Source: Methanobacteriota archaeon
Lineage (GTDB): Archaea; Thermoplasmatota; E2; DHVEG-1
Assembly (NCBI GenBank): GCA_963769885.1
Contig: CAVYNH010000007.1
Span: 288,001-352,000 of the forward strand
Direction of reading: 5' to 3'
DNA length: 64,000 bases
Both the position numbers and the translations under genes were made by a program. The notes under the pieces are model-generated. The model saw only the letters and a list, made by a program, of their open reading frames with translations. It was not told the origin of the DNA and did not search any database. How positions within the stretch are numbered: the first letter of the stretch is position 1; each line of letters opens with the position of its first letter. This document shows positions 1 to 64,000 of this stretch, in pieces.

Positions 1-3000
1 GGGTCGGTGAGGTTGACGTAGTCGAAGGGTCCGTAGGTGTCTTTGAGGGTGCAGATGGTCATGGTGGCGTTGGCGCTGCCGGTGAAATTAAAACCTGAGA
101 TGAGGTCGGTGTTGTTAGCATTATCGACGGTCCAGATACTGTAGTTGTAGGCGCCGGTCTGCCAGGTGTCATCGAAAATGTAGGTGTAGTCGTAGGGGGT
201 GAGCGTGTCATTGACCATGGAGACGTTACGGTAGGTAGTACCATCGGGGGAGGTGATGTTGACTTTGATTGTCTTGAGGCCGCTTTCGTTGTCGATGAGG
301 TCGGCGGCGATGGTGATCGGTTCCCCGGGTCCTACTCGGTTGGGCAGGGAGAGTACTTGCGTGAAGTCGGGGACGTCGAGTTCGACCCAGATGGGGTGGG
401 TGACGTTATGGCTGTGTCCTTCAGTGTCGTGGACGGTGAGGGTGACGTTGTAGATGCTGGCGTTGGGGTAGGTATGGGTGGTGTTTTGGGTGTAGGAGTA
501 GGTGCCGTCGCCGAAGTCCCAGGTCCAGTCAGTGATGTTGTATTTGCCGGCGGAGGTGTCGTTGAAGATGACTTGTTGGCCTGGTTTCCAGTCGCCGGTG
601 GCTTGGAAGTTGGAGTTGAGGATGAGGACGGTGATGTTCTGGGAGCAGTTGAGGTACTCGTTATCGGGGGTGTGGATGCTGACGTTGATGGTGTAGGTAC
701 CGGGTTGGGTGTAGGCGTGGCTGGCGTTCTGGTCGTGGGAGATGTTGCCGTCGCCGAAGTCCCAGGTCCAGGTGAGGTTGCCTCGGGTTTCATGGTCGAT
801 GGTGACCTCGGGTGAAAGGCCGGAGCAACTGGTCGTTTGTCCCACGGCGACAGTGTGCAAGGTGAAGTCGTTGAGAAGGGTGGGGTCCCAGTTGTTGTAG
901 GCTCCGTCAAAAATCGAGCGGACGTGAACGGTACAATTAGTCCAAGGACTTATCGAGTCGGGGCTGAGGATGTGGTCTTTGACGTGGACGGAGACATTGT
1001 AGGTGCCGCCGAGACGCCATGATTGTGTGAAAGTGTCTTGTCCGTTGAAGCTTGGTCGCCAGCGGGTATAGTGGTCTTTGTATCCATTTATGCTTCTGGT
1101 TTGGTATCGCCATTGGAACCAGAGTAAGGGGTCGCTGTTGGGGTCGCTGCATGTGGCTTGGAAGGGGAATTCCTCGTTTCGGTCAAGCTCTCCGGTTGGT
1201 GTATTGGTGATGTTGGGTTTTTCGGGTGGGTCGTTGACGGGTGCGAGGTAGATGTGTGAGAGGGTGTAGTAGTCGTCTGCGTAGCATCCGTCGTCCCATT
1301 TAACATGATCGGGGTCGTCGATGTCTCCAGTGAAGTTGAAAAGAAAAACAGCGAGGTCGTAGTACCCTTTGGGTGCGCTTTGCGGCGGCATGGTTCTGAG
1401 ATAGCCGTCGATTCCGTCTGGTGTGCTGGTGTAGATGGCGTTTTTCTCGTACCGTTTTAGGACGGGATGATCTTCGGAGGTAAGGATGGTCCTGACTTTG
1501 GTATAGTCGTGAGGTCGGTCGGTGTCGATATGATAGGAGACGTTGACGGCGTCAGGGTCGTTGTTGTTGTCATATTGTGAGTCGGTGAGGGTGATGTCTG
1601 GGTCGCCGGCGAACCAAGCGTTGGAGGCGATGGTGAGGTACTTGGTGACGTTGAGGATGAGTTCAGCGGTCGCGTTGACCTCAACGGGGTTGAGGTTTTT
1701 TACGACGTCGCCTTCGGTGTGGTTGTTGCCATCGCGGTGATGCATCAGCCATTTCCCGGGGGGAAAGGAGACGTTTTCCTTGATGAAGCAAAAGACGCGA
1801 TGAAAACCGCTGTAGAAAGGATAGTTGTCGCTTAAATAGACAGGGCTTCTTTTTCCTGTCTCCTGCGTCTTGAGTGCAGTGGTGTTGTTTACGAGTGTGG
1901 TGAACTGGGTGTCGTCCGCGATTGTTTTTATGGTCTGGTTATAGCCTGGGTGGTTGCTGAAGATCCAGAGTGCTGGGGGTGGGTTGGTTTGCTGGTAGGC
2001 GAATTGGTTCAAGTCGATGACAATCGGGATTTGACCTGTGATGACTTCGTCCCAGTGCATTTTGTGGTAGGCGTAGGCTCCGTGGAGGCCTGCTTCTTCT
2101 CCGCTGAAGGCGACGAATCGGAGGTTGTACATCGGTGTGATGTTGTTCTCTTTGTAGTAGCATGCGATGGCGAGCATGATGCCGATGCCGACCGAGCTAT
2201 CTGCGCTTGCTTGGCATTGCTTCCCGTCGTAGAGGCAGCCGATGATGATGTTTTTGTATGGGTTGGTTCCGTTGATTTGGCCGATGACGTTCCAACTATC
2301 GACGCTGTCATTCCAGTATTGTTCGATACTGTAGTTGATGCGGTAGTTTTCGATGTTTCTGATGATTTCTTGTCCTTGTTTGCCGGTGATGTAGATGACG
2401 GGCAGTGGGTAGTATTGGGGTTGATCGGTGTTGAATGTATCATTGTTGTGGTCGTAGAGGATGAGGCCTCGGAAGCATGGGTGCCTGCTCCATATCATCA
2501 TTTCAAAGAACCGTGCCTGTTTGAGGAAGAACTTACATAATATTTGTGCTAGAGGGCGATTGTTTTCATCGAATCGATTGTAAAGGTGTTGTAGAAATTG
2601 TTCCCCATAATATTTTTCCGGGTCTGGATTAAAGGAGGGATCTTCAGCGATGAAGACGAAAGGCTCTGAGCAGTTGCAGCCACATCCTGACCCGATATCA
2701 TCAGATAATCCAGGTATCCTCTCAAGCGCTAGGGAGAGATTGGTGAATGCTTCCTCGAATGTGATGCCCCATGCATTTTGGATCCGCTCGATAATGCAGG
2801 CTATCAAATTGAGCAGGCTTTCGTTATTGAGGTTGTATTTTTCGATATGATCGATGATGTCGAGGAGTAATTTACTTAGGTTTTCATAGACGTGCCAGGG
2901 TTTTTCATATATATTTAGGTTGGTTTCCTTGAAGGTCGTAGACAATGTGTCTCTGGAGTGATTTTCAAGGAAAAAGCCGAGGGATTCTAACATTGTATGG

Positions 3001-3455
3001 TTCCATCGAGGTGCAATATGACTTTCATTAGTTATGTTAATCCTGGTAATGTTTTGAGTTGTCAGATTAATAAGTGTTAAATTATGACTTATTATTTGCA
3101 GGTCGTCATCAAAGTTATAAAGATGAACACTTGATCGATAGAGGGGTGAAGATTCGTTTGGGAGTTTTTCAGTCGTCGTCCATAGGCCTATTTCATTCAT
3201 CCAAGTTATAATACTGTCTCTTGCTACGATTTCCCCATCTGTTCCAAAATATCTGCCTTGAGGATTGTCTTCAATAATTCTTGAAAGAGCTTCTATTACA
3301 TCGTTAATGTAGGGTGTGTTGAGTGGGATTTCCTCTTCTTGCTCTGGTTCAGCCATGACCGTGAGTTCATGCGGCATTCTTACGACAATAAGTGTGTTCA
3401 TAATCATCGTCAAGCCTAGCAGTAATCCTATCGCCTTGATTGTCTTCTTATTCAT
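1..3455 (-). CDS. Large secreted M28-like peptidase with PKD/Ig-like domains (3' end runs off the window)
   Basis: Not in the ORF track (no stop inside the window). Read manually from ATG 3455 (GGAGG upstream): MNKKTIKAIGLLLGL signal-like N-terminus, NVIGQINGTNPYKNIIIGCLYDG, FVAFSGEEAGL, then WDFGDG PKD motifs. The same frame is open at position 3; the intervening frame was sampled, not fully translated. Confidence 0.8.
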   Translation of the reverse strand, partial: MNKKTIKAIGLLLGLTMIMNTLIVVRMPHELTVMAEPEQEEEIPLNTPYINDVIEALSRIIEDNPQGRYFGTDGEIVARDSIITWMNEIGLWTTTEKLPNESSPLYRSSVHLYNFDDDLQIISHNLTLINLTTQNITRINITNESHIAPRWNHTMLESLGFFLENHSRDTLSTTFKETNLNIYEKPWHVYENLSKLLLDIIDHIEKYNLNNESLLNLIACIIERIQNAWGITFEEAFTNLSLALERIPGLSDDIGSGCGCNCSEPFVFIAEDPSFNPDPEKYYGEQFLQHLYNRFDENNRPLAQILCKFFLKQARFFEMMIWSRHPCFRGLILYDHNNDTFNTDQPQYYPLPVIYITGKQGQEIIRNIENYRINYSIEQYWNDSVDSWNVIGQINGTNPYKNIIIGCLYDGKQCQASADSSVGIGIMLAIACYYKENNITPMYNLRFVAFSGEEAGLHGAYAYHKMHWDEVITGQIPIVIDLNQFAYQQTNPPPALWIFSNHPGYNQTIKTIADDTQFTTLVNNTTALKTQETGKRSPVYLSDNYPFYSGFHRVFCFIKENVSFPPGKWLMHHRDGNNHTEGDVVKNLNPVEVNATAELILNVTKYLTIASNAWFAGDPDITLTDSQYDNNNDPDAVNVSYHIDTDRPHDYTKVRTILTSEDHPVLKRYEKNAIYTSTPDGIDGYLRTMPPQSAPKGYYDLAVFLFNFTGDIDDPDHVKWDDGCYADDYYTLSHIYLAPVNDPPEKPNITNTPTGELDRNEEFPFQATCSDPNSDPLLWFQWRYQTRSINGYKDHYTRWRPSFNGQDTFTQSWRLGGTYNVSVHVKDHILSPDSISPWTNCTVHVRSIFDGAYNNWDPTLLNDFTLHTVAVGQTTSCSGLSPEVTIDHETRGNLTWTWDFGDGNISHDQNASHAYTQPGTYTINVSIHTPDNEYLNCSQNITVLILNSNFQATGDWKPGQQVIFNDTSAGKYNITDWTWDFGDGTYSYTQNTTHTYPNASIYNVTLTVHDTEGHSHNVTHPIWVELDVPDFTQVLSLPNRVGPGEPITIAADLIDNESGLKTIKVNITSPDGTTYRNVSMVNDTLTPYDYTYIFDDTWQTGAYNYSIWTVDNANNTDLISGFNFTGSANATMTICTLKDTYGPFDYVNLTD

Positions 3456-3593
3456 CCTTCATAGCCTCCAGAATACGAAACAATATGGTGGTTTAAAAGG
3501 TGAACGTGGGATCGGTGAAACTATTCAAAACGGTGAAAAAACAGAAGTAGCTTTAAATAATAAAAATAACATATATTGTCCAGGGCCTTGATT

Positions 3594-5186
3594 ATGGGCA
3601 GAGAAAAAAACCTCCTCATTCGAATACTTGTTCGATTGTTCATTCTCTCCCTCTTTATCATGCCAATCTCCGCGGTGGGCGTTCAACCCCCTTCGGATGC
3701 GGGTGGCGGCACGGCTGCGGAACGAAACGGTGGCCTCTTGGATTCCGCGTGGCCAATGTTCCACCATGATGCCAAACATACCGGGCAAAGCCCGTATGCA
3801 CCAACTGGAAACTGGCGTATAGAAAAATGGAAAGTCAAGATGACCTGGGGGATTACCGTCTCTTCCCCAGCTATTGACAAGAATGGCACACTTTATATCG
3901 GGTCCAATAATGAAGGCTACTTGTACGCAATCTATCCCAATGGGACAATCAAGTGGCTTGTGGATATCGGCAGCACAGTCTCTTCTCCTGCAATTGGAAA
4001 TGACGGCACAATCTATACTGGATCGATGCGCGGCTACCTTTATGCAATCATGCCTAATGGAACCGAGAAATGGAAAACAGATATTGGAGCAACCTATTCC
4101 TCACCCGTTATTGGTACGGGCGGTATTATTTATATCGGTGATACTGACAACGGCTACTTACACGCCATCGCTCCCAACGGGACGACTATCTGGAAATACC
4201 AGACCAATGCCTGGATCTACTCCTCGTCTGCCATTGGCGACGACGGGACCATTTATATCGGTTCCAATGACCGGTTCCTCTACGCTATCAATCCAAACGG
4301 GACCTTACAATGGAAATTCAGCACAGGTGATTACGTCCAATCAGCACCAAGCATCGACACCAACGGCAACATCTACTTTGGATCCTGGGATGGATATCTC
4401 TACAGCCTCAATCCAAACGGAACACTCCGATGGAAGCACTATGTCGGCACGACAGAAGTCACCCCAGCCATCGCACTCGATGGGACAATCTATATCGGTG
4501 ACCTTGATTACTGTCGACTCTATAGCTTTACCCCAAATGGCACACTAAATTGGTACTTCGAGGCTCAGGGTCATATCTATTCATCACCCTCTATCGATGC
4601 CAATGGGGCGATCTACTTCGGCTCATACAATCATGATCTATATGCACTCAATAAAAATGGCACGCTCCGATGGACATTCCATGTGGCTGACGAAGGCATC
4701 AAATCCTCACCAGTCATCGTGGAAGATGGCACAATCTACATCTCCGGAGAATTCCCCCCTTCAGGATCTATCCCTCCATATTCATTCCTCTACGCCCTCG
4801 GGTCAATCAACGACACCCGACCAACCCTCCCCTCCATCGTGGGCAATCAAACCGGCCACGTCCGTAGAACCTACACCTACACCATCACCGCCACCGACCC
4901 GGACAACAACACCCTCTCCTACTACATCGACTGGGGCGACGGTACCACCACCAACTGGACCAGTCCCACACCCTCTGGCCAGAGCATCATCCAATCCCAC
5001 ACCTGGCACAAGCGCGGCACCTACACCATCAAAGTCAAAGCCCGGGACCAATACCTTTGGGAGACCGATTGGGCCAACCTCACCGTGAAGATGCCGTACC
5101 AACCACCCCAATTCCCTCTCATTCACTGGTTCCTGAACCGATTCCCTAACGCCTTCCCCTTGCTCCATAGAATCTTTGATCAATAA
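3594..5186 (+). CDS. Secreted PQQ-like beta-propeller repeat protein with C-terminal PKD domain
   Basis: Signal peptide; WPMFHHD; repeated SSPAI..DGTIY.GS...YLYA.NPNGT.KW blades; YYIDWGDG PKD domain. Confidence 0.85.
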   Translation: MGREKNLLIRILVRLFILSLFIMPISAVGVQPPSDAGGGTAAERNGGLLDSAWPMFHHDAKHTGQSPYAPTGNWRIEKWKVKMTWGITVSSPAIDKNGTLYIGSNNEGYLYAIYPNGTIKWLVDIGSTVSSPAIGNDGTIYTGSMRGYLYAIMPNGTEKWKTDIGATYSSPVIGTGGIIYIGDTDNGYLHAIAPNGTTIWKYQTNAWIYSSSAIGDDGTIYIGSNDRFLYAINPNGTLQWKFSTGDYVQSAPSIDTNGNIYFGSWDGYLYSLNPNGTLRWKHYVGTTEVTPAIALDGTIYIGDLDYCRLYSFTPNGTLNWYFEAQGHIYSSPSIDANGAIYFGSYNHDLYALNKNGTLRWTFHVADEGIKSSPVIVEDGTIYISGEFPPSGSIPPYSFLYALGSINDTRPTLPSIVGNQTGHVRRTYTYTITATDPDNNTLSYYIDWGDGTTTNWTSPTPSGQSIIQSHTWHKRGTYTIKVKARDQYLWETDWANLTVKMPYQPPQFPLIHWFLNRFPNAFPLLHRIFDQ

Positions 5187-5359
5187 AAGAGAAGAATCGG
5201 CGTGGTAACACAAGCCAGAGTCAACCTTAAAAAAGGCAGGCACTGGCGTGATTCTAAATATTTTACTTAAAACGGGCTCGTTCAAATCTGATTGAGGAAA
5301 AAGGGGAATGCGTTTTAAACCTCCAGAGACAGTTTAATAAATCTCACGGACGATTCATT

Positions 5360-6934
5360 ATGGGGGAAAGTACTTTGTGGCAGCCTAGAACAATATTGAT
5401 TCTTGTAACGTCCCTGCTTATTCTTCCATCCATCTTACCTGCGACTCCGACGAGTGGTGAAACATTATCTGATGGTCTTCTGGATTCCGCATGGCCGATG
5501 TACTGCCATGATACCAGGCATACCGGGAGAAGTCCGTATGCCCCAAGTGGGAACTGGCGCATCGAAAAATGGCGATTCAAATCGACCTGGGACATATTAT
5601 ATTCCTCCCCCACCATCGATAACAATGGCACGATATATGTTGGATTATGTGGAGAACACTGCACAGTTGCTATTAACTCGGATGGATCTGAAAAATGGCG
5701 AGCTAGTACCGGGGGTGTCGAGCATTCTTCACCCGCTATTGGAATTGACGGGACAGTGTACATCGGCACAATAGCAGGAAGACTCTATGCGATTAACACG
5801 AACGGCACAATCAAATGGTGGATTTCGCTTGGAAGCGGATGGGCATCCTCCCCTGCTATCGACAACGACGGTATCATCTACTGCCCTGTCTCAGATAGTT
5901 ATCGGCTCGCCGCAGTCTTCCCCAACGGAACCATTAAATGGTATTTCCACGCGCAATCCTATATCTTCACTGACCCAACTATAAGCGACGACGGCACCAT
6001 TTACATCGGCTCCAATGACGGATATCTCTACGCCCTCAACCCGAATGGTACTATGCGATGGAAATTCTATGGCGGCGGGACAAAAGGCGTCGCCTCTGCC
6101 TCCATCGCAGACGATGGAACAATCTATGTCGGGAGCACGGGAGGTTATCTCTATTCCCTTGCTCCTAATGGGACACTTAATTGGAAGGTCTACACCGGCT
6201 GGATTGGCGGATCGACCCCAGCAATCGCCGCAGACGGAACCATCTACGTCGGCGACCAGACACACTACCGACTCTATAGTATCGCTCCCAACGGGACCTT
6301 TAATTGGGCCTTCCAAACCGGCAACGACATCATGTCATCACCAGCCATTGATGCCCATGGGACTATCTATTGTGCCTCATGCGACGGCAACCTCTATGCA
6401 CTCAATAAGAATGGCAGCCTCCGCTGGGCATTCCATGCCCATGGCGATATCCAATCCTCACCTGTCATTGCCGAAGACGGCACTATCTACATCTCCGGAT
6501 CTTTTGCAGGATCAGGATCTACACCTGACTATTCATACTTATATGCTTTAGGCACCATGAACGACACACAACCCACCCTGCCAACCATTACCGGCGATGC
6601 AACCGGTCACGTCCGACGGACCTACGACTACACCATCACCGCCACCGACCCGGACAACGACACCCTCCAATACTACGTCGACTGGGGCGACGGCACCTTC
6701 ACGAACTGGACCACCCCGTCACCCTCCGGACACCCTATCACACAATCCCACACCTGGAAGAAACGAGGAACCTACACCGTCAAAGTCAAAGCCCGGGACC
6801 AATACCTCTGGGAAACCGACTGGGCCAACCTCACCGTCAAGATGCCGTACCAGCCGCCGCGGTTCCCAATCCTACATTGGCTCCTGGATCGGTTCCCAAA
6901 TGCCTTCCTGCTCCTCCACACAATCTTCGGATAG
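5360..6934 (+). CDS. Secreted PQQ-like beta-propeller plus PKD protein, tandem paralog of the previous gene
   Basis: Same architecture; near-identical C-terminal region (KVKARDQYLWETDWANLTVKMPYQPP). Confidence 0.85.
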   Translation: MGESTLWQPRTILILVTSLLILPSILPATPTSGETLSDGLLDSAWPMYCHDTRHTGRSPYAPSGNWRIEKWRFKSTWDILYSSPTIDNNGTIYVGLCGEHCTVAINSDGSEKWRASTGGVEHSSPAIGIDGTVYIGTIAGRLYAINTNGTIKWWISLGSGWASSPAIDNDGIIYCPVSDSYRLAAVFPNGTIKWYFHAQSYIFTDPTISDDGTIYIGSNDGYLYALNPNGTMRWKFYGGGTKGVASASIADDGTIYVGSTGGYLYSLAPNGTLNWKVYTGWIGGSTPAIAADGTIYVGDQTHYRLYSIAPNGTFNWAFQTGNDIMSSPAIDAHGTIYCASCDGNLYALNKNGSLRWAFHAHGDIQSSPVIAEDGTIYISGSFAGSGSTPDYSYLYALGTMNDTQPTLPTITGDATGHVRRTYDYTITATDPDNDTLQYYVDWGDGTFTNWTTPSPSGHPITQSHTWKKRGTYTVKVKARDQYLWETDWANLTVKMPYQPPRFPILHWLLDRFPNAFLLLHTIFG

Positions 6935-7145
6935 AGAATGATATTTTCTACGCTTTGAGAGGTAGTGCGACAGTATCATAGACGAGATGACCACGGTCCT
7001 TGCCAAAGTGGTAACATAGTTCGGAGATTCACCCCGTTCCGCCGATTTTAAATCTAATAAATAACAAATATCAAAAGACCAACGGATAAACCCTTCAGCG
7101 TAACCTTAAAATCAACAACCCCATTGCAGGAGACGGGAAAACACT

Positions 7146-8285
7146 ATGGACTTCACGCTCACCCCACATCAGCAACAGTTCCAAGCCATGGTCTGCGAGT
7201 TCGCCAACAAAGAAATCAAACCCCTCGCCGCCAAGATCGACAAAGAAGAATACTTCCCCTGGGACCTCTACAAAAAAATGGGCAAACTCGGCCTTATGTC
7301 CATGACCGTCCCCAAGGAATACGGCGGCGCCGGTATCGACCGCATCAGCTACATGATCGCCCTCGAAGAAATCAGCCGCGTCTGCGGCTCCACCGGCATC
7401 ACCGTCGAAGCACACAACTCACTCGGCGTCGGCCACATCTACGAAAAAGGCACCGAACAACAACGCAGAAAATACCTGCCAAAACTGCTCACCGGCGAAG
7501 CCCTCGCCGCCTGGGCCCTCACCGAGCCCAGCGCAGGTTCTGACGCCGCCGGCATGAAGACCACCGCTGTTCTTGAAGGCGACCACTGGGTCCTCAACGG
7601 CACTAAGCAATTCATCACCAGCGGCGACCTCGCCCTCGTCACCACGGTCATGGCCAAGACCGACAAGACCAAGGGTGCCAAAGGCATCAGCGCCTTCATT
7701 GTCGAAAAAGGCACCCCAGGCTTCAGCGTCGGCGTCACCGAGGACAAACTCGGCCTGCGCGGTAGTCACACCGTCGAACTCATCCTCGAAAACTGCAAAG
7801 TCCCCAAGGAGAACCTTCTCGGCGAAAAAGACCTCGGCTTCGTCGGCGCTATGGGCATCCTCGATCGCGGCCGCACCGCCATTGGCGCCATGAGCGTCGG
7901 CATCGCCCAAGGAGCTTTCGATGAGAGCCTCCAATACGCCAAAACCAGAGAACAATTCGGCAAACCCATCGGCAAGAACCAGGCGATCCAATGGATGCTC
8001 GCTGACATGGCCACCGAAATCGACGCCGCCAGACTCCTCGTCTACCGCGCCGCCTACCTCGAAGATCAACACCAGTCCTTCGGCATGGAAGCAAGCATGG
8101 CGAAACTCTTCGCCAGCGGCATCGCCATGAACGCCACCCGAAACGCCATCCAGATCCACGGCGGCAACGGCTACATGCGCGACCTCCCCCTCGAGCGCTT
8201 CTACCGCGACGTCAAACTCTGCCAGATCGGCGAGGGAACCAGCGAAGTCCAACGCATGGTCATCGCCCGCCGCCTCGGACTCTAA
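7146..8285 (+). CDS. Acyl-CoA dehydrogenase (short/branched-chain type)
   Basis: ALTEPSAGSD, LNGTKQFIT, KLGLRGS, REQFGKPI, IQIHGGNGY, IGEGTSEVQR motifs. Confidence 0.93.
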   Translation: MDFTLTPHQQQFQAMVCEFANKEIKPLAAKIDKEEYFPWDLYKKMGKLGLMSMTVPKEYGGAGIDRISYMIALEEISRVCGSTGITVEAHNSLGVGHIYEKGTEQQRRKYLPKLLTGEALAAWALTEPSAGSDAAGMKTTAVLEGDHWVLNGTKQFITSGDLALVTTVMAKTDKTKGAKGISAFIVEKGTPGFSVGVTEDKLGLRGSHTVELILENCKVPKENLLGEKDLGFVGAMGILDRGRTAIGAMSVGIAQGAFDESLQYAKTREQFGKPIGKNQAIQWMLADMATEIDAARLLVYRAAYLEDQHQSFGMEASMAKLFASGIAMNATRNAIQIHGGNGYMRDLPLERFYRDVKLCQIGEGTSEVQRMVIARRLGL

Positions 8286-8322
8286 AAAAGAAACACAACA
8301 GAACCACGAAGGTGAACCACCA

Positions 8323-9975
8323 ATGGTACAGCCCCAGTGCGAGCCCAGTCTCACTAAAAAGGACCGCTACGAAGAACTCTACAAGAACTTCACCTGGAAG
8401 GTCCCCAAGCATTACAACTTCGGCTTCGACGTCGTCGACCAATGGGCCGAAGACCGCACCAAACTCGCCCTCATCTCCATCGACAAGGCCGGCGAACAAC
8501 CCCGCTACCACACCTTCTACGACCTCAGCGTCCAATCCAACCAATTCGCTAATATCCTGCGCAACCTCAACATCACCAAAGGCGAACACGCCCTCGTCAT
8601 CCTCCAAAGCATCCCCGAATGGTACATCAGTCTCATCGGCATGTTCAAACTCGGCGTCATCGCCATCCCCGGCACCGTCCTGCTCACCACCAAAGACATC
8701 GAATACCGCGTCAACCGCTCCGGCGCCGTCATGGTCGTCACCGACCTCGACCATGCAGACAGAGTCGACGCCATCAGAGCCAAATGCCCCACCCTCCGCC
8801 ACGTCATGCTCATCGACGGCAAACGCGACGGCTGGCTCAACTTCTCAGAACAGATGAACACAGCATCCCGTGCCCTCCCCCAAAAAGAGATCGGCAAAAC
8901 CCTCGCCACCGACCCCATGCTCATCTACTTCACCTCCGGCACCACAGGACACCCCAAGATGGTCCTCCACACCCACAGTTATCCCTTAGGCCATGAGGTC
9001 ACCGCCCGCTTCGCCCAAGGCCTCACCAAATGCGACCTCCACTGGACCGTCTCCGAGACCGGCTGGGCGAAGGCCGCCTGGGGCAAACTCTTCGGCCAGA
9101 TGATCGTCGGCGCCGCCATCATCCAATGGGAGACACCAGGCCGCTTCGACGCCGACGGACTCCTCAGGATGATGGAGAAATACGGCGTCACTACCTTCTG
9201 CGCACCACCCACCGTCTACCGCATGCTCATCCAGATGGACCTCACCCAATACACCCTCAAACTCAGACACTGCATGAGCGCCGGCGAACCCATGAACCCC
9301 GAGGTCATCCGCGTCTGGAAAAAAGCCTTCGGCCTCGAAATCTACGACTTCTACGGCCAGACCGAGACCGTCTGCGTCCTCTCCAACTACCCCTTCATGC
9401 CCATCAAATACGGCAGCGTCGGCAAACCCACCCCAGGACATGACGTCCGCATCGTCAACGACGAAGGAACCGAACTCAAACCCAACGAAGTCGGCAACAT
9501 CTGCCTCTACATCGGCGACGTCAGGCCACCCGGCCTCTTCAAAGAATACTGGAAAGACCCAGAACTCATGCAACGCGTCTTCCGCGGCCCCTACTACTAC
9601 ACCGGCGACCAAGGCTACAAAGACGACGACGGCTACTTCTGGTTCGTCGGCAGAGACGACGACGTCATCAAATCCAGCGGCTACCGCATCGGCCCCTTCG
9701 AAGTCGAATCCGCATTAATCGAACACCCCGCCGTCGCCGAATGCGCCGTCGTCGGCACCCCAGACCCTGACGGCGTCCGCGGCATCGTCGTCAAAGCCTT
9801 CGTCGTCCTCGCCAAAGGCTACAAACCCTCAGACACCCTCACCAAAGAACTCCAAGACCACGTCAAAAACACCACCGCCCCCTACAAATACCCACGCATC
9901 ATCGAATACATGGACGAGCTGCCAAAAACCATCTCAGGGAAGATCCTGCGCCGAGAACTCAGGATGAAAACTTAA
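8323..9975 (+). CDS. AMP-forming acyl-CoA synthetase (acetyl/medium-chain type)
   Basis: YFTSGTTGHPK, YGQTET, YYTGD, GRDDDVIKSSGYRIGPFEVE, LPKTISGKI. Confidence 0.92.
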   Translation: MVQPQCEPSLTKKDRYEELYKNFTWKVPKHYNFGFDVVDQWAEDRTKLALISIDKAGEQPRYHTFYDLSVQSNQFANILRNLNITKGEHALVILQSIPEWYISLIGMFKLGVIAIPGTVLLTTKDIEYRVNRSGAVMVVTDLDHADRVDAIRAKCPTLRHVMLIDGKRDGWLNFSEQMNTASRALPQKEIGKTLATDPMLIYFTSGTTGHPKMVLHTHSYPLGHEVTARFAQGLTKCDLHWTVSETGWAKAAWGKLFGQMIVGAAIIQWETPGRFDADGLLRMMEKYGVTTFCAPPTVYRMLIQMDLTQYTLKLRHCMSAGEPMNPEVIRVWKKAFGLEIYDFYGQTETVCVLSNYPFMPIKYGSVGKPTPGHDVRIVNDEGTELKPNEVGNICLYIGDVRPPGLFKEYWKDPELMQRVFRGPYYYTGDQGYKDDDGYFWFVGRDDDVIKSSGYRIGPFEVESALIEHPAVAECAVVGTPDPDGVRGIVVKAFVVLAKGYKPSDTLTKELQDHVKNTTAPYKYPRIIEYMDELPKTISGKILRRELRMKT

Positions 9976-11192
9976 GGCTCCTTCATCGACCTCACCGGCA
10001 TCAACGCCTCCTTCATCAAAGAATACAGATACCGCACTAGAATCACCCCGATATACTTCGAAAAACTAATCTGCCCACCCGTCACGCCAATCGTCAACCG
10101 CGCCAGCTGCCGATCCCGCATCAACAACTTCACGATCCGCTCCGAGTTCTTCCCCCACTGCTTGTTAAATCCCCCCAGGATCTTCAGATCACGCCCGAAC
10201 TCACGCCACCACCGCTGCTGATACCGTCCCAGGAACCCTGCAGAGAAATCACCGGCAGCGACCGCCTCCGCAGCCACCCCCCCGGCCAACAACCCAGACA
10301 TCATCGCATAATAGATCCCCTCCCCTGTAATCGGGTTGATGAACCCCGCCGCGTCACCGCAGACCATCACCCTGTCCGCGAACGTCTTCTTCAATGGGAA
10401 AATCGGCAGGACTGCCCCCCGCGCATCATCATCAGGAAACCCCACCGGCAACAACCCTTGAGCCTTCAACGACGCGATGAACAGACTATATGTCTCCTTC
10501 AGGCTCCGCCGCTGTGTCCCAGTCTGGACCGCAGACGAAAACTCCCCAATCCCGACATTCACACAATCCTTCTTCGGAAACACCCACCCGTACCCCGCAA
10601 TCCCCTGCGCCTTGATGAACAAATGCACCAGATGCTTCTCAGAATACAACACGGCGAGCTGCTCAGAACTCATCGGATGCTCACCGACCAGGCACACGCA
10701 CCGCAAATCATCCGCAGACGACAACCCCGCCTTCCGCGCCACAAGACTATTCATCCCATCACAGCCCAGCACCACCCTCCCCTCCACCCGCTCCCCCGAC
10801 GACAGCGAAAACGCCACCCGATCAGCCCGAACCTCCATATCGACCACCGCGGTCTCCGGACGGAACTCCACACCCGCCTCAACCGCGAGACGCAGCAACG
10901 CCGCATCAAACTCCCGGCGCTGCACCATCCCCAAAAACGGGGTATCACGAACCACACGAAGTTGATACCGACACGACATCGAATAGGTAACGCTACCGTA
11001 TGAGAGAGAATCAAGATACGGCTCGACATACGGAAACCGCTTCCACACCCGCGTCGGCATCCCACCCCCACAAGCCTTGTCACGCGGGAAGCTCGCCTTG
11101 TCCAACAGCAATACCTGAACACCGTGTTCCCTGAGGGCTCTGGCGGCGGTCGATCCAGCCGGACCCGCCCCAACCACGATCACATCAAACAT
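9972..11192 (-). CDS. Geranylgeranyl reductase family FAD oxidoreductase
   Basis: VVGAGPAGS, RDKACGGG, GYGWVFPK, GDAAGFINPITGEGIYYA. Confidence 0.88.
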   Translation of the reverse strand: MFDVIVVGAGPAGSTAARALREHGVQVLLLDKASFPRDKACGGGMPTRVWKRFPYVEPYLDSLSYGSVTYSMSCRYQLRVVRDTPFLGMVQRREFDAALLRLAVEAGVEFRPETAVVDMEVRADRVAFSLSSGERVEGRVVLGCDGMNSLVARKAGLSSADDLRCVCLVGEHPMSSEQLAVLYSEKHLVHLFIKAQGIAGYGWVFPKKDCVNVGIGEFSSAVQTGTQRRSLKETYSLFIASLKAQGLLPVGFPDDDARGAVLPIFPLKKTFADRVMVCGDAAGFINPITGEGIYYAMMSGLLAGGVAAEAVAAGDFSAGFLGRYQQRWWREFGRDLKILGGFNKQWGKNSERIVKLLMRDRQLARLTIGVTGGQISFSKYIGVILVRYLYSLMKEALMPVRSMKEP

Positions 11193-11212
11193 GACAGAGA
11201 CCTTGTACCACC

Positions 11213-12820
11213 TTACATCCGGAATACACCGGTCTTCGACTCAGGGATCGGCGCATTCAACGACGCAGAGATCCCCAGCCCAAGCACCAGCCGTGTATCA
11301 ATGGGATCGATAACCCCATCATCCCAGATCCGAGCCGTACTATAGTAGGGATTACCCTCCACCTCGTACTTCTTCAGAATCGGATCCGTTAATTGTTTTT
11401 CTTCTTCCTTGCTCATCTCTATGCCTTTCCGCCACAACTGATCACGCTTCACGGTCAACAGCACCGTGGCCGCCTGCTGACCACCCATCACAGAAATCCG
11501 AGCGTTCGGCCACATCCACAGCTGCCGCGGACCATACGCCCGCCCGCACATGCCGTAATTCCCGGCGCCGAATGAGCCGCCGATAATAACCGTGAACTTC
11601 GGGACCTGCGCGCAGGTCACCGCGGTGACCATCTTCGCCCCGTCTTTGGCAATGCCACCTGCTTCGTACTTGCGACCTACCATGAACCCCGTGATGTTCT
11701 GCAGGAAGACCAGAGGGACACGACGCTGGCAGCACAATTCAATGAAATGGCTCCCTTTCAACGCTGACTCCGAGAACAGAACCCCGTTGTTGGCCAAGAT
11801 GCCGACCGGGTATCCCATGATACGGGCAAAGCCACAGACCAAGGTCGTCCCATACAAAGCCTTGAACTCGTGGAACTTCGAGCCGTCGACAATGCGGGCG
11901 ATGATCTCCTTGACCTCAAAAGGCTTCCGGGAATCCTTAGGGATTATCCCGTAGATCTCCCGGATATCGTAGGCGGGTTCCTCTGGCTTTTTAATCTCAA
12001 GGAAAGTCTTCTCAGGTCGGTTAAGGTTCTCAATGATGTTGCGGGTAATGCGAATGGCCTCTGAGTCGTCGGCCGCGTAATGGTCGGAGACGCCACTCTC
12101 GCGGCAGTGGACGTCGGCGCCACCGAGTTCTTCCGCAGTGACGTCTTCGCCGGTGGCCGCCTTGACCAGCGGAGGACCACCGAGGAAGATAGTCCCGGTT
12201 CCTTTCACGATCACAGTCTCGTCTGACATCGCGGGCACGTAAGCGCCGCCTGCGGTGCAGGAGCCCATGACGACTGCGATCTGGGGGATCTCCAGAGAGG
12301 ACATCTTGGCCTGGTTGTAGAAGATCCGGCCAAAGTGTTCCCGGTCTGGGAAGACCTCGTCTTGCATGGGGAGGAATGCGCCGCCGGAGTCGACGAGGTA
12401 GATGCAGGGAAGGTTGTTCTCCTGTGCGATCTCCTGTGCCCGGAGGTGCTTTTTGACGGTGATGGGGTAGTAGGTGCCGCCGGTGACGGTGGCGTCGTTG
12501 GCGACGATCATGACCTCGCGGCCATGGATGATGCCGATGCCGGTGACGATGCCGGCGCAGGGGGCCTTGTTATCGAACATGCCGTATGCAGCGAGGGTGT
12601 TGAATTCCATGAAGGGGGTGTCGAGGTCGAGGAGGGCTTCGATGCGTTCGCGGACGAGCATTTTGTTACGGGATTTGTGGAGTTTGATGACTTCGTCGCC
12701 ACCGCCTTTCATGGCGATGGCGATTTTGTCTTTGAGGTCTTTGACGAGGGTTTCGTAGTAGGCGGCGTTTTCTTTGAAGTCCTTGCTGGTGGTCTCGATG
12801 TTGGTGTCGAGTACGTCCAT
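11213..12820 (-). CDS. 3-methylcrotonyl-CoA carboxylase beta (carboxyltransferase) subunit
   Basis: [62 protein letters not shown]. Confidence 0.9.
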
Positions 12821-12822
12821 TG

Positions 12823-13314
12823 TTAGGCCTCCTTTTTGCGGAGTTCTGCGGTGAGTTGGCCGATTTCGATTTGGTCTTTTTCTTTGAAGTAGACTTTTTC
12901 GATGGTGCCGGTCGTGGGGGCGCGGATGAGGTATTCCATTTTCATGGCTTCGATGACCATGAGGACGTCTCCTTTGATGACGGTGTCGCCGGGTCTGACT
13001 TTGATGCTGACGATGGTGCCGGAGATGGGGCTGTTGAGGTCGCCTTCTTTCTTCTCGGCTTTCTTTTTACCGGAGAGTTCGGTGCGGCTGACTTGGAAGA
13101 CTTCGCCGTCGATGAAGACGAATTTGCTGTCGTGGCGCTCGGAGATGACGCATTTGATGATGCGGTCGCCGAGTTGGAGTTTGAGTTGGCCGGGGCTGAG
13201 TTCGTTGGCGGTGACGGTGTATTCGTTGTTGTCGTAGGTGACGTAGAACTGGTTGTCGTGGTATTCGACGGTGACGGGGTAGATGTGGGCGTCGTGTTCG
13301 TAGTTGATGAACAT
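12823..13314 (-). CDS. Biotin carboxyl carrier subunit
   Basis: EAMKME biotinylation motif in a C-terminal biotinyl domain. Confidence 0.9.
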
Positions 13315-13318
13315 CGCT

Positions 13319-14827
13319 TCACACTCCCATGCGCCATCGTCCTGTGTAGCGCCAGGGCGAGTGGGGGTCGGCTTCTTTGTATCTGACGACTTCTTCGCGT
13401 TGTGGATGGAGGGCGTCGTAGACGGCGAGGGCGAGGATCGCGTCGAGAGGCAGGCTGCGTTTGGTGGCGAGCCAGTCTTTGAAGTAGTCGTTGATGAAAT
13501 GGGTGGTGATGTTGCCGCGGCGGAATTGTTCGTGGTCGAGGACTTGTTTGAGGAAGGGGATGTTGGTGGTGACTCCGAGGACGACGTAGTGGGAAAGCGC
13601 CCATATCATTTTGTCGATGCTTTCTTGGCGGTTTTCGCTGGAGACGATGAGTTTGGCGAGCATGGGGTCGTAGTAGGGGCTGACCGTGAAGTCGGTGTCG
13701 ACGCCGGTGTCGTTGCGGATATTGGGGCCGTGGGGGAGTTGGATTTTTTTGAGGGTGCCGATGCTGGGGAGGAAGCCGTTGCCGGGGTCTTCGGCGTAGA
13801 TGCGGCATTCGAGGGCGTGGCCGCGTTGGGAGAGGAGGTGTTGGTGGAGGGTGAGGTCCATGTCGCTGGCGATGCGGAGTTGCCATTTGACGAGGTCGAT
13901 GCCGGTGGTGGCCTCGGTGATGGGGTGTTCGACTTGGAGGCGGGTGTTCATCTCCATGAAGTAGTAGTTGAGGGCGCCGTCGACCATGAACTCGACGGTG
14001 CCGGCGTTGGTGTAGCCTGCGGCCTGGGCTGCGGCGACGGCGGCCTTGCCCATGGTCTCTCGGAGTTTGGGGGTTAGGAGGGGTGAGGGGGTTTCTTCGA
14101 TGATTTTTTGGTGCCGCCGTTGGATGGAGCATTCGCGTTCGAAGAGGTGGATGGTGTGTCCGTGGTGGTCGGCGAGGACTTGGAATTCGATGTGGCGGGG
14201 TTTGTCGATGTATTGTTCGAGGAAGACGGCGTCGTTGCCGAAGGCGGATTTGGATTCTCGTTTGGCGCTCTCGATGGCTTGGGGGAGTTCGTCTTCGTTG
14301 GGGACGATGCGCATGCCTTTGCCGCCGCCGCCGGCTGTGGCTTTGACGAGGAGGGGGAAGCCGATGCGGACGCCTTCTTTGACGAGGCTTTGGATGTCTT
14401 GTTTTTCGCCGTCGTAGCCGGGGATGACGGGGACGCCGGCCTTTTGCATGGTGGTCTTTGCGGCGATCTTGTCGCCCATGAGTTTAATGGTGTGAGCGGT
14501 GGGTCCGATGAAGACGATGCCAGAGTCGGCGCAGGCTTGGGCGAAGTCTGGGTTTTCTGCGAGGAAGCCGTAGCCGGGGTGGATGGCCTCGGCGCCGCTG
14601 GTCTGGGCTGCTTCGATGATTTTTTTGATGTTGAGGTAGCTTTCGGAGGGGGTGGGGTCGCCGAGGTTGACGGATTCGTCGGCGAGGTGGACGTGGGGGG
14701 CGGTCTTGTCGACTTCAGAGTAGACGGCGACGGTGCGGATGCCCATCTCTTGGCAGGCTTTCATGACGCGGACGGCGATCTCGCCGCGGTTGGCGATGAG
14801 GACTTTTTTGAACACGTCAGGGTTCAC
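13319..14827 (-). CDS. Biotin carboxylase subunit (MCC alpha-like)
   Basis: LIANRGEIA, HPGYGFLAEN, GGGGKGMR, ERECSIQRRHQK, EMNTRLQVEH. Confidence 0.93.
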   Translation of the reverse strand: MNPDVFKKVLIANRGEIAVRVMKACQEMGIRTVAVYSEVDKTAPHVHLADESVNLGDPTPSESYLNIKKIIEAAQTSGAEAIHPGYGFLAENPDFAQACADSGIVFIGPTAHTIKLMGDKIAAKTTMQKAGVPVIPGYDGEKQDIQSLVKEGVRIGFPLLVKATAGGGGKGMRIVPNEDELPQAIESAKRESKSAFGNDAVFLEQYIDKPRHIEFQVLADHHGHTIHLFERECSIQRRHQKIIEETPSPLLTPKLRETMGKAAVAAAQAAGYTNAGTVEFMVDGALNYYFMEMNTRLQVEHPITEATTGIDLVKWQLRIASDMDLTLHQHLLSQRGHALECRIYAEDPGNGFLPSIGTLKKIQLPHGPNIRNDTGVDTDFTVSPYYDPMLAKLIVSSENRQESIDKMIWALSHYVVLGVTTNIPFLKQVLDHEQFRRGNITTHFINDYFKDWLATKRSLPLDAILALAVYDALHPQREEVVRYKEADPHSPWRYTGRWRMGV

Positions 14828-15605
14828 TCCAGTTGGGTTTGCGTTTGTCGAGGAAGGCGGCCATGCCTTCTTGGCCTTCGGGGGAGGTGCGCAGGGAGGC
14901 GATCTTTTCGACGGTGTGGGTCTTGTAGTCGGCGGGGTCCATGCGGAGCATGGTGGCGATGAGGGCTTTGACTTCGGCCTTGGCGTGGGGGCCTGAGGTG
15001 GAGAGCGAGGTGAGCCAGCCTTGGATGGTGGCGTCGATGGTGTCGGGTAGGGCGATGGCGTCGATGAGGCCGATGGTGAGGGCGGTCTGGGCGTCGAAGC
15101 GTTCGCCGGTCATGAAGAAGCGGCGCATTGTGGCGGGGGTGAGTCGTTGGGCGACGTAGGTGGATATGACGGCGGGGATGAGGCCGAGTTTGGCTTCGGT
15201 GAATCCGAATTTGGCGTCGGGGACGCTGGCGGCGAGGTCGCAGACGGCGACGAGGCCGACGCCGCCGCCGAAGGCGGGGCCGTTAATCCTGCCGATGACG
15301 GGTTTGGGGCAGGAGGCGATGGTGTCGTAGAGGCTGAGGATCTTGTGGCTGTCGGTGATGTTCTGCTCCTTGGAGTAGTGGATCATTTCTTTCATCCAGT
15401 TGAGGTCCGCACCTGCGCAGAAGGATTTCCCGGCACCGGTGAGGACGACGGCCGTGATTGATGAGTCAGTGCGGAGGTTATGGAAGCAGTCGATGAGGTC
15501 GCCGATGAGGGCGTCGGAGAAGGCGTTGTGCACCTCAGGACGGTTGAGGGTGATGGTGAGTGTCCCCTGCGTCTGCGATGTCTGGAGAGTCTTCTGGGTC
15601 ATCAT
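14817..15605 (-). CDS. Enoyl-CoA hydratase family, probable methylglutaconyl-CoA hydratase
   Basis: FCAGADLNWM, FGGGVGLVAVCD, FTEAKLGLIPAVIS, EGQEGMAAFL; first gene of the MCC operon. Confidence 0.82.
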   Translation of the reverse strand: MMTQKTLQTSQTQGTLTITLNRPEVHNAFSDALIGDLIDCFHNLRTDSSITAVVLTGAGKSFCAGADLNWMKEMIHYSKEQNITDSHKILSLYDTIASCPKPVIGRINGPAFGGGVGLVAVCDLAASVPDAKFGFTEAKLGLIPAVISTYVAQRLTPATMRRFFMTGERFDAQTALTIGLIDAIALPDTIDATIQGWLTSLSTSGPHAKAEVKALIATMLRMDPADYKTHTVEKIASLRTSPEGQEGMAAFLDKRKPNWSEP

Positions 15606-15690
15606 GCTGCCTCCCTGAAGGCATCTATCACAATCATCTTCCTGCGTCCTATGGGCACGCGGTTTATAAACCTCTCGTGAGCCATCAGGG

Positions 15691-16467
15691 TTATTTCCCC
15701 TTAAATACTGGCTTGCGTTTTTCGACGAAAGCGGCGACGCCCTCGGTGAAATCTTGGGAGCCGGCGGACCAGGCCGCGGTCTGGCTCTCCATTTCGAGGT
15801 GGTCCACGGGGGCGTTGGTGAGGCTTTTGTTGATTAGCATCTTTGCTTTCCCGACCGCGATGGGCGGGAGGCGGCGGAACTCGTCGGCGAAGCCTTCCGC
15901 GGTTGTCATTAGGTCTTTGCTGTCGACGACTCTGTTGACGAGGCCGAGGCGTTCTCCTTCCTCTGCGGTGAAGATCTTGGCGGTCAGGATGTATTCGCAG
16001 GCGCGCTGGTAGCCGACGGTGTGGGTGAAGAACTGGGTGCCGCAGCCGGGGGCGAGGCCGATGCCGATGAAGGCAGTGCTCATCTTCGCGTCTTTGCTGG
16101 CGATGATGAGGTCGCAGGCCAAGGCGAGGCTGAGGCCGGCGCCGAAGGCTGACCCGTTGACCGCGGCGATCACGGGTTTTTCCATGGAGCGGATCTCGAT
16201 GACGCAGCGGTGGATTGCGCGGGTGAGGTCTCGGAGGAACTGGGGTTTGTCGGTGGCTGCGTGCATGTCTTTGACGTCGCCGCCGCCGCAGAAGCCTTTG
16301 CCCGTGCCAGTCAGGATGACAGCCCGGATGGTAGGGTCGGTAGCGGCTTGGCGGAGGGTCGTGTAGAGTTCGTCTCCGAGGAGAAGGTCGAAGGAGTTCA
16401 GGCGGTCAGGGCGGTTGAGGGTGATGTAGGCGACGGCGTCCTTGGTCGTCACGTGTAAGGTCTGCAT
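15691..16467 (-). CDS. Enoyl-CoA hydratase/isomerase (crotonase) family, PaaG-like
   Basis: LNRPDRLN, FCGGGD, KPVIAAVNG, DFTEGVAAFVEKRKP. Confidence 0.85.
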   Translation of the reverse strand: MQTLHVTTKDAVAYITLNRPDRLNSFDLLLGDELYTTLRQAATDPTIRAVILTGTGKGFCGGGDVKDMHAATDKPQFLRDLTRAIHRCVIEIRSMEKPVIAAVNGSAFGAGLSLALACDLIIASKDAKMSTAFIGIGLAPGCGTQFFTHTVGYQRACEYILTAKIFTAEEGERLGLVNRVVDSKDLMTTAEGFADEFRRLPPIAVGKAKMLINKSLTNAPVDHLEMESQTAAWSAGSQDFTEGVAAFVEKRKPVFKGK

Positions 16468-16544
16468 TAGCCCCGTTGAATAACGCCAAAGGATTTAAGG
16501 ATTTGCCGGAAGAAAACCCAGAAGAACAGGAGAAAGAGGAGAGG

Positions 16545-18308
16545 TTACCGGGGGTATCCTCCTATCCGGAGGGTGGGGTCGCCGAGGAGGATGAATTCTT
16601 GGACGGTGAAGGGGTCGTCGGGGACGTCGGTGATGTATCCGTTTTGCATGCCGGTGATCATCTCGCCGAGGTACGTGCTGGTGTTGTAGCTTTGGAAAAA
16701 CTCGATGGAAATCTTGCCGGCGCCGATTTCGTTATTGCCGTACGCGGTGCGGGTCGCGCCGATCGTGGCGATGGCGCCGCCGCCGGGGTGCTTGAGGAAG
16801 GCCCAGGCGAAGCAGGGCTCGCGGACGGAGGTGTTGTAATGGAGGGCTTTGGCGATGGCGTTGGGGATGCGGAAGGCCTTGTAGTCGAGCATGTCTTGGA
16901 GGATGAAGTCAATCCTGGCGGTAAGGCAAGCGTCGAAGTAGATGATAGGGAGCTTGTAGCCGTTCTTGAGACCTTTGATGTAGGGGGTGAAGTAGGATTT
17001 CATGTGGCGGCCGGCGATGGTCTTGTAGGTGCCGATGCCGTGTTCGAAGCCGTGGCCGGAGTAGTCGATGAATCCCGCGCCCTGGTTGATGGCGTTGTTG
17101 ATGGTCCAGGGGTTGAAGTTGTGCTTGGAGGTCCAGATGTAGACGGGGGTGAAGTTGGTCATGATGTTGTGGATGATGAGGTTGAGTTTTTCGCCGTCGT
17201 TGCCCAGGGTCCATTTGAAGGTGTTGCCGCCCATGAAGATCATGGTGTGGAACCAGTCGGCGCCGTAGGTCTCGGTTTCGTAGTGGATGATCTTGTCGAC
17301 GACGGTGGTGACCTCGTCGATGGAGGCGCAGGCGAGCCTGCCGATCTGGACGTCCGGGTAGAGATCCATGTGGTCCTCGGGTTCGCCGAAGACGCTGTTG
17401 TTGTTCGTATCCCAGTTGCTGAAGGCGCCGGTGGCGTTGTAGAGGTCGGCGTAGTAGAGGTCGGAGATGACGTCGTCTTCGACGTGCGTGATCCAGCCGA
17501 GGGCGACGCAGGAGCGAATGGGGATCTGGTCGACGCCGCCGACAATGAGGACTGATTGAACACCCAGGGTCTCGACTGCGTCCTTGATCGCGTACTTAAT
17601 CTGCTCGATGTCATCGCGGCCGGGGTACGAGGCGGTGATGTTCTCCAGGGTCATGAGTAGCATTTCGACGCCTATCGCATGCTTATGATCTATGAGTGGC
17701 TGCAGGGCGGTGGTGAAGTTCGCTGGCGCTATAACTAAGCAATCGTAATTTCTAACGGTCTTTGGACTTGAAGCGGGGAGAGTATAGGAAATCTCAACCT
17801 GGACCGAAGAGGTGACCTGGATGATGCGGCTTCCAGGCTCGGTCTGGATGGGGTAGAAGTTTATCACAACGAAGAGGACGTGGTCTCGCCCTTGGAGTCC
17901 CGCGCCGAGACGGTAGGAACATTGCGTTGGAGAGGATGCGGCTGTCCGGTCGAGGAGCGTGCCTGGTTCATCCTGGATCATCAATGGAGGTGCAAGCATA
18001 ACGGGTACTGGGAGAGAGTGTTTTACGGCGGGGGTTGTCGTAAAATGAACCGAGGAAATGATTGTGCCGAGAGGATAGGTGAACACTGCGGTGATGTGCG
18101 GAAGCACTGGCAGTCCCGGGGATGTCGTGTAGGAGGTCGCTTCGGGGATGGTCACGGTGCAGCCTTGGTCCGTGATCGTGATGGTGGGCGGGGAGGCTGT
18201 CACTGTTGCCGATTGAGTCATGGTTGTGGATGCAGATTGGGTTGGGAAGGCTCCGAAGCCGGCGAGCGAAAGAATAATGATAATCCCTATGGTGAGTAGA
18301 TTCTTCAT
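16545..18308 (-). CDS. Secreted C25 (gingipain-like) cysteine peptidase
   Basis: Signal peptide; SDLYYAD, PDVQIGRL, catalytic-type SGHG and DACL, LLGDPTLRIGG. Confidence 0.85.
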   Translation of the reverse strand: MKNLLTIGIIIILSLAGFGAFPTQSASTTMTQSATVTASPPTITITDQGCTVTIPEATSYTTSPGLPVLPHITAVFTYPLGTIISSVHFTTTPAVKHSLPVPVMLAPPLMIQDEPGTLLDRTAASSPTQCSYRLGAGLQGRDHVLFVVINFYPIQTEPGSRIIQVTSSVQVEISYTLPASSPKTVRNYDCLVIAPANFTTALQPLIDHKHAIGVEMLLMTLENITASYPGRDDIEQIKYAIKDAVETLGVQSVLIVGGVDQIPIRSCVALGWITHVEDDVISDLYYADLYNATGAFSNWDTNNNSVFGEPEDHMDLYPDVQIGRLACASIDEVTTVVDKIIHYETETYGADWFHTMIFMGGNTFKWTLGNDGEKLNLIIHNIMTNFTPVYIWTSKHNFNPWTINNAINQGAGFIDYSGHGFEHGIGTYKTIAGRHMKSYFTPYIKGLKNGYKLPIIYFDACLTARIDFILQDMLDYKAFRIPNAIAKALHYNTSVREPCFAWAFLKHPGGGAIATIGATRTAYGNNEIGAGKISIEFFQSYNTSTYLGEMITGMQNGYITDVPDDPFTVQEFILLGDPTLRIGGYPR

Positions 18309-18390
18309 AGTGGAATCCCCCTATCAAGAGAGGTTAGATGCGGGCTTTGTATAAATTAGTTTCCTTGCTTCAAGGTCCTATTTTTCATAA

Positions 18391-18630
18391 ATGATTAAGA
18401 GCAAGGGCCTGATTCCTCATTTCATGAGCTGGGTGAATACATGGTTTCAGATGACTGCTATGAGAGCGGTGGTCGTCGGAATCATATTTCTTGTTGCCTC
18501 GGTATTATGGTGGGTCGGAGTCAAAGGGGATGATCCCCTCCGACGTGATATCATCCCTGTAGCCTACGTTTTCATCGGCTTCATGCTGATTGGCGCTGGG
18601 TTGCTCACTATTTATCATAAAAAAGGGTAG
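18391..18630 (+). CDS. Small two-TM hypothetical membrane protein
   Basis: Two hydrophobic segments; fills the gap before leuS; start uncertain. Confidence 0.55.
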   Translation: MIKSKGLIPHFMSWVNTWFQMTAMRAVVVGIIFLVASVLWWVGVKGDDPLRRDIIPVAYVFIGFMLIGAGLLTIYHKKG

Positions 18631-18679
18631 ACGCCTAAGCTTTTAAATAAAACAATCCTTATGTCCGAGACTGAACCCC

Positions 18680-21505
18680 ATGGATGAATCCATCTACGAG
18701 TACGCTCCCATCGAGCTGAAGTGGCAGCAGCGTTGGTACGCCGCTCATATCGAGCAGGCGTCGAAGGGGACAGGCCAGAAGTTCTTCATCCATTTCGCCT
18801 ACCCCGGGGTCTCCGGCTACCTCCATGTCGGCCACATGCGCGGGTTCAGCTACTGCGACATCATCGCACGCTACAAGCGGATGTCCGGCTACGACGTCCT
18901 GTTCCCCGCAGGCTTTCACGCCTCCGGCATCCCCTCCGTCGGATTCGCCAAAAAGGTCGAGCGGGGAGACGCCGACACCATCCGATTATTAAAAGCGAAC
19001 GGCGTGTCCGACATACTACTAAAGAAACTGACCGACCCCTTAGAAGTCGTCAAATATTTTAGGACCGTCTACGTGGATAACTATTGGAAACGGTTCGGGT
19101 TCCTCATTGACTACTCGCGGCTCATGACGACGATCTCGCCAGGCTACAAACGCTTCATCCAATGGCAGTTCCACCAACTCCACGCGAAGCATCTGTTGGT
19201 GCAGAAGCCGCACTATGCGCCGTACTGCCCGAACTGTGGACCCGTTGCGGTCGACCGCTCGGAGACCGACGTCTCCTCAGGCGGCGAAGCCGAGGTCCTG
19301 GAATTCACCGTCATCAAGTTCACACTCCCTGATGGGACGATCCTGCCTGCCGCGACGCTGCGGCCGGAGACAATCTTCGGCGTCACCAATATGTGGGTCA
19401 ACCCCACCGTCATCTACCACGTCGTCGACGTCGATAACGAACGCTGGATCTGCTCCAAAGAATGCATCGAGAAACTCTCCTGCCAGTTCGACGACGTTCA
19501 CCCAACGACCGAGACCATCCCAGGGAAATCCCTTATCGGGAAGACCTGCCGTGTCCCGGAAGTCAACCGCGAGGTCCCCATCCTCTCGGGCGTATTCGCC
19601 AACCCCGAGGTCGCCACCGGCATCGTCATGTCAGTGCCGGCGCACGCACCCTACGACTGGATCGCACTCGTCGAGACCCATGAACCAATCCCGGCAATCA
19701 AAATCATCGACGTCCCCGGATTCGGAGACAACCCAGCAAAAGAGGTCTGCGACTCCCTCCGCATCACCAACCAGACCCAGACGGACAAGCTGGACGAGGC
19801 GACCGAACTCGTCTACAAAAAGGAGTTCCACACCGGAGTCCTCAACGACCGCTGCGGCCCCTACGCTGGCATTAAAGTCTCCGAAATCAAGGACACCGTC
19901 AAAAACGACCTTATCTCGAAGAACGAAGCCGGCATCCTCCGCGAATTCTCCCAGCAGGTCATCTGCCGCTGCAAGGAACGCGTCGTCATCAAAAAGATCC
20001 CGGATCAATGGTTCATCAAATACAGCGACCCCGATCTGACCCGCGAATCCAAGGACTACGCGCAAACCATGGCCATTTACCCCATTGAGTACTGGGAAGA
20101 GATGCCGAAGATCCTGGACTGGTTCGGCGATCGCGCCGTCATCCGTAAAGGCTCCTGGCTCGGAACCGAGTTCCCCTACAAACAGGGATGGATCATCGAA
20201 CCCATCTCCGACTCAACCCTCTACCCCGCCTACTACATCCTCTCCAACTACGTGAACGCCGGACGGCTCACCCCCGACGAGATGACGGACGCCTTCTTCA
20301 ACTACATCTTCCTCGGCCACGGCACCGCCAAGACCAAACTCTGGCGAGAGATCAAGGACGACTTCGACTACTGGTACCCCGTCGACATCAACCTCGGCGG
20401 CAAGGAACACAAGACCGTCCACTTCCCAGTCTACGTGATGAACCACGTCGCCATCTTCCCGGAGCAAAAACGCCCCCGCGGCCTATTCGTCCACTGGTGG
20501 GTGACCCAGAAAGGCAAAGAGAAAATCAGCAAATCCAAGGGCGGCGCGGAGCCGATCCTGGAGGCGGCCTTCACCTACGGCGTGGACGCGATGCGACTGT
20601 ACTACGCCCACAGCGGCTCCCCGTTCGTGGACGTCGAATGGGACACGGAGACGGTCACGAAATACAAGACCCGTATCCAGATGCTCTGGCGGCTGTTCAC
20701 CGGGGCAGACCGGACGACAGACCAGCCGTCGGAGAACCTCGACCGATGGCTGCGCAGCAGCCTGATGCGCAGGACCATGAAGATCCGTGATGCCTACGAG
20801 GCGTTTGACCTTCGGGTGGCCTCCAATGAGATTTTCTATGAAATGCCGCGGGACCTACAGTGGTACGTGAAACGCGGCGGTCAAAATGGAAACCTGGTCG
20901 CGAAAGAGATTGAGACCTGGATTAGGCTTGCGGCTCCCATTACGCCGCATCTGGCGGAAGAACTCTGGGCGTTCCTCGGCCATGAGCCGTTCGTCTCCAC
21001 GCAGCCGTTCCCTGTTGAGGAACCCCAGCAGATCGCCGAGGCAGAGGAGGCCGGCGAATCCCTCCTGACCCACGTCATCGACGATATCAGCGAAATCCTC
21101 AAGGTCACCACCATCACCCCCAAGAAGATTTTCGTGTACACCGCTCCCGCCTGGAAACAACAGGTACTGCAGCTGGCATTATCATTGGAGGACCGTCAGC
21201 AGTTCTCCATGAACGCGCTGATGAAGGATGTCATGGCAGATGCTAGCCTGAAAACACGTGCGAAACAGGCCTCCCAGTATGCCGGGAAGCTCGCAGGAGA
21301 CATCAAGAAGATGACCGAGGCGGACCGCCGCCGATACCAGGTACACTTGGATGAGGCAGGATACCTTCAATCCGCGAAGGCGTTTCTGGAGGCGACGTTC
21401 TCCTGCCCAGTGGAAATTTGGCATGCCGACGACCAAGGGATCGTCGACCCGACGCAGAAGGCGAAGAACGCGCTGCCCCGACGCCCGGCGCTCTACATCG
21501 AATAA
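18680..21505 (+). CDS. leuS: Leucine--tRNA ligase (archaeal type)
   Basis: HVGH (HIGH-like), AATLRPET, MSVPAHAPYD, KISKS (KMSKS-like), PITPHLAEELW. Confidence 0.95.
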   Translation: MDESIYEYAPIELKWQQRWYAAHIEQASKGTGQKFFIHFAYPGVSGYLHVGHMRGFSYCDIIARYKRMSGYDVLFPAGFHASGIPSVGFAKKVERGDADTIRLLKANGVSDILLKKLTDPLEVVKYFRTVYVDNYWKRFGFLIDYSRLMTTISPGYKRFIQWQFHQLHAKHLLVQKPHYAPYCPNCGPVAVDRSETDVSSGGEAEVLEFTVIKFTLPDGTILPAATLRPETIFGVTNMWVNPTVIYHVVDVDNERWICSKECIEKLSCQFDDVHPTTETIPGKSLIGKTCRVPEVNREVPILSGVFANPEVATGIVMSVPAHAPYDWIALVETHEPIPAIKIIDVPGFGDNPAKEVCDSLRITNQTQTDKLDEATELVYKKEFHTGVLNDRCGPYAGIKVSEIKDTVKNDLISKNEAGILREFSQQVICRCKERVVIKKIPDQWFIKYSDPDLTRESKDYAQTMAIYPIEYWEEMPKILDWFGDRAVIRKGSWLGTEFPYKQGWIIEPISDSTLYPAYYILSNYVNAGRLTPDEMTDAFFNYIFLGHGTAKTKLWREIKDDFDYWYPVDINLGGKEHKTVHFPVYVMNHVAIFPEQKRPRGLFVHWWVTQKGKEKISKSKGGAEPILEAAFTYGVDAMRLYYAHSGSPFVDVEWDTETVTKYKTRIQMLWRLFTGADRTTDQPSENLDRWLRSSLMRRTMKIRDAYEAFDLRVASNEIFYEMPRDLQWYVKRGGQNGNLVAKEIETWIRLAAPITPHLAEELWAFLGHEPFVSTQPFPVEEPQQIAEAEEAGESLLTHVIDDISEILKVTTITPKKIFVYTAPAWKQQVLQLALSLEDRQQFSMNALMKDVMADASLKTRAKQASQYAGKLAGDIKKMTEADRRRYQVHLDEAGYLQSAKAFLEATFSCPVEIWHADDQGIVDPTQKAKNALPRRPALYIE

Positions 21506-21574
21506 AGAACCACCAGCCCAACAGCTTGTACGCATCTTTAATAGAAGTAAGAGAAACAGAAGGCGCGATGGTCT

Positions 21575-24500
21575 CTACCGTTTTCTCCACTTTGCTAAAA
21601 GGACGGCAGAGACGATGATGAGGATGACGACGAGCACCCCGAGGACCACGAGCCAGGAGGTCGGGAAGGCCTGGATGCCGGTGGAGATGACCGAGGACTC
21701 CGCGGTGTTTCCTGCGTGATCCATGGCGACGACCCGGAACTGGTAATACCCCTCGCCTTCCCCAGCGCCGAAGCTCCAGGTATAGGGCGGCGCGGTGAGG
21801 TTGTTCCCGAACTGGGTCCACTCCTCCGTCCAGTTCACCCCGTCCCGTGAATAGCGGTACAGCAGCTCCAAAGATTGGATCCCGCTGCCGCCGACGTCAC
21901 TAGCCCGAGCCGTGATGTTGAACGACTCATCCATCGAATGGAAGGTTTCCTCAGAGGGGACCTCGATGATCACCGTGGGTTTCTCCGTGTCTCGCCGCAG
22001 CTGCAGCGCCTGAGACGTGTCGGTGATGTTGCGCGTATTGCCGAGGGTGTCGTTGATGCGGAAGAAGAGGTAGTACGACTGGTTGCCCTGCAGCTGGTCC
22101 CAGATGCTTTCAGGCAGCTGCCATGTGGCGGTGTAGCTGGACTCGTTGATATGCCGTGCAACCACGGTCCAGTTTGACGGGATGCTCGCGCGATACTGGA
22201 TGGTGTCGAGTCGGAAGTCATCGGTGAACGTGACCGTGAACGTGGGGCGCGCATGATACCAGTAGACGGTGTCGAAGACAGGGATGTCGGGCGCCTCAGC
22301 GTCATAGGTGAAGTTCGCTTCCCCGGCCGTCTTCTCGTCCTCGACGTTGCCGGCCTTGTCCCTCGCCCGCGTCATGATCTCGTAATATCCCCCGGTGTTG
22401 AACGTGAGATTCCAGTACGGCTTACTGCCGTTCACCGTGGAGTATGGTAGCCAGGGGCCGGAGAAACCGCGAGGCGTCTCAGCCATGCGGTAGTACAACG
22501 TCACATTCGAGACGTCGCTAACGCTGCCGGTCTGGTTATCCTGCGTGGTGGCATTCACGCGGACGGGGCCAGTGTAGGTTTTTTTCAGGGTTTTTGTGTA
22601 GATCCTTGACCAGGGTTTGAGGACGTCCTGGTTAAACGAGATCGAAAGCGTCCCGATGTTGCCTGCGAGGTCCTGAATCTTGAACGTAATCGACTTCAGG
22701 CTGGTGATGTTTCTGAACTCAGATAAATTCAAGAGATTCGCGGTGAAGTCCTGGATTGCGGTCGTCCCGTTTTCCCCGGTGCACGTCGCGGCATGCGTCA
22801 GGTTCATATAAGACGAATTCTGGTAGTATTCGAGGAAGAACGATGCGGAGGAGACCAGCAGGCCGGTGCCGTTGTCTTTGACGCGGAGGCTGAACTCCGG
22901 GATGATGGTGTTGATCCAGCCGCCGGTCGGGATGACGGGCCGCAGTGTACTCTTATTCAGGTAGGGGCTTACCTTGTCGCTGTCAAAGGAGAGGTTCCAG
23001 CGGAACAGCGAGGGGTTAACAGAGATGTTGTTGGCCTGGAAGTCCGCCCGCAGCCGGACGGTCCGCGGTAGGGTGACGTTGCCGGAAAGGATCGTATTAT
23101 TCACGAGGCTCTTGAGGACCTGTTTGTTTTCGTCGAGCAAGGAGTAGGTGATGCTATTCTTTCCTTTCGTGGTGTTCTGAACGACCTGGAACTTCTTCCA
23201 CCAGTAGTTCGTAGGGAGCTTAATCGGCATGCTGATGAGAGTGCCGTTGAGCTTCTCGTCAGGGGCGATGAAGCTGCCGAAGGCGTAGAGCCAGCCGTTT
23301 TGCGTGCCGATATAGGCGAGTCCGTTGGAGATGACGGGGGAGGTGGTGACCGGGCTGTTGCTGTGGGTATGCTGGACCCAGAGCAAGGTGAGATTGCCGG
23401 TGCCGAAGGCAAAAACGGTGCCGTCAGGGTTTCCGATGACGACGATGTCTTCCGCGATGGCCGGCGAGGATTTCAAGATTGGGTCGCGCTGGAGGCGGTT
23501 GTAGTCATAGACTGTTTTGTCAAAAGCGACGGTACCGGAATTCGCCTTGACCGCGAGGAGATGCCCATCAGGAGTCGTCATATAGAGCATCCCGTTGAGG
23601 TAGGCGGGGGTGCAGTCCGCGAGGGTATCGTTTGCGTCCCAGCGGAGCGGCTCGGCGACCTTCTTGCCGAGGGTCGTGTTCCAGAGTTTTGACCCGTTTG
23701 AGAGATGGAGAGCGATGAGCTGGGTCTGGTCTGAGAAGAGAGCGGCGGTTCCTTTTTCGCTGACGATATAGACGACGCCGTCCGCGATGACGGGGGAGGC
23801 CCGGTCAATGGCGCCGACTTCCGCCTGCCAAAGGGGACTCCCGCTCGTCGCATTGAAGGCGAACAGGCTGGGGCCACTCTTGTTGTGACAGCCGACGACG
23901 ACCGTCCCATTGTCGTAGGCGGGCGTAGAAAAGCTCCAGGCGGGGAGCGTTACATGCCATTTGTAGCTCGGCGAGGGGTTGAGGTTCAAGGCGAGGAGTG
24001 TGGTGTTGGAATTGGGTTTATCGAGGTTCCCGCTCCAGGAGGTGATATACATGAGGTCGTCAACGATGATGGGGGAGGACCAGTAGCACCGCTCCGCGCC
24101 GTTATTGCCGTATTCTGGCGTGGGGCCGACGCCGTCTTTGGGGATGAAGTAGATAGCGTTCTGGGTGTTGTTTGCGCCAGTTCGACCGGTGGGGACGATA
24201 ACGTATTTGTCGGTGATCGCAGGAGCGACGACGCTGTCATAGTTATCGTATGTGAGTCGGGTCGTATGGTTTTTCCAGAATTCCGTGCCCAGATAAGCAG
24301 TGGGAGTGGTGAGGGGCCGGTATTTGTAGACAGACCCGTTGGTGAGGGTGAGGAAGAGGGAGTCGCCGTCAAGGATCGGCGTGGAGATCTTCGAGTTTTC
24401 TCGCAGTGAGCTGTACCAGTAGGTGGCATTGATTCGAGGACCGCGCCCGGTGGCGACGCGGGTGTTGGCGGGGTTCTGGCCGATCATCGGCCATTGGCCT

Positions 24501-25666
24501 TGGATGGGGGTGAGGTTGACTTTATTGTTGATGTTGACGTAGATTTTGGTATCGACGCGGAAGTCGGTGGTGAAGCGGTCCTGCCAGCGTCCTTTATCAG
24601 GCTGCCAGATGACGCTCCAGCTGTAGAGCTCAGGGGAAGCGGAGGTGGTAGACGTGGCGAGGGTTCCGTTGAGTCTAATGGTCTCCTGGGGGACGTCGTT
24701 AATATAGACGGGCGGAGTGGTGAATCCTTTGCTGTTGCCAGGGATGATTTGGTCGCTGATGGGGACCCATTTCTTGGTGGCATTTGGGGCGAGGACTTGG
24801 ACTTTCAGGGTAGCCTTGTCGGTCTGGAAGGCGTCCCAGGTGACGAACTCCCAGTAGGGGCCGTTAGTAGAGTCCCGGGTGATGTTTTTGGAGGTGACGT
24901 AGCCTGATCCGAGTTTGTATCCAGCTTCACCGGCGCAGGTAATCTGGATGTAGTCAGTGGAAAGAGTGCCAACCCGGGTGTGAAGGAAGACAGCGACATT
25001 GAAGTACTGGTCGGTGTCGACGGCGAGCTTGGAGTCGTTTTTCCCGATGGCACCGTTGAGAATCATGTCGTGGTTCCAGTTATCTGAACTGTTGAGTTGG
25101 ACCCATCGTCCGACGGGCAGGTATTTGTTGTTCTTCCAATACCGGAGGCTGATAGGGACGACGCTGGCGTTCTCTGCGCTGTTCGCCTTTCCTTTCCAGG
25201 TGACTGTGATGTTCCCGGTGTGGTCGCCGCTGACCGTGAGTTTGAAGCGGAAGACCTGGACGAGGTAGCCGTTGAAGAAACCGACGCGTTGGCTGTTGAA
25301 GTAGCGGTTGCTGCCTTCGCCTTGTCTGGAGAGGGCGATGTAGTCGTAACGGTCACCCGGGATTCCGGAGCGCTTGGCTGGGTTAAAGAAGAACGGGAAG
25401 ATGCTGCTGTAATAGGAGGCGGTATGGCCTGCTGATTCGCTGAAGTCGTGGGTCGAGCCGTTGGTTTTCGCGAGACGGATGTACCCGTTGCTATCCCAGA
25501 CGCAGTTGACTTGGGTACTGTTGGAGGGGGTATCGAAGGTGTCGGTCCAAATCCCGTCCGAGAACAAGGGCGTGGCGGTGACGACGGGAGTGGGGAGGAT
25601 GGTGAAAACGAGGAGGGCGACAAGGAGAAAACTAATGAATTGAGGGAAGCGATGTGCGATTCGCAT
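21575..25666 (-). CDS. Large membrane-anchored surface protein with PQQ-like beta-propeller and Ig-like domains
   Basis: Signal peptide; WPMIGQN; propeller blades; DKAGN/DLAGN Ig-like repeats; C-terminal TM plus KWRKR. Confidence 0.8.
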   Translation of the reverse strand: MRIAHRFPQFISFLLVALLVFTILPTPVVTATPLFSDGIWTDTFDTPSNSTQVNCVWDSNGYIRLAKTNGSTHDFSESAGHTASYYSSIFPFFFNPAKRSGIPGDRYDYIALSRQGEGSNRYFNSQRVGFFNGYLVQVFRFKLTVSGDHTGNITVTWKGKANSAENASVVPISLRYWKNNKYLPVGRWVQLNSSDNWNHDMILNGAIGKNDSKLAVDTDQYFNVAVFLHTRVGTLSTDYIQITCAGEAGYKLGSGYVTSKNITRDSTNGPYWEFVTWDAFQTDKATLKVQVLAPNATKKWVPISDQIIPGNSKGFTTPPVYINDVPQETIRLNGTLATSTTSASPELYSWSVIWQPDKGRWQDRFTTDFRVDTKIYVNINNKVNLTPIQGQWPMIGQNPANTRVATGRGPRINATYWYSSLRENSKISTPILDGDSLFLTLTNGSVYKYRPLTTPTAYLGTEFWKNHTTRLTYDNYDSVVAPAITDKYVIVPTGRTGANNTQNAIYFIPKDGVGPTPEYGNNGAERCYWSSPIIVDDLMYITSWSGNLDKPNSNTTLLALNLNPSPSYKWHVTLPAWSFSTPAYDNGTVVVGCHNKSGPSLFAFNATSGSPLWQAEVGAIDRASPVIADGVVYIVSEKGTAALFSDQTQLIALHLSNGSKLWNTTLGKKVAEPLRWDANDTLADCTPAYLNGMLYMTTPDGHLLAVKANSGTVAFDKTVYDYNRLQRDPILKSSPAIAEDIVVIGNPDGTVFAFGTGNLTLLWVQHTHSNSPVTTSPVISNGLAYIGTQNGWLYAFGSFIAPDEKLNGTLISMPIKLPTNYWWKKFQVVQNTTKGKNSITYSLLDENKQVLKSLVNNTILSGNVTLPRTVRLRADFQANNISVNPSLFRWNLSFDSDKVSPYLNKSTLRPVIPTGGWINTIIPEFSLRVKDNGTGLLVSSASFFLEYYQNSSYMNLTHAATCTGENGTTAIQDFTANLLNLSEFRNITSLKSITFKIQDLAGNIGTLSISFNQDVLKPWSRIYTKTLKKTYTGPVRVNATTQDNQTGSVSDVSNVTLYYRMAETPRGFSGPWLPYSTVNGSKPYWNLTFNTGGYYEIMTRARDKAGNVEDEKTAGEANFTYDAEAPDIPVFDTVYWYHARPTFTVTFTDDFRLDTIQYRASIPSNWTVVARHINESSYTATWQLPESIWDQLQGNQSYYLFFRINDTLGNTRNITDTSQALQLRRDTEKPTVIIEVPSEETFHSMDESFNITARASDVGGSGIQSLELLYRYSRDGVNWTEEWTQFGNNLTAPPYTWSFGAGEGEGYYQFRVVAMDHAGNTAESSVISTGIQAFPTSWLVVLGVLVVILIIVSAVLLAKWRKR

Positions 25667-25855
25667 GGGGCCTCGCGATATAAATTTTTTTTTGTTTATA
25701 TTTCCTCAACTCCTTATAAAGTTTCGGTTCGCATCTGAGAGTGTCATCCCGGTTCTTTTATTCGGTATGTTTATATATTAGTTGTGGAGCGGCGTTTTGA
25801 TAGATGATATCTAGAAAGTGCTTAATAAAGTTAAGGGACGCTCCCTCCAGGAACC

Positions 25856-27184
25856 TCATCGAAGGATGACCTGGATGTCCATTACGTTCGTCCCTGTGGG
25901 TCCGCTGATTAATGCGTCCCCCAGTTTGGAGAAAAAGGTGTAGGAGTCGTTGGCCGCGAGGGCGGCGTCTTGGTCTAGGTTCGCGGCTTTCGCGCGCTCC
26001 AAGGTGTAGCCGTCTGCGAGGGCGCCTGCTGCTGGTGAGTAGCCGTCGGCGCCGTCGGTCGCGAGCGAGCCGAGGACGAGGTCGGTGCCGGCGAGATCCT
26101 GGATAGCGCCTAGGACGAGCTCCTGGTTGCGCCCACCTTTGCCTTTGCCGGTGACCCGGACCGTCGTTTCGCCGCCGACGATGAACGCGATGTTGGATCC
26201 CTCGGCGTCCTTGGCGTTTTCAACGAGCATCTGCCCGACGTCGCGGGCCTCACCGATCATGGAATGGGTGAGGACGACGGCGGAGTACCTCCGCTCCATC
26301 GCGGCCAGCGCCGCCGCATGGCATGCATAGACGTTGTTGGCGATAATGAAGTTCTTGACTCGGTCGAACTGAGCGTCGCCTGGTTTCAGCGTCTCCGGGA
26401 TACCTCCTTTGACTCCTGCCGTGAGGCAGTCGCGGATGCTGGATGGAGCCGACTCCCAGAGCCTGAATTTTCCGAGGACATCAATCGCATCCTGGAACGT
26501 CGACGGGTCAGGCGCGGTGGGCCCCGAGGCGATGGACTCGATTGGGTCGTTGACGACATCGGAGAGAATCAAGGTGATGACCGTGGCCTGCGTCGTTCGG
26601 AGGAGTTGTCCGCCTTTCACAGTGCTGAGATGCTTGCGGACGATGTTCAATTCATCGATCGTGGCCCCGCTGTCAAGGAGCCGAGACGTCAACTGACGGA
26701 GGTCCTTGAGAGGGACCCGTGGTTTTTCGAAGAGCGCCGACCCTCCGCCGGAGATCAGGACAAGCACGCAGTCCTGTGAGCCGCAGCTTTGGAGAAGAGT
26801 GAGAGCCTTTTCGGTGCCGATAAGCCCTGTTTTTGTCGGCAGCGGATGACCGCCGACGTGGACCTCGATGCCTTTCGCGGGCGGCGGGCCTTTCGTCGCA
26901 CTGATTACCACCCCGCGGGAGATCGGGAGGAGCCCGCAGACGGCCTTTGCCATCCCCAGGCTTCCTTTGCCGAAGGCGACGAGATACCGATGCTGGAACG
27001 CGGAGAGGTCAACAACATAATCCCCGGCCATCAGTTTCCTATCTACAATAACGCTTCGGCAGATGGCTCCGGGCTCGACGGCGTCGACCGCTGCTTTGAA
27101 TATCGCGAGAAGATCGGCACGCCGCTGCCGAAGCAAGGGCGTCCGTCCGTTAGTGACGAGGGTTTCCTCATTGGCAAACTGCAT
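25856..27184 (-). CDS. Glycerate 2-kinase (MOFRL family)
   Basis: FGKG, LISGGGSAL, RKHLSTVKGG, IASGPT, GGETTV, GGRNQE, GPTGTNVMD. Confidence 0.9.
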   Translation of the reverse strand: MQFANEETLVTNGRTPLLRQRRADLLAIFKAAVDAVEPGAICRSVIVDRKLMAGDYVVDLSAFQHRYLVAFGKGSLGMAKAVCGLLPISRGVVISATKGPPPAKGIEVHVGGHPLPTKTGLIGTEKALTLLQSCGSQDCVLVLISGGGSALFEKPRVPLKDLRQLTSRLLDSGATIDELNIVRKHLSTVKGGQLLRTTQATVITLILSDVVNDPIESIASGPTAPDPSTFQDAIDVLGKFRLWESAPSSIRDCLTAGVKGGIPETLKPGDAQFDRVKNFIIANNVYACHAAALAAMERRYSAVVLTHSMIGEARDVGQMLVENAKDAEGSNIAFIVGGETTVRVTGKGKGGRNQELVLGAIQDLAGTDLVLGSLATDGADGYSPAAGALADGYTLERAKAANLDQDAALAANDSYTFFSKLGDALISGPTGTNVMDIQVILR

Positions 27185-27215
27185 CTGGATACCCCCTGAA
27201 CCGTTCGTACCCTAT

Positions 27216-28547
27216 CTATTTTCCTACGTCGAATTGCCGCATGAGGCTGCGGCGCATCTTCCGGTCGCTGGAGAACCCCTTCATCATCCGCTTCATCTGG
27301 TTGTAGTACCGCAGGACTTCCTTGACGTCCTTGTTCTCGACGCCGGCGCCTTTGGCGATGCGGCGGATGCGCGAGGCCTGGATGAGCTCCGGCTTCTCCC
27401 GCTCCTCGTTGGTCATGGAGCTCATGATGATTTTGAACCGTGCGAGTCGTTTTTGGGTCTCCTCCATGTCCGACTCCTGGACTTTGCCGGAGAGGCCGAA
27501 CGGCAACATCTCCGCGATCTTGGAGATCGGCCCCATGTTCGCGAGCATGTCCATCTGCGAGCACATGTCGTTGAGGTTGAACTTCCCGGACATCAGCTTC
27601 TTGGCGGCGGCCTCCGCGTCCTTGCCCTTCATGGACTCCTCGGCCCGCTCCAGCAGGGACTTCAGGTCTCCCATGCCAAGCAGCCGGGAGATGAACCCGG
27701 AGGGATCGAATTTCTCAAAGTCCGTGGAGTGCTCCCCGGTGCCGACGAAGACGATTGGCGCACCGACCTCGGAGGACGCACTCAACGCGCCCCCGCCCTT
27801 CGCCGTCCCGTCAAGCTTCGTCAGGACGATACCGGTGATCCCGATCGCGTCGTTGAACGCCTTGGCCTGCGGTCCGGCCTGCTGGCCCATCGCCGCGTCC
27901 ATGACCAGGAGTTTCTCATCAGGTTTGATTGCCTTGAAAATCGATTTCATCTCATCGATGAGGTCATTCTCAAGCTTGTGCCGCCCTGAGGTGTCGACGA
28001 TGATGACATCCGCGGTCCGCTTGAACTTGTCCATCCCATTCGCAATCACCTTGACCGCGTTCTTCGCACCCATCTCGCCATAAAAAGGAACTTCCACTTG
28101 GCTGGCGATCTGCTGCAGCTGCTCATACGCCGCTGGTCGGTGGATATCACCAGCGATCAGCGCCGGACGCAGTCCCTTTCGTTTGAAATAAATCGAGAGT
28201 TTCCCACAAGTCGTGGTCTTCCCTTGACCGTACAGCCCGACCATCATGATGATCTGCTTCTTCACCGGCAGCTCACGGGACGCGCCGAGGATGTTGACGA
28301 GCTCCTCGTACACGATATGGATAACGTGTTCACGGTTGCTCATCCCCGATGGCGGTTTCTCCTCCAGCGCCCGCTGCTCGATCTTCTTGGACAACGCCAG
28401 GACGAGCTTCACGTTCACGTCAGCCTGCAGTAAAGCCCGCTGGATATCCCGGACAACCTCCTTGACAAGCGCCGCATCAACGTTTGCCGCGTTCGCGATC
28501 TTCTTGATCGTCCGTTTCAGCGAATCACCGAGATTATCGAGCACCAT
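27216..28547 (-). CDS. srp54: Signal recognition particle protein SRP54
   Basis: ALLQADVN, GLYGQGKTT, DTSGR, TKLDGTAKGGGAL, Met-rich M domain. Confidence 0.96.
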   Translation of the reverse strand: MVLDNLGDSLKRTIKKIANAANVDAALVKEVVRDIQRALLQADVNVKLVLALSKKIEQRALEEKPPSGMSNREHVIHIVYEELVNILGASRELPVKKQIIMMVGLYGQGKTTTCGKLSIYFKRKGLRPALIAGDIHRPAAYEQLQQIASQVEVPFYGEMGAKNAVKVIANGMDKFKRTADVIIVDTSGRHKLENDLIDEMKSIFKAIKPDEKLLVMDAAMGQQAGPQAKAFNDAIGITGIVLTKLDGTAKGGGALSASSEVGAPIVFVGTGEHSTDFEKFDPSGFISRLLGMGDLKSLLERAEESMKGKDAEAAAKKLMSGKFNLNDMCSQMDMLANMGPISKIAEMLPFGLSGKVQESDMEETQKRLARFKIIMSSMTNEEREKPELIQASRIRRIAKGAGVENKDVKEVLRYYNQMKRMMKGFSSDRKMRRSLMRQFDVGK

Positions 28548-28718
28548 GGGTCCTCTGCCACCAATGAACACCCCCTATTAAAAACCTTATCCTAACACTC
28601 AACACCTAGGCACAGTCGTAAAATATACCACGAAACAACAGGCTTACGAACGAGCGATGGCGGCCGCAACTCGAAAACGAGACTGACCCCTTGCGGCTTC
28701 GCTGGACGGACAGCTACC

Positions 28719-29453
28719 TCACGAAGTAACCTTGAGATACGGCCGCAGTACCGACAGTACGTCACGGAGGTCCTTGCGCTCCACGACGTAGTCCGCAGCC
28801 GTCCGCACGCAAACGTCCTCGGGGTCAAACGCGACGCCTAGCCCAGCAATCTCGAACATCGGGATATCAAAACAGGAGTTGCCCACGGCCGCGCATGCGG
28901 AGAGCGAGATATGGGTTTTTTGCGCTAGCGACCGGACGTTCTCCTCTTTCCGCGTCAGCCGGACCACAACCGTGCTCTCACCCGTCAGCCGGCCGCGGCG
29001 GTCAGTCTGGACCCCGTTGGCCTGAACGTGGTCGATTCCAAGGTTCTCCGCTACCCGGTTCGCCAGGAAATCCAGGCCCGCGCTCACGATGGCAGTCTGG
29101 ATGCCAGCAGCCGTCAACGTCCGGATGCACTCCTCCGCCCCGGGCATGAACGGAATCTCAGCGAGGATACCCTCGACCGCCTCCTTCTTCACCAGGCGAC
29201 CGTGATCCTGCCAGAGCATGACGTCCCTGCGGATAAACTCCGCATCATCTATCTCTCCTCGGAGATAGGTCATGACGGACTCATCGTTCGTCGTGTCGAA
29301 ATGATTGTGAATATGACGCCAGGAGCTGGGCGTATCCAGGAGCACACCGTCCATATCGAATATCACGAGGCGGATCGCCTCCGGGCTGCGGGGCGGCTTC
29401 TGCACTGGCAGGCGCCCGCTCCGATAACAGGGATATGTGCACTGCTGTTTCAT
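28719..29453 (-). CDS. HAD-superfamily hydrolase (phosphoserine phosphatase-like)
   Basis: FDMDGVL motif I, IVSAG motif II, VGNS.FD; start uncertain. Confidence 0.8.
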   Translation of the reverse strand: MKQQCTYPCYRSGRLPVQKPPRSPEAIRLVIFDMDGVLLDTPSSWRHIHNHFDTTNDESVMTYLRGEIDDAEFIRRDVMLWQDHGRLVKKEAVEGILAEIPFMPGAEECIRTLTAAGIQTAIVSAGLDFLANRVAENLGIDHVQANGVQTDRRGRLTGESTVVVRLTRKEENVRSLAQKTHISLSACAAVGNSCFDIPMFEIAGLGVAFDPEDVCVRTAADYVVERKDLRDVLSVLRPYLKVTS

Positions 29454-29573
29454 GGACCTGAGGCTATTCTTCACCCCTATAAAAAGCATTCCTCCAACAG
29501 ATTTTCCTCCAAAGAGGCTCAATGTACAAATATTTATTAATCTGCACGGATATTGAAGACGGGGGAACACATC

Positions 29574-31016
29574 ATGAACCACACACTATCGCATCTCTTC
29601 TTCGCCCTGTTCTGCAGCTTACTCTTCCTCGGCCAACTCACCATAGCTCAAGCCACGCCGACCAAGACCGCCTCGCAGCCGAAAAGCCTCGCCCTCTACG
29701 ACCTCCTCATCATCACACCCCAACAATACCTCAACGAACTCCGACCCCTGGTCACCCACAAGAACTCTCTTGGCGTGAGAACCAGGATGGTCTCCTTATC
29801 CGACGTCTACCACCAGGAGTTTTGGGGCCGCGACAACCCAGAGAAGATCAAACTCTTCATCAAACAAGCAGTCGAGGCATGGGGCATCAGCTACGTCATG
29901 CTCGTCGGCGACTTCACCCAGATGCCAATCCGCTACGTCTACAACGCGGACAACAACACCGGCTGGCCCGAGCCCATGTTCATCTCAGAACTCTACTACG
30001 CCGACCTCTACGACAGCACCGGCAACTTCTCCAGCTGGGACACCAACGGCAACGGCCGCTACGGCGAATGGTTCGGCAACACCTCCGAAGACCCCAACAT
30101 CGACCTCTACCCCGACGTCTACGTCGGCAGACTCGCCTGCCGCAACGCCGGCGAAGCCCGCACCATGGTCCACAAGATCATCACCTACGAGAACACCGCC
30201 TACAACGCCTCCTGGTACTACCGCATGGTCGTCTGCGCCGGCGACACCTACCCCGAGGCCCTCAACCCCAACTGGACCGGCTACGAAGGCGAAGAAAACA
30301 CCCAAGACGCCCTCGACAACATGACCGGCTTCACCCCCGTCAAACTCTGGACCTCGGACGGTTCCTTCACTGGACCCAAGGACGTCATCCGCGCCATTAA
30401 CAAAGGCTGCGGCTTCCTCTACTTCGAAGGACACGCCAACGCCTACCACTGGAGCACGCACCCGCCCAACGACCCCAAGAACTGGACCGACGGCCTCTCA
30501 ACCACCAACATGCACGACCTCCACAACGGACGCATGCTCCCCATCTGCGTGGTCGGCGGCTGCCATAACAACGAGTTCGATGTCACCCCCCGCAACATCA
30601 TCAAGGGCCTCCTCACCCAAGGCCTCCGCTACTTCCACCGTCACCCCGCCGGCGACTTCTGGCATTTCACCTGGATCAAGGAATGCTGGGGCTGGACCCT
30701 CACCAGACTCGCCATTGGTGGCTCCATCGCCACCATCGGCTGCACCGGCCTGGGCATGTCCAAAGAAGACAAAGAATCATTCAGCGGCGCCGGCGACTAC
30801 CTCGAACCCACCTTCTTCTACGAAGTCGGCACCAACCACTCAGACATCCTCGGCAAAGCCTGGGGCAACGCGATCCGTGACTACCTCAACCGCTACCCCA
30901 TCGACTGGAACACCAGGGCAGCCTGGGACTCCGCCATCGACGCCAAAACCGTCCAACAATGGGCGCTCTTCGGCGACCCCAGCCTCAAGATCGGCGGCTA
31001 CCCACCGACTTCTTAA
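29574..31016 (+). CDS. Secreted C25 (gingipain-like) cysteine peptidase
   Basis: Signal peptide; ELYYAD, PDVYVGRL, EGHA, GGCH, LFGDPSLKIGG. Confidence 0.85.
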   Translation: MNHTLSHLFFALFCSLLFLGQLTIAQATPTKTASQPKSLALYDLLIITPQQYLNELRPLVTHKNSLGVRTRMVSLSDVYHQEFWGRDNPEKIKLFIKQAVEAWGISYVMLVGDFTQMPIRYVYNADNNTGWPEPMFISELYYADLYDSTGNFSSWDTNGNGRYGEWFGNTSEDPNIDLYPDVYVGRLACRNAGEARTMVHKIITYENTAYNASWYYRMVVCAGDTYPEALNPNWTGYEGEENTQDALDNMTGFTPVKLWTSDGSFTGPKDVIRAINKGCGFLYFEGHANAYHWSTHPPNDPKNWTDGLSTTNMHDLHNGRMLPICVVGGCHNNEFDVTPRNIIKGLLTQGLRYFHRHPAGDFWHFTWIKECWGWTLTRLAIGGSIATIGCTGLGMSKEDKESFSGAGDYLEPTFFYEVGTNHSDILGKAWGNAIRDYLNRYPIDWNTRAAWDSAIDAKTVQQWALFGDPSLKIGGYPPTS

Positions 31017-31084
31017 CCTATTTTATCTCATTTCTTCGTAAAGATTTAAAAAGGAAAAGAACCATGAAAACAGGGGCATACACT

Positions 31085-32500
31085 ATGACGCATCCGCACC
31101 CGAAGACCACCATCCTCCTCATCCTCACCACCATCCTCCTCACCCCACTCCCAGGCCTCACAACCGCCCAATACACCCACGCACTGACCACACCAGAGCA
31201 GCCCACCCTCGGGCCCGGCATCTACCAACTCCTCATCATCACCCCCAAAGAATTCGCTAACGCCCTCGAACCACTCCGGGCACACAAAGAAACCATCGGT
31301 ATCCACACCCGCATCATCACCCTCACCGACCTCTACACCTACGCCCCCCAAGGCCGCGACAACGCCGAAAAAGTCAAACTCTTCATCCAACTCGCCATGC
31401 AACACTGGGGCATCCGCTACGTCCTCCTCGTCGGCGGCCGCAGCAGCCAGTTTCTCAACCGCTGGTACTGCCCCGTCCGCTACGTCAGCTCCAGCGACGA
31501 CTGGGAAACCCAATACCTCTCCGACCTCTACTTCGCCGACATCTACAACGCCACCGGCCAATTCTCCACCTGGGACTCCAACAACAACAACCTCTATGGT
31601 GAATGGTACCCCGGCGAGGCTGCCCTCGACACCGACATCGACTACACCCCCGACGTCGCCATCGGCCGCCTCCCCTGCCGTAACACCCGAGAAGTCACCA
31701 CCATCGTCAATAAGATCATCACATACGAGAACACCGCCTTCAACTCCACCTGGTATCACACCTTCCTCGTCGCCGCCGGCGACACCTACCCCGCCTGCAC
31801 CAACGCCAGCTGGGTCGGCTACGAAGGCGAATACTACGGCGACCGCGCCATCGAAAACATGACCGGATTCACCCCCACCCGGCTCTACACCTCAACCCAG
31901 GCCTTCCAAACCAAAGACGACATCATCACCGCCCTCCACGCCGGCGCTGGGTTCGTCTACCTCGTCGGCCACGGCAGCCCAAAACAATGGGGCAACCACG
32001 CGGCGAACAACACCACCTTCATCCAAGGACCAAACACCAATGACATGCGCAAATTCCGCAACGGCGACCGCCTCCCCATCTGCGTCGTTAGCGGCTGCCA
32101 CAACTGCCAGTTCGACGTCTGCCTCCGCCGCGGCCTGAACGCGACCCTCCGCTGGCGACAGGAATACATCCCCGAATGCTGGGGCGAACGCTCCCTCTCC
32201 ACCCGCAACGACGGCATGGTCGGCACCATCGGCGTCACCGGCCTCGGCTATACCAAAGAAGACAAACACTCCTTTAAAGGCGGCATCAACGAACTCGAAG
32301 TCGCCTTCTTCACCGCCTACGGCCACAACCACAGCCTCCGCCTCGGCGACGCCTGGGCCGCAGCCGTCACCTGGTATACTCACACTTACCCCGTCGACCC
32401 CGCCTCCCCCGGCGGCACCGACACCTGGATCGACTCCAAAGTCGCCAGCTCCTGGATCCTCCTCGGCGACCCCAGCCTCCAACCCGGCGGATACCCCTAA
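31085..32500 (+). CDS. Secreted C25 (gingipain-like) cysteine peptidase, tandem paralog
   Basis: SDLYFAD, PDVAIGRL, VGHG, SGCH, LLGDPSL. Confidence 0.85.
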   Translation: MTHPHPKTTILLILTTILLTPLPGLTTAQYTHALTTPEQPTLGPGIYQLLIITPKEFANALEPLRAHKETIGIHTRIITLTDLYTYAPQGRDNAEKVKLFIQLAMQHWGIRYVLLVGGRSSQFLNRWYCPVRYVSSSDDWETQYLSDLYFADIYNATGQFSTWDSNNNNLYGEWYPGEAALDTDIDYTPDVAIGRLPCRNTREVTTIVNKIITYENTAFNSTWYHTFLVAAGDTYPACTNASWVGYEGEYYGDRAIENMTGFTPTRLYTSTQAFQTKDDIITALHAGAGFVYLVGHGSPKQWGNHAANNTTFIQGPNTNDMRKFRNGDRLPICVVSGCHNCQFDVCLRRGLNATLRWRQEYIPECWGERSLSTRNDGMVGTIGVTGLGYTKEDKHSFKGGINELEVAFFTAYGHNHSLRLGDAWAAAVTWYTHTYPVDPASPGGTDTWIDSKVASSWILLGDPSLQPGGYP

Positions 32501-32566
32501 AGAACCACGACCGCCTCTCCTGGCCTACGGATAGATTTAAAAAAGGAGACCTTCTTACTGTCTGCC

Positions 32567-32782
32567 ATGACGCTTCCACTCGACGTCCTGGAGAAATCGG
32601 TGAACCAAAAAGTCAGCCTCCTCCTCAAGGACGGCCGCCACATCGAAGGCAAGCTCCTCGGCTTCGACGAATACATGAACCTCGTCCTCGACGAAGTGGA
32701 AGAATCCAAAGACGACACCAAAAAACGCCTCGGCCGCATCATCCTACGCGGCAGCAACGTCGTCAGCGTATCCTTTATATAG
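32567..32782 (+). CDS. Sm-like (Lsm/SmAP) RNA-binding protein
   Basis: Sm1 GKLLGFDEYMNLVL and Sm2 IILRGSNVV motifs; 71 aa. Confidence 0.93.
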   Translation: MTLPLDVLEKSVNQKVSLLLKDGRHIEGKLLGFDEYMNLVLDEVEESKDDTKKRLGRIILRGSNVVSVSFI

Positions 32783-32830
32783 CCCGTCCCTTCCGAAAAA
32801 AATATAAAGGGGTATCGCTTATTTACTCGT

Positions 32831-32912
32831 GGAAGGAATTGGGCTGGTAGTTGTTGTTTTGTTAGAGTGCATCCCATCCCCTCCTAGTGAGGCCAGCCGT
32901 CCTTCCCTTTTT
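32831..32912 (+). ncRNA. Candidate small hairpin RNA downstream of the Sm gene
   Basis: BRE/TATA-like cgaaaaa-aatataaa at about -30; stems GGAAGGA/UCCUUCC and GGCUGG/CCAGCC; U-rich loop; 3' U-tract. Confidence 0.5.
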
Positions 32913-32973
32913 CATACCATCCGTCTACAAACTTTTTAACACCACACACCATTTCTCTCCCACGACCTGACCT

Positions 32974-34641
32974 ATGCCCCGGACCATCACCGCCCAACGC
33001 GGCACCACCCTGCGCTGCCACAGCTGGAAACAAGAAGCAATCCTGCGCATGCTCGAAAACAACCTCGAAAACGCAGAACTCCCCGACGATCTCATCGTCT
33101 ACGGCGGCACCGGCAAAGCCGCACGCACCTGGGACTGCTACGACGCTCTCGTCACTACACTCCAAAACCTCGCCGACGACGAAACCATGCTCGTCCAATC
33201 AGGAAAACCCGTCGCCGTCTTCAAAACCTGGCCCACCGCCCCCCGCGTCCTCATCGCCAACGCCAACCTCGTCCCCCACTGGAGCGACTGGGACCACTTC
33301 CGCCAATACGAAGCCCTAGGCCTCACCATGTACGGCCAAATGACCGCCGGCTCCTGGTGCTACATCGGCACCCAAGGCATCATCCAAGGCACCTACGAGA
33401 CCTTCGCCGCCTGCGGCCAAAAACACTTCCACAGCGACCTCTCCGGCCGCATCGTCCTGACCGGCGGTCTCGGCGGTATGGGCGGCGCCCAACCCCTCGC
33501 CGTGACCATGAACCACGGCGTCTGCCTCGCCGTCGAATGCGACGAACACCGCATCGACCGCCGCATCAACGACGGCTTCTGCGACCGAAAAACCACGGAA
33601 ATTGCCGAGGCCGTCGACCTCGTCCAACAAGCCGCAGCGGACCACAAATCCCTTTCTATCGGCCTGCTCGGTAACTGTGCCGATGTCCTCCCACAACTCG
33701 TCAAAGAAGGATTCCATCCTGACATCGTCACAGACCAGACCTCCGCCCATGACGAGCTCAACGGATACGTCCCAGTAGGATTCGCCGGCAAGACGCTTCC
33801 TGAAGCGATGAAGCTTCGAAAGACGAACCCTGAGGAGTACATCGCTCGGTCCCTGCAAAGCATGAAGCAACACTGCAAAGCCATGCTTGATTTCAAAAAG
33901 AAAGGCTCAATCGTCTTCGATTACGGCAACAACCTCCGCGGCCAGGCTCAACGAGCGGGCCTGAAAACCGCGTTCTCATACCCCGGCTTCGTCGCCGAAT
34001 ACATCCGACCCTTGTTCTGTGTCGGCCGCGGCCCCTTTCGATGGATCGCGGTCACAGGGAACCCGGATGATATCAAGAAGACTGACGCCCTTGTCCTTGA
34101 CATGTTCCCAGAGAACTCAGTGCTCGTGAACTGGATCCGCCTCGCACAAAAGCATATCCCCTGGCAGGGGCTGCCGGCAAGGGTCTGCTGGCTCGGCTAT
34201 GGCGAACGGAAGAAGTTCGCACTCGCCATCAACGCGTTAGTTAGGGCTGGCGAAATCGGACCGATAGCCATCACCCGGGACCATCTGGACACCGGCAGCG
34301 TCGCCTCCCCCTACCGAGAGACCGAGGGGATGCGGGATGGTAGCGATGCAATTGCGGACTGGCCACTTCTCAATGCGCTGGTGAACTGCGCCGCGGGCGC
34401 GGATAGCGTCCATATCCACAACGGCGGCGGGGTCGGCATTGGTTTATCCACCCATGCCGGGATGGTGGTCGTCTGCGACGGCTCTGCCCAGACGGATGAG
34501 CGGATCGCCCGGGTGTTCACCACTGACCCGGGGATCGGGGTGGTTCGTCACGCCGATGCAGGGTACCCAGAGGCCCTTGACATGGTTGCTCGTTCTGATC
34601 TGAATCTGCCCATGCTTGCATGCCGGAAGAAAGAGAAATAG
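32974..34641 (+). CDS. hutU: Urocanate hydratase
   Basis: [53 protein letters not shown]. Confidence 0.96.
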
Positions 34642-34710
34642 AATCGCATTCATCGCTTTTTTCGTAGAGAAATCGAAAGAAATAAATACAAGCAATGACA
34701 AATAATAACA

Positions 34711-34825
34711 TGGGTAGGAATGATGACCGCTCAACTATTGCTTACGTACACCTCGGGACGCCTCTATAATCTGGGTCTTTTTGCACTGTACGTCTATACC
34801 TACGTGCCTTTCTGAGTTCTACCCA
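34711..34825 (+). ncRNA. Candidate box C/D-like RNA between convergent hutU and hutH
   Basis: Terminal stem UGGGUAGGA/UUCUACCCA; box C AUGAUGA 34720-26; box D CUGA 34812-15; TATA-like element ~30 nt upstream. Confidence 0.45.
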
Positions 34826-36342
34826 AGGGTCCCAGTGACGCCTTCGACCTCTCGGAGTATTTCCCCGGATTTTACCAACGCCTTCATCACGGTGTGATCA
34901 GGGTAGAGAGGCCGGTCCTCATCGAGGAATCGAACGTGTTTGCGGATGACTTCCTTTGCCTTGGCTACGCCGGCTCCGACGTGGTAGTCCCGGAAATCCA
35001 GCGCCTGCGCGGCCGCCATGAATTCGATGCCGAGGATGCCGTAGGCGTTATCTAAGATTTGCATATTCTTGATTGCGGTGTTCATCCCCATAGAAACAAA
35101 GTCTTCCTGGTCTGCGGCAGCGGGGATGGATTGAATTGAAGCGGGGGCTGACAGGATGCGTTGCTCGACGATGAGATGGTCCGCGGTGTACTGACTAAGC
35201 ATCATCCCAGAGAACATGCCTGCTCCTTTGGTGAGGAAGGCGGGAAGCCCGGCGCTGAGCGCAGGGTTGTTCAAACGGTTCATCCGCCGCTCAGAGAGGA
35301 CGCAGATCATGGTAACGGCGGTGCCGGCCATGTCCATGGGCAGAGAGACGGGGGACCCTTGGAAGTTCGCCCCGGAGAGCTGCAGGTTTTCCTTGGGGAA
35401 GAAGATGGGGTTGTCACCGACGCCGTTGAGTTCGGTTTCGACTTGGGACCTGGCGTAGGCCAAGGCGTCGTGGGCGGCGCCGATGACCTGGGGGGTGGAT
35501 CGCATGGAATAGGCGTCCTGGATCTTGCATTTGATCTTACCTTCGATGAGGTCGCCGCCTTTGATGCATTGTTGGATGGCCTTGGCGCTGCGGACGGCGC
35601 CGGGGAACCCGCGTACCTCATGAATCTTGATGTTGTAGGGTTTCATGTTCGCCTTGAGGGCTTCAAGGGACATGGCTGCGGCGATCTCCGCTTGTTTGAG
35701 GAACTGGTTGGCATCGTGGCAGAAGATGGCGCTCATGGCGGTGAGCATGTTGGAGCCGTTGATGATGGCGAGGCCGTCTCTGGCTTCGAGCCCTGGGGGC
35801 GCGATGCCGGCTTTTTTCAGGGCGTCTCTGCCGTTGAGCAGCTCGCCTTTGTAGTAGGCTTCTCCTTCTCCGAGCATGAGGAGGGCGATTTGTGACATAG
35901 GGGCGAGGTCGCCGCAGGCGCCGACGGATCCTTTTTGGCAGACATAGGGGGTAACGTCTTTGTTGAGCATGTCGACGAGCGTCTGGGTGATTTCGGGGCG
36001 GCATCCGGAGTTGCCGTGGGCGTGGACGTTGATTCTGGCCAGCATGGCGCCCCGGACGTACTCCAGGGGTGCTGGGTCGCCGATGCCGGCCGCATGGTTG
36101 TAGATGAGGTAGCGTTGGAAGTCTTTGATTTGTTCGTCGTTGAGGACGACCTCGGAGAATTCTCCGATGCCAGTGTTGACGCCGTACATGATTTCGTGGG
36201 CGGTGATTTTTTTTAGCAGCATTTCTCGGCAGGTGATGAGGCGTTGCATGACTTCTTTGGGGAGGCTGACGGGTTCGTGGTGGCGCGCGACTTGTACGAG
36301 TTTGTTGACGGTCAGTCCTGATCCGGTGATGGGTAGTGTCAT
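34819..36342 (-). CDS. hutH: Histidine ammonia-lyase / aromatic amino acid lyase
   Basis: YGVNTG, GSVGACGDLAP, GLAIING, QDAYSMR, DNP, QEDFVSMG; next to hutU. True start ATG 36342. Confidence 0.85.
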   Translation of the reverse strand: MTLPITGSGLTVNKLVQVARHHEPVSLPKEVMQRLITCREMLLKKITAHEIMYGVNTGIGEFSEVVLNDEQIKDFQRYLIYNHAAGIGDPAPLEYVRGAMLARINVHAHGNSGCRPEITQTLVDMLNKDVTPYVCQKGSVGACGDLAPMSQIALLMLGEGEAYYKGELLNGRDALKKAGIAPPGLEARDGLAIINGSNMLTAMSAIFCHDANQFLKQAEIAAAMSLEALKANMKPYNIKIHEVRGFPGAVRSAKAIQQCIKGGDLIEGKIKCKIQDAYSMRSTPQVIGAAHDALAYARSQVETELNGVGDNPIFFPKENLQLSGANFQGSPVSLPMDMAGTAVTMICVLSERRMNRLNNPALSAGLPAFLTKGAGMFSGMMLSQYTADHLIVEQRILSAPASIQSIPAAADQEDFVSMGMNTAIKNMQILDNAYGILGIEFMAAAQALDFRDYHVGAGVAKAKEVIRKHVRFLDEDRPLYPDHTVMKALVKSGEILREVEGVTGTLG

Positions 36343-36448
36343 TTCAGATCCCCGCCGAGGTTTTTCTTCGCCTGGCAGAATGTGTAAGGACCTGGTGTTT
36401 TTAAAGTATTCTTCCAGAGAAAAAAGCGGGGTGTGGTTTGGGTTGGGG

Positions 36449-37765
36449 TTAGGTCGGCGTGAGGGTGAGGAGGAATGGTCCGAGTTCGTAGGCGGAGGCG
36501 GTTCGTTGTGTCCCGGTGTGGTTTTCTTCGGTGGCGGTGATGGTGATGTCGACGGGTCCGATGCCGATGGAGACGAGTCGATGCTGGAGAAAATCTCCGG
36601 GGATGAGGCTGTCGGGTGCCGTCCAGGTGTGGGTCTTGGGGTGGAGGTGGAAGTAGCCGGCGGAGATGTCGATGGTGAGGTTGACGTGTTGTGCGGGGGC
36701 ATCGCCGGTGTTGGTGACGGTCGCGGTGCAGCCGAGTCCGCCGGTGATAGTGGTGATGGTGAGGATGGGGCGGGTCTGGTTGGCGAGTTCGGCGAGGGTG
36801 GCGAGGATGAGGCGGGAGAAGTGGGCGGCATAGGTGAGGTTCATGTGGGCGATGGTGTCGTTTGCGGAGTGGTAGTAGGCGTTGAATTTGAATTCGTGGT
36901 AGAAGACGGCTTGGTAGCCGTAGTCCCAGAAGGAGTTGTGGTCGCTGCCCCAGATGTAACCCATGTGGATGATGGTGAGGTTGATGGCGGGGTGGTAGAT
37001 GGTGCTGATGGTGTCTGTGTAGTTGCAGATCCATTCGGAGGCGTTGTCGTAGAAGACTTTGGCGGTGTGGGCGTCTTCGGTGGTTTCGGCGTAGGCGATC
37101 ATGTCGGCGTTGAGGACGGCGATGATGCTGAGGCCTTGTTCTGCGGCTTCTTGGGCGTAGTAGTGGCTGCCGATGAGGCCTTGTTCTTCGCCGGAGAAGG
37201 CGACGAAGCGGATGGTGTGGGTGAAGTGGGAGTCTTTGAGGAGGTGGGCGGCGGCGAGGACGGCGGCGACGCCGGAGCCGTCGTCGTCTGCTCCTGGGCC
37301 TTGGGGGACGCAGTCGTAGTGGCCGCAGATGATGAGGACGGGGCTGCTGGTGGTGCCGGGGAGGGTGGCTTCGATGTTGCTGGCGTTGAGGGCGCCGTCG
37401 GTCCAGTTGTGGTAGCGGACGGGGAGGCCGAAGGAGGCGAAGGTGGTGTAGAGGTAGTGGGAGGCGTTGTCGCAGGCGGGTGTGCCGGTGACGCGGGGGC
37501 CGAAGCTGGTGAGGTTTTCTTCGAAGCCGAGGATGAGGCTTTCATTGAGGGCAAGGAGGAGGTTGGTAATGTTGGGATCGGGGCTGGCTGGGGCTGGGGT
37601 GGTGAGGGGGGTGCGGTGTGGGGCGGGGCTGGGTCTGGGGTAGGGGAGGAGGCTGGGGTGGTGGGCGGCCCAGGGGGTGGGTGTCGGGCCTGCGGACGCG
37701 GCGGGGATTAGGAAGATGGTGGTGAGAAGGATGGCGAGGGCTAAGGAGAGTGTGTGGTTCATCAT
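36449..37765 (-). CDS. Secreted M28 family aminopeptidase
   Basis: CGHYD, GADDDGSG, FSGEEQGLIGS, NADMI, GSDH, YHSAND: full ligand set. Confidence 0.9.
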   Translation of the reverse strand: MMNHTLSLALAILLTTIFLIPAASAGPTPTPWAAHHPSLLPYPRPSPAPHRTPLTTPAPASPDPNITNLLLALNESLILGFEENLTSFGPRVTGTPACDNASHYLYTTFASFGLPVRYHNWTDGALNASNIEATLPGTTSSPVLIICGHYDCVPQGPGADDDGSGVAAVLAAAHLLKDSHFTHTIRFVAFSGEEQGLIGSHYYAQEAAEQGLSIIAVLNADMIAYAETTEDAHTAKVFYDNASEWICNYTDTISTIYHPAINLTIIHMGYIWGSDHNSFWDYGYQAVFYHEFKFNAYYHSANDTIAHMNLTYAAHFSRLILATLAELANQTRPILTITTITGGLGCTATVTNTGDAPAQHVNLTIDISAGYFHLHPKTHTWTAPDSLIPGDFLQHRLVSIGIGPVDITITATEENHTGTQRTASAYELGPFLLTLTPT

Positions 37766-37887
37766 GGTGGTCTTCCCCCATATGTGGCTCTGGGATGGTT
37801 TGTTGGGTGGTTTAGGAGTGGGTTTGTGGCTTATTATACTTTTCTTTATAAGGGCGGAGAACGAAAAAAGGGAGGTGGGTTGTGGTT

Positions 37888-39417
37888 TTAGGAGACTGAT
37901 CCGCCTTTCCAGAGGTTGTCTTTCATGGGTCTGCCGGTTTTTTTCTCCCAGTCTTTGATGGGGATGCTGTGTTTTTCTCTGATGCGGTCGCCGTAGCCAA
38001 GGCCATTGTAGCTGCAGAAGGGGATGATGCCTTCTTGGGTGGTGTAGTGGATGCAGCAGCGTTGGAGGCGGTCGATGTTGAGGTTGAAGGAGTCCATGAA
38101 CCACATGCTGCCGACGAAGAGGCTTTTGTAGTGGAAGCCGCGGAGGCTGTCGTAGCTGCCGCCGACGGCGGCGTCGAGAAGGATTTTTTTGAGGTCGAAG
38201 CCTTGGGGGGCTTTGGTCTTGTCGACGAACTTGTCGATGTTGCGCAGGAAGGAGGCGCCGACCCGGATTTTTTTCAGTGGTCCGGTGACTTTGCTTTGCT
38301 CGTGGATGAAGGCGATGAATTTTTCGACGTCGATGAAGCGAGTGATGGGGAGGATTTTGCCGTTTTCGTAGAAGAGGTAGGTGGCGCCGCCGCAGCCGGG
38401 GTGGGCGGTGAACTCGACTTGTTTTTCGCCTTTGAGGGTTTCGATGAGTTCGCTGACGGGGTAGACGAAGGGGACGGGGTAGAAGTCGTCTCGGGTGACG
38501 TCGCCGTGGAATTCCTTTTCGATTTCTTCCATCATCCTGACGTAGTCGACGCGTTGTTTTTCGCGGGTCTCGTCTTTGATTTTGGTGATGCGGCCGCAGA
38601 AACTGATGGGCTGGAAGTTGACGCCGCGGATGATGTCGATGTTGTCCAAGGCGAATCTAATGATTTTGCCGGTCTCGTGGATGTTTTTGCCGCCGATGAG
38701 GACGGGGACGAGGACGGCTTTGAGGTTGACTTCTCTGAGGTTCTTGATGGCCTGGTGGAGCTGGTCTATCCAGGGGTTGGTCTCTTTGGTGACGCCGTCG
38801 AAGCTGAGGTAGACGGTGTTGACTTTGGCTTCTTTGAGCCGGCGGCAGTAGTCGACGCTGTCCGCGAGTTTGATGCCGTTGGTGTTCAACTGAATGTGGG
38901 AGAAGCCCATGTCGCGGGCGGTTTTGATGATGTCGAGGAGGTCTTCCCTGATGGTGGGCTCGCCGCCGGTGATCTGGATGGCCTTAGAGCCGACGGGTTT
39001 CTCATCCCGGGCTTGTTTGAGGAGGGTCTTGATCTCGTCGAGGGTCGGCTCGTGGACGTAGCCGGCGGCGCCGGCGTTCATGAAGCAGTAGCCGCAGCGC
39101 AGGTTGCAGCGGTTGGTGACGAGCAGGTTGGTCAGGACGCTCTGGGAGCGGTGCTCGGGGTAGAGTGGGGCGTCGCCGAACAGGGTGGTCTTGACGTCGG
39201 GGGAGGGGTCGCCGAGCTGGGCGTACTTCATCCAGCGGGTGTAGAGGTTGACGTCGCCGAAGTAGATGTCTTTGAAGGACCCGTGGTCTTTGCAGGTCTT
39301 GGTGATCCAGACGCGGCCGTTCTCCTCTGCGATGGTCGCCTCGATTTTGGTGATTTTTCCTTCTTGGAAGCAGGCGGGGCAGACGGAGGCGGTCTTCTCG
39401 AGTTCTCTCATACTCAT
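37888..39417 (-). CDS. tes: Radical SAM tetraether lipid synthase (Tes/MJ0619-like)
   Basis: N-terminal CPAC...CKDHG; CNLRCGYC; ITGGEPT; RGVNFQP; HPGCG; C-terminal CCIHY...IIPFC. Confidence 0.85.
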   Translation of the reverse strand: MSMRELEKTASVCPACFQEGKITKIEATIAEENGRVWITKTCKDHGSFKDIYFGDVNLYTRWMKYAQLGDPSPDVKTTLFGDAPLYPEHRSQSVLTNLLVTNRCNLRCGYCFMNAGAAGYVHEPTLDEIKTLLKQARDEKPVGSKAIQITGGEPTIREDLLDIIKTARDMGFSHIQLNTNGIKLADSVDYCRRLKEAKVNTVYLSFDGVTKETNPWIDQLHQAIKNLREVNLKAVLVPVLIGGKNIHETGKIIRFALDNIDIIRGVNFQPISFCGRITKIKDETREKQRVDYVRMMEEIEKEFHGDVTRDDFYPVPFVYPVSELIETLKGEKQVEFTAHPGCGGATYLFYENGKILPITRFIDVEKFIAFIHEQSKVTGPLKKIRVGASFLRNIDKFVDKTKAPQGFDLKKILLDAAVGGSYDSLRGFHYKSLFVGSMWFMDSFNLNIDRLQRCCIHYTTQEGIIPFCSYNGLGYGDRIREKHSIPIKDWEKKTGRPMKDNLWKGGSVS

Positions 39418-39643
39418 TGACAACCTCCTTGGGTATCCAAGGGTTAATGTTTTTTTCCTTATATATTCTTGTTTTTTCGGAGGGGTCCTTATCTGGTACG
39501 GAATCTGCGGAGGCCTGTCCGATGCACCTCACAGGGTCATGCAATCCGGTATCGTAATTTGTCCTTAGATATCCTTCAATGCTCTAAGAGGGTGTGAGGT
39601 GATGATTAAAGAGAAAAGAGAGGAGAGATTGTTTTGCTCTCCT

Positions 39644-42600
39644 TTACTTTTGTTTTCCTTTCTCATGGGCTGGATATTCATACCCAAGAGGCTTCTGCCT
39701 CTTCCCTCGTCTCATGAGCAGGACGATGGCGGCTATTACGATTATGGCGATGATCACGAGGCCGATGCCCCAGAGTGGGGCGTTTGCTCCACCGAAGATC
39801 GAGGGGGAGTAGGGGCTGAAGGTGCCGTTCACGGGGTCATAGACCGTGTCCCAGATACCGTCGCCGTTCGTGTCGATGAGGTAGGTTCCGTCCGCCTGCT
39901 GGGAGACGTGGGTTGTGCGTCCGGTCGTGCTGTTGTAATAGATGTCGAAGACGCCGTCGCCGTTCAGGTCGACGAGCGAACCGCCGGGGACAGTAACCGC
40001 GCCGATAACCATGACCTTCTTCGCAGTCCCGGAGGATGCTCCATAGGCGTCCTTGGCATAGACGCTGATGTTATAGACGCCAGGGCTCGTCCAGGCGTGC
40101 GACGCCGCGTACGCGACCCCGCTAGTCAGCAGCGTGGAGGTCGTGGTCGTTGCATCGCCCCAGTCGATGAAGTACTGGACGTCGTCATTGTTGGGGTCGG
40201 TCGAGGTGAAGCTATAGTCGTAGGAGACGAGGCTGTCGCCCGAAGTTGGCCCGCTAATCACCGGTGTGCTGGGGGCCGCGTTACCCGTAGTCGTAATCGT
40301 CGCCGTCGTTGAATCCACTCCCTCGTAATAGTCGTTGTCGTAGACGCGCAATGTTACCGCGTATGTTCCAGGGCTCGTGTAGGTGTGCGTTGGGTGCGCC
40401 CCGAGGTCGTGCCAGGTGTCGTTGGTGAAGAACCTCCACTCGTATTTGATGATGGTGTAGTTCTGCTTGTTGGCATGACTCCCGCTGCCGTCGAAGGTAA
40501 CCGCCGAGTCAACGAGACCATAGTAAGGTCCGCCTGCATCAGCCGTTGGGAGGAAGTGATCACTTTGTGGATTTGTCGGCGGCGATGGAGGCACTTCTCC
40601 TATCCCTGTGGTAAATGACCATATGGGCCCTGCGGTCGACAACAACCCGGGGTTATCAAAGGCGACGATCTTCCAGTAATAGACCGTGTGAGCGCTCAAT
40701 GTCCCTGGAGTGTAGGTTGTCGGCGACTGCTTGTTCGCGACCTTCGGCGGCGAGCTTGAGGTTCCGAAGTACACATCGTAGGTAACAGGGTCATCATTCG
40801 GATCCCCACCGGTCCAGCTGAGGACCGGGGTCACCCCGTCGATGGTCGAACCGTTTGCAGGGCTTGGGTCACTCGGGGGATACGGTGCAGCATTCACCGG
40901 CACCATCAAGGGGTAAAAATCTTTGTTGGGCGTAGCGTTCCCAGAGATATTGTACGGGATATCGCCGATACCGTCGCTTCCCTCGATGTCCTGATCGGGT
41001 CCGCTATAGTTATCAGGCCCGGTGTAATCAGACCAGTAGTTCCCACCCGTTGGATAGGTGAAGTTCCATTTGCTGCTATTCATGTTATCGTAGGCTTGAT
41101 GAATGTTGTACATGAAGTCGTTGTAGTAGATGGTATTGTCGGAAGAGTTCGTGAGCATTATGCCGTATTCCAGCGAATCGCGAACAACGTTGTAGACGAT
41201 CGTGTTGTTGCTCGAATTCGTCAGATTGACTCCGTAGATACATTCCAGCAGCGTGTTGTTACTCATCATCGAGTTGTTTAACCAGCCAGCGAAGAGCCCC
41301 ATCCAACAGTTTTCAAAGAAGTTCTTGCTGATGAGGAAGGTGCCCATTTCGAAGGTTGCATCATCATAGCAATCGGCACCAAACCCGCTGCCGTTGACCC
41401 ATAGGCCGAACCCGTCGTTGCTCACGAGGTGGTTGTTATTGAATTCGATGTTACCCATTACCATGGACGCGTTGTCATGCATGCTGTGGCTGATCTCCAA
41501 GTCTTCATAATCATTGAACCAGATGCCAGCGGCATCGCTCGAGATATCGTTGCCGCTCACGCTGAAGTTACCTATGGTCAGCGATGAGAAGTCGTACAGC
41601 CAACTGCCGATCCGAATCTGGTCGAAGTAGATCCCGTCCTCGTAGCTCGAAATGTGGTTATTGGTGATGAGGATGTCTCCGTAGGAGGCCGTGGCGTTGT
41701 CGCCCATGCCCTGTCCGATACCCTTGATGTATTCGAAGTCGATGCCGTCCCATTTCGAGTTGATGGTGTTGTCACTGAATTCGATGTTGCCCATAGTGTA
41801 GTTGGAGTTCCCGTGGAGCTTGTCCCCGAGTTTATCAATATAGTTGACATAGATACCGCAGTATTCGCCGTATCCGCTCGTAATGGTGTTGTGGTTCACG
41901 AGGATATCTCCCATCAGATAGGTGGCGTTGTCATCCATCTTTTTCCCTAAGGAGGAGAAATCATCGAGATACATACCCTTCTCGAGGCTCCAGATGGTGT
42001 TCGAGCAGATTTCAATGTTGCCCCAGACCATGGAGGAGTTGTCGTAAAGGCCTTTACCGATATCGTAGATATCTTCGTACAATCCGTCACTGGTCCAGGA
42101 GGAGATGGCGTTATTGTTCAGCTGGATGCTGCCCATCGTGAAGGTCGCGTTGTCGTACAGATCGTGGCCGAACTTGTAGATTTGGTCGATGTATAGGCCA
42201 TCGTCCCCACTCATGATTGTGTTGTGGTTGAAGGTGATGTTCCCCATGGCGAAGGCGCTCTGTTCGGAGAGGTCCTCCCCGAAGCGCTCCATGAACGTGT
42301 CGATACCACAGCTGTACGCCATAATCTGGTTGTAATTGAATTGGACATCATTCATGGTGAAGGTCGCGTTGTTCTCCATGTCATGGCCGAAGTATTTCAA
42401 GTATTCAAGGTTGATACCGTCGTCCCAGGTGCTGTTAATCGTGTTGCTGTTGAAGGTAATCTTGCCCATGGTGAAAGAGGCGTTGTTGTAGAGGTCGTAT
42501 CCGAATTTCTTTATTTTGTCGATGTTGATGCCTTCAAGGTAGCTCTTGATCACATTGGTGTTGAACTGGACGTCTCCTATTTTGCAGGTGGATGTCCCGT

Positions 42601-45600
42601 ATATGTCGTAGCCGAAGTATTTCAGGTATTCAATGTAGATGCCTCTCTCCCAGGCGCTGGTGATCGTGTTGCTGTTGAAGGTGAGGCTGCCCATGGTGAA
42701 CAAGGTGTGGTCTGAGGGCCCTTCCCCGAGATCTTCTCCGAAGTCAGCGAGGTAATAGACATCGATGCCTATATCGTAGGCGTCGATGACGTTCTCGTTG
42801 AACTGGATGTTGCCCATCTTTGCGGTCGCATTGTCATAGAGGTAATAGCCGTTATCGTAGAGCTCATAGAGGTAGATACCGTCGTCATTCCTACTTGCAA
42901 TGTTGTTGGTGTTGACCTGGAAATCCTTCATCGAAAAGGAAGAATCATTATACAGGTACGCCCCGAAGTAATAGAAGTCGTCTAAGTAGATGCCTTCGTT
43001 ATAGCTCTTTATTATATTGTCGTTGAAGAGGACGCTTCCCATCGTGAAGGTTGAGGTCCCGTAGATATCGTATCCGAAATAATCGTACTCGGCGTAGATT
43101 CCACAGGATCCATCGCAGTAATCACCAGTGGTAATCGTATTCCCATTCACCTCGATATTCTTCATGGTAAAACGAGTGTTGTCCGAGGAGCATTCTCCGA
43201 GTGTCTCCCCGAAATCACCGAGGTAATTTATGTCGATACCGGTGTCATAACTGTCAATCACGTTCTGGTTGAATTGAACGTGCCCCATCTGCGCAACCGC
43301 GTTGTCATACAACTCGTAACCAAAATCGTAGAGATCATCGACGTAAATACCTTCAGAATCACTGCTCGCAATATGGTTTCGGTTGACTTCGATATCTCCC
43401 ATAGTGAAGCTTGCGTTGTCGGTAATATCGTAGCCGAAATAGCCGAAAGGAGAGCTACCATAATAGTCATCCAAGTAAATGCCCTCATTGTAACTATTAA
43501 TCACGTTGTCGTTGAAGAGGATGCTCCCTATTGTGCAGGTGGAGTTCCCGTAGATATCATATCCGAAATCTTCATATACGGCATAAATCCCGTAATCACC
43601 ACTGGTAATCGTGTTCTCGTTCACCTCGACATTATCCATGGTAAAACGAGTGTTGTCCGAGGAGCCTGTTCCGAGTTCCTCCCCGAAATCACCGAGGTAA
43701 TCTATCTCGATACCGTCGTCGTAGCTGCCGATCACGTTCTGGTTGAATTGGACATGTCCCATCTGCGCAACCGCGTTATCATACACATCATAGCCGAAAT
43801 CGTAGAGATCAGAGACGTAAATGCCTTCAGAATCACTGCTCGTAATAAGGTTTCGGTTGACTTCGAGACTACCCATGGTAAAGGTGGCATCGTTGTGCAT
43901 GTTATAGCCGAAATAATAGAATTCATCTAAGTAGATGCCTTCGCCGTAACTGTTAATCACGTTGTCGTTGAAGAGAACATCACCGATAGTGCAACTCGCG
44001 TTCTCGTACAGTTTGTACCCGAAATCCTCGTACTCGGCATAGATACCGGAATCATAGCTGCTTGTGATGGTGTTCGTGTTGACTTCGATGTCCCCCATGG
44101 TAAACGAGGAGTAATCATACATCCTTTTCCCGAAATCACCGAGGTATTTAATTTCGAGGCCCTCGTAGTAGCTCTGAATCTGGTTATTGTTGAATTGGAT
44201 GTTTACCATAACGAAAACTGCGCTGTCATGGAGACCGCACCCGAAACCTCCGATATCAACGTTAATCCCGTCATCATAACCACTCGTGATCTGGTTATTG
44301 TTGACCTCGAGACTACCCATGGTGAAAGAGGAGTCATCGTCCATTCCACAGCCGAACCCACCGAAATCCTCTAGGTAGATGCCTTCTTCCTCGTAGGTAT
44401 GGATGATATTGTCGTTGAACAGGACATCACCCATGACGCAGGTAGAATTATCGGAGCTACCGCACCCGAAACCCCCATAACTAGCGTAGATGCCTATATC
44501 ATTACTGCTGGTAACGGTGTTCGTGTTCACCTCAACGGTCCCCATGGTAAATGAGGAGTCCTCATCCATACCGTCCCCAAAGCCACCGAGATCAATTTCA
44601 ATACCTTCATAGTAGCTCTGAATCTGGTTATTGTCGAATTGGACATCGGCCATAATGACGTTCGCAGTACCGCACAGATCGCACCCGAAACTTCCGATAT
44701 CAACGTTAATCCCGTCATCATTCCCACTCGTGATCTGGTTATTGTTGACCTCGAGACTACCCATGGTGAAAGAGGAGTCATCGCTTAATCCACAGCCGAA
44801 ACCGCCGAATTCCTCTAAGTAGAGGCCATCTTCCTCGTAGGTATGGATGACATTGTCGTTGAACAGGACGCTTCCTATGGTCGAGACCGCGTGATTACCC
44901 AGATCTACTCCGATGTCCTCGTATTCAGCATAGATGCCTCGATCATTGAGGCTGGTGACATTGTTCAGGTTCACCTCGATATTCCCCATCGTGAACGAGG
45001 AATTATCGCCCATCATCGCGCCGAGGTAACTAATGTACTTGAGGTCGATTCCCTCGTAATAGCTGTGAATTCGGTTGCTATTGATTTTGATGCTCTTCAT
45101 GGTGACTGTCGAGTTGTCGCCTAGGAAAGTGCCGATGAACCAGAGATACTCGACATGGATGCCGTCATCATCGTCGCTCGTGATCTGGTTGCTGCTGATG
45201 GCTATGTTACCCATTGTGAAGGAACTGCTGTTGGCCATGAAAATGCCGAAGCAGCCGAAATTATCAAGGTAAATGCCCTCTTCGTCAATGGTGTGGATGA
45301 TGTTCTGGTTGAAGAGGATGTCACCAATAACGCAGGCCGAGTGATCAGACATGAACACTCCAATCCCCATATAGCATGCATAGATGCCGACATCGCCGCT
45401 GTCTATGGTGTTCAAGCAGACCTCGATGTTCCCCATGTGAAGCGAGGAGGAGTCGTACATATATTTGCCGAATTCACCAAAGTAATCCTCGGTGTAGTAA
45501 TCCTGGCCGATAATGATCCCATAACTGCCGCCGATGGTGTTCCCATTGAATTTAATGTCGCCTATCGTGCAGACCGTGCTCTGGTGCATCTCATACCCGA

Positions 45601-47489
45601 TGTAATCAAAATCGTCGACATAGATGCCGCAGCCGACAATAGTATTCCCGGTGACGAGGAAGGATCCCACAGTACATTGGGAGTAATTGAACATATTCGT
45701 CCCCCATCCCTCGTTGTCAACGTAAATGCCGGCACCTTCAGAGGCTTCGGGATAGGTGGAAATCGTATTATTCCTAATGAAGAAATCACCCATCGTCACC
45801 GAGGAGGTATCAAACATGCCGTAATCAGCACTATCATATCCTCCAATATAATACGAATCGAAATAGATGCCGCACCCATAGGCATCGATCACATTGTCTT
45901 CGATGATTAAATCCCCGACGGTAATACTCGACGTGTTGTGATAGTCGTACCAGTACCCATAATCATCGACGCCGATGCCTGAACCAACCAATTTGAAAGT
46001 ATTGCCCGTGATCCGCATTTGACCATAGACACCTGTGGTGGTTCCTGACCAGTTTTCTCCGTCGTAGTAGTCGACATAGATGCCGGTGTCGTCTTGATAT
46101 CCAAACGCATTGTCGGTGATGAGAATATTACCGACGGTCACCTCGACGTTGTGCAAGTTAAAGAGGTCTCCGTAGAAATCCAGACCGTCGTCCCCACCGT
46201 AGACGTTGTTCCCAGAGATATTAATCATCCCAACGGTGATGGTTCCCCCGAGGAGATTCGACACGTACATGCCGTCGTCATCGTCATTGTAGAAATCAAT
46301 GGCGTCAGCGCACGACCCGTTCATGTAGAACGTGTTCCCAGTAACACTAATCGCTCCTATGGTGGCAGTGTATCCACTTGTGTGATTGTAATCCAAATTG
46401 ATGCCTACGAACACCGCATGATCATAGTAGTCGTCAGTATATTGGTAGAACCGATTGTTCTTGATGGTACCTGGCAAACACCTTGTAGTTGGACGACAGG
46501 TTTTCCTGGTTGATCTCCCACCAGACACTATTTTCAGCATAGTAGAAGACGTTGTTCTGAATCGTGAACCCGGAGGCGTTCGTGCAATCGATTCCAATCG
46601 TCGCATTCTCGAGGACGAACCCGTCGATCGTCACATTGTTCACCGTGATGCTTATTGCAGTGGCCTCGCTCCCGTCGACCACGGGCCATCCATTGCTGCC
46701 CCTCAGCAGAGTGATGCTCTTGTTGACCACGACGTTTTCCTGATATGTCCCGGCATCCGCCGTGATGGTGTGACCATTAAGGGTATTAGGATCGTCGATT
46801 GCTTCCTGAATCGTCGCGAAATCCTCTCCCGTGTTGAGGTTGTGGACATGGCCGAGAATCAGAGGTGCAGAGCCGCCGCCATTGCTGCGACTTGTCTGAC
46901 CATCTAGAGTAGGCTGCTGAGTCTGACTATCTCCACTCGAAGGATTCGAAGCCGTACTCCTCAGTGACGGTCCTTGAGTCGCCTGTTGAGCGGTATTCAC
47001 TCCTGGACTCGACGAGGGTGTTCCCCCGGTGCCCAGGGATGCAAGGACGCTCTCGAGAGTCGGCCTCTCCATGGACAAGGACTGAATCCGGCTTTTCTGC
47101 TCGGGGGTAAGTTGTTTCACCTCGGTTTTTACCTTGGTTCCTTGGTGCGAGAGTGATGTCGCATTCAAAATGGGGGGCGTCGGATGTGTCTTGATATTTG
47201 TAGTGAGGTTATCGACGTATGTTGTTATGTCTTCGTTCTGATTCGGATTCGGTTTATTGGGGAGGGTTTTTATAGACGAAGGATTTGAATTCCGCCCTGT
47301 CTTAACCTGAGGCGGTTGATAGTCATTCTGCGGCTCCATCTTTTTCTCGTGCGATGTTCCCTTTGCCCCAAGATCTAACTTCGAGTTCGAGGGCTGGTTT
47401 ATTCCGCTGATGACCGGTAAGAAATTGGCTCCAAGGAATAGGACCATTACTCCTATTACCACATATTTTCTAGAGGTTGTATTCCCCAT
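39644..47489 (-). pseudogene. Giant (~2,600 aa if joined) beta-helix/NosD-like surface protein with PKD domains and TM anchor, split by a 1-nt frameshift near 46476-46478
   Basis: ORF 46434..47528 holds the signal peptide and TIQEAID...GTYQENV beta-helix start. ORF 39644..46606 holds the repeats, GGNYWSDY, PKD, DxNGDG and the TM. Removing one T from GTGTTTGCC joins them. Could be a sequencing error. Confidence 0.7.
42100..45500 (-). repeat. Internal ~38-40-codon tandem repeats in the giant surface gene
   Basis: Unit GIY.....FG..M/L...S.FTMG.I.VN.N.I.S recurs dozens of times. Near-identical DNA blocks at ~43130-43390 vs ~43600-43870 and ~44165-44420 vs ~44610-44870. Confidence 0.85.
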
Positions 47490-47594
47490 AATTCTGGCCT
47501 CCTCACTTAAGAGTCTTATTGAAGGCAAAGAAGAAACTGCTTATAAATGTTACGAAAAATTCAGCGTAAATATTAATTTAAATTAAAATATGAA

Positions 47595-48286
47595 ATAGGG
47601 GCTGCGCCCCTATGACCCCGTTCCGCCTTCGTTCCTCGGCAAGCCCTCTTGGGCATTGCCGTATCTCACTCGGCGGTCAGGCGTTGTTGTCGGTCGTCGA
47701 TGATGGTCACGTTGTGATGGTGTTGCTGATCGCGTAGGTAGGCTGAGGATTCATCAAGGCTGGTCAATCCGGTGGACTCGTGGTGCTCGTACCCGCTCCA
47801 GAATCCCCCGCGGGGGTAGCGTTTGTGGAACCCGGGGTGAGCCTGGAACATTCTCCGGGAGGTGTAAGACTTGAGAATAATCTCAGCGGTTTCAATGGAG
47901 TACCGCTTGGGAACGTTGACCTGGAGATGTACATGGGTTTCGGCGAATCCGAATTCGCCGAACTCGAACCCAAGGCGTTCCAGGTCGTGGAACGCCTGGG
48001 TGCAGGTGTCGATGTGGCTTTGTTTTCGGAAGTTCCGGTACCTTTTGTGTGTCGGGAACATCATGGTCACCCAGTTGTTGCGGGTGTCACCCGCAACCTT
48101 TTTAGAGCTGCCGCTCGATACACTCTCCATAAGTTTTTGTACTCCTGTCGCGCGGTAAAGGGGCAGGCGGACGCCTGCCCGCCGCGACAAAAAATGTAAC
48201 GAGTGTTGTGAGAAAAAGACGACGAGCGGCCTCTCATCTGCGGGTCTTCACTGCGGTTCAGACCACGCAGTATTCCCGGCCGCTAC
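47595..48286 (-). mobile_element. Stand-alone IS200-like element (tnpA only, no tnpB) with flanking hairpins
   Basis: Hairpins at 47595-47613, 47638-47660, 48146-48188 and 48225-48284; AT-rich flanks; exact ends unknown. Confidence 0.6.
47666..48130 (-). CDS. tnpA: IS200/IS605-family Y1 (HUH) transposase
   Basis: THVH HUH motif, LKSYTSR, FWSGY, YLRDQ catalytic-Tyr motif; ATG 48130 with GGAG upstream. Confidence 0.85.
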   Translation of the reverse strand: MESVSSGSSKKVAGDTRNNWVTMMFPTHKRYRNFRKQSHIDTCTQAFHDLERLGFEFGEFGFAETHVHLQVNVPKRYSIETAEIILKSYTSRRMFQAHPGFHKRYPRGGFWSGYEHHESTGLTSLDESSAYLRDQQHHHNVTIIDDRQQRLTAE

Positions 48287-48614
48287 TGATAAATTAATAA
48301 AAATAATTGTTGATATTATTTTTAATAATAGCTGTGACTCCGAACAGAAACCGATTCTCCCCCGCTGCAACCGCTCTGAACCACCTTCATATACCGCTCC
48401 AATCAGACAGAAAGGATGGGATGTGGCAGGCCGATGGGATGGAAAAAGTGGGGATGGTATGGCGGCCTGCCCGATGCGATGAAGGATTCCTTAAGGGTTC
48501 CTCATAGTATAAGTAGCTGCCCCGGCAAAATACCAAAATGACGAACTCCCGCCATTCATCAGCCCAGAATATATAAAGTGTCCATCGGATTGCCTGCCAA
48601 CAAGGAGGCCACCA

Positions 48615-49262
48615 ATGGTCATCATCGCACCCTCAATCCTCTCTGCGGACTTCACCCGGCTCGGCGACGAAATCAAAGCGGTCGAAGCCGCCGGCGCCGA
48701 ATGGCTCCACATCGACGTCATGGACGGCCACTTCGTCCCCAACATCACCATCGGGCCTGTCGTCGTGGAAAGCATCCGCAAACGCACACAACTCATCCTC
48801 GACTGTCACCTCATGATCACCGACCCGCTCGCCTACGTCGACGCCTTCGCCAAGGCCGGCGCCGACCTCATCACCATCCACGCGGAATGCGCCTCAGACA
48901 TCCATAAAACTATCAACGCGATCCACGACACGGGCTGCAACGCCGGCATCGCCATCAACCCCGAGACACCCGTGAACACCATCGAGCCGTATCTCCCGCA
49001 TGTCGACCTCGTCCTCATCATGTCCGTTCATCCCGGGTACTCAGGACAAAAATTCATCCCGGATGTGGTTCAAAAAATCGAGACCGTACATCGACGACTT
49101 CCGATGATTCCCCATCACATCGATCTTCAGGTTGACGGCGGCATCAACGCGGAGAACGCACGCCTTGTGACTGCCCACGGTGCGAATGTCCTCGTCGCCG
49201 CGAGCTATATTTTCCACAGTCAGGACTATATCCAGGCGATCCAAGCACTCCGCTCAGCCTAG
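48615..49262 (+). CDS. rpe: Ribulose-phosphate 3-epimerase
   Basis: APSILSADF, HIDVMDGHFVPNIT, DCHLM, MSVHPG, VDGGIN. Confidence 0.95.
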   Translation: MVIIAPSILSADFTRLGDEIKAVEAAGAEWLHIDVMDGHFVPNITIGPVVVESIRKRTQLILDCHLMITDPLAYVDAFAKAGADLITIHAECASDIHKTINAIHDTGCNAGIAINPETPVNTIEPYLPHVDLVLIMSVHPGYSGQKFIPDVVQKIETVHRRLPMIPHHIDLQVDGGINAENARLVTAHGANVLVAASYIFHSQDYIQAIQALRSA

Positions 49263-49928
49263 ACCCGCGATGAGGTCCCGGAGTACCTTTTCCTGATCCT
49301 TCGCTTTCACAACCCCGCTGGCGAGCAAGACGCCGTCCGCGCCTAATCGCTGGGCGGCATGGACGTCCTCTCCACTTTTCACGCCAGCCCCGCATAAAAC
49401 CTTGACAGCAGGGGCGATAGCTTTGACCGCTTTCACCGTGTCGTTGACGATCCGGGGATCTGCTGTGGTCACCGAGATATCCCCTCCGATGAGCTCAGGT
49501 GGCTCCACCGCGATCATCTGCGGCAGCAGCCCTGCCGCGGCCCTCGAGGTCGCGACATTGTTCGTGCAGACGACGCTCGTCAGCCCGACCGCCTTCGATC
49601 GCGCGATACAGGCATCGATGTCCGCAAGCTTGAGCCGATGCTCGCTGTGATTGATGAGGGTCCCGAGCGCGCCGGCGGCCTTCACCGCCTCAGGCAGGAT
49701 CCACCCCGTGCAGCTCCCGGGCGGCATCGGGTCGATATGCTGGGCATAGACCGGCAGGTTCGCTGCCTGAGCGCACGGGGCGATATCCGACGGCTGAACA
49801 GCGATAACTAGCGATGCCCCGGTCTGTTTGCTCAGGTCGGCCATGAGCTTGGCCATGGCGACCGCCCGCGGTCCCGTGGATTCCAGATACGTCTTCACAT
49901 TGACGATAATGATCGGCGTCCGTTCCAT
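49254..49928 (-). CDS. tpiA: Triosephosphate isomerase (archaeal type)
   Basis: NVKTY, AQHID, LINHSEHR, AVEPPELIG, GVLLASG. Confidence 0.95.
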   Translation of the reverse strand: MERTPIIIVNVKTYLESTGPRAVAMAKLMADLSKQTGASLVIAVQPSDIAPCAQAANLPVYAQHIDPMPPGSCTGWILPEAVKAAGALGTLINHSEHRLKLADIDACIARSKAVGLTSVVCTNNVATSRAAAGLLPQMIAVEPPELIGGDISVTTADPRIVNDTVKAVKAIAPAVKVLCGAGVKSGEDVHAAQRLGADGVLLASGVVKAKDQEKVLRDLIAGLG

Positions 49929-49998
49929 AGGTGGTCTCCTCTCGTACGCCCCCTATACTCAGAAACGCATAAATAACTTTACGTGGAAAACAAACAGG

Positions 49999-51111
49999 TT
50001 ATTTCGTGACGACCAGCGTGAGGACATCCCCGTCCTTGAGGACATGCTCCAGGCCGACCTTCTGCCCCGCATGCCGCGCGGACTGCCCCCAGACCGTCGC
50101 ATACCGGAAATTCCGCTGGAAATCCCGATGGATCTTCCGGCAGGCATCCGCCACCGTCTGCCCCTCTCTCAGGATCAGCGGCTTCTCGTAATCCGCCTTC
50201 TTGCCCACCGGCTTCATGAACACCCGGATCAGCCGCAGATGCAGAAACACCTTCTCCCGCAGCTCAAGCAGCCCTGCGCCCGTCCGCGCCGAGATCGTCA
50301 CCACATCATAGCCCCTCGCCTGGATCCGCTGCGTCGCCACCCGCACCGCCTCCGCCGGCGCCATATCAACCTTGTTAATGACCACCAACGCCGGCAGATA
50401 CACCCGGTTCTGCGAAAACGAATCAATCAGCTGGTCCTCGGTCACGTTCTGCCGCACCGTGACCTCCGCGTTGATCACGAACTCCGACGCAATCGACTTC
50501 ACCGTCAGCTCACTGAGATGCGTCAACGGCGTCGTCGTATTCACCGTGATGCCCCCATGGCCCTGCTTGCGGACGATCACGTCCGGCGGCCGCTGGTTCA
50601 CCCGCAGCCCCGCCTTGTACAACTCCGCCTCGATCACGGACAGCTGCTCCAGGCTCTCCGCATCCACCATGAACAACAATAGATCCACGGACCGCAACGC
50701 CGAAAGCACCTCCCGGCCCCGACCGCGACCCAGCGACGCCCCCGAAATCAACCCCGGCAGATCCAACAGCTGGACCTCCGCCCCCTTATACGTCATCATC
50801 CCCGGGATCATCTCAAGCGTCGTGAAATCATAATCCCCGACCTTACTCGACGCCGCCGTCAACTGATTCAGAAGCGTGCTCTTCCCGATACTCGGAAACC
50901 CAACGATACCGACGGTCGCATCCCCATGCTTTTTCACTGCAAACCCACGGCCACGCCCCCCAGACGCCGCCTTCCGCCGATCCGCCTCCTCACGCAACCG
51001 CGCAATCTTCGCCTTCAACCGACCGATATGATGCTCCGTCGCCTTATTCTTCTGAGTCTTGAAAATCTCATCCTCAATGGCCTTGATCTGCTGCTCAATC
51101 GTCTGATCCAT
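49999..51111 (-). CDS. DRG/Obg-family GTPase with TGS domain
   Basis: KNKATEHH, GFPSIGKST, YDFTT, DLPG, NKVD, GQKVGLEH. Confidence 0.92.
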   Translation of the reverse strand: MDQTIEQQIKAIEDEIFKTQKNKATEHHIGRLKAKIARLREEADRRKAASGGRGRGFAVKKHGDATVGIVGFPSIGKSTLLNQLTAASSKVGDYDFTTLEMIPGMMTYKGAEVQLLDLPGLISGASLGRGRGREVLSALRSVDLLLFMVDAESLEQLSVIEAELYKAGLRVNQRPPDVIVRKQGHGGITVNTTTPLTHLSELTVKSIASEFVINAEVTVRQNVTEDQLIDSFSQNRVYLPALVVINKVDMAPAEAVRVATQRIQARGYDVVTISARTGAGLLELREKVFLHLRLIRVFMKPVGKKADYEKPLILREGQTVADACRKIHRDFQRNFRYATVWGQSARHAGQKVGLEHVLKDGDVLTLVVTK

Positions 51112-51177
51112 AATCCCTGAAGTCAATCAACTCGAAACGAACCACCCCTTATAAAAAAACCGTCCCCTCAACAAAAT

Positions 51178-52113
51178 TCAAGGAACAATCGTCGTCCCCG
51201 TCTTCCCTTCTAAAGACGACCCCCCAGTCTCGATATTAGAGATCACCACCTTCCTGCCCCCAAACTCCAAAAACCGGATCGCACTCAAAATCTTCGGCCC
51301 CATACTCCCCGCCGGAAACTCCCCCTTCGCATACAACGCCTTCACCTCTGAAAGCGTCAACCGGTCCACCCCCACCTGATCCCGCGTATTGAAATGCAAG
51401 TACACCCGATCGATATCCGTCAAAATCATCAACAACTCTGCATGCACCGCCTCCGCCAGCCGCTCCGCAGCCAAATCCTTATCCACCACCGCCTCCAACC
51501 CATCCAACCCCCACGACGTCTTCTCCACCACCGGCATCCCCCCACCACCAGACGCAATCACCACAATCCCCTCGTCCATCAACCGCCGGATGATCGGCCC
51601 CTCCACAATCCGCAACGGATCCGGCGACGGCACCACCATCCGCCACCCCCGCGGCAGCTGCACCATCGGAACCCCATTCGCCCGCATCTCCACCGCCTGC
51701 GCCTCCGAATAATACGGCCCAATCGGCTTCGTCGGATTCACCAACGACGGATCCTTCGGATCTACAATCACCTGCGTCACAATCGTAATCACCGACTTCG
51801 ACAGCTTCTCCCGCGCCAACGCATTCGCCAGACACTGCTGCACCATATACCCGATAAGCCCCTCGCTCTCCGCCACACAGATCCCCAGCGGCATCTCGGG
51901 CGTCAATTCCCGCGCCGCCTGATTCTGCAGCACAATCGCCCCCACCTGCGGCCCATTCCCATGCGTTACCGCCACATCCCACCCATCTTTAATCATCGCC
52001 ACAATCGACCGGCAGCTCTCCCGCGTGTTTGCAAACTGCTCATAAATCGTCCCCTTCTGACCACGCTTAATCAACGCATTACCGCCCAGCGCGAGCACTG
52101 CCCGTTTCGACAT
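51178..52113 (-). CDS. arcC: Carbamate kinase
   Basis: ALGGNAL, THGNGPQVG, PTKPIGP, VVPSP, AVVDKD, GSMGPK. Confidence 0.93.
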   Translation of the reverse strand: MSKRAVLALGGNALIKRGQKGTIYEQFANTRESCRSIVAMIKDGWDVAVTHGNGPQVGAIVLQNQAARELTPEMPLGICVAESEGLIGYMVQQCLANALAREKLSKSVITIVTQVIVDPKDPSLVNPTKPIGPYYSEAQAVEMRANGVPMVQLPRGWRMVVPSPDPLRIVEGPIIRRLMDEGIVVIASGGGGMPVVEKTSWGLDGLEAVVDKDLAAERLAEAVHAELLMILTDIDRVYLHFNTRDQVGVDRLTLSEVKALYAKGEFPAGSMGPKILSAIRFLEFGGRKVVISNIETGGSSLEGKTGTTIVP

Positions 52114-52274
52114 GAAAACCGTCCTCGAGAAAATACCGACCAAGTATAAAAACCAAATGGATAGATTGCCCTCCCCATCCCAACCCACACCAAAACACCC
52201 TCTGCCTTCTCCCTTATTAACCACCGGGGAATGCAAGATGCTAAATAACAGCACCGATTCTCATCATATCATCC

Positions 52275-52916
52275 ATGTCCTACGACCAGCAACGCCGCAC
52301 CCTCATTGACAACCTCAGCCGCGATGGTTACATCCGCAGCGACAAGGTCAAAGACGCTTTCCTCCAGGTTCCCCGCGAGGAATTCCTCCCTCCAGACCAA
52401 CGCCCCTACGCCTACGTCGACAGCCCCCTCCAGATCGGCCATGGACAAACCATCTCAGCGCCCCACATGGTCGCCATCATGTGTGAAGCCCTTGACCTCA
52501 AAGAGAGCCAAAACATCCTCGAAATCGGCGCGGGATCCGGCTACCACGCCGCCATCGTCGCCAAAATCATCGGAGACCACGGACACGTCTACACCATCGA
52601 GCGGTTCGACCACCTCGCACAAACCGCCCAAGAAAACCTCGACCGAGCTCACATCGCCAACGTCACCGTCCAAATCGGCGACGGATCCAAAGGCCTCCCC
52701 GAACACCAACCATACGACCGCATCTACGTCACCGCCGCAGCACCAGCCATCCCTCCGCCCCTGATCACCGAACTAGCCGACGGCGGAAAACTCCTCGTGC
52801 CCGTCGGCGACGTCTACTGCGACCTCATTCTCCTTGAAAAACACGGGCAGAAAACGCATTCCCGCTCACTCGGCGGCTGCATGTTCGTCCCCCTCGTCGG
52901 CGAATACGGTTTCTAA
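52275..52916 (+). CDS. pcm: Protein-L-isoaspartate O-methyltransferase
   Basis: VPREEF, GQTISAPHMV, LEIGAGSGY, PYDRIYVTAA, FVPLVG. Confidence 0.95.
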   Translation: MSYDQQRRTLIDNLSRDGYIRSDKVKDAFLQVPREEFLPPDQRPYAYVDSPLQIGHGQTISAPHMVAIMCEALDLKESQNILEIGAGSGYHAAIVAKIIGDHGHVYTIERFDHLAQTAQENLDRAHIANVTVQIGDGSKGLPEHQPYDRIYVTAAAPAIPPPLITELADGGKLLVPVGDVYCDLILLEKHGQKTHSRSLGGCMFVPLVGEYGF

Positions 52917-53416
52917 CGCTTATAGCCTATGGTGCGCAAGAATGAATGCCGAGACAAGGCCTCTTCCTTCGTCTCAACGCCTTTCGGGGAGAACCCGTCG
53001 ACCACACCAAGGATCGCCTTGCCAGGTTCCTTCCCGAAGCTCGATTCGGCGACCACGACCTTTGTCGGGTTCGCTGTCGCACAGAAAATCATGCAGACCT
53101 CAGGCACGGCTTTCACCGCATTCAAGACCGTGACCGGGAAACAACCCTTCATGAAGATAATGAACGAATGACCCGCCCCGATTGCAACGGCATTACGCAC
53201 CGCCAACTCCCGCAGGCCATCGTCATTGCCGTCGCTGCGGATCTTACAGGGCCCGCTGGCCTCGCAGAAGGCGAGCCCGAACTGCGCCCCCGGCGCCCCC
53301 TGAGCCATCGCCTCATAGAGATCCTCGACTGATTTAATGAAATGCGTCTGACCAAGGATAAAATTTAGCTGCTCTGGGTTCTCAACTAAAATCAGAGTGA
53401 TGCGCGGGTCCTCCAT
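52913..53416 (-). CDS. Adenosine-specific kinase family protein (DUF355-like)
   Basis: GQTHFIKSVEDLYEA, FCEASG, GHSFII, CATANP, GVVDG. Confidence 0.85.
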   Translation of the reverse strand: MEDPRITLILVENPEQLNFILGQTHFIKSVEDLYEAMAQGAPGAQFGLAFCEASGPCKIRSDGNDDGLRELAVRNAVAIGAGHSFIIFMKGCFPVTVLNAVKAVPEVCMIFCATANPTKVVVAESSFGKEPGKAILGVVDGFSPKGVETKEEALSRHSFLRTIGYKR

Positions 53417-53478
53417 GTTAATCCTCAAGGGAGGATGATGTACCCCTCGCTATATAAGCCCTGTGGACATCCCTGGGT

Positions 53479-54543
53479 TTACCCTCGATGCAAGAGACGG
53501 CTCAGGCGATCTTTTAGATTGAATTTGACCAGCAGGAAGATGTTGAGGTCGCGGGATTGGCTGTCGATGATATTCCCATTGGCATCATACACGGAGACCG
53601 TAGCCTTATACAGCCCATTGGACAGGGTGAATTGGGCGTCAGCACCGTCAGACATGTTCGTGTCGCTGATTGTCGCGGTATCATGGCTGAGCAGGTCTTC
53701 GAAGCTGAAATCAGCCCGTGCCACCGCGGCGCTCACCGTCGCATTAAGGTAGCAGCTGCTTGTACTCAGCATGGCAGACATCCCATATTGCTGCAGGATT
53801 GGTAAGAATCCATAGGACTTGTAGAATCCCCATAATCTAAAGTAGACGTACCCCGGTTCCAACGCGACCATATGAACTTGTGGGGCGATAGAGACGAGAA
53901 TCGGCGTAGTCCAGGCACTAATTGCGTAATGGCTGTCTTGTGCCCGAACTCGGACTGAGTACGTCCCTTTATTAATCCAAGAATTGGGACAGACGCATTC
54001 CTGACCGTACGTGTATGGCCCAAGCCACTGGCTTACCCTGCCGTCGCCCCATTCCCACTGGAAGTACATCATGTCTCCCTCCGGGTCTGCCGTGATTGCA
54101 GAAAAGTTCAGGCTGAAGCCAATCCCGACGTTCACCGGCGCCTTGACCAGCCGAGGGGTGAACGGCGCCTGGTTCTCCACGGTCGTAAACTGCCAGATTG
54201 GACCTGTTGCACTGACATGAGACTGGTTCCAAGCAACAATCCGCCAATAATACGTAGTACTCGTGGCGAGGGTCCCCGGCTCGTATGAAGTCCCGGTCTG
54301 ATTCTCCACGGCACGCGGCGGTGGATTCGAAGTGCCGAAATAGACCGTATACGTGTAGCTCTCGTTACTGCCTGGGTCACCAGCGGTCCACTTGGGGTTG
54401 GCGAACACGCTGACGGCGGAAGAGTCATTGGACGGGGTCGGTGAATGAGGGATTTCGGGCGTGCCGGCAAGCACCCCGGTAATAGGGACAATCGTAAGGA
54501 GAAGACTTATGCTAATAGCTACGCCAAGGCTTCTTGGGTTCAT
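53479..54543 (-). CDS. Secreted Fn3/PKD-domain protein
   Basis: Signal peptide; VYFGT...YYWRIVA; DPEGD...WGDG; C-terminal domain shared with the next gene. Confidence 0.75.
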   Translation of the reverse strand: MNPRSLGVAISISLLLTIVPITGVLAGTPEIPHSPTPSNDSSAVSVFANPKWTAGDPGSNESYTYTVYFGTSNPPPRAVENQTGTSYEPGTLATSTTYYWRIVAWNQSHVSATGPIWQFTTVENQAPFTPRLVKAPVNVGIGFSLNFSAITADPEGDMMYFQWEWGDGRVSQWLGPYTYGQECVCPNSWINKGTYSVRVRAQDSHYAISAWTTPILVSIAPQVHMVALEPGYVYFRLWGFYKSYGFLPILQQYGMSAMLSTSSCYLNATVSAAVARADFSFEDLLSHDTATISDTNMSDGADAQFTLSNGLYKATVSVYDANGNIIDSQSRDLNIFLLVKFNLKDRLSRLLHRG

Positions 54544-54615
54544 GTAAGACCTCCCTTTTCGATAGTACCATAGAGGATGGAAACTCCCCTCTGGCGTGTA
54601 TAAATAGGTTTGATA

Positions 54616-55446
54616 TTATATAAACGTTCTGGCATGGGCCGGAGTGGGGGAATCAAGGGAATGAAGGCCGGTTGTTGCCATTGTGCCGAGTTTTATAAAC
54701 AGGAGGTAGTTCAGGAGGGAGCCGTCGATGATGTTGCCCTCAGCATCGTAGGCGAGGTAGCCGATCTGGAAGAGCCCGGTGGCGATCGGGATCTCGATGG
54801 TGAAACCGTCAGTTGCGTTGTCGTCTGTGACCTCAGTGTTTTGGCTGGTGCGGATGCTGGTGGCTACCGCGTATACTGCTGCGACGGTGGAGGCTGCGGA
54901 GAAGTTCAAGACTAGGCCGTGATCAACAGACATCAAGATGACGGCGCCGAAGACGTCCAGCATGCCAACATAGAAGAATGAATTGAGGAGGTAAATGAAC
55001 CCTGATTTGAGGTTTGTGAGGGTGAGCTGAGGGGCGACGGTGAGGTTGTAGGGGACGGTCTGGTTGAGTTGGAGTCCGTGGCTGTCCTTAACTTGGACGC
55101 GGATGATGTAGTTGCCGTTGCTTGCCCAGGCGTGGTGGGTGGTGATGTTGGTGGTGGAGTTGACGGGGCCGAGCCAGTCCGTCATGTTGCCGTCGTCCCA
55201 GTCGACTTTGAGGAGGATTTGGTCGCCGTCAGGGTCGGTGGCGTTCATGATGTAGGTGAGTTCGAAATCCGGGGCGCCGGCGTGGGGGCCGGTGATGTTC
55301 GGCAGCAGGGGGGGGTTGTTGTCTCTGTCGAGGGACGTTGGCGTGCGTTGTGGGAGTGAAAGGGCGTTGAGGACCCCATTATTGATGCTCACAACCATTA
55401 AGATAAAAGTGAAAAAGATGGTAAAGTACTTATGAAATCGCCTCAT
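54616..55446 (-). CDS. Secreted PKD-domain protein (paralog of the previous gene)
   Basis: Signal peptide; DPDGD...DWDDG; YDAEGNIID matches YDANGNIID in the neighbour. Confidence 0.75.
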   Translation of the reverse strand: MRRFHKYFTIFFTFILMVVSINNGVLNALSLPQRTPTSLDRDNNPPLLPNITGPHAGAPDFELTYIMNATDPDGDQILLKVDWDDGNMTDWLGPVNSTTNITTHHAWASNGNYIIRVQVKDSHGLQLNQTVPYNLTVAPQLTLTNLKSGFIYLLNSFFYVGMLDVFGAVILMSVDHGLVLNFSAASTVAAVYAVATSIRTSQNTEVTDDNATDGFTIEIPIATGLFQIGYLAYDAEGNIIDGSLLNYLLFIKLGTMATTGLHSLDSPTPAHARTFI

Positions 55447-55543
55447 TGAATCCCCCGAGTTACGTGGTTCTTTATTTGCATCTGGATTAATAAACCTTTG
55501 CTCCTACTTCAGTTCTTGTTGTTTTTAGGAGAAAGGCGTTTGG

Positions 55544-56800
55544 TTATGGAAGCGTGAGTAGGGTGGTGGTTCCTTGGGGGACGACAAGGACGCGTGCGTC
55601 GGAGGTGAGTTCCTGAAAGGCGTGTTTCAAGGCTTCGTCTGGGGTGACGGCGGCGTGGAACTTGAAGAATCCTTCGACCTCGTTTTTTGGCAAGGTGGAG
55701 ATGAAATAGATGGGGTGGTTTTCGACGGCGACGCGGTGGTAGTAGGCTTTGTGGGCGCCGATGACGAAGTTTTCGTTGAGGGCGCGTTGGACGTCGCGGG
55801 AGGTCGGGTATTTGGCGAGCCAGTCGGTGTAGAGTGTGCTGCCGGCACCTTGGGGGCATTCGGCGACAAGGATGATGGCGCCGTGGTCGGCGATGACCTG
55901 GCAGGCCTGGTGCATGGCCTTCATGGCCTGGTAGAGGTTGATGTCGTGGGGGTGGCCGTTGGCGGCGGTGATAATGATGTCGGGGCGTTGGGGGATTTTG
56001 CGGCGGTACATGCTGTCAACGAGTTTGGCGCCGGCGTCGAGGACGACTTCGGGGTTGCCAGCCCAGGCGCCGACGATGCGGTGGTGGGAGTTTTGGACGA
56101 CGTTAAGGATGAAGTCACAGCCAGCGAGGTGCATGGCTTCGTTCATTTCTTGGTGGATGGGGTTGTCTTTGAGCACCCCGGTCTTTGCGCCTTTATTGAA
56201 GAGGAGGCTGTGGTTGCGTTGGATCGTGTTTTTTGAGGCGAGGCCGGGAAGGATGCTTTTACGGGCGCCGCCGTAGCCGGCGAAGTAGTGGTATTCGATG
56301 TCGCCGAGGAGGATTTTGATGTCGCGTTCGACGTAGTCTTTGAGGATTTCGACGGTGTTGCCGCGGCGGGTTTTACCGACGGGGAGGTATTCACCATTGG
56401 TGATGTCGTTGGTGGCGACCATGAAGGTGCGGGCGATTTTTTCGCCGAGGATGTCTTTGATTTGGTCGGGGGTGGGTGGGGTGTGGGTGCCGTTGGCGAT
56501 GATGATGAGGATGTCGAGGTCGTCGACGCCGGCGTCGTGGAGTTCGGCGAGGACGGGGGGGAGCAGGGTCTGGGTGGGGCAGGGCCTGGTGTAGTCGTCG
56601 ACAACGATGGCGACGTGATCGCCGGGGTGGACGAGGGTAGAAAGAGGGTCTGTTCCGAGGGGATCCTTGAGGGCGTCGCGGATCATCTCCTCGGGTTTTT
56701 GGGCTGGGTTGAATTCTTGTGGGGTGATGACGCCGAGGAGGTTTTTGTCGGGTACGGTGACTGGGAGGGTGGTTTTGCCGTAGGGCAGCTGGATGGTCAT
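55544..56800 (-). CDS. larA: LarA-family (nickel-pincer cofactor) racemase/epimerase
   Basis: LPYGK, DDYTRP, ANGTH, HYFAGYGGARKSILPG, NLYQAMKA; substrate unknown. Confidence 0.85.
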   Translation of the reverse strand: MTIQLPYGKTTLPVTVPDKNLLGVITPQEFNPAQKPEEMIRDALKDPLGTDPLSTLVHPGDHVAIVVDDYTRPCPTQTLLPPVLAELHDAGVDDLDILIIIANGTHTPPTPDQIKDILGEKIARTFMVATNDITNGEYLPVGKTRRGNTVEILKDYVERDIKILLGDIEYHYFAGYGGARKSILPGLASKNTIQRNHSLLFNKGAKTGVLKDNPIHQEMNEAMHLAGCDFILNVVQNSHHRIVGAWAGNPEVVLDAGAKLVDSMYRRKIPQRPDIIITAANGHPHDINLYQAMKAMHQACQVIADHGAIILVAECPQGAGSTLYTDWLAKYPTSRDVQRALNENFVIGAHKAYYHRVAVENHPIYFISTLPKNEVEGFFKFHAAVTPDEALKHAFQELTSDARVLVVPQGTTTLLTLP

Positions 56801-56810
56801 AAGAGGGTTC

Positions 56811-56996
56811 TTATGAGGACTTGACGTAGTGTTTGGTCCACCGCACCCGTCGGGGGATGCGGTTCAGCTTCAGCATGTTTTTTTGGCATTTGCTTTTGCA
56901 GAAGTAGAGGACCGTGCCGTCTTTTTTGACGTAGAGTTTGCCGGTCCCGGGTTCGATGTCGCCGCCGCAGAAGGAGCAGACGCGTTTTTCGACCAT
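56811..56996 (-). CDS. rpl24e: 50S ribosomal protein L24e
   Basis: [12 protein letters not shown]...FCKSKC...RRVRWT. Confidence 0.96.
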
Positions 56997-57208
56997 TATC
57001 GGGGTCCTCCGAGTCTTTTGGCTTCACGTTGGGTCTCGCTGAGCATGAGGATGTCGCCGAGGCGGACGGGGCCCATGACGTTGCGGGTGATGATCTTGCC
57101 TTTGTCGCGGCCGTCGAGGACGCGGACTTTGACTTGGGAGGCTTCGCCGGCCATGCCGGTGCGCTCGATGATTTCAACGACTTCGCATGGAGTGCCTTCG
57201 ATGACCAT
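56996..57208 (-). CDS. rps28e: 30S ribosomal protein S28e
   Basis: [23 protein letters not shown]. Confidence 0.96.
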
Positions 57209-57212
57209 AGGC

Positions 57213-57584
57213 TTAACCCTGTTTTTGTACCGCTTCGATTTTTTTGACGATGTTGTCGACGAGTTCTTTGTCTTTGCCGGGGCTGACGATGGCGATTGCG
57301 CTGGTCGGGATGCCGAGCCCGGCGGCGTTCCCCAGTTCTTCTTTGCTGGAGACGTAGGTGTACGGGATGTTTTTTTCCTCGCACAGTAAAGGCATGTGGG
57401 CTAGGATTTCTTCAGGGGTGACGTCTTCTGCCATGATCACGAGCTTGGCCTGCCCGCGCTCGACGTACTTCGTGGTCTCGTTGGCCCCTTTTCCAATCTT
57501 CCCACCATCTCGAGCTTTTTCAATCAGATCATAGGCTAAATCTTGAAGTTCTTTCGGTACTTGATAGCGGACATATATCGGCAT
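57213..57584 (-). CDS. rpl7ae: 50S ribosomal protein L7Ae
   Basis: [30 protein letters not shown]. Confidence 0.96.
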
Positions 57585-57709
57585 GGTTTAGCCTCCTTTT
57601 CAAGAGCTTTCATCGATTCTTCCTGATGGAAGTAAGGTTGGGAATAGAGGTCTCGTATAAAAACTTTATTAATAAATGATTTCAATGACATGAATTTATA
57701 AGAAGGGAA

Positions 57710-57916
57710 TTACAGCCCACCGCCACTATTACCATGCCAAACAACGATTCCAATAGCCAAGAACATAAACCCCAACACAAAGAAAATCGCACTTACAAAA
57801 ATATTGATAAGTAATGACCCGCCCCCAATCAAGAGAAAGAGAACACTTGCTCCGAGAAGAACGGTCTCAGAATTATCCAAATTGAAGTTGAAATTCATAT
57901 CGGGCCAGTTTATCAT
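57710..57916 (-). CDS. Small two-TM hypothetical protein
   Basis: Two hydrophobic helices; lies in the AT-rich islet. Confidence 0.5.
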   Translation of the reverse strand: MINWPDMNFNFNLDNSETVLLGASVLFLLIGGGSLLINIFVSAIFFVLGFMFLAIGIVVWHGNSGGGL

Positions 57917-57977
57917 AATCGAGGAATGTTCGTTTGATTATAAATACTTTTGACATAGATGGCAGAAACTATTCGAT

Positions 57978-58071
57978 GGCTTTGTCTCAAAAGTATTCAG
58001 CCGTCCCCCGAGACCGTTTTCCTCGTCTTGAAGTGGCTTCAGGAGGAGCCTTGGAGTTTTGAGACAACGCC
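57978..58071. mobile_element. 94-bp MITE with 15-bp imperfect TIRs and 9-bp target-site duplication
   Basis: Left TIR GGCTTTGTCTCAAAA (57978-92); right TIR TTTTGAGACAACGCC (58057-71); CTATTCGAT directly on both sides (57969-77, 58072-80). Confidence 0.85.
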
Positions 58072-58100
58072 CTATTCGATTTAAACGAAATATAAATTTT

Positions 58101-59264
58101 TTATTTCTTTGATTCTGACTGTTCTTCGGGCAAGGGATGATTTTTCATATCTTTTATAGCACCTAATAATTTCATAGTTTCGTCACTGCTCAAAGTCTCA
58201 CCCTTATAACGGACCTGGAATAATCCATGCAAATCAGATGGTAACTCTACTCCTTCTTTAACCAAGAAAATGTATCTCTTACCATAAAGAGCCATCGACA
58301 CTCCAATCTCAATAAGGACATTAGGGTTAATGATATTGTGGCTTTTTCCATCCAAATCAATTAATTTCATCTCATCGTCAATGTGAATTATTGAAGCCCC
58401 GCAACCCCTCATATCTTTCAATACCTTATCTGAGATAGGTTGAGCTACTGAAGCTCTCTCAGTAGCAACTATTGGCTCAAGCTCACCAAAAGCCAAGAAT
58501 TGTTTAATAGGTTCAATTAGGGTTACGTTTTTTCCATGAGTTATGAATACTTTTTTCTTTCTACTCAAGTCAATATTTGGTGGCACATTTTCGTCTACTT
58601 TTAGAGGAATATTTGTATCAATGCCTGGTGGGATTGCCTGTTGTTCCTCCTTGCCACCTTTTTCTGGGGGTCTATTAGTTTGAGGAAGTATTATTCCTCC
58701 AATATCAACACAATAAGCGCCTTTGTTTTCAATTATCAATCCATATTTTTGCCCTTCTTTCATAATCATTTTTAGAACATCATCCAATCGATGTGCAGGG
58801 ACACCCATATCCTTGAGAACATTTTTAGCGATGTCCTCTCTTGGAATCTTACTTTTATTATATTTTCTGAGAAATTCTCCTACTAATTTTGGTTTAAGGA
58901 AAGCCTCTCGTTTGGCTTTATTATCATCACCTTCTTCAATTGGTTCAATGATTCTTTTTGCTATAGGTTCTAAGGAAATCTCACCAGCGTTATATCCGCC
59001 TTTAGTAAGTCCATACGCGATTGATGCTCCACATAGCATTCTAAATGAGCCGGAGGATGTTTTCATTTTTAGTGCAAGGGCCACTTGTAATGGTGTAGAT
59101 GGTTTAGAGGCATAGTTATCAATTATTGCCCTTGGGATTCTCAAAGCTTCTTCTAAAGAACAACCCGGAATGTCAGCTTGACTTAGATAAGTCCTATGTT
59201 TTGATGTAGTATTTTTTTGTGCTTTTATTTTTTTCTGAACGATAGGCTTCGTTGGTTTTTCCAT
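58101..59264 (-). CDS. Protein with C-terminal TIR-like (CAP12/Pycsar-effector type) domain
   Basis: KVFITHG, LEPIV, NPNVLIEIG, VELPSDLHG; AT-rich relative to flanks. Confidence 0.75.
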   Translation of the reverse strand: MEKPTKPIVQKKIKAQKNTTSKHRTYLSQADIPGCSLEEALRIPRAIIDNYASKPSTPLQVALALKMKTSSGSFRMLCGASIAYGLTKGGYNAGEISLEPIAKRIIEPIEEGDDNKAKREAFLKPKLVGEFLRKYNKSKIPREDIAKNVLKDMGVPAHRLDDVLKMIMKEGQKYGLIIENKGAYCVDIGGIILPQTNRPPEKGGKEEQQAIPPGIDTNIPLKVDENVPPNIDLSRKKKVFITHGKNVTLIEPIKQFLAFGELEPIVATERASVAQPISDKVLKDMRGCGASIIHIDDEMKLIDLDGKSHNIINPNVLIEIGVSMALYGKRYIFLVKEGVELPSDLHGLFQVRYKGETLSSDETMKLLGAIKDMKNHPLPEEQSESKK

Positions 59265-59574
59265 TTTCTCACCAAAGAGGATAAAGGTTACGCGCTCCCA
59301 AACTCAATAAGAAAATCGGATTTATATAATTTATCATATCCTCTGTCATCATCATTAATTATACCTTTGGCTCTCATATTTGAGAAAGAAATAGTCTGCC
59401 TAGTCATTTCCTGTTTTTCTTCTTCCTTCTTTGGTATCCAAGAAGCGTAATTCTATTTGATGGGTTAGTTAACAAATGTAATTTTAGATTTTAAAGGAAA
59501 ATAAGGAGGAAAATAATGAAAAAATATTTAACAAGGAATTTTTAATCATTGACGTCAATGTTGAAAAAACTTTG

Positions 59575-60726
59575 TCAACTTCGGCCCCTGAGCAACGGCT
59601 TGTTTTCGGGGTGGGGCGGGAGGCTGAGGCGTTCGACTTCCAAGCGATCCGCGGTCGGGTACTCCTCGACGAGGAAGCATTTGTAGCCTTGGTGTGTGAG
59701 GTCCGCCGCGATGTGTTCGAGCTGCCAGGCGGCGACCTCGACTCGGTTCTTCTGCGCATCGACTCTGATCAGCTCTGCGGGGATCTTGTAGATCCGCCGA
59801 AGCGAGGCAGCGATGACAGGGAGCGGCTGGCGTCGGGACTCGACGACACCCTTCATCAGTGTCCCATCCGAGGTAATCACGTCATAGGGCCGCGCCACGG
59901 TCTTCGCCCGGCGCTTGATGCGGTTGCGCAGCTGGATCCGGTCCTTGAACGAGACGGAGCAGTAATGCACACCGACATCGAAGTCCCGTTCGCTCGCCAT
60001 TGTGACGACTTTCAGGGCGGTTTTTTGGCTGCCGGCGACGGCCGCGGAGAGATCGTTCTTGACGTCGTAGCCTCGTTTCATGAACGCCTGACAGTTCTGC
60101 TCTGAGAACTCCAGCTCGTTGAGGTTCACCCAGCGGATCCCCTGGTAGTCCGCCCAGGCGATGAGCGAGAGGAGATCCTGCTCCATGCCCGGGATGACCG
60201 GCACCTCGACCGCCACATCGACGTCATAGCTGCTCAAGGTTCGCAGCGCTTTCGACAAGGGGCTCTTCGCCATGGTCCCCCACGTCGCGGGCAGGGGATG
60301 GAACCGGATCTCATCGAGCCCCTCGTCCACGAAAATCGGGAGCGCATCGGTGTTCTGCAACCCAGAGGTGTAGAGATGGATGTGAAACCGATCGCCGAAA
60401 CTTGCCTTCAGCAGCCGGATGTATCGTGAGACGCGCTGCCAGACGAGGAGGGGGTCCCCGCCGGTGATCCCGGCACCCTTCGCATGGATCGCGTGCGCCT
60501 CCGCCAGCAGGGTGTCCGTGTCCCGCTCTGAGGCAAGCTCCCATTCGTCGGCGAAGATACGGTCCGTCCCTTTCTTCCGGAAGCTCAGCGGACAGTAGAA
60601 ACAATCAATCGTACAGCGGCCAGTCGCCAGCACCACCATTTTCTCTCCCTTGGCGCACATGCGGCAGCCTGGGGACAACGGCTGGGTGTAGACGCTGTCC
60701 TGCAGCCACGTCGTGATCTTCTTCAT
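59575..60726 (-). CDS. Conserved archaeal radical SAM protein
   Basis: CTIDCFYCPLS, GITGGDP, HIHLYT, LDEIRFHP, NLNELE. Confidence 0.85.
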   Translation of the reverse strand: MKKITTWLQDSVYTQPLSPGCRMCAKGEKMVVLATGRCTIDCFYCPLSFRKKGTDRIFADEWELASERDTDTLLAEAHAIHAKGAGITGGDPLLVWQRVSRYIRLLKASFGDRFHIHLYTSGLQNTDALPIFVDEGLDEIRFHPLPATWGTMAKSPLSKALRTLSSYDVDVAVEVPVIPGMEQDLLSLIAWADYQGIRWVNLNELEFSEQNCQAFMKRGYDVKNDLSAAVAGSQKTALKVVTMASERDFDVGVHYCSVSFKDRIQLRNRIKRRAKTVARPYDVITSDGTLMKGVVESRRQPLPVIAASLRRIYKIPAELIRVDAQKNRVEVAAWQLEHIAADLTHQGYKCFLVEEYPTADRLEVERLSLPPHPENKPLLRGRS

Positions 60727-61136
60727 CTCGGATGGTGTGCCAGATAGGTGACCTGCTTAAAAAAATGTATGGTAAAATCGAACAATCACATTTCAGAGTC
60801 ACCAAGGACGATGAAAAATTCTGGTAGCAAAAAGGTGTAATGATGACTCCGACCTCGACGTACGACGTCTCCCTCCAATGCTAAACGAGCTACGCCTCGT
60901 ACAAACACCACCCCATCCCCTAAGCGATATGATTAGTTCGTGAACAATAAATATAAATAGGGTAATAATTATAATCAGTCAAACCCCGACAGAGGGACCT
61001 CAGGATAATCCTCGAGGCTCATCCCTGCCCCCAAATCTCTCAGCTGCGCCTATAAATATAAATACCTCGGACGCCAACAAACCCGTACGAGAAGACCCCC
61101 CCTGAGGGACCCCCAGCAATAAACCACTCCGGAGTC

Positions 61137-62996
61137 GTGAGAACCATCCCCAGAAAGCTCCTCAGCCTTATCGCCTTCCTCATCATCGTCGTCATCGCCA
61201 TCGTCGCTGTCGTCGTCTACCTCGCCATGCCCCAGCAAAAACCGACTCCCACCCCCGTCACCATTAAACCGGACAACCACATCAGCCCCAACATCGGCCA
61301 ACAACTCGACGTCGAAGTCACCCGAATCCGCAGCCGCGCCCTCTACGACACCATGATGACGCGAGGTACCGCCTGGCGGCATCCACCGCAGTTCTACTGG
61401 ATCATTGACGTTGACGGTAAAGAGGCAGACAGCCTCGGCACCGTCGGCTACGGCGACAACGGCCTCTTCACCACCTGGGACTCCGAACGCATGGACACCC
61501 GCATCCCCTTCCGAGTCGTCGACGAACAACCAACCTCACAGGTCACGATCAAGATTATGCAGCGTGAGACCACCGGCCTCCTCGGACGGCGCACCGTCGA
61601 CGTCCAGGCAGAAGTCATCAACCTCACCTATGATTATCGCACTGGCCGCTGGACCGGAGACGACTCCTTCACCGACCCCACCGGCTACGGCCACTACCTC
61701 GGTGCCAATTACGAAGTCTGGTTCAACCTCTACCAATCGGATTACGACCACGACGGCATCCCATACTGGACCGAGGTTAATGTTCTGGGCACAGATCCCT
61801 ACATCGACGACTCAGTCCTGGATCCAGACCATGACGGCATCCCCACCAGCTGGGAATGGCGGTGGGGCTTCAACCCCTTCGTCGCAGACAACTTCACTAA
61901 CCTTGACCCTGACTTCGACGGCCTCAGCGTCTACGATGAATACACGTTGAGAAATTACTACGCGAATCCCTTTTATCCTGAGATGTACATCGAGGCAGAC
62001 TTCATGGCGAAGCGCGGTCCCTTCGACCTCCCCCATGTCTTGTTCAAGGAAACCCAAGGCATGATCGATGAACTCTTCGCGCGGCATAACATCACGGTGT
62101 GGATCGACGATGGATGGTCCGACGGGCCAAAGAACGGCGGTGGCGAGTACCTGCCGTTCGTCAAATCCATGGAGGATGTCAACGGGGGTCAAGCCTATGC
62201 GTTTTATCAGCACAATTTTGCACAGGAACGTCATGGTCTTTTCCGGTATGTGATCGTCGCAAACAAGCTTGGTTGGGCGATACCGATGAAGTTCAATTAT
62301 TATGACACGATTCTTATCGGCCAAGGATGGCGGCCGGTGATCAAGACCCATCTAGCATTGACACAGCGGTATTCCCGGGTCGCCGAGGCCAAGGCCCTTC
62401 TCCATGAGCTTGGTCATACCTTAGGCCTGCTGCCCTATACCTTCCCCGGGGTAGACATTATGCCTCCTACGGGGGCGCGGTGGCCGAGCATGCCCGCGGA
62501 CGAATATCTGGCGTACGAGAAGGACTACCATAGCGTCATGAACTATAATTACGTCTGGAAGGACCGGCGCCTGGTCGACTTCTCTCATGGTGAGAACGGT
62601 CAGTACGATGAGAACGACTGGGATCATATCTACATCCCTGTCTTTAATCGGGATGCGCGCGCGGTCGAGGAGACGGCGGATGAGAATTTTGAGGACTATG
62701 AGATGGTCAACGAGACTCCATACCCGTTTGTTGAGGGCTGGATAAATGCGTCCGCGAACCTCACCAAGAGTCTGCCGGCCTCGATGTCGTTCAAGGTGTA
62801 CGATAACATCGGGTCCGGGATCAAGGTCCTTGTGAACCCGCATGTCATAGGCAACGCTACTTGGAACGTGCGGGTGTACGCCCGTCCGAGCATCGATCCT
62901 TTCCCGACAACGCAGAGCTGGACGCTGATGGCGGAAGGGTATCTGGATTCTGCAGGGAAGCTGACGTTCTATAGCAGCGGGCAGAAATTGATCTGA
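61137..62996 (+). CDS. Membrane-anchored metzincin-like zinc protease with Ca-binding DxDxDG repeats
   Basis: N-terminal TM; DYDHDG, DPDHDG, DPDFDG; HELGHTLGL; SVMNY Met-turn-like motif. Confidence 0.7.
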   Translation: MRTIPRKLLSLIAFLIIVVIAIVAVVVYLAMPQQKPTPTPVTIKPDNHISPNIGQQLDVEVTRIRSRALYDTMMTRGTAWRHPPQFYWIIDVDGKEADSLGTVGYGDNGLFTTWDSERMDTRIPFRVVDEQPTSQVTIKIMQRETTGLLGRRTVDVQAEVINLTYDYRTGRWTGDDSFTDPTGYGHYLGANYEVWFNLYQSDYDHDGIPYWTEVNVLGTDPYIDDSVLDPDHDGIPTSWEWRWGFNPFVADNFTNLDPDFDGLSVYDEYTLRNYYANPFYPEMYIEADFMAKRGPFDLPHVLFKETQGMIDELFARHNITVWIDDGWSDGPKNGGGEYLPFVKSMEDVNGGQAYAFYQHNFAQERHGLFRYVIVANKLGWAIPMKFNYYDTILIGQGWRPVIKTHLALTQRYSRVAEAKALLHELGHTLGLLPYTFPGVDIMPPTGARWPSMPADEYLAYEKDYHSVMNYNYVWKDRRLVDFSHGENGQYDENDWDHIYIPVFNRDARAVEETADENFEDYEMVNETPYPFVEGWINASANLTKSLPASMSFKVYDNIGSGIKVLVNPHVIGNATWNVRVYARPSIDPFPTTQSWTLMAEGYLDSAGKLTFYSSGQKLI

Positions 62997-63017
62997 ACTT
63001 TCTGCTTGTTTACTGGT

Positions 63018-64000
63018 TCAGTCGTGGTTCTCGGGGATCTGGGCTCTGAGGAGGCTGATTTTCTTATGTTCGTGAAATGTGACCGCGGCGCCGGCGATGC
63101 TGGGCAGCAGCCAGATGAGGGCGAACCAAAAGAGGGAGAGGCTGACGATCTGCTCCGAGGCGACGCCATAGAGGGAGAACAGGCTGATGAGGGTCGCCTC
63201 GCGGGTGCCGAGGCCGTAGATGGAGATGGGGAGGATGGCGACGACATTAGCCATCGCGATGAACAAGATGAAGGGGAGATAGGGGACGTTGATTTTGAAA
63301 AGGGAGGAGAGGAGGTACAGCTCGGTGAAGCTGACAATCCAGCCGATGACCGAGAAGAGGAGAGGGAGGGCGACGGCGCGGAAGCTCGGCCGGCCCTCGA
63401 AGAAGGTTTCCAGGGGGTCTTCAAACTGGTTTTGGACGAACCGCATGAGGCGGGTCTGGAGGAGTCGTTGGAGGAGGGGTTGGAAGGAGTCTTTTTTGAG
63501 GTAGAGGAGGAAGAGGGTGAGGGTGATGCCGAGGAGGATGATGAAGAGTGCGAGGAAGATGGGGAAGCGACCGGCGATGAGGATGCCGCCGGCGATGGCG
63601 AAGGCGAGGAGGGTGATGAGGTCGATGGTGTGGAGGGTGAGGACGTTGGAGGCGCATTTGGGGAGGGGTTCTTTGCTTTCTTGTTTGAGGTACAGGATTT
63701 GGAGGTAGCCGCCGAGGCCGCCGGGGGTGATGAAGCCGTAGAAGTAGCCGATGAGGATGTTCTTGATGGAGTAGAGGAAGCTGACGTGGATGCCTTGTTG
63801 TTTCAGGAGGAGCTGCCACTCGATGTTGACGAGGAGGAGGATGGGGATGAAGGAGAAGGCGGCGAGGGCACAGTACCAGGGGTTGAGGGAGGCGAAGATG
63901 TCGAGAACTCTTGGGATGTCGAGTTGGGTGAGAATATATACCAGGATAATGAGGCCGACGAAGGGGAGGATTTTTCGCAGGATGCGGTATCGGCGATGGT
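63018..64000 (-). CDS. UPF0104 / lysylphosphatidylglycerol-synthase-TM (flippase-like) membrane protein, 5' partial
   Basis: Frame of ORF 63018..63446 stays open to the window end (RKILPFVGLIIL...GFITPGGLG...LPISIYGLGTRE). Confidence 0.8.
   Translation of the reverse strand, partial: HRRYRILRKILPFVGLIILVYILTQLDIPRVLDIFASLNPWYCALAAFSFIPILLLVNIEWQLLLKQQGIHVSFLYSIKNILIGYFYGFITPGGLGGYLQILYLKQESKEPLPKCASNVLTLHTIDLITLLAFAIAGGILIAGRFPIFLALFIILLGITLTLFLLYLKKDSFQPLLQRLLQTRLMRFVQNQFEDPLETFFEGRPSFRAVALPLLFSVIGWIVSFTELYLLSSLFKINVPYLPFILFIAMANVVAILPISIYGLGTREATLISLFSLYGVASEQIVSLSLFWFALIWLLPSIAGAAVTFHEHKKISLLRAQIPENHD

What the first reader, a model, noticed from the sequence alone, without database searches (positions are those of the whole stretch)
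32781..32925. Candidate Sm-associated small RNA directly behind the archaeal Sm gene
Seen: an archaeal-type promoter (cgaaaaa, AATATAAA 32801-08) lies about 20 nt after the Sm stop, correctly spaced for a start at G32831. The predicted ~80-nt RNA closes with GGAAGGA/UCCUUCC and GGCUGG/CCAGCC stems. Its large loop carries a U-rich tract (AGUUGUUGUUUUGUUAG) and GCAUCCCAUCCCCUCC, and it ends in a U-run. hutU has its own TATA-like element (~32931-40), so this is probably not its leader. The Sm mRNA 3' end (AGCCCGUCCCUUCC, 32781-94) is complementary to the RNA's 5' arm. Known: Sm/Lsm rings bind single-stranded oligo-U. Inference: a dedicated Sm-RNP (snRNA- or Y-RNA-like) whose second loop segment could act as a guide or decoy.
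Basis: partly seen in the sequence, partly recalled or inferred. Interest (0 to 1): 0.75.

Follow-up and report, generated by a model that had tools for sequence, protein, structure and literature searches.

The report
Phylum-wide archaeal sRNA pairing cdrS mRNA
This is a small RNA gene found across the archaeal phylum Thermoplasmatota, and in a few head-tail viruses, whose exposed loop matches, and has changed in step with, the mRNA just after the stop codon of a CdrS-like cell-division regulator (often directly before ftsZ2), so it most likely controls cell division by base pairing rather than being an Sm-protein partner.

Summary
The element is real: a ~80-nt stand-alone RNA gene with its own BRE/TATA, covarying closing stems and U-run. 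It has no Rfam match and I found no paper on it. Covariance models find about one copy per genome in 117-124 of 151 Thermoplasmatota genomes and none in 41 genomes of another archaeal phylum. The invariant part is the loop core GUGCAUCCCAUCCC, not the U-tract. Its complement starts 0-24 nt after the stop codon of a CdrS-like RHH gene: in the cdrS-ftsZ2 spacer here, and in a plain 3' UTR where no ftsZ follows. RNA and site covary lineage by lineage (24 families, z about -9; perfect duplexes up to 33 bp), and a variant RNA predicted from one target was then found. The Sm-RNP reading fails: the U-tract is not conserved, most families lack Sm linkage, and three families keep the RNA with no detectable Sm. 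Two head-tail viruses carry copies. Expression and the sign of regulation are untested. The scan already reported this RNA and its ftsZ-leader match on other DNA (e1-984342, e1-5579548, e1-685278). The tie to the RHH stop codon, the Sm-less lineages and the viral copies did not appear in the notes I retrieved.

The parts
32567..32782 (+). Sm/Lsm (SmAP) gene, 71 aa; a neighbour in some lineages only
   Evidence: Pfam PF01423 E 6.5e-23; linkage
32781..32794 (+). Complement of the RNA's 5' arm after the Sm stop; incidental, not part of the system
   Evidence: Present in 1 of 41 Sm-linked loci
32794..32808 (+). BRE + TATA promoter of the sRNA
   Evidence: Fixed 38-39 nt spacing to the RNA start in 40 of 42 copies; TATA-like boxes visible upstream of most homologues
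32831..32912 (+). Small RNA gene (about 76-82 nt with the U-run); start and end inferred, not measured
   Evidence: Conservation block; model hit C7:320830-320910, 94.9 bits
32831..32847 (+). 5' arms of the outer (32831-37) and inner (32842-47) closing stems
   Evidence: Folding; covariation
32844..32853 (+). Auxiliary pairing segment, complementary to box 2 just 5' of the ftsZ2 Shine-Dalgarno in this order
   Evidence: Box 2 in 66 of 68 spacers; compensatory changes in f4, f10, f30
32852..32865 (+).
   Evidence: Length and U content not conserved
32867..32886 (+). Invariant loop core (seed) plus anti-SD-like CCUCCU; pairs with the site after the RHH stop codon
   Evidence: 14-mer in 79 of 87 homologues; mostly unpaired; 16-nt perfect complement at G000:C7:414690-414705
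32893..32906 (+). 3' arms of the inner and outer closing stems
32908..32912 (+). Oligo-U, probable archaeal terminator
   Evidence: Sequence; similar pyrimidine/U runs after most homologues; function inferred
32931..32940 (+). Separate TATA-like element of hutU
   Evidence: a TTTTAAGTA-type box recurs at this position in relatives
32974..34641 (+). hutU (urocanase), downstream neighbour, not part of the system
   Evidence: Pfam; the RNA occurs without hutU in other families

Best explanation
A trans-encoded base-pairing sRNA, transcribed from its own promoter. SHOWN by sequence: closing stems hold a single-stranded invariant seed; the complementary site lies on the mRNA of a CdrS-like ribbon-helix-helix regulator right after its stop codon; lineage-specific flanks of RNA and site covary. 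In this genome the site is in the 116-nt cdrS-ftsZ2 spacer (G000:C7:414602-414717, minus strand): box 1 in a hairpin loop, then a variable hairpin, box 2 and the ftsZ2 Shine-Dalgarno. INFERRED: pairing starts at the exposed loop and extends through the flanking arms. The most likely effect is negative. The duplex triggers processing or decay of the cdrS transcript from its 3' side and, where ftsZ2 follows, blocks ribosome hand-over or loading at ftsZ2, lowering CdrS and FtsZ2 and so delaying division. Sm is at most an optional chaperone. Viral copies would hijack the same switch.
For: Target found by blastn of the element against its own genome. Both boxes are kept in about 70 DHVEG-1 spacers (61/68 exact 14-mer, 66/68 box 2) with no conserved uORF frame. 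Phylum-wide matches with compensatory changes: 33-bp perfect duplex in G059, 20 bp in f10, 25 bp in G114, double change GCUCAUCCC/GGGAUGAGC in G090. Cognate pairs beat cross-family pairs in 24 families (z -8.6 to -10, 0 of 20000 permutations; composition-shuffled control z -1.4 to -2.9); median perfect run 13 nt against 6 in shuffles. Prospective test: f25 spacers predicted a changed core, which was then found with its own TATA and stems. The site starts 0-24 nt after the RHH stop in 16 of 16 cases while the next start lies about 49-247 nt away, and it persists where no ftsZ follows. In G090 the 5' arm pairs directly over the ftsZ Shine-Dalgarno, and in f11 seed matches overlap the ftsZ ribosome-binding region. 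In G000 the free Shine-Dalgarno is largely unpaired, so there is little to unmask; cofolding gains about 23 kcal/mol.
Against: The sign of regulation is not shown; in G000 the predicted duplex ends about 20 nt before the Shine-Dalgarno. The seed stays invariant where the cdrS site has lost it (f10) or no cdrS precedes ftsZ2 (f14, f32), so other targets or a protein also constrain it. In f17 the site is in the 5' leader of an RHH gene, and in f20 no site was found. The 47 pairs were chosen where both partners were identifiable, not blind. The RHH protein scores below the NCBIfam CdrS cut-off (36 against 100 bits); 'CdrS-like' rests on synteny.
Confidence: 0.7

Rival explanations
1. The same pairing in the opposite role: the cdrS 3' UTR/spacer is a sponge that titrates the sRNA, whose real targets are translation starts of many mRNAs (its core reads as anti-Shine-Dalgarno plus anti-AUG).
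For: Repeated seed sites in the spacers of f11, f16, f23, f33, f37, f22 and f24. Seed matches over start codons of other genes: ftsZ2 in f32, a 268-aa gene in two f10 genomes, an integrase-like gene in two f17 genomes. The seed is invariant even where the cdrS site has decayed.
Against: In G000 seed complements were no more frequent before genes than on the opposite strand (crude gene calls). Most lineages have a single site and extensive one-to-one covariation, as expected of a dedicated target.
Confidence: 0.12
2. Activation: box 1 is a decoy ribosome site (AGGAGG followed by two AUGs) or a nuclease entry site, and the sRNA masks it, stabilising cdrS mRNA or raising ftsZ2 translation.
For: Box 1 reads as a Shine-Dalgarno with AUGs at the end of cdrS; the short uORFs vary in frame. 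A duplex near a 3' end could shield it from the exosome (inference).
Against: Direct pairing over the ftsZ Shine-Dalgarno in G090 and f11. The known archaeal 3'-UTR case, sRNA257, lowers its target (PMC4152357).
Confidence: 0.12
3. One reading: a dedicated Sm-RNP (snRNA- or Y-RNA-like) whose function depends on Sm binding the U-tract.
For: The gene lies directly behind SmAP in about 9 families in more than one class. A short U-rich linker lies beside the seed in many homologues. Sm rings bind oligo-U (established knowledge).
Against: A U-run of 4 or more in only 20 of 86. RNA present and Sm not found in f6 (0/4), f14 (0/9) and f32 (0/15), confirmed with the Pfam model in 9 of these genomes. 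Second copies and most families are unlinked.
Confidence: 0.04
4. The shared motif is a DNA-level site (transcription-factor operator or repeat), and the two locations are copies of it rather than partner RNAs.
For: The same letters occur at both loci on the DNA, and RHH proteins bind DNA.
Against: The orientation is always antisense between the promoter-bearing copy and the mRNA. Stems covary and G-U pairs are tolerated. Lineage-specific flanks covary between the two loci over 20-33 nt, beyond an operator's length.
Confidence: 0.02

Closest known systems
Sulfolobus solfataricus sRNA257(1) / Sso1183 3' UTR (PMC4152357)
   Same: Archaeal trans-acting sRNA with long complementarity to a 3' UTR; target level inversely related to the sRNA.
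   Different: A single species and phosphate-related target. Here the pair is conserved across a phylum with compensatory evolution, the target is a cell-division regulator, and no sequence relation was found.
Methanosarcina mazei sRNA162 (PMC3510493)
   Same: A single-stranded region pairs inside a bicistronic mRNA that includes a transcription factor and uncouples the second cistron.
   Different: It masks the ribosome site of the transcription-factor cistron and also acts in cis. Here the site follows the regulator's stop codon and persists with no second cistron.
DicF of the E. coli Qin prophage (PMC12197685)
   Same: Small RNA pairing with an ftsZ-containing mRNA to restrain division; virus-encoded copies.
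   Different: Bacterial, Hfq-dependent, processed from dicB and prophage-borne. This RNA is a core chromosomal gene with occasional viral copies; no Rfam similarity.
cdrS-ftsZ2 locus of Haloferax/Halobacterium (PMC8406309)
   Same: RHH gene upstream of ftsZ2; that paper suggests substantial post-transcriptional regulation around CdrS.
   Different: No sRNA is described there. Two non-Thermoplasmatota-looking RHH-ftsZ spacers I fetched are only 11 and 20 nt and lack the site.
Sm-class snRNAs (U7) and Y RNAs
   Same: Small size, paired ends, pyrimidine-rich loop, U tail.
   Different: No conserved Sm site, present without Sm, no Rfam match, and an mRNA target with covariation.

Membership tests
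Trans-encoded base-pairing sRNA | Stand-alone gene with own promoter and terminator, no coding frame | tested here: met
   Fixed BRE/TATA spacing, U-run, indels of any length in the linker
Trans-encoded base-pairing sRNA | Conserved, accessible seed complementary to an mRNA encoded elsewhere | tested here: met
Trans-encoded base-pairing sRNA | Compensatory evolution between sRNA and target | tested here: met
Trans-encoded base-pairing sRNA | Discrete transcript and measurable effect on the target | not testable with these tools
Dedicated Sm-RNP RNA (snRNA-like) | Conserved single-stranded oligo-U Sm site | tested here: not met
   Run of 4 or more U in 20 of 86 homologues
Dedicated Sm-RNP RNA (snRNA-like) | Co-occurrence with an Sm/Lsm gene | tested here: not met
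   RNA present, Sm not found in f6, f14, f32
Dedicated Sm-RNP RNA (snRNA-like) | U-dependent binding by the SmAP ring | not testable with these tools
   Needs EMSA or CLIP
Any Rfam 15 family (Y RNA, DicF, C/D, H/ACA, riboswitches) | Covariance-model match | tested here: not met
   No hit at gathering score in the window; only a chance hit at E 9.1 elsewhere in the region
C/D or H/ACA guide RNA | C/D boxes or K-turn plus ACA, and an rRNA/tRNA target | tested here: not met
   No boxes among invariant columns; in single-contig G109 the 11-mer core occurs twice only, in the RNA and at the RHH site
Cis-regulatory leader of hutU / riboswitch | Always 5' of the same gene class | tested here: not met
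   Second copies and other families lack hutU; hutU has its own TATA
CdrS (target gene) | Score above the NF058555 cut-off | tested here: not met
   36.2 bits against 100, E 4.4e-9, best family hit
CdrS (target gene) | RHH gene directly upstream of ftsZ2 | tested here: met
   TIGR00065 above cut-off; the other ftsZ sits before spt5/rpl11-like genes, the known FtsZ1 context

The most novel reading that the evidence does not exclude
An ancient, phylum-wide, chaperone-independent RNA switch that acts miRNA-like on the 3' UTR of the cell-division regulator CdrS (and on ftsZ2 where it is co-transcribed), and that viruses of these archaea have copied into their head-gene operons to stall host division.
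Probability: 0.45. Interest if true: 0.88.

Novelty: new member of a known kind. Interest (0 to 1): 0.78.

Why it matters
To my knowledge no archaeal sRNA-target pair has been shown to be conserved beyond close relatives, and RNA-level control of archaeal cell division is essentially unknown. This pair spans a phylum that includes gut methanogens and abundant marine and sediment archaea. It names exact nucleotides for compensatory-mutation tests and gives a natural case for asking how archaea regulate through 3' UTRs and whether Sm proteins are needed. The viral copies suggest an archaeal parallel to DicF.

Tried and rejected
Rfam scans: nothing. The first alignment was invalid because those loci are not oriented; redone. 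A conserved uORF or leader peptide in the spacer was rejected because frames vary. Sm-mRNA/5'-arm pairing was rejected. Genome-wide enrichment of seed sites before genes in G000 was not seen (crude gene caller). 'ftsZ leader is the universal target' was rejected as too narrow. Family f11 first seemed to lack FtsZ at E 1e-60 but has a short divergent one. Most viral 15-mer matches are chance; only three contigs (two viruses) score well with the models. No RNA was found in f13, f21, f27, f29, f36, f39, f40 and f41 beyond weak hits; the models also missed true variants in f25 and f35, so this is not proof of absence. No hit in 41 genomes of another phylum or in 5 further archaeal genomes (Asgard, DPANN and one unnamed); Halobacteriota and Methanobacteriota genomes could not be centred on. 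Literature searches by topic and by sequence found no description. The sigma-70 promoter scan is not suited to archaea.

Full report
Observation. The 71-aa gene upstream is an LSM protein and the gene downstream is urocanase. The fold of 32831-32915 is as described, but its energy is not unusual (z -1.2), and Rfam has no match. Relatives settle that it is real. In 29 of the 30 Sm loci fetched from the family and order, the block recurs almost letter for letter while the surrounding DNA diverges. The BRE sits 38-39 nt before the first G in 40 of 42 such copies. Record titles place the organism among Thermoplasmatota sediment MAGs such as SM1-50 and SG8-52-3; from my own knowledge this is class E2, order DHVEG-1. 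A second stand-alone copy with its own promoter lies at G000:C6:295227-295297.

The target. A blastn of the element against its own genome gave a 16-nt match at C7:414690. On the coding strand this is the reverse complement of the loop core, in the 116-nt spacer between an RHH gene and ftsZ. The RHH protein's best family is halobacterial CdrS, below the cut-off. The ftsZ is FtsZ2 by synteny, since the other paralogue precedes spt5/rpl11-like genes. About 70 related spacers share one layout: box 1 (GGGAUGGGAUGCAC) in the loop of a hairpin whose stem varies, a second variable hairpin, box 2 (AACUACCA), then the Shine-Dalgarno. Box 1 is exact in 61 of 68 and box 2 is present in 66 of 68. The boxes are complementary to the RNA's two conserved segments. 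Upstream AUGs give no conserved reading frame, so the constraint is on nucleotides.

Range. A model built only from class-level relatives (R1) hit 117 of 151 genomes sampled across the phylum, mostly once each. Inspection of about 75 hits showed the same core inside different but complementary closing stems, usually with a TATA-like box upstream; a handful of the weakest were false or were target sites. A second model reached 124 of 151 (partly trained on these genomes) and 0 of 41 genomes of another archaeal phylum. The 14-mer core is exact in 79 of 87 aligned homologues and predicted mostly unpaired. The stems show 173 double-sided changes against 43 in shuffles (fitted alignment).

Covariation in trans. 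Where the RNA changes, the site changes with it. In f4 the core's first bases and the auxiliary segment both shift and the spacer follows, giving a 33-bp perfect duplex in G059. In f10 pairing moved to 20 nt of the 5' arm. In G090 a double change in the core is matched, and the 5' arm pairs over the ftsZ Shine-Dalgarno. In f11, which has a short divergent FtsZ, G114 has a 25-bp perfect match using the RNA's lineage-specific 3' side. Over 47 genomes in 24 families, cognate pairs beat cross-family pairs after removing row and column effects (z -8.6 to -10, 0 of 20000 permutations, one genome per family). A composition-shuffled control gave z -1.4 to -2.9, and the median perfect run was 13 nt against 6. 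These pairs were picked where both partners could be identified. One test was prospective: f25 spacers had a changed box and no model hit; the predicted variant core was then found in all three genomes with its own TATA and a new closing stem. A short version and its matching site also turned up in two complete f35 genomes.

What the site is tied to. It begins 0-24 nt after the RHH stop codon in 16 of 16 measured cases, whereas the next start codon is about 49-247 nt away. In f12, f22, f24, f26, f28, f31, f44 and f45 it lies after the RHH stop with no ftsZ following, often just before a hairpin and U-run; in f35 a small Cys-rich gene follows. Of 11 strong RHH orthologues checked, the 8 from genomes with the RNA had a full or partial site (weak in G093, whose second RHH paralogue has a clear one). 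The 3 from genomes without a good RNA hit had none. The constant target is therefore the 3' side of the CdrS-like mRNA, and ftsZ2 is affected where it is co-transcribed. Exceptions: f17 carries the site in an RHH 5' leader, f14/f32 have at most a 9-10 nt match over the ftsZ2 start codon, and f20 showed no site.

Sm. The gene follows SmAP in f1, f2, f3, f9, f16, f23, f33, f34 and f37 but not elsewhere. No Sm was found in f6, f14 or f32, also with the Pfam model in nine of these genomes, yet they keep the RNA. The U-tract is not conserved and the proposed Sm-mRNA pairing is unique to this genome. The old linkage leaves room for Sm as a facultative chaperone, but not as the defining partner.

Viruses. 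Among IMG/VR matches, two distinct head-tail viruses carry the f11-type core (24 nt) inside their own closing stems. One copy lies downstream of the major head gene, before a virion gene (L375 and L377, the same virus); the other lies between terminase and portal, with a TATA-like box (L399). The other matches are at chance level. Their hosts were not determined.

Mechanism. Shown: the gene, the seed, the site, its position and their covariation. Inferred: loop-initiated pairing (cofolding gains about 23 kcal/mol in G000) and a negative effect through 3'-side processing or decay of cdrS mRNA plus blocked ribosome access to ftsZ2. The sign rests on the direct Shine-Dalgarno overlap in G090 and f11 and on precedent, so activation and a sponge role for the spacer remain open. 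The repeated sites in several families and the invariance of the seed suggest further targets.

Comparison. It works like known archaeal base-pairing sRNAs: sRNA257 on a 3' UTR (PMC4152357) and sRNA162 inside a bicistron (PMC3510493). In target and viral copies it echoes DicF (PMC12197685). It is a member of none of these families. The CdrS paper suggests post-transcriptional control around CdrS but names no sRNA in the passages found (PMC8406309). Searches by topic and sequence found no description. Family labels are anonymous; reading f11 as Methanomethylophilaceae, f35 as Aciduliprofundum and f14/f32 as marine group II is my inference from genome size and gene content. I recorded the antisense reading before consulting scan notes; earlier agents reached the same ftsZ-leader idea on other genomes, which is not independent evidence. 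Verdict: a new sRNA family of a known kind, unusually deep and well supported; interest 0.78.

Noticed in passing
L032:2140-2215 (G000:C6 about 295150-295215) and L046, L058, L062, L080, L096: The second sRNA copy in family f1 has a conserved tandem ACATA-type repeat directly upstream of its BRE, like an activator site, so the two copies may be regulated differently.
   Followed up: partly
L031:2446-2580, minus strand (upstream of cdrS); L124-L174: The ~130-nt region before the CdrS-like gene carries conserved GTCAGACAAA and TGAC/GTCA repeats, candidate autoregulatory operators.
   Followed up: no
L375:3985-4040, L377:4340-4395, L399:4963-5033: Virus-encoded copies of the sRNA within head and packaging gene modules; hosts not assigned.
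   Followed up: partly
G049, G054, G056, G060 (f6); G094, G064, G141, G166, G131 (f32, f14): No Sm/LSM gene found in these 91-98% complete genomes, unusual for archaea.
   Followed up: partly
L364-L368: Family f11 encodes only a short (~240 aa), divergent FtsZ behind a double-RHH gene, plus a weaker tubulin-like hit.
   Followed up: partly
L615 and L618 (G179:C1 172590 and 190112): Identical direct repeats 17.5 kb apart contain the seed with an f11-type flank and overlap the start of a gene on the opposite strand; possibly an integrated element that carries or is targeted by the RNA.
   Followed up: no
L683, L684 (f10); L689, L694 (f17); L038, L076: Seed complements over or just before start codons of other genes (a 268-aa DHH-like gene, an integrase-like gene, small ORFs): candidate secondary targets.
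   Followed up: no
window 29553-32500: Two tandem secreted proteins upstream of Sm; the second is a peptidase C25 and the first looks similar.
   Followed up: no
L538:1087-1923 and 5689-6525: A viral contig has two identical integrase-like genes in inverted orientation about 5 kb apart.
   Followed up: no
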